Shown here: piece by piece, positions 1 to 15,472 of the stretch
How the letters are laid out: every line of letters begins with the position of its first letter
Numbering within the stretch: the first letter of the stretch is position 1
Source of the DNA: Candidatus Bathyarchaeota archaeon B26-1
GTDB lineage: Archaea; Thermoproteota; Bathyarchaeia; Bathyarchaeales; B26-1
NCBI GenBank assembly: GCA_001593925.1
Contig: LUCD01000039.1
Location: 1-15,472, forward strand
Length of the DNA: 15,472 bases
Direction of reading: 5' to 3'
Position numbers and translations under genes: made by a program
The notes under the pieces: model-generated
What the model was told of the DNA's origin: nothing
Seen by the model: only the letters and a program-made list of their open reading frames with translations
Databases searched by the model: none

Positions 1-801
1 GACGATGACACGGACGTCATACTCCTATACATTGAGGGCGTCAAGGATGGTAGGAGGTTCATGGAGGCGGCCAAGAGAGCCGTCTTGAGGAAGCCTGTGG
101 TAGCGATTAAGGCTGGACGATCAGCTACCGGTGCCTCAGCCATCATGTCGCATACCGGGTCTATGGCCGGGTCGGATGAGGTCTATGAAGCGGCCTTCAA
201 GCAGACGGGTGTGATAAGGGTTGGGGACTTCGAGGAGGCCTTCGACGTGGTTAAGGCTTTCATGATGCAGCCCTTAGCCTCTGGGAGGAGGGTCTTGATA
301 GTTACCAACGGCGGTGGAGCGGGGATTATGGCGGTTGATGCCTGTGAGAGGAGCGGCCTCACGGTTCCGGAGTTGGATGAGGATGTCAAGAGGAGGCTTC
401 CCTTCCCGCCTCACTTCAGCCGTAGGAACCCTATAGACCTGACAGGGGACGTTAAGGACGAGGATTACTGGACAGCGCTCAACGAGGCCTTCCTAAAGTA
501 TGACGGTTTCGACTTGGCGCTTGTATGCATCTTACCCCAAGTTCCGAACCTGACGTTCCGCGTAGCCGACATTATAGGGAGGGCGAACAAGGTTAGTGGG
601 AAGCCGATCGTCGCATGTTGCATGGGCGGAGCCTTCACACTCAAACTGACCAGAGAGATCGAGAGTAGGGGGATACCAGTCTACCCAACCCCTGAGAGAG
701 CCGCTAAGGCCTTAAGCTCCCTCGCAACCTATAACGAGGCTCTCATGAGGCTCAAAGCCGATATAAAAGGAGAGAAGGAGGAGCATCAACCGTTTTTCTA
801 G
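1..801 (+). CDS. ADP-forming acetyl-CoA (acyl-CoA) synthetase alpha-subunit-like protein, C-terminal part; the 5' end lies upstream of the window
   Basis: The frame is open from base 1, so the gene enters the window already started. The translation reads DDDTDVILLYIEGVKDGRRFMEAAKRAVLRKPVVAIKAGRSATGASAIMSHTGSMAGSDEVYEAAF. The ILLYIEG...KPVVAIKAG...HTGSMAG motifs match the NDP-forming acyl-CoA synthetase / succinyl-CoA synthetase-alpha-like ligase-CoA domain. Stop at 799-801. Confidence 0.75.
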   Translation, partial: DDDTDVILLYIEGVKDGRRFMEAAKRAVLRKPVVAIKAGRSATGASAIMSHTGSMAGSDEVYEAAFKQTGVIRVGDFEEAFDVVKAFMMQPLASGRRVLIVTNGGGAGIMAVDACERSGLTVPELDEDVKRRLPFPPHFSRRNPIDLTGDVKDEDYWTALNEAFLKYDGFDLALVCILPQVPNLTFRVADIIGRANKVSGKPIVACCMGGAFTLKLTREIESRGIPVYPTPERAAKALSSLATYNEALMRLKADIKGEKEEHQPFF

Positions 802-1158
802 CCATCTCGGCTCTGACTCATGGTTCATGAAGGATATGTAAAAAGGGAATTAGTGCACCCAATCTTGTGCAAAAAGATATTTTAGTCGGTTGAGACTCCT
901 ATTATCCTTGGTAGTGGTGGGTTGAGCCTCTCAATCTCTAAGATTTACATCGGGTTCCTGTACGGCAGGTTGAAGCTCTTAAAGGGCTGTGACGATGTTC
1001 TGAAGAGGCTCTTAGGCTCAGGTGTAGTGTCCCACCACTCCGCGGACCTTCTAACGTAAGATAGTTGAAGATGAGATCGCTAGGTTGGGCGGTGCGATGG
1101 GGAGGATCACCCGTATAGTTGCGCGTGGAGTGGAGGATCTTGAAGAGGTGATCAAGCT

Positions 1159-1623
1159 ATGGAGGCCCAGCTGGCGAAGGTCGAGTATGCATCGGTGAAC
1201 TTGCATACGCCAGAAGGCTTGAAGGAAACAGCCTTAACCGTCCGTGAAGAGGTATTTATCACGATAGAGAGGGAAGTAGCCGAGAAGATCTTGAGGGAGC
1301 TTCCACCAGAGAAGGCCTTCTACTTCTATGCAGACTATGGCCGATACACCGGGAGATACGCGCGGAGCCTAGAGGAGTTCGCTGAAACCTTGGAGACCGT
1401 CCAGGCGGACTCAATAAGATTCCATCCGAGACGTGGGGACTTTCAGGTATGGATAAGAGGCTTAGGAGATGAGGAGCTGGCTGAGGCCCTAAACCGTATA
1501 GACGAGGCCTCCCTAAGCGACGGCGAACTCGGAGCTGAGATCTCAAGAGCCGTCAGGGATAGAATCTCAGAGTTAAAGGCCTCACTCCAATCTAAAGGAC
1601 TGATTAAGGAGAAATCTATATGA
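1159..1623 (+). CDS. hypothetical soluble protein, 154 aa
   Basis: Single ATG start immediately after an in-frame TGA at 1141-1143. The sequence is helical and charged, with no motif I can name. Its reading frame overlaps the next gene by 4 nt (ATGA), which suggests an operon. Confidence 0.55.
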   Translation: MEAQLAKVEYASVNLHTPEGLKETALTVREEVFITIEREVAEKILRELPPEKAFYFYADYGRYTGRYARSLEEFAETLETVQADSIRFHPRRGDFQVWIRGLGDEELAEALNRIDEASLSDGELGAEISRAVRDRISELKASLQSKGLIKEKSI

Positions 1624-1949
1624 CCAAGGCTAGAAGGTCTATGGGGCTTCTATCCCTCGGGATCCTTATACTGGCCGTAGCGGTCTCGATGACCCTCTCA
1701 GGCGCTGGGGTCATCTTTCCCCAGGAGGTTCCATCCTTAACCCTGATCCTATTCGGCCTATGGATTTTAGCCGTAGCTGGATTAAGGAGGTCCTTCGCAA
1801 CCTTCGCCTGGGGAACCCTCATAGGAACCCTAGGGGTTTTATGGCTTCTCTTAAGCCGCCAACTGTTATATGAGTATCTTCCAGCAATCCTCCTATTCGT
1901 GATCGGGGGCCTTTTGGTGGCTTCAGCCCTCCGCCATAAGAGGCCGTAA
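1620..1949 (+). CDS. small integral membrane protein, 109 aa, about 3 TM helices
   Basis: Strongly hydrophobic segments (LLSLGILILAVAVSMTL, LTLILFGLWILAVAGL, LLFVIGGLLVASAL). The ATG overlaps the stop codon of the upstream gene. Confidence 0.55.
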   Translation: MTKARRSMGLLSLGILILAVAVSMTLSGAGVIFPQEVPSLTLILFGLWILAVAGLRRSFATFAWGTLIGTLGVLWLLLSRQLLYEYLPAILLFVIGGLLVASALRHKRP

Positions 1950-2115
1950 AAACTCTCAAGCCAAGTCGTTCGACCAATAAATTAGAGAGGAACACGTTGA
2001 GAGCTCCAATCAACAGACATTCTTAGATGCTGAATGTAGAGCCCTACATTAAACTATTGTAGGTGTGAAGCTCTCTTGGATCAGCCTAAACACTGATATG
2101 TTCACTTGTTCTCTA

Positions 2116-3093
2116 CTAGGTTAACTTGGCTCCACAGTTTCCACAGAACTTCATTCCAGGCGGGTTCTTGGCGCCGCACTTCGGGCATGTCTTCTCGGTG
2201 GGCCTCAAGGGGGCTCCACAGTTCCCGCAGAACTTCATTTCAGCAGGATTCTGGGCTCCACACTTAGGGCAGATTATAATCCTTTGAGGTTTCGGGGCTG
2301 GTTTCATCATTTGGGCCATCTGGCTTCCTATAGCGAAGCCTATGCCAGCTCCAACCCCTGCTCCGGCAGCTCCTCCAGCTCCTGGTGGAAGCTCGGCAGC
2401 TGTCTCCTTCATATATTGCATCACCATAGCTTGCTGCCCGATCCCCGTGGCGAACCTTCTAGCTTCTTCAGGTATCTTAACACCTTCAAAGACGCAATCG
2501 ATTACTTTTAGGCCTACCCTTGCAACCTCGTCTCTTATGACCAGTGCGACTTTATCCGTGGTCTCGTCTAGGTTCTTCACTATGTTGAAGATGTCATAGT
2601 GGCCAAACTCATCTATTATACGTTCGTTTATGAAGCCTCTGATGTAGTTCTCGACGTCCCTTGACGTGCTGGCTTCTCTGTTCCCGAAGAACTCAACCAC
2701 AAAGAGCTTTGGATCCTCAACCTTGTAGATTACGTATCCGTAGAATCCGAGTTCAGCCTGGTATCCTATTGGTCCGCTTGGGGCTGAATAGGCCTGCCCG
2801 CCGAAGTTCGCCCTGAACTGGCTGTTGCTGACGAAGATAACTTCACAGCTGAAGATGTCGCCGATTATTCTGAGAGCTCTTAAGGCAGCTGTTAGAAGTG
2901 GTATATTTGCGCTCGTTATCGTATGTCTACCCGGACCTAGAACGTCGTAGGCCTTCCCATCCCTGAAGAAGACTGCCCACTGATTCTCCTTTACTATTAC
3001 CTGACTTCCATACTTCAATGTGAGATTTGGGAACCTGTATGCGATATCCTCTGGACCCGCAAAGTCCCATGAGACCCTCTCGACAATGGGCAT
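2116..3093 (-). CDS. SPFH/band-7 (stomatin/prohibitin/flotillin-like) domain protein with a Gly-rich linker and two C-terminal zinc ribbons (COG4260 / B. subtilis YdjI-like architecture)
   Basis: The N-terminal ~250 aa have SPFH-like composition (QWAVFFRDGKAYDVLGPGRHTI...; helical region EVARVGLKVIDCVFEGVKIPEEARRFATGIGQQAMV). Next comes a Gly/Ala-rich segment, GAGGAAGAGVGAGIGFAIG. The C-terminus carries two copies of CPKCGA-x8-KFCGNCGA. There is a GGAG motif 8 nt upstream of the ATG. Confidence 0.8.
   Translation of the reverse strand: MPIVERVSWDFAGPEDIAYRFPNLTLKYGSQVIVKENQWAVFFRDGKAYDVLGPGRHTITSANIPLLTAALRALRIIGDIFSCEVIFVSNSQFRANFGGQAYSAPSGPIGYQAELGFYGYVIYKVEDPKLFVVEFFGNREASTSRDVENYIRGFINERIIDEFGHYDIFNIVKNLDETTDKVALVIRDEVARVGLKVIDCVFEGVKIPEEARRFATGIGQQAMVMQYMKETAAELPPGAGGAAGAGVGAGIGFAIGSQMAQMMKPAPKPQRIIICPKCGAQNPAEMKFCGNCGAPLRPTEKTCPKCGAKNPPGMKFCGNCGAKLT
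2128..2282. repeat. intragenic tandem direct repeat (~75 to 84 bp unit, ~80% identity) encoding the two zinc ribbons
   Basis: ggctccacagtttccacagaacttcattccagg... at 2128 recurs as ggctccacagttcccgcagaacttcatttcagc... at 2212. Confidence 0.7.
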
Positions 3094-3107
3094 ATATCAT
3101 CTTCTCC

Positions 3108-3662
3108 TCATAACCTTAAGGGTCTAAAGCGTCTTTCCCTCTCAATCCATCTATCCTCGAGGGAGAGTAATAAATCTTTCACCCTCCTCACATTTGCTGG
3201 AAGCTCACCCCAGTTCTCAGACTCGACATAGCTCTGAACCTTCTCGACCTCATCCTTAAGGCTGTCAATCCGGGATCCCAGCTCCCTGTCATAGTTTAAG
3301 ATCCCAGCCAGCTCCTCCTCTCTTATAGAGCCCTTCCTATCGAAGAGGCCGGCATATCCATAATCTGCATGGTGGATCTTCTCCATAACCCTATCCATAA
3401 CCTGGATCACCTTCTTTAAGTCTCGGGTTGGAGCCTTCACACCGGCCTCCAAGACCGCCAGGTATATATCCTCCCATAAGTGGCGTAGACGTTTAAGATC
3501 CATATAGTAGAGGTCTCGAAGCATCTTGTCGAGTTCCCTCAAATCCTCTTTTGTGCCATAACCCAATGTGAAGAAGTTCTTTATTTCAGAGAGAACCCCT
3601 TGCCTATCCCTCATCTCCTCTACAATATCACGCTTCCGTCTACCCATCTCTTGACACCTCAA
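3108..3662 (-). CDS. hypothetical alpha-helical protein, 184 aa, middle gene of the operon
   Basis: Its ATG overlaps the upstream stop (ATGA coupling) and it ends 14 nt before the SPFH gene. The sequence is charged and helical (coiled-coil-like C-terminus DSLKDEVEKVQSYVESENWGELPANVRRVKDLLLSLEDRWIERERR). I recognise no family. Confidence 0.6.
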   Translation of the reverse strand: MRCQEMGRRKRDIVEEMRDRQGVLSEIKNFFTLGYGTKEDLRELDKMLRDLYYMDLKRLRHLWEDIYLAVLEAGVKAPTRDLKKVIQVMDRVMEKIHHADYGYAGLFDRKGSIREEELAGILNYDRELGSRIDSLKDEVEKVQSYVESENWGELPANVRRVKDLLLSLEDRWIERERRFRPLRL

Positions 3663-5041
3663 ATCAGTTTTATAAGGGGTCTTCCCCCACCTAAAACTTT
3701 ACCTGTAGATCCATCTACAGCCACTGCGTAGTCCCTCTCACCTAACTTGTAATGGACAAACCATACGGGAGCATGGAGGAGCTCGCCCTCGCCGACTCTA
3801 ACTCTGGTGTGGCAGGTCTCTATAGTGTCAACTTCTTCTGAGACAAGCTCCCTCTGCTTGATTTCGACTTCAGCCTTCACCTTATCCTTAGCTTCTTCTT
3901 CGTTCAATTCCGTATTGAAGAACTCTGCATCACTTGGAATCCTTCCAGGATCAAAGGGAATCTTCCTTTCTAGAGGAACCTCGTAATATTTAACATCGCT
4001 CAGCACGGCTCTTCTGGCCAAGACAGTCCAGTCATATTGGCGAGAGATGGTTCTCGAGATTCTCCTGAACGTTGGCCCCCGCTCATAGGCCACATAACCC
4101 TCAATCGCTAACTCGGCCGCGGCCTTCAGGACTTTCCCGAGCTTAACCCAACCTTTCTTTCTCTCATCAGTGACAGCGTGCTTTATCTCACGGAGCTCAG
4201 AGACGCCTAGACCCCTCCTGCCAGTATAGTATGTCTCAGCGTAAGCTGGGAAGATCCAGAAGGGTATATACCTCAACCTTACACCCGTGATCTGAGCTTT
4301 TTCAGCTACTCCTCGACGTAGAACCCCCTTGTCCATGTATTCTTTGGCTATGTCAACAGCCTCCTGTGGATGAAGCTTATTCTCAATCATACTATGTTTC
4401 TTGATCTCCTCACGGGTTGCGACCACAATTGTATTTCCGCAGTATCGACACGTTATGATTACATCCTCCCTGGTCACGTCTAGTGGAGCTCCACATCTTG
4501 TACAGTTCGTTGGGATGGGTTTAACGGCCTGAATTGAAGGGGTCTGAGCTTCCTTTGTTGTGAGTGGTGGGGCGGTAACGGTTGGCGTAGTCCACCTAAC
4601 AACCTCAACTCCAATACTTTTTGTGGTGACATCAGGCCTCTTCTTTACGGCTATGACTCCCTTTGCTTCCCATCTTATCCTTCGATCTGGCTCGAGTGAG
4701 GTTGGCGGGGCATAGTGCGGAATCTTAACTTTAAAGGGAAATTCCTCCTTATATCTTGGAGTAAGGTGAAGTCTTCCGCATACCCTTTCCTTAGTTGACC
4801 ATAAGATCTGAGTGGTTTCCTTCTCTTCCCATCCTTCCTTAGTGTGAACTAGATTCTTAGTTCTTGACCAGCACTTAACCTCAACCCTGACCTCATCCGC
4901 ATCAAACTCTTCTTCCGAGGTTACGTGAAGAGTTCCAGTTAATTCCTCCCCCAAACCGACAACATTCCTGTCTAAAGCTATGAAGACCTTAGCTTTAGGT
5001 TTCGTTACTCTCATCTTAATCTTTTTAAAGAACCCCACCAT
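3659..5041 (-). CDS. arrestin-like (Spo0M-type N-domain) protein with an internal zinc ribbon and a C-terminal duplicated beta-hairpin domain
   Basis: The N-terminus FFKKIK...AKVFIALDRNVVGLGEELTGTLHVTSEEEFDADEVRVEVKCW...FPFKVKIPHYAPPT matches the Spo0M (sporulation-control, arrestin-like beta-sandwich) pattern. A zinc ribbon CTRCGAPL-x12-CRYCG follows. The C-terminal domain has two related hairpin motifs (RYIPFWIFPAYAETYYTGRRG and HAPVWFVHYKLGERDYAVAVDGSTGKV). The ORF track starts at 5059, but the TATA centred near 5080 places the transcription start near 5053, so the ATG at 5041 (MVGFFKK) is the more likely start. Confidence 0.72.
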   Translation of the reverse strand: MVGFFKKIKMRVTKPKAKVFIALDRNVVGLGEELTGTLHVTSEEEFDADEVRVEVKCWSRTKNLVHTKEGWEEKETTQILWSTKERVCGRLHLTPRYKEEFPFKVKIPHYAPPTSLEPDRRIRWEAKGVIAVKKRPDVTTKSIGVEVVRWTTPTVTAPPLTTKEAQTPSIQAVKPIPTNCTRCGAPLDVTREDVIITCRYCGNTIVVATREEIKKHSMIENKLHPQEAVDIAKEYMDKGVLRRGVAEKAQITGVRLRYIPFWIFPAYAETYYTGRRGLGVSELREIKHAVTDERKKGWVKLGKVLKAAAELAIEGYVAYERGPTFRRISRTISRQYDWTVLARRAVLSDVKYYEVPLERKIPFDPGRIPSDAEFFNTELNEEEAKDKVKAEVEIKQRELVSEEVDTIETCHTRVRVGEGELLHAPVWFVHYKLGERDYAVAVDGSTGKVLGGGRPLIKLI

Positions 5042-5070
5042 AAATATCTCCCTGTTCATAGTATTAAAAA

Positions 5071-5090
5071 TTTATTTTATAAAATTTTTG
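5071..5090. promoter_or_regulatory. near-palindromic AT-rich TATA element (TTTATTTTATAAAATTTTT) in a divergent intergenic region
   Basis: This is the only strongly AT-rich stretch between the minus operon start (5041) and the plus gene at 5247. It is positioned about 30 nt upstream of the 5041 ATG on the minus strand. Confidence 0.4.
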
Positions 5091-5246
5091 CTTTGTGGAC
5101 TAATTGGGTTTTGTGGCTGTTTCCTTTTTTCTTGTGTCTGGGTTTTATGGGTTTATGAGCGTGTTATGGATAAATGTCTTCGTTGTCACTCCCGTCGGGT
5201 GTGGAGTAATTCTTATAGGCACTTTTATTCAATATTGTTTTAGGAG

Positions 5247-5507
5247 ATGTCTCAGCCTCAAAGAGTGGAAGGTCCTGAGGAAAGAATCTCGATTGAAGGG
5301 GCGTTCTTATGCCCTTTCTGCGGTGCCCCTTATAGGAAGTTGATCCCATCCGGCACAGTCCAAGTTAGGTGCGAATATTGTGGAGCCATGATCTTGGTTC
5401 CACCTAGGCTGAGGGAGGTTCAGCGGTGCCCAAACCATCCAGACAGGGTCTCGGTCGGGATATGTAACGACTGCGGTAAGGGCTTGACTGCCTCACCGTC
5501 ATGGTGA
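5247..5507 (+). CDS. small zinc-finger protein, 86 aa, with a zinc ribbon plus a B-box-like second finger
   Basis: CPFCGAPYRKLIPSGTVQVRCEYCG forms a CxxC...CxxC ribbon, followed by RCPNHPDRVSVGICNDCGKGL (C-x2-H...C-x2-C). A TATA-like ACTTTTATTCAATA lies about 25 nt upstream. The stop overlaps the next gene start (ATGGTGA). Confidence 0.55.
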   Translation: MSQPQRVEGPEERISIEGAFLCPFCGAPYRKLIPSGTVQVRCEYCGAMILVPPRLREVQRCPNHPDRVSVGICNDCGKGLTASPSW

Positions 5508-6244
5508 TTTCAGAATCCAGCGAAGGGACTGCGATCAGATACCTATGCCCAGACTGCCTGAGGAAGAAGAAGAGCGGCGAGGCAGCAGCTCCATTTTTAA
5601 TATTACTTCCCTCCTTAATTTTAGCTTGGTTTTTCCTACTGATTAAAGCTATAGTCCCCTTAATTTTTATAATAGCATACTCCTTCTTCGCCGCCATCGC
5701 ATTATCCTCCTCTAAAAGTGCGTATGAGGGTCTGCCGACGTTCAATATGCTCATGAAGAAGATGTTGGAGCTGAGGAGAAGAGTTGAGGTGATTAAGGCT
5801 AAGATGAGCGAGGAGGAGGTTGAGAGGCTCTACTCTACCCTTAAGAGGAAAGACCTCGTCACAGACCCATACACGGGGAGGTACATGTATAGAGAGGACA
5901 TCGACAATACCATCAAGAAGTATATGCGGTCAGGCCTCACAAGGAGGGAAGCCGTGATACAGTTAGCCATCGAGAAAGGTATCCCGTTGAGGCCCGGCTT
6001 ACACATCCCCCCAACCATATATGATGCTTTCTCCGAGCTGAAGAGGGAAATAAAGAAGGAGATGGCTAAAGCTGTTAGGGTAGGGAGCCATGAAGAGGAG
6101 TACGAGCGGCTAATAGACAAGTACAGCAGAATCTACGGCCGGAGCAGATACGCCCTCGAACACAAGATAGAGGAGTACATGATGGGAGGCCTAAGCAGGG
6201 AGGAAGCGATAAGGGTACTTGCAGAGGAGGAAGGAGTGACCTAA
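5501..6244 (+). CDS. membrane protein, 247 aa: N-terminal CPDC motif, two predicted TM helices, then tandem ~40-aa helical repeats
   Basis: Hydrophobic PFLILLPSLILAWFFLLIKAIVPLIFIIAYSFFAAIAL. The two repeats are DPYTGRYMYREDIDNTIKKYMRSGLTRREAVIQLAIEKGIP and YSRIYGRSRYALEHKIEEYMMGGLSREEAIRVLAEEEGVT, sharing YxGR..Y.......YM..GL.R.EA....LA.E.G. It is translationally coupled to 5247..5507. Confidence 0.6.
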   Translation: MVISESSEGTAIRYLCPDCLRKKKSGEAAAPFLILLPSLILAWFFLLIKAIVPLIFIIAYSFFAAIALSSSKSAYEGLPTFNMLMKKMLELRRRVEVIKAKMSEEEVERLYSTLKRKDLVTDPYTGRYMYREDIDNTIKKYMRSGLTRREAVIQLAIEKGIPLRPGLHIPPTIYDAFSELKREIKKEMAKAVRVGSHEEEYERLIDKYSRIYGRSRYALEHKIEEYMMGGLSREEAIRVLAEEEGVT

Positions 6245-6607
6245 ACTACGTGGCAAAGGCCGGTTTCCCAAACGTGAAGGCGTCATGGCGCCGCCTGCTC
6301 AAGATCACTCGCAGAAAAAGTTCATGAAGAAACGGCACGGCTGGAAGGATCAGCTTCCACACTTTCCGCCACTGTGAGGCAACCATACTCTACCGCCAGA
6401 CCAAAGACATCCCGTATGTAATGAGGTTTCTATTTCTAGACCACAAGAACATAAAGAACACTTTGATCTACGTGCAGCTTGAGGAAGCCCTCTTCAAAAA
6501 CGGGAACATAGAGTTCATCTGCAAAGCGGCTAAAACAGTTGAGGAGGCTAAAGCCTTAATCGAGGGAGTTCAACTCTTCAGAAAGAGAAAGTGTCGCGGT
6601 GAATCCG

Positions 6608-6684
6608 TGGTGCCGCGGGGGAGACTTGAACTCCCGACAGCCCGGTCTTCAGCCGGGTGCTCTCCCAGTCTGAGCTACCGCGGC
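6608..6684 (-). tRNA. tRNA-Phe: tRNA-Phe (anticodon GAA), 77 nt including an encoded 3' CCA, no intron
   Basis: The minus-strand sequence folds as a cloverleaf by hand: GCCGCGG-TA-GCTC-AGACTGGGA-GAGC-A-CCCGG-CTGAAGA-CCGGG-CTGTC-GGGAG-TTCAAGT-CTCCC-CCGCGGC-A-CCA. The 7-bp acceptor stem is perfect, the anticodon loop is CT-GAA-GA, and the T-loop is TTCAAGT. A pyrimidine tract (ctttctctttct on the minus strand) follows the 3' end. Confidence 0.92.
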
Positions 6685-6918
6685 CTTTCGGTCAAGATAA
6701 TCTAATGGGTTCCTCTTATCTTTAAATTTTTTGCGGGCTTGGCACACGGTAGCCGGGATCGAGGCCGATGTCTCCCCTTAACATGTCAGAACGCGCCAAT
6801 TTTGGAGCTCTCTCTATCCAAAAGGAGTAGACCCCTCTATATTTTTTGCCTCCGCGGCTCCAGATTCGGCCTTCTTGGGACACCTCTCTGGAAGGGTTGA
6901 AGCGACGGGCCTCATCCA

Positions 6919-6926
6919 TTTATAAA
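6919..6926 (+). promoter_or_regulatory. TATA box TTTATAAA for the ureohydrolase gene
   Basis: A perfect archaeal TATA consensus sits about 25 nt upstream of an in-frame GTG (6951). It lies inside the long ORF from the track (6846..), which argues that the N-terminal 35 codons of that ORF are not translated. Confidence 0.45.
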
Positions 6927-6950
6927 CGTGGGGGGAGAATTACCTTAGAG

Positions 6951-7898
6951 GTGCGGGTTAGGAGGTTCAGGGAGATTACCTACCGGGAGCTCTTTGTATC
7001 TCCACCTTTGAAGTTCGGTGGGGTTCAGAGGACCTACGGAGAAGCAGACTACGTAGTCTTGGGCGTCCCCTTCGACGTTACGAGCACGTATCGGGTAGGT
7101 GCAAGGTTCGCCCCCCAAGCTGTTCGGGAGGCCTCCCTCAACATCGAGACCTACAGCTTCCGGTCCGGAATAGACTTTGAGAACCTGTCGATCCATGACC
7201 TCGGAGATTTAGACGTAACCGGCTCTGCTGAAGAGACCTTGAAGCGTCTGGAGTTCGTAGTGGGGGAGATACTGGATTCGGGGAAAGTCCCAGTCATGAT
7301 AGGAGGGGAGCACACCATAACCTTGGGGGCCGTGAAGGCTTTGCGGGCCGCACTTGGCTCCGGAGGGAGATTAGCTGTCCTGAGCTTCGACGCCCATCTG
7401 GACCTAAGGGACGAGTACATGGGTTGGAGGGTGTCCCACACAACCTTCATGCGTAGGATAGACGAGGAGGTTAAACCCAAGATCGTTGAGGTCGGCGTCC
7501 GAGCTGCCTGCAGAGAAGAGGTGAGGTACGCGGAGGACTCCGGAATCCACGTCTTCACGTCCATGGAGGTCCTGAGAAGAGGCCCCGAAGATGTTGTGGA
7601 GAGGGTTAGAGGCCTACTTGAAGGCTGCGACTCTATCTACTTGACTGTTGACATGGATGTTCTGGACCCCGCTTTCGCCCCCGCCGTTCAGAACCCCGAG
7701 CCGGAAGGCCTGACGATGCACACCCTCCTCGAGGCCCTATCTGGAATTTGCGACCGGAGGATTGCCGCCTTCGACGTCGTGGAGGTCGCCCCAAACTACG
7801 ATGAAGGAGTAACAGCTATAGGAGCCGCGAAGATCATATTCGAGGTCCTATGCTGTTTGGAGAGAAGACGCCGGGCTGAAACCCAACGTTGCTCATAG
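6951..7898 (+). CDS. agmatinase/arginase-family ureohydrolase; start uncertain (GTG 6951 or TTG 7008)
   Basis: Ureohydrolase hallmarks are present: GVPFD, GGEHTIT, SFDAHLDL and TVDMDVLDPAFAP (binuclear-Mn ligands). The N-terminus of homologs usually lies 20 to 30 aa before GVPFD. The TATA at 6919 supports a start near 6951. Confidence 0.8.
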   Translation: MRVRRFREITYRELFVSPPLKFGGVQRTYGEADYVVLGVPFDVTSTYRVGARFAPQAVREASLNIETYSFRSGIDFENLSIHDLGDLDVTGSAEETLKRLEFVVGEILDSGKVPVMIGGEHTITLGAVKALRAALGSGGRLAVLSFDAHLDLRDEYMGWRVSHTTFMRRIDEEVKPKIVEVGVRAACREEVRYAEDSGIHVFTSMEVLRRGPEDVVERVRGLLEGCDSIYLTVDMDVLDPAFAPAVQNPEPEGLTMHTLLEALSGICDRRIAAFDVVEVAPNYDEGVTAIGAAKIIFEVLCCLERRRRAETQRCS

Positions 7899-7930
7899 AT
7901 TCATACAAGTTTAGATAGTCTGCACATTAT

Positions 7931-7939
7931 TTTTATATA
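7931..7939 (+). promoter_or_regulatory. TATA-like TTTTATATA upstream of the ECF transporter operon
   Basis: AT-rich element about 100 nt upstream of the TTG start at 8036. It also lies in the T-rich tail after the ureohydrolase stop. Confidence 0.35.
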
Positions 7940-8035
7940 CTTCCTTAATTCTTCAAGGATGAAGGCTCTAGGGGAAGCGAAGGCGATTTATCGTCCCGTT
8001 TCGGGCATACGGCACGCGGGGTGTGGCTGTAAGTC

Positions 8036-9796
8036 TTGGAGATCATCAAGACGGAGAACCTGACGTATACCTATCCGATCGGGGAGAAGCCGGCCTTCAG
8101 CAACGTATCCATAACCATCAATAAGGGGGAGTTCGTCCTCCTGACGGGTCCCAGCGGATGTGGCAAGACGACCCTCTGCCGATGCTTCAACGGGCTTATC
8201 CCCCACTTCTACAACGGAACGTTGGAGGGTAAGATCACGGTGGCCGGCATGGACGTGACCGAACACCCCATCCACGAGTTCGCACAGCACGTCGGACTCG
8301 TCTTCCAGAACCCGGAGAACCAGCTCTTCGCCCTCTCCGTCGAGAAAGACGTCGCCTTCGCCCTAGAAAACTTGGGGCTTCCAAGGGAGGAGATAAGGAG
8401 GAGGGTTGACTGGGCTCTTGAGGTTACGGGCATAACGGACCTCAAGGATAGGGCTCCCTACGAGCTGAGCGGAGGCCAGCAGCAGCGCGTCGCGATCGCC
8501 TCCGTCTTAGCCATGAAGCCGGATGTCATAGTCCTAGACGAGCCCACATCGTTCCTAGACCCTCTGAGCGCCAAGAAGATATTCGATGTCATAGGCGGTC
8601 TGAACAGGGGGCTGGGCATAACGATCATCCTAGTCGAGCACCGTTTAGACCTAGCCGCCCGCTACGCAGACCGGATAATAGTTATGGACGAGGGTAAGAT
8701 AATTCTGGATGGTAAGCCTAGGGAGGTCTTCAGCTCGGAGGAGGCTAGGCTGGTAGGTGTGGGTATACCTAGAGCAACCCGGCTCTATCAGGTTCTCAAG
8801 GGTATGGGCCTCGACTTGGGCGGCGTCCCCATAACCTCTGAGGAGGCCTCCAAGATGGTGAGGGAGGTCCTCACCCGCAGAGCTCCAAGCAAAAACCCTT
8901 TGGGAAGACGTGAGGCGGGTACGCAGGTTCTTCCAGCCGGGAAAGCAGGGTCGAAAACCGTGATCGAGGTCGAAGACGTGTACTATACGTATCCTAATGG
9001 CGTTGAAGCCTTGAGGGGGGTCTCTCTGAGGGTTCGTGAAGGCGAGTTCGTCGCCATAATGGGGCAGAACGGGGCTGGCAAGACGACGTTGGTCAAGCAT
9101 TTCAACGGGTTGCTGAAGCCTACGAGGGGGCGGGTCTTGATCGACGGTGTTGAAACGAGAGGTGTAAGCGTTGCGAGGCTCGCCAGAAAGGTTGGGTTCG
9201 TCTTCCAGAACCCTGACCACCAGCTCTTCTGCGAGACCGTTGAGAAGGAGGTGGCCTTCGCCCTAAAGAACTTCGGATTCGACGAGGAGACTACGAGGAA
9301 ACGTGTTGACTGGGCTCTTAACATACTCGACTTGACGGAGTACCGCGATGTCTCGCCCTTCATGCTCAGTGGAGGTGAGAGGAAGCGTGTCGCTCTGGCC
9401 TCGGTCTTGGCGTGGGACCCCGAGGTACTCATCCTTGACGAGCCTACGATAGGCCAAGACTACAGGCAGAAGGAGAGGCTCATGAACTTCATCATGCAGC
9501 TCAACGCGCAGGGGAAGACCGTGATAATAGTGACGCATGACGTAGAGTTCGTGGCGGAGTGCAAGCCGAGGGTCATCTTGATGGCTGAGGGGAAGATTCT
9601 AGCCGACGGGGACCCCCACAAAGTCCTAACCGACCTGAACCTGCTGGAACGTGCCTCCCTGACGCCTCCCGAAGCCTCCCAGATATTGGAGGGGCTAAAG
9701 GATGTTGGGCTCGACGGCGAGGCTATAGATGTCTACGAGGTTAGCAGGCTGATCATGGAGAGGTTCAAGAGCGCCTCAGGGGTGGAAAATCCGTGA
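8036..9796 (+). CDS. ECF-type (cobalt/vitamin energy-coupling factor) ABC transporter ATPase with two fused ATP-binding domains (EcfA1-EcfA2 fusion)
   Basis: Two complete ABC cassettes: Walker A GPSGCGKTT and GQNGAGKTT, signatures LSGGQQQRVAIA and LSGGERKRVALA, Walker B VIVLDEPTS and VLILDEPTI, H-loops VEHR and VTHD. Each half has the EcfA-type Q-helix FQNPENQLF / FQNPDHQLF. TTG start. An in-frame TAA lies at 8030. Confidence 0.88.
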   Translation: MEIIKTENLTYTYPIGEKPAFSNVSITINKGEFVLLTGPSGCGKTTLCRCFNGLIPHFYNGTLEGKITVAGMDVTEHPIHEFAQHVGLVFQNPENQLFALSVEKDVAFALENLGLPREEIRRRVDWALEVTGITDLKDRAPYELSGGQQQRVAIASVLAMKPDVIVLDEPTSFLDPLSAKKIFDVIGGLNRGLGITIILVEHRLDLAARYADRIIVMDEGKIILDGKPREVFSSEEARLVGVGIPRATRLYQVLKGMGLDLGGVPITSEEASKMVREVLTRRAPSKNPLGRREAGTQVLPAGKAGSKTVIEVEDVYYTYPNGVEALRGVSLRVREGEFVAIMGQNGAGKTTLVKHFNGLLKPTRGRVLIDGVETRGVSVARLARKVGFVFQNPDHQLFCETVEKEVAFALKNFGFDEETTRKRVDWALNILDLTEYRDVSPFMLSGGERKRVALASVLAWDPEVLILDEPTIGQDYRQKERLMNFIMQLNAQGKTVIIVTHDVEFVAECKPRVILMAEGKILADGDPHKVLTDLNLLERASLTPPEASQILEGLKDVGLDGEAIDVYEVSRLIMERFKSASGVENP

Positions 9797-10566
9797 GCAT
9801 GTTCGACGGCTTCAAGTTCAGGAAGGTTTCGTCTCCAATTCATAGGCTTGACCCTAGGGTGAAGTTCCTTTATGTCTGCGTAACCTTCACAGTCGCCGTT
9901 CTCTTCATCCAGCTGATACCCCTCCTCTTGCTCTTTCTGATCCAGTTACCCATGATCTTAGCGGCTCGCGTTCAGAGGGAGTGGATGAGGTCCATGAAGG
10001 GTTCAGCCTTCTTCGCGGCTCTGATCTTCGTCATGAACGCTCTATCCCTCTACTTTTACGGGAGCTTCGACTCGGTCTTCTCCGTGATTGAAAGGTCCCT
10101 AGCTGTGACCGTACGGTTCCTAGTTCTCATCGCATCCTTCTCCGTCTTCTTCCTGACGACGTCTCCTGACCATCTGGGGCTGGCCCTAGAGCAGAGCGGA
10201 ATCCCCTACGATGTCTGCTTCGCATTCACGACCGCCGTCAGGTTCGTCCCTGTCTTGGCTGAGGAGGCCCAGACGATCATAGACGCCCAGAGGGCTAGGG
10301 GCCTCGAGCTAGAGAAGGGGAACTTCATGAGTAGGGTGCGGAAATACATACCGATCCTGATTCCACTGATAGTTAGCGCGATCCGGAGGAGCCTCGAGCT
10401 CGCGGAGGCTATGGAGTCTAGGGCTTGGGGAGCAAACCCTAAACGTACCAGCCTGTACGTCCTAAAGATCGGTCGGGGAGACTACTATCTCCTAGCCGCC
10501 TCCATACTCATGCTGGCAATATCCCTTTACGTGTGGTTCTACGTTCCCGTACCTTCCCTCTCGTAA
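9793..10566 (+). CDS. ecfT: ECF transporter transmembrane T component (EcfT/CbiQ family)
   Basis: The GTG start overlaps the upstream stop (GTGA); the ATG at 9799 is an alternative start. The protein is polytopic, with the EcfT coupling motifs AQRARGLE and RRSLELAEAMESRA (Ala-Arg-Gly/Ser type) that bind the ATPases. Confidence 0.8.
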   Translation: MSMFDGFKFRKVSSPIHRLDPRVKFLYVCVTFTVAVLFIQLIPLLLLFLIQLPMILAARVQREWMRSMKGSAFFAALIFVMNALSLYFYGSFDSVFSVIERSLAVTVRFLVLIASFSVFFLTTSPDHLGLALEQSGIPYDVCFAFTTAVRFVPVLAEEAQTIIDAQRARGLELEKGNFMSRVRKYIPILIPLIVSAIRRSLELAEAMESRAWGANPKRTSLYVLKIGRGDYYLLAASILMLAISLYVWFYVPVPSLS

Positions 10567-10634
10567 CTCCTCAGCCTTAAGCAAAAGGTATTTCTTGACG
10601 GCCACTGATATTATTGGAAGAGGGATGACTCGTC

Positions 10635-10841
10635 ATGCCTTACTGTCCAGAATGTGGCGGTGAACTCCATTACATAACGGTAACTAAACGTTACGTATGT
10701 AAGAGCTGCGGGCTCACCTTAACTCATCAAGAACTCATCGAGATGAAGCAGAAATTGAGGCCTTCGGTCGAGTCCGAGGAGGAGAGGAGGAAGAGGCTCC
10801 ATAAAGAATACCTCAAATGGTGGTTCTCAAAGAAGAGGTGA
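10635..10841 (+). CDS. small zinc-ribbon protein with a basic helical tail, 68 aa
   Basis: CPECGGEL-x11-CKSCG is a four-Cys ribbon. It is followed by a charged helix, EEERRKRLHKEYLKWWFSKKR. The gene sits on the same strand between ecfT and the CinA-like gene. I recognise no family. Confidence 0.5.
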   Translation: MPYCPECGGELHYITVTKRYVCKSCGLTLTHQELIEMKQKLRPSVESEEERRKRLHKEYLKWWFSKKR

Positions 10842-10868
10842 AAAGTATAGATCGTAGGAGGGTTCTTT

Positions 10869-11687
10869 TTGGTCTCCAACGTCGAGATAATCTGCGTCGG
10901 AAACGAACTCTTGATAGGCAAGACTTTGAACACGAACGCTCACTGGCTCGCCAAGAAGGTTACAACCCTCGGGTTAGCAGTTAAGAGGATAACAGTTGTG
11001 GGAGACGACGTGGAAGAGATAGCTCAAGCCGTCAGGGAGGCCATCCAACGTAAACCAGCATTCATAATCACTACGGGAGGGCTTGGACCCACCTTCGACG
11101 ACAAAACCTTAGAGGGGGTAGCCGAGGCTCTGGGACGAAGGTTAGAGAGGAACGAGGAGGCCCTCAAGATGGTTGAGGAGAAGTATAAGCAGTACGCAGC
11201 TGAGGGGCGTATAGACCGCTTCGAGATGACCCCCCACCGCGTTAAGATGGCTACCCTCCCAGAAGGCTCGAGGCCCCTGAGGAACCCCGTCGGAACGGCT
11301 CCGGGAGTCATAACCGAATGCGAAGGAGTCGTCCTAGTCATGTTGCCAGGCGTCCCCCAAGAGATGATGGCGATCTTCGAGGAGTCGGTTGAGCCTCTGC
11401 TCCGTAAGGCCGCCGGAAACCTCACATTCTACGAGGCAAGCGTGGAGGTTTGGGGAATCCCCGAATCAACCCTCGCGCCTCTAATCGACAAAGCTATGCG
11501 CGACAACCCATACGTCTACATAAAGTCGCATCCGAAGGCGGCTGAGGGAACACCTCACATAGAACTCCACATCTCAACGACCTCCGAGAAGCCTGGAGAT
11601 GCCCGTAGGAGGATCAGCAAGGCTGTTATGCAGATGTCCGAGATGATTCAACGGGAAGGCGGAAGGATAAGGCCGCGTAGGGTCTGA
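10869..11687 (+). CDS. CinA-like / MoaB-MogA-fold molybdopterin-binding-domain protein (archaeal CinA N-domain homolog with a C-terminal extension)
   Basis: VEIICVGNELLIGKTLNTNAHWLAKK...ITTGGLGPTFDDKTLEGVAEALGRRL...NPVGTAPGV...LPGVPQEM aligns closely with the CinA N-terminal domain (EIIAVGTELLLGQIVNTNA...TTGGLGPTEDD...NPVGTAPG...LPGPP). TTG start. Confidence 0.8.
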   Translation: MVSNVEIICVGNELLIGKTLNTNAHWLAKKVTTLGLAVKRITVVGDDVEEIAQAVREAIQRKPAFIITTGGLGPTFDDKTLEGVAEALGRRLERNEEALKMVEEKYKQYAAEGRIDRFEMTPHRVKMATLPEGSRPLRNPVGTAPGVITECEGVVLVMLPGVPQEMMAIFEESVEPLLRKAAGNLTFYEASVEVWGIPESTLAPLIDKAMRDNPYVYIKSHPKAAEGTPHIELHISTTSEKPGDARRRISKAVMQMSEMIQREGGRIRPRRV

Positions 11688-11833
11688 ACGGGCAACGCGC
11701 CGTCACGCTGAAACTGTCTGAGAGAAAAACCTTTCTTCCTCCCATACAAAATTTTTAGTGGTTGCTATGAGGCCGGCAGGCTAGACGATGAGGCAACGAT
11801 GATTTGAGACCCGGGTTCCTGAGCAACCGTCCC

Positions 11834-11841
11834 CTTTATAT
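11834..11841 (+). promoter_or_regulatory. TATA-like CTTTATAT upstream of the GPN GTPase gene
   Basis: It lies about 28 nt before the TTG at 11870, which would make that start leaderless. If translation begins at the in-frame GTG 11897 instead, the leader is about 30 nt. Confidence 0.4.
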
Positions 11842-11869
11842 CTCTCGGCTGTGAACCTCTCTTCGGAGA

Positions 11870-12658
11870 TTGTCGGGGTGGAGGGCTGAGAGAACCGTGT
11901 TCATAGTCTTCTTCGTGGGAACGGCTGGCTCCGGGAAGTCTCTCCTCACGGCCTCCTTCTCCGAGTGGCTGAGGATCGAGGAGCAGAAGGTTGCGACCCT
12001 AAACTTGGACCCTGGAGCGACGAGGCTCCCCTACACCCCGGATGTGGATGTCCGCGACTACATCCGGGTGGAGGAGATCATGGACAAGTATGGTCTAGGA
12101 CCTAACGGCGCGCTCATCTTGGCGGCTGACCTCATAGCCGACGAGGCCAGCAGGCTGGGGACGGAGCTGAGCGAACTCAACCCGGACATAGTTTTGGTGG
12201 ACACGCCTGGGCAGATGGAGCTCTTCGCCTTCAGGGCGAGCGGGCCTTACATAGCTAAGGAGCTAACTGAAGGCCCGGAGGCGATCGTGTACCTCTTCGA
12301 CTCGGTCTTCTCGACAGACCCCCTAAACTACGTCTCGAACATGTTCCTGTCGGCGGCCATCTACACCCGGTTCTTCCTGCCGCAGGTTCACGTCCTCTCG
12401 AAGTGCGATCTACTTCCCAAAGACGAGGTTGACCGCATCCTCAGATGGGCTGAGGACGTCTCGGAGCTCGAGGCGGCGATCGACGAGAGGCTGAGGGGGA
12501 CTAGGCGTCTTCTAAGCCAAGGCTTGAGCCAAGCGATATATCAGCTCGACTTGAACTTTGAGCTGATTCAGGTCTCAGCCATGACGAATGAGGGTATGAG
12601 TAACCTGAATGCGTCTCTGGAGCGTGTCTTCACTGGAGGAGAGAAGTTCACGTACTGA
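11870..12658 (+). CDS. GPN-loop GTPase (archaeal PAB0955/Npa3-XAB1 family); start is TTG 11870 or GTG 11897
   Basis: P-loop VGTAGSGKS. The diagnostic GPN motif is present in EIMDKYGLGPNGALI. Also present are DTPGQMELF (switch II-like) and SKCD (the NKxD equivalent). The N-terminus MFIVFFVGTAGSGKS from 11897 resembles Pyrococcus PAB0955. Confidence 0.85.
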   Translation: MSGWRAERTVFIVFFVGTAGSGKSLLTASFSEWLRIEEQKVATLNLDPGATRLPYTPDVDVRDYIRVEEIMDKYGLGPNGALILAADLIADEASRLGTELSELNPDIVLVDTPGQMELFAFRASGPYIAKELTEGPEAIVYLFDSVFSTDPLNYVSNMFLSAAIYTRFFLPQVHVLSKCDLLPKDEVDRILRWAEDVSELEAAIDERLRGTRRLLSQGLSQAIYQLDLNFELIQVSAMTNEGMSNLNASLERVFTGGEKFTY

Positions 12659-12668
12659 CCGGGAAGAA

Positions 12669-12687
12669 AAACTTTTCTTTCGGCTTT
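12669..12687. terminator. T-rich tract (aacttttctttcggcttt) between convergent genes
   Basis: Pyrimidine/T-rich run immediately after the GPN GTPase stop, overlapping the stop of the convergent minus-strand gene. It is typical of an archaeal intrinsic terminator. Confidence 0.35.
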
Positions 12688-13222
12688 AAGAAGCGTACAC
12701 TACTCCTCCGAGCCTCTCCTCCCTCTCTGCAGCCGCGACGGGAGCCCTCTCCTCCACTCTGGCCGGGCTTATCCTCAGCCCCACATATCCAGCTATGAAG
12801 GCTGAGACGGGCTCGAAGGAGTATAAGATGACATCGTGTATTTGGGGAATCCAGTGCGTGTTGTAGGGTTCACCCGCCATGGCGAATGTTCCTAAAACCA
12901 AGCCTCCTAAGATTCCGTTTGCGAAGAGGTAGACAGTGAAGGCTACGATCAGGGCGTCCTTGATCTCCCGCACCCTGTATATGTATATGACGAAGATGGC
13001 GGAGGCGAAGGACGGCAGAAAGTACAGGTTTACCTCTGGGGGTGAAAGGATGAAGATCATAACTGAGATGAGCGCGCCGAAGACTCCCGCACTTAAATCC
13101 TTCATAACCAAGTTCATGCCTACGGGCCTGAACTTGATGCGGGTTCCACAGTTAGGGCAGAACCTAAGATTCTCATCTTTAGGTAACGGGGTCCCACATC
13201 TTGGGCAACGGGGCATCAACAA
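12686..13222 (-). CDS. membrane protein with an N-terminal zinc ribbon, 178 aa
   Basis: CPRCGTPLPKDENLRFCPNCG ribbon followed by about 4 hydrophobic helices. The palindromic TATA GTTTATAAATAC at 13249-13258 sits about 27 nt upstream of the ATG, giving a leaderless start. Confidence 0.6.
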   Translation of the reverse strand: MLMPRCPRCGTPLPKDENLRFCPNCGTRIKFRPVGMNLVMKDLSAGVFGALISVMIFILSPPEVNLYFLPSFASAIFVIYIYRVREIKDALIVAFTVYLFANGILGGLVLGTFAMAGEPYNTHWIPQIHDVILYSFEPVSAFIAGYVGLRISPARVEERAPVAAAEREERLGGVVYAS

Positions 13223-13248
13223 CCACCAACCTAACTAAATCTAAAGAC

Positions 13249-13258
13249 GTTTATAAAT
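13249..13258 (-). promoter_or_regulatory. TATA box (TTTATAAA core) for the minus-strand gene starting at 13222
   Basis: Perfect TATA consensus at the spacing expected for a leaderless transcript. Confidence 0.5.
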
Positions 13259-13406
13259 ACTTCCCGGAGGGTAATCGGCGTGTTCTCTTTTCTACACTTA
13301 GGCAGAAACGGATGCCCGGTTAAAACGAAACATTAATGTAGCCGCTCCACGCATATTAAAGGATGTGTGCTCTTCTGAGCATACAAGATATGGTAGAAAA
13401 TGACGG

Positions 13407-13622
13407 ATGCCTAAAAGAAGTGGAGGCCACGTCTTGTCTTCGATACAAGATTATATGATACACCGTTTCATCAAGGAGAGGAACGGTAAAGCCACTCTAG
13501 AGGAGATACTCAAGGCTCTAAGCAAGAGCAAAGAGGACGAGCGGCTTATAAACGAGAAGATACGCATGATGGAACGTTTCGGCATGATCACGGTCAAAGG
13601 AAACGTTGTAACCATAAAGTGA
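13407..13622 (+). CDS. small winged-helix-like putative DNA-binding protein, 71 aa
   Basis: KATLEEILKALSKSKEDERLINEKIRMMERFGMITVKGNVVTI is the helix-turn-helix plus beta-hairpin wing pattern of small archaeal wHTH regulators. A TATA-like ATATTAAA lies at 13353-13360. An internal ATG at 13455 is an alternative start. Confidence 0.5.
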   Translation: MPKRSGGHVLSSIQDYMIHRFIKERNGKATLEEILKALSKSKEDERLINEKIRMMERFGMITVKGNVVTIK

Positions 13623-13762
13623 CACCGAGAAGACAGCTCAGAACGCGTTTTCATCCTTAACCGGGCCTAGGAAAACCGTCTCCAAACGCCACGCTTACTG
13701 TGAAATCTTTTTATCTCGAGAAGGAGCCAGAAGTCTTAGGAGCTTCGTAGGCGTGCGGTTTG

Positions 13763-14977
13763 ATGGTGGTTGAAGAGGCCGACGTTGCGGTTGTCGGGGC
13801 AGGCCCAACAGGGCTGATCGCCGCCAGAGAGGCGTCAAGGAGAGGCGTCAACGTAGTCGTGCTGGAAGAACACAGGGAGATAGGGGTGCCATGCCACTGC
13901 GCGGGGCTCCTAAGCATAGAAGGCTTGAGGAGGCTTGGGATACCCCAAGACGAGAAGTTCGTCCAAAACAAGGTTAGAGGCGCAAGGTTCTTCTCTCCAT
14001 CAGGGCTCTCCTTCACGGTTGAAAAGAAGGAATCCGTAGCCTGCGTCGTCGACCGGAGGGCCTTAGACAACTTCTTAGCAGAGCAGGCGTCCGGGTTAGG
14101 CGCCTCCATAAGGACGGGGTTCCATGCGGAACATCTCAGACGGGTCGACGGCGGGATCGTCGTTCTCTCGAGGAGGGGAGAAGCCTTAACCTCGAGGGTC
14201 GTCGTCGACGCTGAAGGTGTGGCTTCACGGATCGTCGGAGAAGCCGGCCTTAAAACCCTTCCGAGGGGATGCGTTCTCCCAGCCCTGCAGTTCGACTTCT
14301 CCGGCGTAAGCCTCAACCCAGACTACGTTGAGATACATCTGGGCAGTAGGGTTGCACCCAACTTCTTCGCGTGGGTCATCCCGCTCCGCGAGGACGCGGC
14401 TAGGGTCGGCTTAGCCTGTAAAGGAGCCAGTCCAAGAGCCTGCTTAAGGAGGTTCATCAGGAGACGTTTCGGCTCTCATGGGCACTTACGGGTCTTAGCC
14501 TCACGTTCAGGGCTTGTCGTAACCTGCGGCCCCATAGAGAAGACGTATACGGATAACATGATCGTCGTCGGGGACGCCGCGGGGCAGGTTAAGCCCTTGA
14601 CGGGTGGAGGCGTGATCTTGGGAGGGGAATGCGCTCTGATCGCTGGCGAGGTTGCGGCTGAAGCGGCGGGAGAAGGCAAGACTAACAAGGGCTTCTTGGA
14701 GAGGTATGAGAGGATGTGGAGGAGACGCTTTGGGTTGGAGTTCAGGGTTACAGGCCTAGCCCGGAAGGTTCTCAACAGCCTCTCGGACAGGACCTTGGAC
14801 AGGCTCTTTAGGGCGGTTATTGATGGAGGCCTAGACGAGGAGGCCTCCGCCTCCGGCGACATGGACATGCATGGATGGACGATCCTGAGAATGTTGAGGA
14901 GCCGCGAGGTTCTCAAAGTTCTGCCGGAGGCTCTGAGAGACATGCTGGCGCGGTTGAGGCGAGAACAGCATATATAA
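13763..14977 (+). CDS. FAD-dependent oxidoreductase of the geranylgeranyl reductase family (digeranylgeranylglycerophospholipid-reductase-like paralog)
   Basis: An N-terminal Rossmann motif VAVVGAGPTGLIAAREASRRGVNVVVLEE is followed by the GGR-type CHCAGLL motif and then GDAAGQVKPLTGGG (FAD-binding). I place the start at ATG 13763, one codon after the TTG the ORF track uses. Confidence 0.8.
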   Translation: MVVEEADVAVVGAGPTGLIAAREASRRGVNVVVLEEHREIGVPCHCAGLLSIEGLRRLGIPQDEKFVQNKVRGARFFSPSGLSFTVEKKESVACVVDRRALDNFLAEQASGLGASIRTGFHAEHLRRVDGGIVVLSRRGEALTSRVVVDAEGVASRIVGEAGLKTLPRGCVLPALQFDFSGVSLNPDYVEIHLGSRVAPNFFAWVIPLREDAARVGLACKGASPRACLRRFIRRRFGSHGHLRVLASRSGLVVTCGPIEKTYTDNMIVVGDAAGQVKPLTGGGVILGGECALIAGEVAAEAAGEGKTNKGFLERYERMWRRRFGLEFRVTGLARKVLNSLSDRTLDRLFRAVIDGGLDEEASASGDMDMHGWTILRMLRSREVLKVLPEALRDMLARLRREQHI

Positions 14978-15040
14978 GGAGGCTTCTGTTTATTAATAGG
15001 CCGGCTGGTGGAAACTGTGAGCGAAAGCGCAAGCCTGCAG

Positions 15041-15202
15041 ATGCCTATATGCACATCCTGCAATAGACCGATCCCTCCGGGCACGGATGCCACGAAGTTC
15101 CCCTGCCCCAACTGCGGCGAGATAACTATATGGAGATGCGCCAAGTGCCGCAAGTTCGGGAGAACCTACAGGTGCCCCAGCTGCGGCTTCGTCGGACCTT
15201 AA
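15041..15202 (+). CDS. double zinc-ribbon small protein, COG2888-like (predicted Zn-ribbon RNA-binding protein), 53 aa
   Basis: MPICTSCNRPI-x8-FPCPNCGEITIWRCAKCRKFGRTYRCPSCGFVGP has four CxxC pairs with the characteristic Y-x-CP-x-CGF-x-GP ending. The TATA-like TTTATTAATA at 14985-14994 places the transcription start near 15020, which favours ATG 15041 over the GTG 15008 used in the ORF track. Confidence 0.65.
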   Translation: MPICTSCNRPIPPGTDATKFPCPNCGEITIWRCAKCRKFGRTYRCPSCGFVGP

Positions 15203-15354
15203 GGTTCTCAAACATTCTATCAATTTTAGAGCGATCTAAACATCTCACCTTATTTAGCTGGTAAATTCGTTAACAACCCTGCGGCTTTCTCTCCACATTT
15301 TTTGGGCAGAAGGGGTTAGGAGGTTTTGTTGAACGTGAGGTCGGTTTTCCTCTA

Positions 15355-15472
15355 CTTCTCCGGTTTGAACTTCTCGGATATCTTCTCCTTCACTGAAAGG
15401 AAGTGTTTCGGGAGTTCTTCGGGGGGTAGCCCGTTCGCCAGATACTGCGAGAATGTTCTGGCGTAGGCCTCT
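15355..15472 (-). CDS. 3' end of a minus-strand gene that starts beyond the window (about the last 39 codons)
   Basis: An open frame from the window edge reads ...[39 protein letters not shown] and stops at 15352-15354. It is too short for the ORF track. Codon usage looks like that of neighbouring genes. Confidence 0.3.

Follow-up and report, generated by a model that had tools for sequence, protein, structure and literature searches.

A candidate PspA-independent archaeal relative of the Bacillus YdjG-YdjI SPFH membrane module, with a helical-bundle protein as operon partner

The window, that is the whole 15,472-nucleotide stretch of Candidatus Bathyarchaeota archaeon B26-1 analysed here (GCA_001593925.1 LUCD01000039.1:1-15472), holds three tightly coupled, co-directional minus-strand ORFs, g1, g2 and g3, at the coordinates first reported for them, which corroborates the operon described in a first-pass annotation. 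The three genes of that set are real, but a small protein with four transmembrane (TM) helices, encoded beside g3, had been missed as a fourth conserved component. The features, in window positions, are the following.

1620..1949, plus strand: small 4-TM protein, 109 aa, four TM helices; gene convergent with g3; candidate membrane anchor
2116..3093, minus strand: g3, a 325-aa YdjI-like SPFH protein
2122-2277, minus strand: two zinc ribbons of g3 (DZR/Zn_Ribbon_1 matched twice)
2308-2397, minus strand: Gly/Ala-rich segment of g3 (residues 233-262)
2455-3039, minus strand: Band_7_1 domain of g3 (PF13421, 81.1 bits against a cut-off of 24, E 1.1e-22)
3094-3107, minus strand: g2-g3 spacer, 14 nt, ggagaagatgatat, with GGAG as ribosome-binding motif, read off the sequence
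3108..3647, minus strand: g2, a 179-aa helical-bundle protein of the LIMLP_15305-like superfamily; alternative TTG start at 3662
3659..5041, minus strand: g1, 460 aa, with Spo0M-type arrestin lobe, Pro-rich linker, zinc ribbon and YdjG-like core; alternative ATG at 5059
3662..4429, minus strand: YdjG/SamG-like core of g1 (residues ~205-460), two alpha+beta subdomains, no TM helix
4430..4510, minus strand: zinc ribbon of g1, CTRCG...CRYCG (residues ~178-204; CxxC...CxxC at 180-202)
4514..4591, minus strand: Pro/Thr-rich, low-confidence linker of g1 (residues ~151-176), variable in length and sequence among homologues
4592..5011, minus strand: single, Spo0M-type arrestin lobe of g1 (residues ~11-150)
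5071..5084, minus strand: A/T-rich TATA-like box, TTTTATAAAATAAA, upstream of g1, a putative archaeal promoter element

Concerning the junctions, the 14-nt spacer with GGAG before the last gene is as previously described, but the ATGA overlap assigned to the first two genes is not there, the g1/g2 junction reading aTTTGA; an ATGA overlap does occur nearby, at 1620-1623, between a DUF5752-like ORF and the 4-TM gene. A candidate TTG start of g2 at 3662 would overlap the TGA stop of g1 (3661-3659), and ATG 3647 lies 11 nt past that stop, with GAGGTG at 3660-3655. We favour ATG 3647, because of the homologue alignment and the homologue length (179 aa); the 184 residues given earlier for g2 are reached only from the TTG, while its all-helical character is upheld by the AF2 model. 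The coupling of g1 and g2 is tight whichever start is used. Counted from its first ATG (5059) g1 has 466 aa, and 460 from ATG 5041, which we favour on account of the homologue N-termini and a GGGAG box. Predicted TM helices number zero in g1, g2 and g3 and four in the small neighbour, hydrophobic-moment scans of the three operon proteins gave no convincing amphipathic membrane-binding helix, and PDB sequence searches with them returned nothing useful.

The N-terminal domain of g1 matches Pfam Arrestin_N (26.4 bits, cut-off 24.9) and Spo0M (25.3 bits, cut-off 23), its best sequence and structure matches being Spo0M and the N-lobes of alpha-arrestins. In the AF2 model (pLDDT 81.4) an arrestin-type beta-sandwich, shared by these ~150 residues with Spo0M and the arrestin-fold proteins ARRDC3, TXNIP, Vps26 and the beta-arrestins, is confined to residues ~11-150 and followed by a disordered linker (pLDDT <50 at residues 151-171). 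Only positions 1-110 of the 213 in the Spo0M profile are covered, and the two-lobe (N+C) arrestin architecture is absent: whereas arrestins and Vps26 have two lobes and Spo0M an extra C-terminal part, g1 has one lobe and a Pro-rich linker leading to the zinc ribbon and YdjG-like core. We know of no receptor- or cargo-binding function for prokaryotic arrestin-fold members.

The four Cys of the g1 zinc ribbon are invariant in 49 homologues, and alignment with YdjG places the ribbon on the second one of that protein. The C-domain carries two beta-hairpin motifs, RYIPFW and APVWFVHY...DG.TGKVLGGG. The architecture proposed at first, a Spo0M-type arrestin-like N-domain followed by a zinc ribbon and a duplicated-hairpin C-domain, holds. 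The core matches B. subtilis-type YdjG by BLASTP (E 8e-10 and 7e-5) and by hhalign (probability 97.3%, E 1.9e-11), and an HMM built from archaeal g1-core sequences only also retrieves YdjG (E 1.6e-15). YdjG has been described as a zinc ribbon followed by a YpeB/PepSY-related core (PMC11237479), an order that g1 reproduces, and a short paralogue gives a weak PepSY match. The C-terminal TM helix of YdjG is lacking, with no hydrophobic segment in g1 at a Kyte-Doolittle threshold of 1.2 or 1.6; g1 ends in ...GKVLGGGRPLIKLI where YdjG runs on into VAAWFSGIAGGTFLALKLVSLMMGGGF, and its mode of action may therefore differ.

The heads preceding the core vary among homologues, and the alignment presents the arrestin lobe as one of several interchangeable heads, a swappable accessory and not a fixed part of the system. 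In closely related sister strains most of g1 is deleted in frame while g2, g3 and the 4-TM gene are kept, as would be expected if g2 and the SPFH protein form the core and g1 is accessory to it.

SPFH membership of g3 is secure, the Band_7_1 match lying above the Pfam gathering threshold and a second match being to PF01145 (54.1 bits). The Gly-rich segment and the two C-terminal zinc ribbons reported for it are likewise confirmed, and together with the absence of a TM helix or any strong predicted hydrophobic segment they reproduce the YdjI architecture. The resemblance to YdjI that had been noticed extends over the full length, in a collinear BLASTP alignment to the B. subtilis-type protein (E 3e-14).

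The AF2 model of g2 is all-helical (pLDDT 81.7, pTM 0.76) and contains a long hairpin, H33-68/H72-92. A profile search yielded 462 representatives at 50% clustering, and 40 of 40 diverse relatives match NCBIfam NF047596 (LIMLP_15305) at E<=1e-3 (best E 2.4e-23), the sole library match of the superfamily; neither the window g2 nor these 40 members match a Pfam family. The window g2 itself scores 23.4 bits (E 4.4e-5) against a curated equivalog cut-off of 210 bits and is therefore a distant superfamily relative, not an equivalog member. g2 and these relatives resemble the Leptospira LIMLP_15305 family in size (~175 aa) and in two motifs, GYxxKExRRxxDKxxR and HAxYGYxGFFD. These profiles assign g2 to a previously unnamed helical-bundle superfamily. 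The labels 'barstar' and 'DUF47/Yka' that JGI carries on some homologues were not reproduced by Pfam.

The SPFH gene lies directly downstream of the g2 gene in 77 of 79 assessable species-level archaeal loci, drawn from at least 586 matching species genomes in a scan seeded with the narrower g2 alignment (A5), the diverse one (A4) being too divergent as a seed. The g2-SPFH order recurs across Thermoproteota, and the full g1-g2-g3 order in other Bathyarchaeia contigs. Co-location of the genes is far beyond chance, and the first-pass reading, which was to fall if homologues were never found together elsewhere, passes on this point. Among four bacterial loci examined the pair is present in two, from two phyla (Eremiobacterota and a Bacillota MAG); solitary g2-like genes occur in Thermoflexus and on an Anaerolineales contig, hence g2 is not strictly tied to SPFH. 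A g1-core homologue occurs within 7 kb in 47/80 loci, and the g1-core HMM gave no match in the unknown 348- and 361-aa ORFs beside the Eremiobacterota pair, the longer of which was also called as 353 aa. The arrestin link recurs in three forms. In the window the lobe is fused to the YdjG-like core, in the Thermofilaceae locus L027 an Arrestin_N+ZnR gene comes right after SPFH-4TM, and in Brockarchaeota-type loci an Arrestin_N+ZnR gene lies ~6 kb upstream.

The 4-TM protein is a fourth frequent component of the module: it clusters with a family of ~110-120-aa 4-TM proteins (window match E 7.6e-24) whose gene adjoins the module, within 7 kb, at 58 of the 80 loci, and it is kept at 95% aa identity in the sister strains lacking most of g1. 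It has no Pfam match, DUF350/YjfL included, and in the window its gene is on the opposite strand. It is the likely membrane anchor of the module; it may not be essential, as the nearest orthologous loci of full length (L001-L003, L090) lack the gene.

We compared the operon with the real B. subtilis pspA-ydjGHI (pspA-samGHI) locus, located via a published primer. The gene order agrees, from a YdjG-like gene on the upstream side to an SPFH gene in last position. YdjI/SamI and g3 are both Band_7_1 SPFH proteins with a Gly-rich low-complexity segment, a C-terminal zinc ribbon and no TM helix, although g3 has two ribbons, and YdjG/SamG shares with the g1 core a zinc ribbon and the hairpin motifs YIPFW and PVW..Y..G.TGKV.G; identity to the Bacillus homologues is 22-31%. 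YdjG differs in having two zinc ribbons and a C-terminal TM helix, where g1 has one ribbon, an arrestin lobe and no such helix. The archaeal operon lacks both PspA and the TPM-domain YdjH of Bacillus, its middle gene encodes the unrelated helical bundle, and the likely anchor is the 4-TM protein, unlike in the B. subtilis system. That no PspA gene is adjacent, as first noted, was confirmed with phmmer, using a single B. subtilis PspA (E<=1) on the window and 87 non-Bacillus loci at +/-7 kb, and with Pfam, which gave no PspA match among the window proteins scanned; no TPM domain was found in the window operon or the scanned flanking ORFs. The module could still cooperate with a PspA or ESCRT-III protein encoded outside these neighbourhoods.

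Since the g1 core is homologous to YdjG/SamG and g3 collinear with YdjI/SamI, the locus is a PspA-less, YdjH-less ydjG-ydjI variant; the combination, first held to be undescribed, is new in this respect and not as a whole. In Bacillus, YdjI is soluble and its membrane foci require YdjG and YdjH (PMC8581546), SamGHI shows PspA-independent phenotypes (bioRxiv 10.64898/2026.02.06.704340), and in B. subtilis the sigma-W dependence of spo0M is second only to that of sigW-rsiW, with pspA-ydjGHI in the same regulon (PMC3498285).

Classical SPFH operons (stomatin-NfeD, FloT-YuaF, HflK/C-FtsH) likewise couple an SPFH gene tightly to a dedicated small partner, and their membrane-associated oligomeric scaffold is predicted for g3 as well. 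However, g3 belongs to the Band_7_1 (YdjI/COG4260) branch, without TM or hairpin anchor, and its partner is a helical bundle instead of the NfeD OB-fold, with no protease linked. Archaeal 'Meth_adaptin' ESCRT loci also encode an SPFH protein, one that bears a coiled coil and a zinc ribbon (Makarova et al. 2024, PMC10936438); it resembles g3, by architecture and context, in its archaeal origin, zinc-ribbon extension and membrane-trafficking-like setting. Those loci hold Vps4, ESCRT-III and adaptin-appendage genes, none of which is found in the Pfam-annotated module loci, the window neighbours being partly annotated.

We consider the locus an archaeal, PspA-independent relative of the YdjG-YdjI (SamG-SamI) SPFH membrane module, with a probability of roughly 0.6, the mechanism being drawn from gene context and distant Bacillus homologues; we take it to be an SPFH-based membrane scaffold or stress module that works without PspA and has in g2 a new, near-obligate partner. 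This reading is also favoured by the rare fusions of g2 to DUF4178 and to zinc ribbons, by the sigma-W regulon that spo0M and pspA-ydjGHI share, and by the housekeeping setting of the module, without PADLOC, phage or plasmid matches. In such a module g3 would oligomerise as a ring or cage on the cytoplasmic membrane face, and g2 would be its obligate stoichiometric partner, regulating or capping assembly and filling the place of YdjH and/or PspA in Bacillus. The 4-TM protein would provide the anchor, perhaps jointly with the Gly-rich/zinc-ribbon tails. g1 would attach to the complex by means of the zinc ribbon and the YdjG-like core, and its arrestin lobe, as an accessory head with an adaptor or sensor role, would bring in a client or signal; the output would be membrane-integrity surveillance or scaffolding, not remodelling of ESCRT-III type.

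Such remodelling had been suggested at the outset, with g2 as a divergent polymeriser of the PspA/Snf7 kind; the SPFH protein would bring g2 to the membrane, just as YdjI recruits PspA. The idea is attractive in that g2 sits in the operon of a YdjI-like protein without PspA, is all-helical with a long hairpin, and is in rare cases fused to DUF4178, which also occurs in PspA operons (fusions to zinc ribbons also occur; the g2-DUF4178 and ZnR-g2 contigs are too short for context). Nevertheless hhalign gives the g2 family a probability of 0.2% against PspA (and 0.1% against YdjH), none of 40 diverse members matches Pfam PspA_IM30 or Snf7, and the AF2 model is a compact bundle without the extended alpha1-alpha2 hairpin and alpha3-5 packing of the ESCRT-III fold. 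By these comparisons g2 is neither PspA- nor ESCRT-III-like, and we regard the polymeriser idea as quite improbable.

Somewhat less improbable, though still unlikely, is a cage comparable to HflK/C-FtsH or stomatin-NfeD that encloses or gates a membrane protease, with the arrestin lobe as substrate or adaptor. Membrane proteases are the typical partners of SPFH families, and PepSY domains are known protease-inhibitor modules. An HflK/C cage is cited in PMC10936438, B. subtilis Spo0M is a substrate and interactor of FtsH (PMC5325327), the g1 core has PepSY/YpeB-like features, and an M48/HtpX-like peptidase lies within a few kb at ~6 loci. Yet these are ~6 of 83 loci, only inside conserved synteny, no protease gene is a consistent neighbour, an NfeD-like gene is absent, and the YdjI literature concerns PspA recruitment and signalling, not protease control (PMC8581546; bioRxiv 10.64898/2026.02.06.704340). 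An anti-virus or conflict system, in which the scaffold and zinc-ribbon proteins sense infection, would suit a multi-gene, zinc-ribbon-rich cassette with variable N-terminal heads, typical of defence systems, and the presence/absence polymorphism of g1 among close strains resembles defence-gene flux. This we hold to be very improbable: PADLOC gave no credible match for g1, g2 or g3, phage and plasmid collections held no match to the module, no gene for a nuclease, an NTPase or another effector accompanies it consistently, and in many species the module keeps a stable place among housekeeping genes.

The YdjG/YdjI (SamG/SamI) module has been described so far as a Firmicute accessory of PspA. 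Under the preferred reading, that of a PspA-independent relative, it has a widespread PspA-less archaeal counterpart, which fits the recent evidence of SamGHI acting independently of PspA, and the unnamed, strongly conserved g2 family, as near-obligate operon partner of a Band_7_1 SPFH protein, offers a handle on how this SPFH branch works. g1 physically joins a Spo0M-type arrestin lobe to an SPFH module, where in Bacillus there is only sigma-W co-regulation, and the link suggests a role, open to test, for Spo0M, whose function has long been unclear. These comparative-genomic arguments would bring no major paradigm shift unless the partner function of g2 proves new. More speculatively, and with the odds well against it, Band_7_1 SPFH scaffolds of archaea and several bacterial phyla may have their ancestral, cognate effector or regulator in the LIMLP_15305-like proteins, with fused or adjacent Spo0M-type arrestin lobes as client adaptors. 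The g2 family would then be a new SPFH-partner family of a rank comparable to NfeD or PspA, and prokaryotic arrestin-fold proteins would gain a first functional context, possibly as an antecedent of arrestin/Vps26-type membrane adaptors.

A final point of genomic context is that the module neighbours an arginase and an ECF transporter in the window, and that one paralogous locus type places it beside a lysyl-tRNA synthetase and an FAD enzyme.

The window is an archaeal contig with its closest homologues in Candidatus Bathyarchaeia, and the genes flanking the operon are of the housekeeping type (arginase, ECF transporter, CinA, GPN-loop GTPase and geranylgeranyl reductase). The ORF coordinates and junctions support the first-pass annotation in its description of three co-directional, tightly coupled minus-strand ORFs, and also the 14-nt spacer with GGAG between g2 and g3. 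The features are as follows:

3659-5059, minus strand: ORF g1, arrestin-lobe/zinc-ribbon/YdjG-like protein; likelier start ATG 5041, giving 460 aa
3108-3662, minus strand: ORF g2, helical-bundle protein; likelier start ATG 3647, giving 179 aa
2116-3093, minus strand: ORF g3, SPFH protein, 325 aa
1620-1949, plus strand: ORF of the small four-TM-helix (4-TM) protein, convergent with g3; HMM E 7.6e-24

The start at ATG 5041 is more likely for g1 because a GGGAG box precedes it and the homologue N-termini begin there, and ATG 3647 is more likely for g2 because the resulting 179 aa is the length of a 97%-identical homologue. The ATGA overlap that had been read at the g1/g2 junction is not there, since the junction reads aTTTGA; the two genes are joined by a TTG/TGA overlap or by an 11-nt gap with GAGGTG, tightly coupled in both cases. 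An ATGA overlap is found at 1620-1623, joining a DUF5752-like ORF (1159-1623, plus strand) to the 4-TM gene, which suggests that these two are translationally coupled and, therefore, that the 4-TM gene would lie in a separate transcription unit, convergent with g3.

Concerning domain anatomy, Pfam domains and AF2 models of g1 and g2 confirm the earlier assignment for the three proteins. Residues 11-147 of g1 match Arrestin_N and Spo0M just over the gathering scores, and 183-212 give weak zinc-ribbon matches. Its AF2 model (pLDDT 81.4) begins with a single beta-sandwich lobe; a disordered linker rich in Pro leads to a zinc ribbon, and a two-part alpha+beta C-domain follows. The g2 model is a compact all-helical bundle (pLDDT 81.7, pTM 0.76), with no Pfam domain found in g2 itself, and g3 contains Band_7_1 (E 1.1e-22) and two zinc ribbons. 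In the alignment of g1 homologues, conservation centres on a core formed by the zinc ribbon together with the C-domain (~260 residues); over 60 of its positions are invariant, among them those of RYxPFW and HxPxWFxxY...G..GKxLGGGxP. The N-terminal heads are swappable: an arrestin lobe in the window protein and its ~470-500-aa relatives, an unrelated ~95-aa domain in the ~415-aa relatives and an extra zinc ribbon in a third type.

Judged from their sequences, the g1 core is homologous to YdjG and g3 to YdjI, the SPFH member of the B. subtilis pspA-ydjGHI operon (YdjG, YdjH and YdjI being SamG, SamH and SamI). The comparison set was a metagenomic pspA-ydjGHI locus of the B. subtilis type, retrieved with the ydjG primer printed in PMC8581546. 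BLASTP aligns the g1 core with YdjG across the zinc ribbon, helix and YIPFW hairpin (E 8e-10) and across the C-terminal PVW...TGKV.G hairpin (E 7e-5), hhalign yields a probability of 97.3% against YdjG/SamG, and an archaeal-only HMM of the g1 core matches YdjG with an E of 1.6e-15, while g3 and YdjI/SamI give a collinear full-length alignment (E 3e-14). According to PMC11237479, YdjG combines a pair of zinc ribbons with an NTF2-like domain related to YpeB and with a TM segment; a short archaeal paralogue of g1 shows a weak PepSY match. Unlike YdjG, g1 has no predicted TM helix, and the archaeal operon, in contrast to that of B. subtilis, has neither PspA nor YdjH nearby. As previously noted, no PspA gene is adjacent in the window, and no PspA homologue was found in any fetched locus other than the Bacillus one. 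The proposal that this gene combination is no described system thus holds in part: the g1 core and g3 have their homologues in YdjG and YdjI, but PMC8581546, PMC9239133, PMC11237479 and PMC10936438, which discuss ydjGHI or archaeal SPFH contexts and present ydjGHI as an operon that Firmicutes share with PspA, make no mention of an archaeal counterpart, of the g2 family, of a fusion to an arrestin lobe or of the 4-TM neighbour.

The g2 profile, run against 1.84 billion cluster representatives, retrieved 462 relatives of ~175 aa that have the motifs (I)PGxxGYxxKExRRxADKxLR and HAxYGYxGFFD in common. Each of 40 members sampled from the family hits NCBIfam NF047596 ('LIMLP_15305 family', Leptospira; best E-value 2.4e-23). 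Rare fusions join an N-terminal zinc ribbon through a linker to the g2 domain (P0352, P0353), and zinc ribbons thus recur on every component. Equally rare are g2-DUF4178 fusions (P0358 by Pfam, P0350 judged by eye from sequence); DUF4178 is found in CesT/Tir-PspA operons (PMC11237479), which links g2 faintly, by context, to PSP-type systems. As a YdjH relative, g2 is ruled out by an hhalign probability of 0.1% for the family.

The module is solid and widely conserved, and co-location of the homologues in other genomes is borne out: the order g1-g2-SPFH is kept in other Bathyarchaeia contigs, and a scan with one genome per GTDB species places g2 relatives in at least 586 genomes. The 80 best of these are labeled Nitrososphaeria, Brockarchaeota, Thermofilaceae, Bathyarchaeia and Geothermarchaeota, plus a few probably mis-binned contigs. 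Loci labeled Methanocella (L055), Nanoarchaeia (L065) and Limnocylindrales (L075), yet displaying exact Bathyarchaeia synteny round the module, are probably such cases, which bears on any taxonomic-range statement. Mapping HMMs onto six-frame ORFs of these best 80 loci showed a Band_7_1 SPFH gene immediately downstream of g2 in 77 of the 79 assessable ones; of the two exceptions, one retains a degraded SPFH remnant and the other has lost the gene. The g2-SPFH pairing is hence near-obligate. In bacteria, the adjacent pair occurs in an Eremiobacterota genome and a Bacillota MAG, and g2 occurs with no SPFH neighbour in Thermoflexus and an Anaerolineales contig. A gene for the YdjG-like core lies within 7 kb of g2 in 47/80 loci, as a single ~250-aa gene directly upstream, an upstream tandem pair (Thermofilaceae) or a downstream tandem pair (Brockarchaeota-type). 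All-against-all clustering identified the 4-TM protein (~110-120 aa) as a frequent, fourth recurrent neighbour (58/80 loci); in four Brockarchaeota-type loci (L005, L006, L010, L013) a 424-aa AAA_14 ATPase gene is inserted between the SPFH and 4-TM genes. Two paralogous module copies occur within single Bathyarchaeia MAGs (L050/L082 in isolate bog_990, L038/L074 in Bin_735), so the system has been duplicated as a unit.

Three independent assemblies of one sister population (L091, L092 and L093), with flanks 95-97% identical to the window in nucleotides and a 97% identical g2, carry an in-frame 1023-bp deletion corresponding to window 3965-4987 that removes g1 residues ~23-365. The 113-aa remnant shows further small deletions and only 85% identity, and is decaying, with g2, g3 and the 4-TM gene intact. 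This pattern agrees with a g2-SPFH core to which g1 is a dispensable accessory. A 662-bp stretch (894-1555), in which the DUF5752-like ORF has its 5' portion, is missing from the same contigs, a second indel beside the operon.

Stand-alone Arrestin_N plus zinc-ribbon proteins (177-191 aa) are also encoded near or beside g2-SPFH modules, directly after SPFH-4TM in one Thermofilaceae locus (L027 7082-7615, E 2.4e-9) and ~6 kb upstream in Brockarchaeota-type loci (L006 535-1110; equivalents in L007, L010, L014, L019, L022 and L025). In B. subtilis, spo0M depends on sigma-W more strongly than any gene except sigW-rsiW, with pspA-ydjGHI in the same regulon (PMC3498285), and Spo0M is an FtsH substrate and interactor (PMC5325327). 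The archaeal arrestin/YdjG-like fusion thus predicts a functional Spo0M-YdjGHI link.

The mechanism that we infer is drawn as a whole by analogy with the Bacillus work, where soluble YdjI depends on YdjG and YdjH for membrane foci (PMC8581546) and SamGHI has PspA-independent signalling roles (bioRxiv 10.64898/2026.02.06.704340). In it, g3 would build an SPFH assembly at the membrane, which g2 would regulate or cap as a stoichiometric partner. Since no TM segment is predicted in g1, g2 or g3, the obvious candidate to anchor the complex is the 4-TM protein. Docking of g1 would rely on the zinc ribbon together with the YdjG-like core, and g1 would present an adaptor or sensor head. The earlier suggestion that g2 is instead a divergent ESCRT-III/PspA-like polymeriser is disfavoured, as the hhalign probability of 0.2% for the g2 family rules it out as a PspA relative and no Pfam family appears in any of the 40 sampled members. 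An SPFH cage gating a protease is possible, although no protease is consistently linked to the module, while a defence system is disfavoured by stable synteny in a housekeeping context, with no PADLOC hit and no match in phage or plasmid collections.

Some further neighbours should be mentioned. In the window, a divergent 247-aa ORF (5501-6244, plus strand) matches no Pfam family; its product contains a CxxC motif, a repeated helical motif 'GL(T/S)R(R/E)EA(V/I)..LA.E.G' and one strong TM helix. Its counterpart in the sister contigs has 325 aa, and it is not kept beside the operon in the orthologous loci L001 and L002. A 178-aa protein (12686-13222, minus strand), with an N-terminal zinc ribbon, a multi-TM region and a weak SpoIIGA/Peptidase_U4-like match, is a zinc-ribbon membrane protein unlinked to the operon. 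Upstream of the L001 and L002 modules lie a divergent three-gene operon (L001 1735-5056, L002 1697-5041, minus strand; an SMC_N/AAA_15 ATPase of ~650 aa and two unknown proteins of 275 and 184 aa) and a gene for a 228-aa unknown protein, neither of which is present in the window. Convergent with their SPFH genes (L001 9040-9372, L002 8897-9217, minus strand) is a gene for a protein of 106-110 aa, whose Gly-zipper-like hydrophobic N-terminus is accompanied by a double zinc ribbon; it amounts to the C-terminal tail of the SPFH protein encoded as a separate copy. An arrestin-type g1-g2-SPFH operon in L090 has an MscL mechanosensitive-channel gene (7659-8096) as its second gene downstream, a single observation.

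Follow-up and report, generated by a model that had tools for sequence, protein, structure and literature searches.

An anchor-less archaeal YdjG-family protein with an arrestin-N-like head, encoded in a conserved three-gene SPFH cassette

Introduction

To our knowledge, work on YdjG and YdjI has been confined to Bacillus, where they act as membrane-anchored helpers in the PspA stress response, and we know of no Pfam family and no solved structure for the YdjG core. In the Bacillus system, YdjG and YdjH are the membrane anchors required to bring the soluble YdjI and, via YdjI, also PspA to the membrane; YdjG binds YdjH, which in turn binds YdjI and PspA (PMC8581546).

Here we describe a relative of this system in a stretch of 15,472 nucleotides from Candidatus Bathyarchaeota archaeon B26-1 (contig LUCD01000039.1; hereafter the window). 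Two of the three proteins of the cassette under study are homologous to YdjG and YdjI of the Bacillus pspA-ydjGHI envelope-stress operon. The constituent parts are of known kinds, namely the arrestin clan, YdjG, YdjI/Band_7_1 and zinc ribbons. A first-pass annotation had called the fusion of an arrestin-like domain to a zinc ribbon undescribed and, in agreement, the arrangement was not found in the searchable literature; nor did the searchable literature yield a description of an arrestin-like lobe fused to a YdjG core, of anchor loss in YdjG, of exchangeable heads or of the conserved 179-aa partner.

Results

The gene and its start site

The first-pass annotation had marked positions 3659-5041 for a series of protein motifs without giving a strand. 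The motifs are real but are read on the minus strand, and all of them are found in the translation of a 460-aa gene, at residues 1-150, 180-202, 257-277 and 423-449.

3659..5041, minus strand: 460-aa coding sequence (stop codon included), with arrestin-N-like head, Thr/Pro linker, zinc ribbon and YdjG-type core
5048..5052, minus strand: GGGAG, a Shine-Dalgarno-like element 6 nt 5' of the ATG at 5041, read from the sequence
5075..5084, minus strand: TATA-like box TTTTATAAAA, ~35-40 nt 5' of the ATG at 5041, read from the sequence

The longest open reading frame, 3659..5059, encodes 466 aa and starts 6 codons upstream of the ATG at 5041. The latter, from which the protein opens with MVGFFKK and thus with the FFKK start singled out earlier, is the better choice because the GGGAG element and the TTTTATAAAA box lie before it, because database protein P0001, identical to the 460-aa protein, has the same start, and because homologues open with the same F-x-K-F-K pattern. 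The TTTTATAAAA box is the presumptive archaeal promoter of the cassette. Neither a transmembrane helix nor a signal peptide was found in the 460-aa protein, where the maximum 19-residue hydropathy is 0.79.

A single-lobe arrestin-like head

4592..5041, minus strand: single-lobe arrestin-N/Spo0M-like beta-sandwich, residues 1-150

The N-terminal domain is an arrestin-N/Spo0M-like beta-sandwich of one lobe. Its matches to Arrestin_N (26.4 bits; gathering cut-off 24.9) and to Spo0M (25.3 bits; cut-off 23) both lie above the Pfam thresholds, a precomputed PF00339 match is present in most full-length homologues, and the family sequence profile reaches ARRD-6 at E 0.0035. The strand series AKVFIALD..GLGEELTGTLHV..VRVEVK and the segment FPFKVKIPHYAPPT, both given earlier as marks of the fold, are present, and the proposal that residues 20-170 form an arrestin-type beta-sandwich held up; the sandwich stops at about residue 148, to be followed by a linker and a zinc ribbon. 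Canonical arrestins and Vps26 are built of two lobes (N + C), whereas here there is one only. Nor does the protein belong to the Spo0M family proper as delimited by the full-length profile, of which only positions 1-110 of 213 are covered; the C-terminal half of Spo0M is absent. When the N-domain alone was used as a query, only 3 matches (107-263 aa) were returned, and the origin of the head is not traceable from this search.

Linker and zinc ribbon

4508..4594, minus strand: Thr/Pro-rich linker, residues ~150-178, sequence RWTTPTVTAPPLTTKEAQTPSIQAVKPIP
4436..4504, minus strand: zinc ribbon CTRCG-x13-CRYCG, residues 180-202, four Cys invariant

The threonine/proline-rich linker reported after the N-domain is there; it differs in sequence and length between homologues, and model confidence there is low, with pLDDT values of 55-60 where the N-domain model ends and 69 where the C-domain model begins. 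The zinc ribbon is likewise in place, with CTRCG at residues 180-184 and CRYCG at 198-202, but the spacer between them has 13 residues rather than the 12 counted before. None of its four cysteines varies among 120 homologues, and when 99 distant relatives are aligned, C11 and C29 still do not vary and the remaining two hardly do.

A ribbon of this kind might be taken as the mark of a nucleic-acid-binding protein or transcription factor. It gives weak matches to the ribbons of RPAB4, PriA and TFIIB, JGI names homologues "DNA-directed RNA polymerase subunit RPC12/RpoP", and the zinc ribbon of YdjG has been described as a DNA-binding TF_Zn_Ribbon (PMC9239133). These matches, however, span only the ~25-residue ribbon and stay below the curated cut-offs, and neither a helix-turn-helix nor any other nucleic-acid-binding domain was found in the 460-aa protein. 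Moreover, the SPFH partner encoded nearby bears ribbons of the same kind, and the family members that carry the ribbon are for the most part anchored in the membrane. We regard a role in nucleic-acid binding as very unlikely.

A duplicated core homologous to YdjG

4019..4420, minus strand: YdjG-core unit 1, residues ~208-341; in the model a helix, a long "RYIPFW" beta-hairpin, an insert and a further strand
3677..3928, minus strand: YdjG-core unit 2, residues ~372-455; a helix and a four-stranded sheet, then an LGGGRP tail

The two hairpin signatures noted before are present, RYIPFW at 257-262 with YYTGRRG at 271-277, and HAPVWF at 423-428 with VDGSTGKV at 442-449; the distance between them is 166 aa and not about 170. 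All of 120 homologues keep P-F-W, H-x-P-x-W..Y and the terminal L-G-G-G-x-P unchanged. Because of this invariance and of the profile matches in a large family, the motifs of the protein are not due to chance.

The core consists of two related, possibly PepSY/YpeB-like units, each combining a helix with a "P-x-W" hairpin. A model of residues 170-460 (mean pLDDT 82.6, pTM 0.72) shows two units in which a helix is followed by a long beta-hairpin carrying the P-x-W motif, with a low-confidence helical insert (~280-321, in unit 1) between them; the sheet of unit 2 carries "HAPVWFVHY" and "VDGSTGKV". When profiles of the two units, built from more than 200 family members, were aligned with each other, helix paired with helix and "RYIPFWIF" with "HAPVWFVH" (91% probability, E 1.1e-6), which supports the internal duplication postulated from the motifs. 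The insert was also considered as an amphipathic membrane-binding helix (residues ~299-321), an idea that was dropped as its hydrophobic moment is not outstanding. Neither Foldseek with the C-domain model (E >= 0.3) nor a sequence search with the whole protein, which returned only noise, found a significant match in the PDB.

That the C-domain could not be assigned to a named family is correct for Pfam and NCBIfam, which have no family over residues 205-460. The comparison with YdjG/YdjH-type proteins that had been suggested as a check nonetheless uncovered homology to YdjG. For this comparison the pspA-ydjGHI locus was taken from close relatives of B. subtilis, and the YdjG sequence from B. 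stercoris (locus L006), where it was retrieved with a published ydjG primer (PMC8581546). In hmmsearch the core profile matches Bacillus YdjG with 49.1 bits, and hhalign gives 96.5%. The homology extends over the whole core and is co-linear over both halves: positions 4-97 of the profile correspond to YdjG 55-151 (33.8 bits) and positions 187-274 to YdjG 219-306. As in the YdjG family, a CxxC...CxxC ribbon immediately precedes the core. The C-terminal transmembrane anchor, a trait of most members of that family, is missing from the 460-aa protein. The anatomy and the homology are solid, and they make it an anchor-less YdjG-family protein with an arrestin-N-like head.

A profile of zinc ribbon plus core (A2) retrieves 1658 cluster representatives among 1.84 billion at E<=1e-3; at the stricter E<=1e-10 the number is 215. 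The YdjG core hence defines a large family, found in both archaeal-type and Firmicute-type genomic contexts, with a signature of two P-x-W hairpin units following a zinc ribbon. The majority of its distant members possess, besides the core, one or two zinc ribbons at the N-terminus and, judged by a crude hydropathy measure, 1-3 hydrophobic segments at the C-terminus.

The possible PepSY likeness raises the question of whether the C-domain is a classical extracytoplasmic module of that type, one that inhibits or regulates a protease or senses the envelope, and whether the protein acts outside the cell. The Pfam PepSY profile (PF03413) has no match in the 460-aa protein, although 14 of 99 family members give sub-threshold matches (best E 0.0013). 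Against such a role are the lack of a signal peptide and of a transmembrane helix, and the company of a zinc ribbon and an arrestin-like domain, both cytoplasmic-type modules. Furthermore, anchored members have ribbon and core before the C-terminal anchor, an order that would place them in the cytoplasm. An extracytoplasmic function therefore seems highly improbable.

Two other loci bear on the diversity of the family. In L009 (331..2431) the membrane-anchored member P0147 and a paralogue form a tandem; the core profile recognises the paralogue too (63 bits), and some lineages thus use paired YdjG-like proteins. In L097 (5001..6880) the gene for the Firmicute-type YdjG-like P0219 precedes one for a TPM_phosphatase (YdjH-like), with neither a Band_7 nor a PspA gene nearby, so that G and H can stand together where I and PspA are missing.

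A conserved three-gene cassette

3108..3647, minus strand: middle gene (MID), 179 aa, beginning 11 nt past the stop of the 460-aa gene; no assignable family
2116..3093, minus strand: third gene, 325 aa, YdjI-like, with a Band_7_1 SPFH domain, a Gly/Ala-rich segment and two C-terminal zinc ribbons

The third gene, which starts 14 nt beyond the middle gene, encodes an SPFH (flotillin-type) protein matching Pfam Band_7_1 (1.1e-22) and Zn_Ribbon_1 (2.9e-18). Residues 7-296, nearly the whole length, align with Bacillus YdjI (E 1e-15), and the 460-aa gene thus has, like ydjG, a Band_7_1 and zinc-ribbon protein encoded next to it. None of the three cassette proteins of the window has a transmembrane helix, and PspA (PspA/IM30) was not matched among the cassette genes and their immediate neighbours.

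The start of the middle gene was set by P0268, which is 97% identical. Its product has 933 homologues, and no match was found in Pfam, in NCBIfam or, by profile search, in the PDB. Aligned by hhalign with PspA, YdjH, YdjI and YdjG, it showed no relationship, and the TPM domain characteristic of YdjH found no match in it, leaving the 460-aa gene without an adjacent TPM gene. Some homologues are annotated "barstar", and weak Pfam Barstar matches occur in 9 of 32 (best E 3.9e-5); we have not taken them as an assignment. Two motifs shared by distant cassettes are strongly conserved: G-Y-G-T-K-E-D-L-R-E-L-D near the N-terminus and, centrally, H-A-D-Y-G-Y-A-G-L. Middle-gene homologues are recognised in the distant cassettes L092 and L094 at about 46 bits. 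In L092, the YdjG-like and middle genes are separated by one for a 103-aa multi-pass membrane protein (6257..6568), which may provide that lineage with its membrane anchor.

The order of the three genes is a conserved cassette with near-obligate linkage. In related metagenome loci with enough downstream DNA, the middle gene follows in 61 of 62 and the SPFH gene in 51 of 52. The same order recurs in two genome/metagenome loci, one for each main head type, and in cassettes with just ~35% identity in the core, where one adjoins an archaeal L7Ae-S28e-L24e-NDK-IF5B cluster. Since the flanking genes vary by locus, the cassette is confined to these three. Several distant members of the core family lack SPFH neighbours.

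SPFH proteins occur in some defence contexts, and an anti-virus or pore-forming module built around the SPFH protein could be imagined, the more so as the long beta-hairpins of the core align weakly in Foldseek to aerolysin and lysenin pores and to phage portal proteins. However, these alignments have probabilities of 0.01-0.04 and TM-scores <= 0.15, none of the three proteins has a PADLOC match, and the neighbours are housekeeping genes differing by locus, not defence islands. A defence function is extremely improbable.

Elsewhere in the window, a 247-aa reading frame divergent from the cassette (5501..6244, plus strand) combines an N-terminal CxxC with a single hydrophobic stretch and two repeats of ~20 aa, GLTRREAVIQLAIEKGI and GLSREEAIRVLAEEEGV; it gives weak Pfam/NCBIfam matches only and is absent upstream of the cassette in L001 and L003. 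A tRNA-Phe (GAA) lies at 6608..6684 on the minus strand, and a 94-aa frame reading through it (6421..6705, plus strand) is probably not a gene. A 178-aa protein (12686..13222, minus strand) has an N-terminal zinc ribbon followed by several hydrophobic segments; it matches the SpoIIGA-like Peptidase_U4 weakly, below the cut-off.

Exchangeable heads

The arrestin-like head is one of several borne by the same core in the same cassette. Among 80 loci it is found in 31, whereas an unassigned head of ~100 aa beginning MARYQGLGV, which has no Pfam match, occurs in 43, and a short extra zinc ribbon in 5. The N-domain is also the least conserved part of the protein, at 28-36% identity versus 50-56% for the core. 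Weak conservation together with replacement by other heads in 48 of the 80 related loci makes the core and its cassette, therefore, the constant functional unit.

The same facts weigh on an interpretation in which the N-domain would set the biology, the protein being either a regulator of Spo0M type or an arrestin-like adaptor of a general kind (it might, for instance, control development or serve a protease as substrate or adaptor), with the YdjG-like part and the SPFH neighbour secondary. The Spo0M match also leaves out the C-terminal half of that profile, and we consider this interpretation distinctly unlikely.

The closest relatives of the core (67-70% identity) are short double-zinc-ribbon forms without an arrestin head, from metagenome loci L012 (751..1767) and L013, whereas other arrestin-type proteins are only ~52-55% identical to it. 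This relationship suggests head exchange or a paralogous origin. In L012 neither the middle nor the SPFH gene lies downstream, and the gene is followed by one for a DUF4184/YdjM-like membrane hydrolase; the downstream DNA of L013 is short.

Discussion

The reading that we favour, and think reasonably probable, is that the 460-aa protein is a soluble multi-domain adaptor, the first subunit of an archaeal three-protein module of Bathyarchaeia type, whose head replaces a lost anchor and places the SPFH scaffold. The YdjG-type core would be the constant part that joins the SPFH protein, probably via the middle protein, which sits at the position of YdjH, the bridge between YdjG and YdjI in Bacillus. 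The N-terminal head, whether arrestin-like, the ~100-aa domain or an extra zinc ribbon, would be a swappable part that provides targeting or input. It could stand in for the lost membrane anchor by attaching to a lipid surface, a membrane protein or some other client, and the SPFH scaffold would thereby be placed where membrane maintenance or stress repair is needed. This reading should not be pressed too far, given that the cassette has no PspA, that the closest relatives of the core stand alone as short forms and that several distant members are without SPFH neighbours.

One may go further and propose that the arrestin-fold head is a true cargo or target adaptor, which recognises a membrane protein or membrane state and brings the SPFH scaffold to it. 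This is unlikely, yet its consequences would be considerable. Archaea would then possess a system with the logic of the eukaryotic alpha-arrestin and Vps26 adaptors, in which cargo recognition is coupled to membrane remodelling, and the exchangeable heads would set different targets for a single engine of YdjG core, middle protein and SPFH protein.

The cassette reveals an archaeal version of YdjG that has no anchor, carries swappable heads, the arrestin-like one among them, and is tightly linked to an SPFH protein and to a new partner of 179 aa. It offers a compact, soluble three-protein system for testing how YdjG-type proteins engage SPFH scaffolds, and a concrete setting for asking which ligand a prokaryotic arrestin-fold domain binds.

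Comparison with known systems

Bacillus subtilis YdjG and the 460-aa protein both have a zinc ribbon directly before the core, a pair of hairpins ("IPFW" and "LPVW...NGQTGKV" in YdjG) and a gene linked to one for a YdjI-type Band_7_1 and zinc-ribbon protein. Unlike YdjG, which has two zinc ribbons and is anchored by C-terminal membrane helices, the protein described here has one ribbon, no such helices, an added N-terminal arrestin-like domain and an archaeal host. At the level of the operon, the TPM-domain YdjH neighbour of B. subtilis pspA-ydjGHI is replaced by an unrelated 179-aa protein, and the cassette contains no pspA. The third protein shares with Bacillus YdjI, end to end, a soluble SPFH domain, a low-complexity Gly/Ala/Met-rich segment and C-terminal zinc ribbons; the two are 22% identical, and the archaeal protein has two full ribbons. 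The PepSY domains of YpeB, YpmB and FoxB also count among the closest known systems. With the arrestin clan (Pfam CL0135: the N-lobe of the alpha-arrestins ARRDC3 and TXNIP, Vps26 and bacterial Spo0M) the head has the beta-sandwich fold in common. Arrestins and Vps26, however, have two lobes and the head one, of ~150 aa; the C-terminal half of Spo0M has no equivalent; and, in contrast to the members of the clan, the lobe is fused here to a zinc ribbon and a YdjG core.
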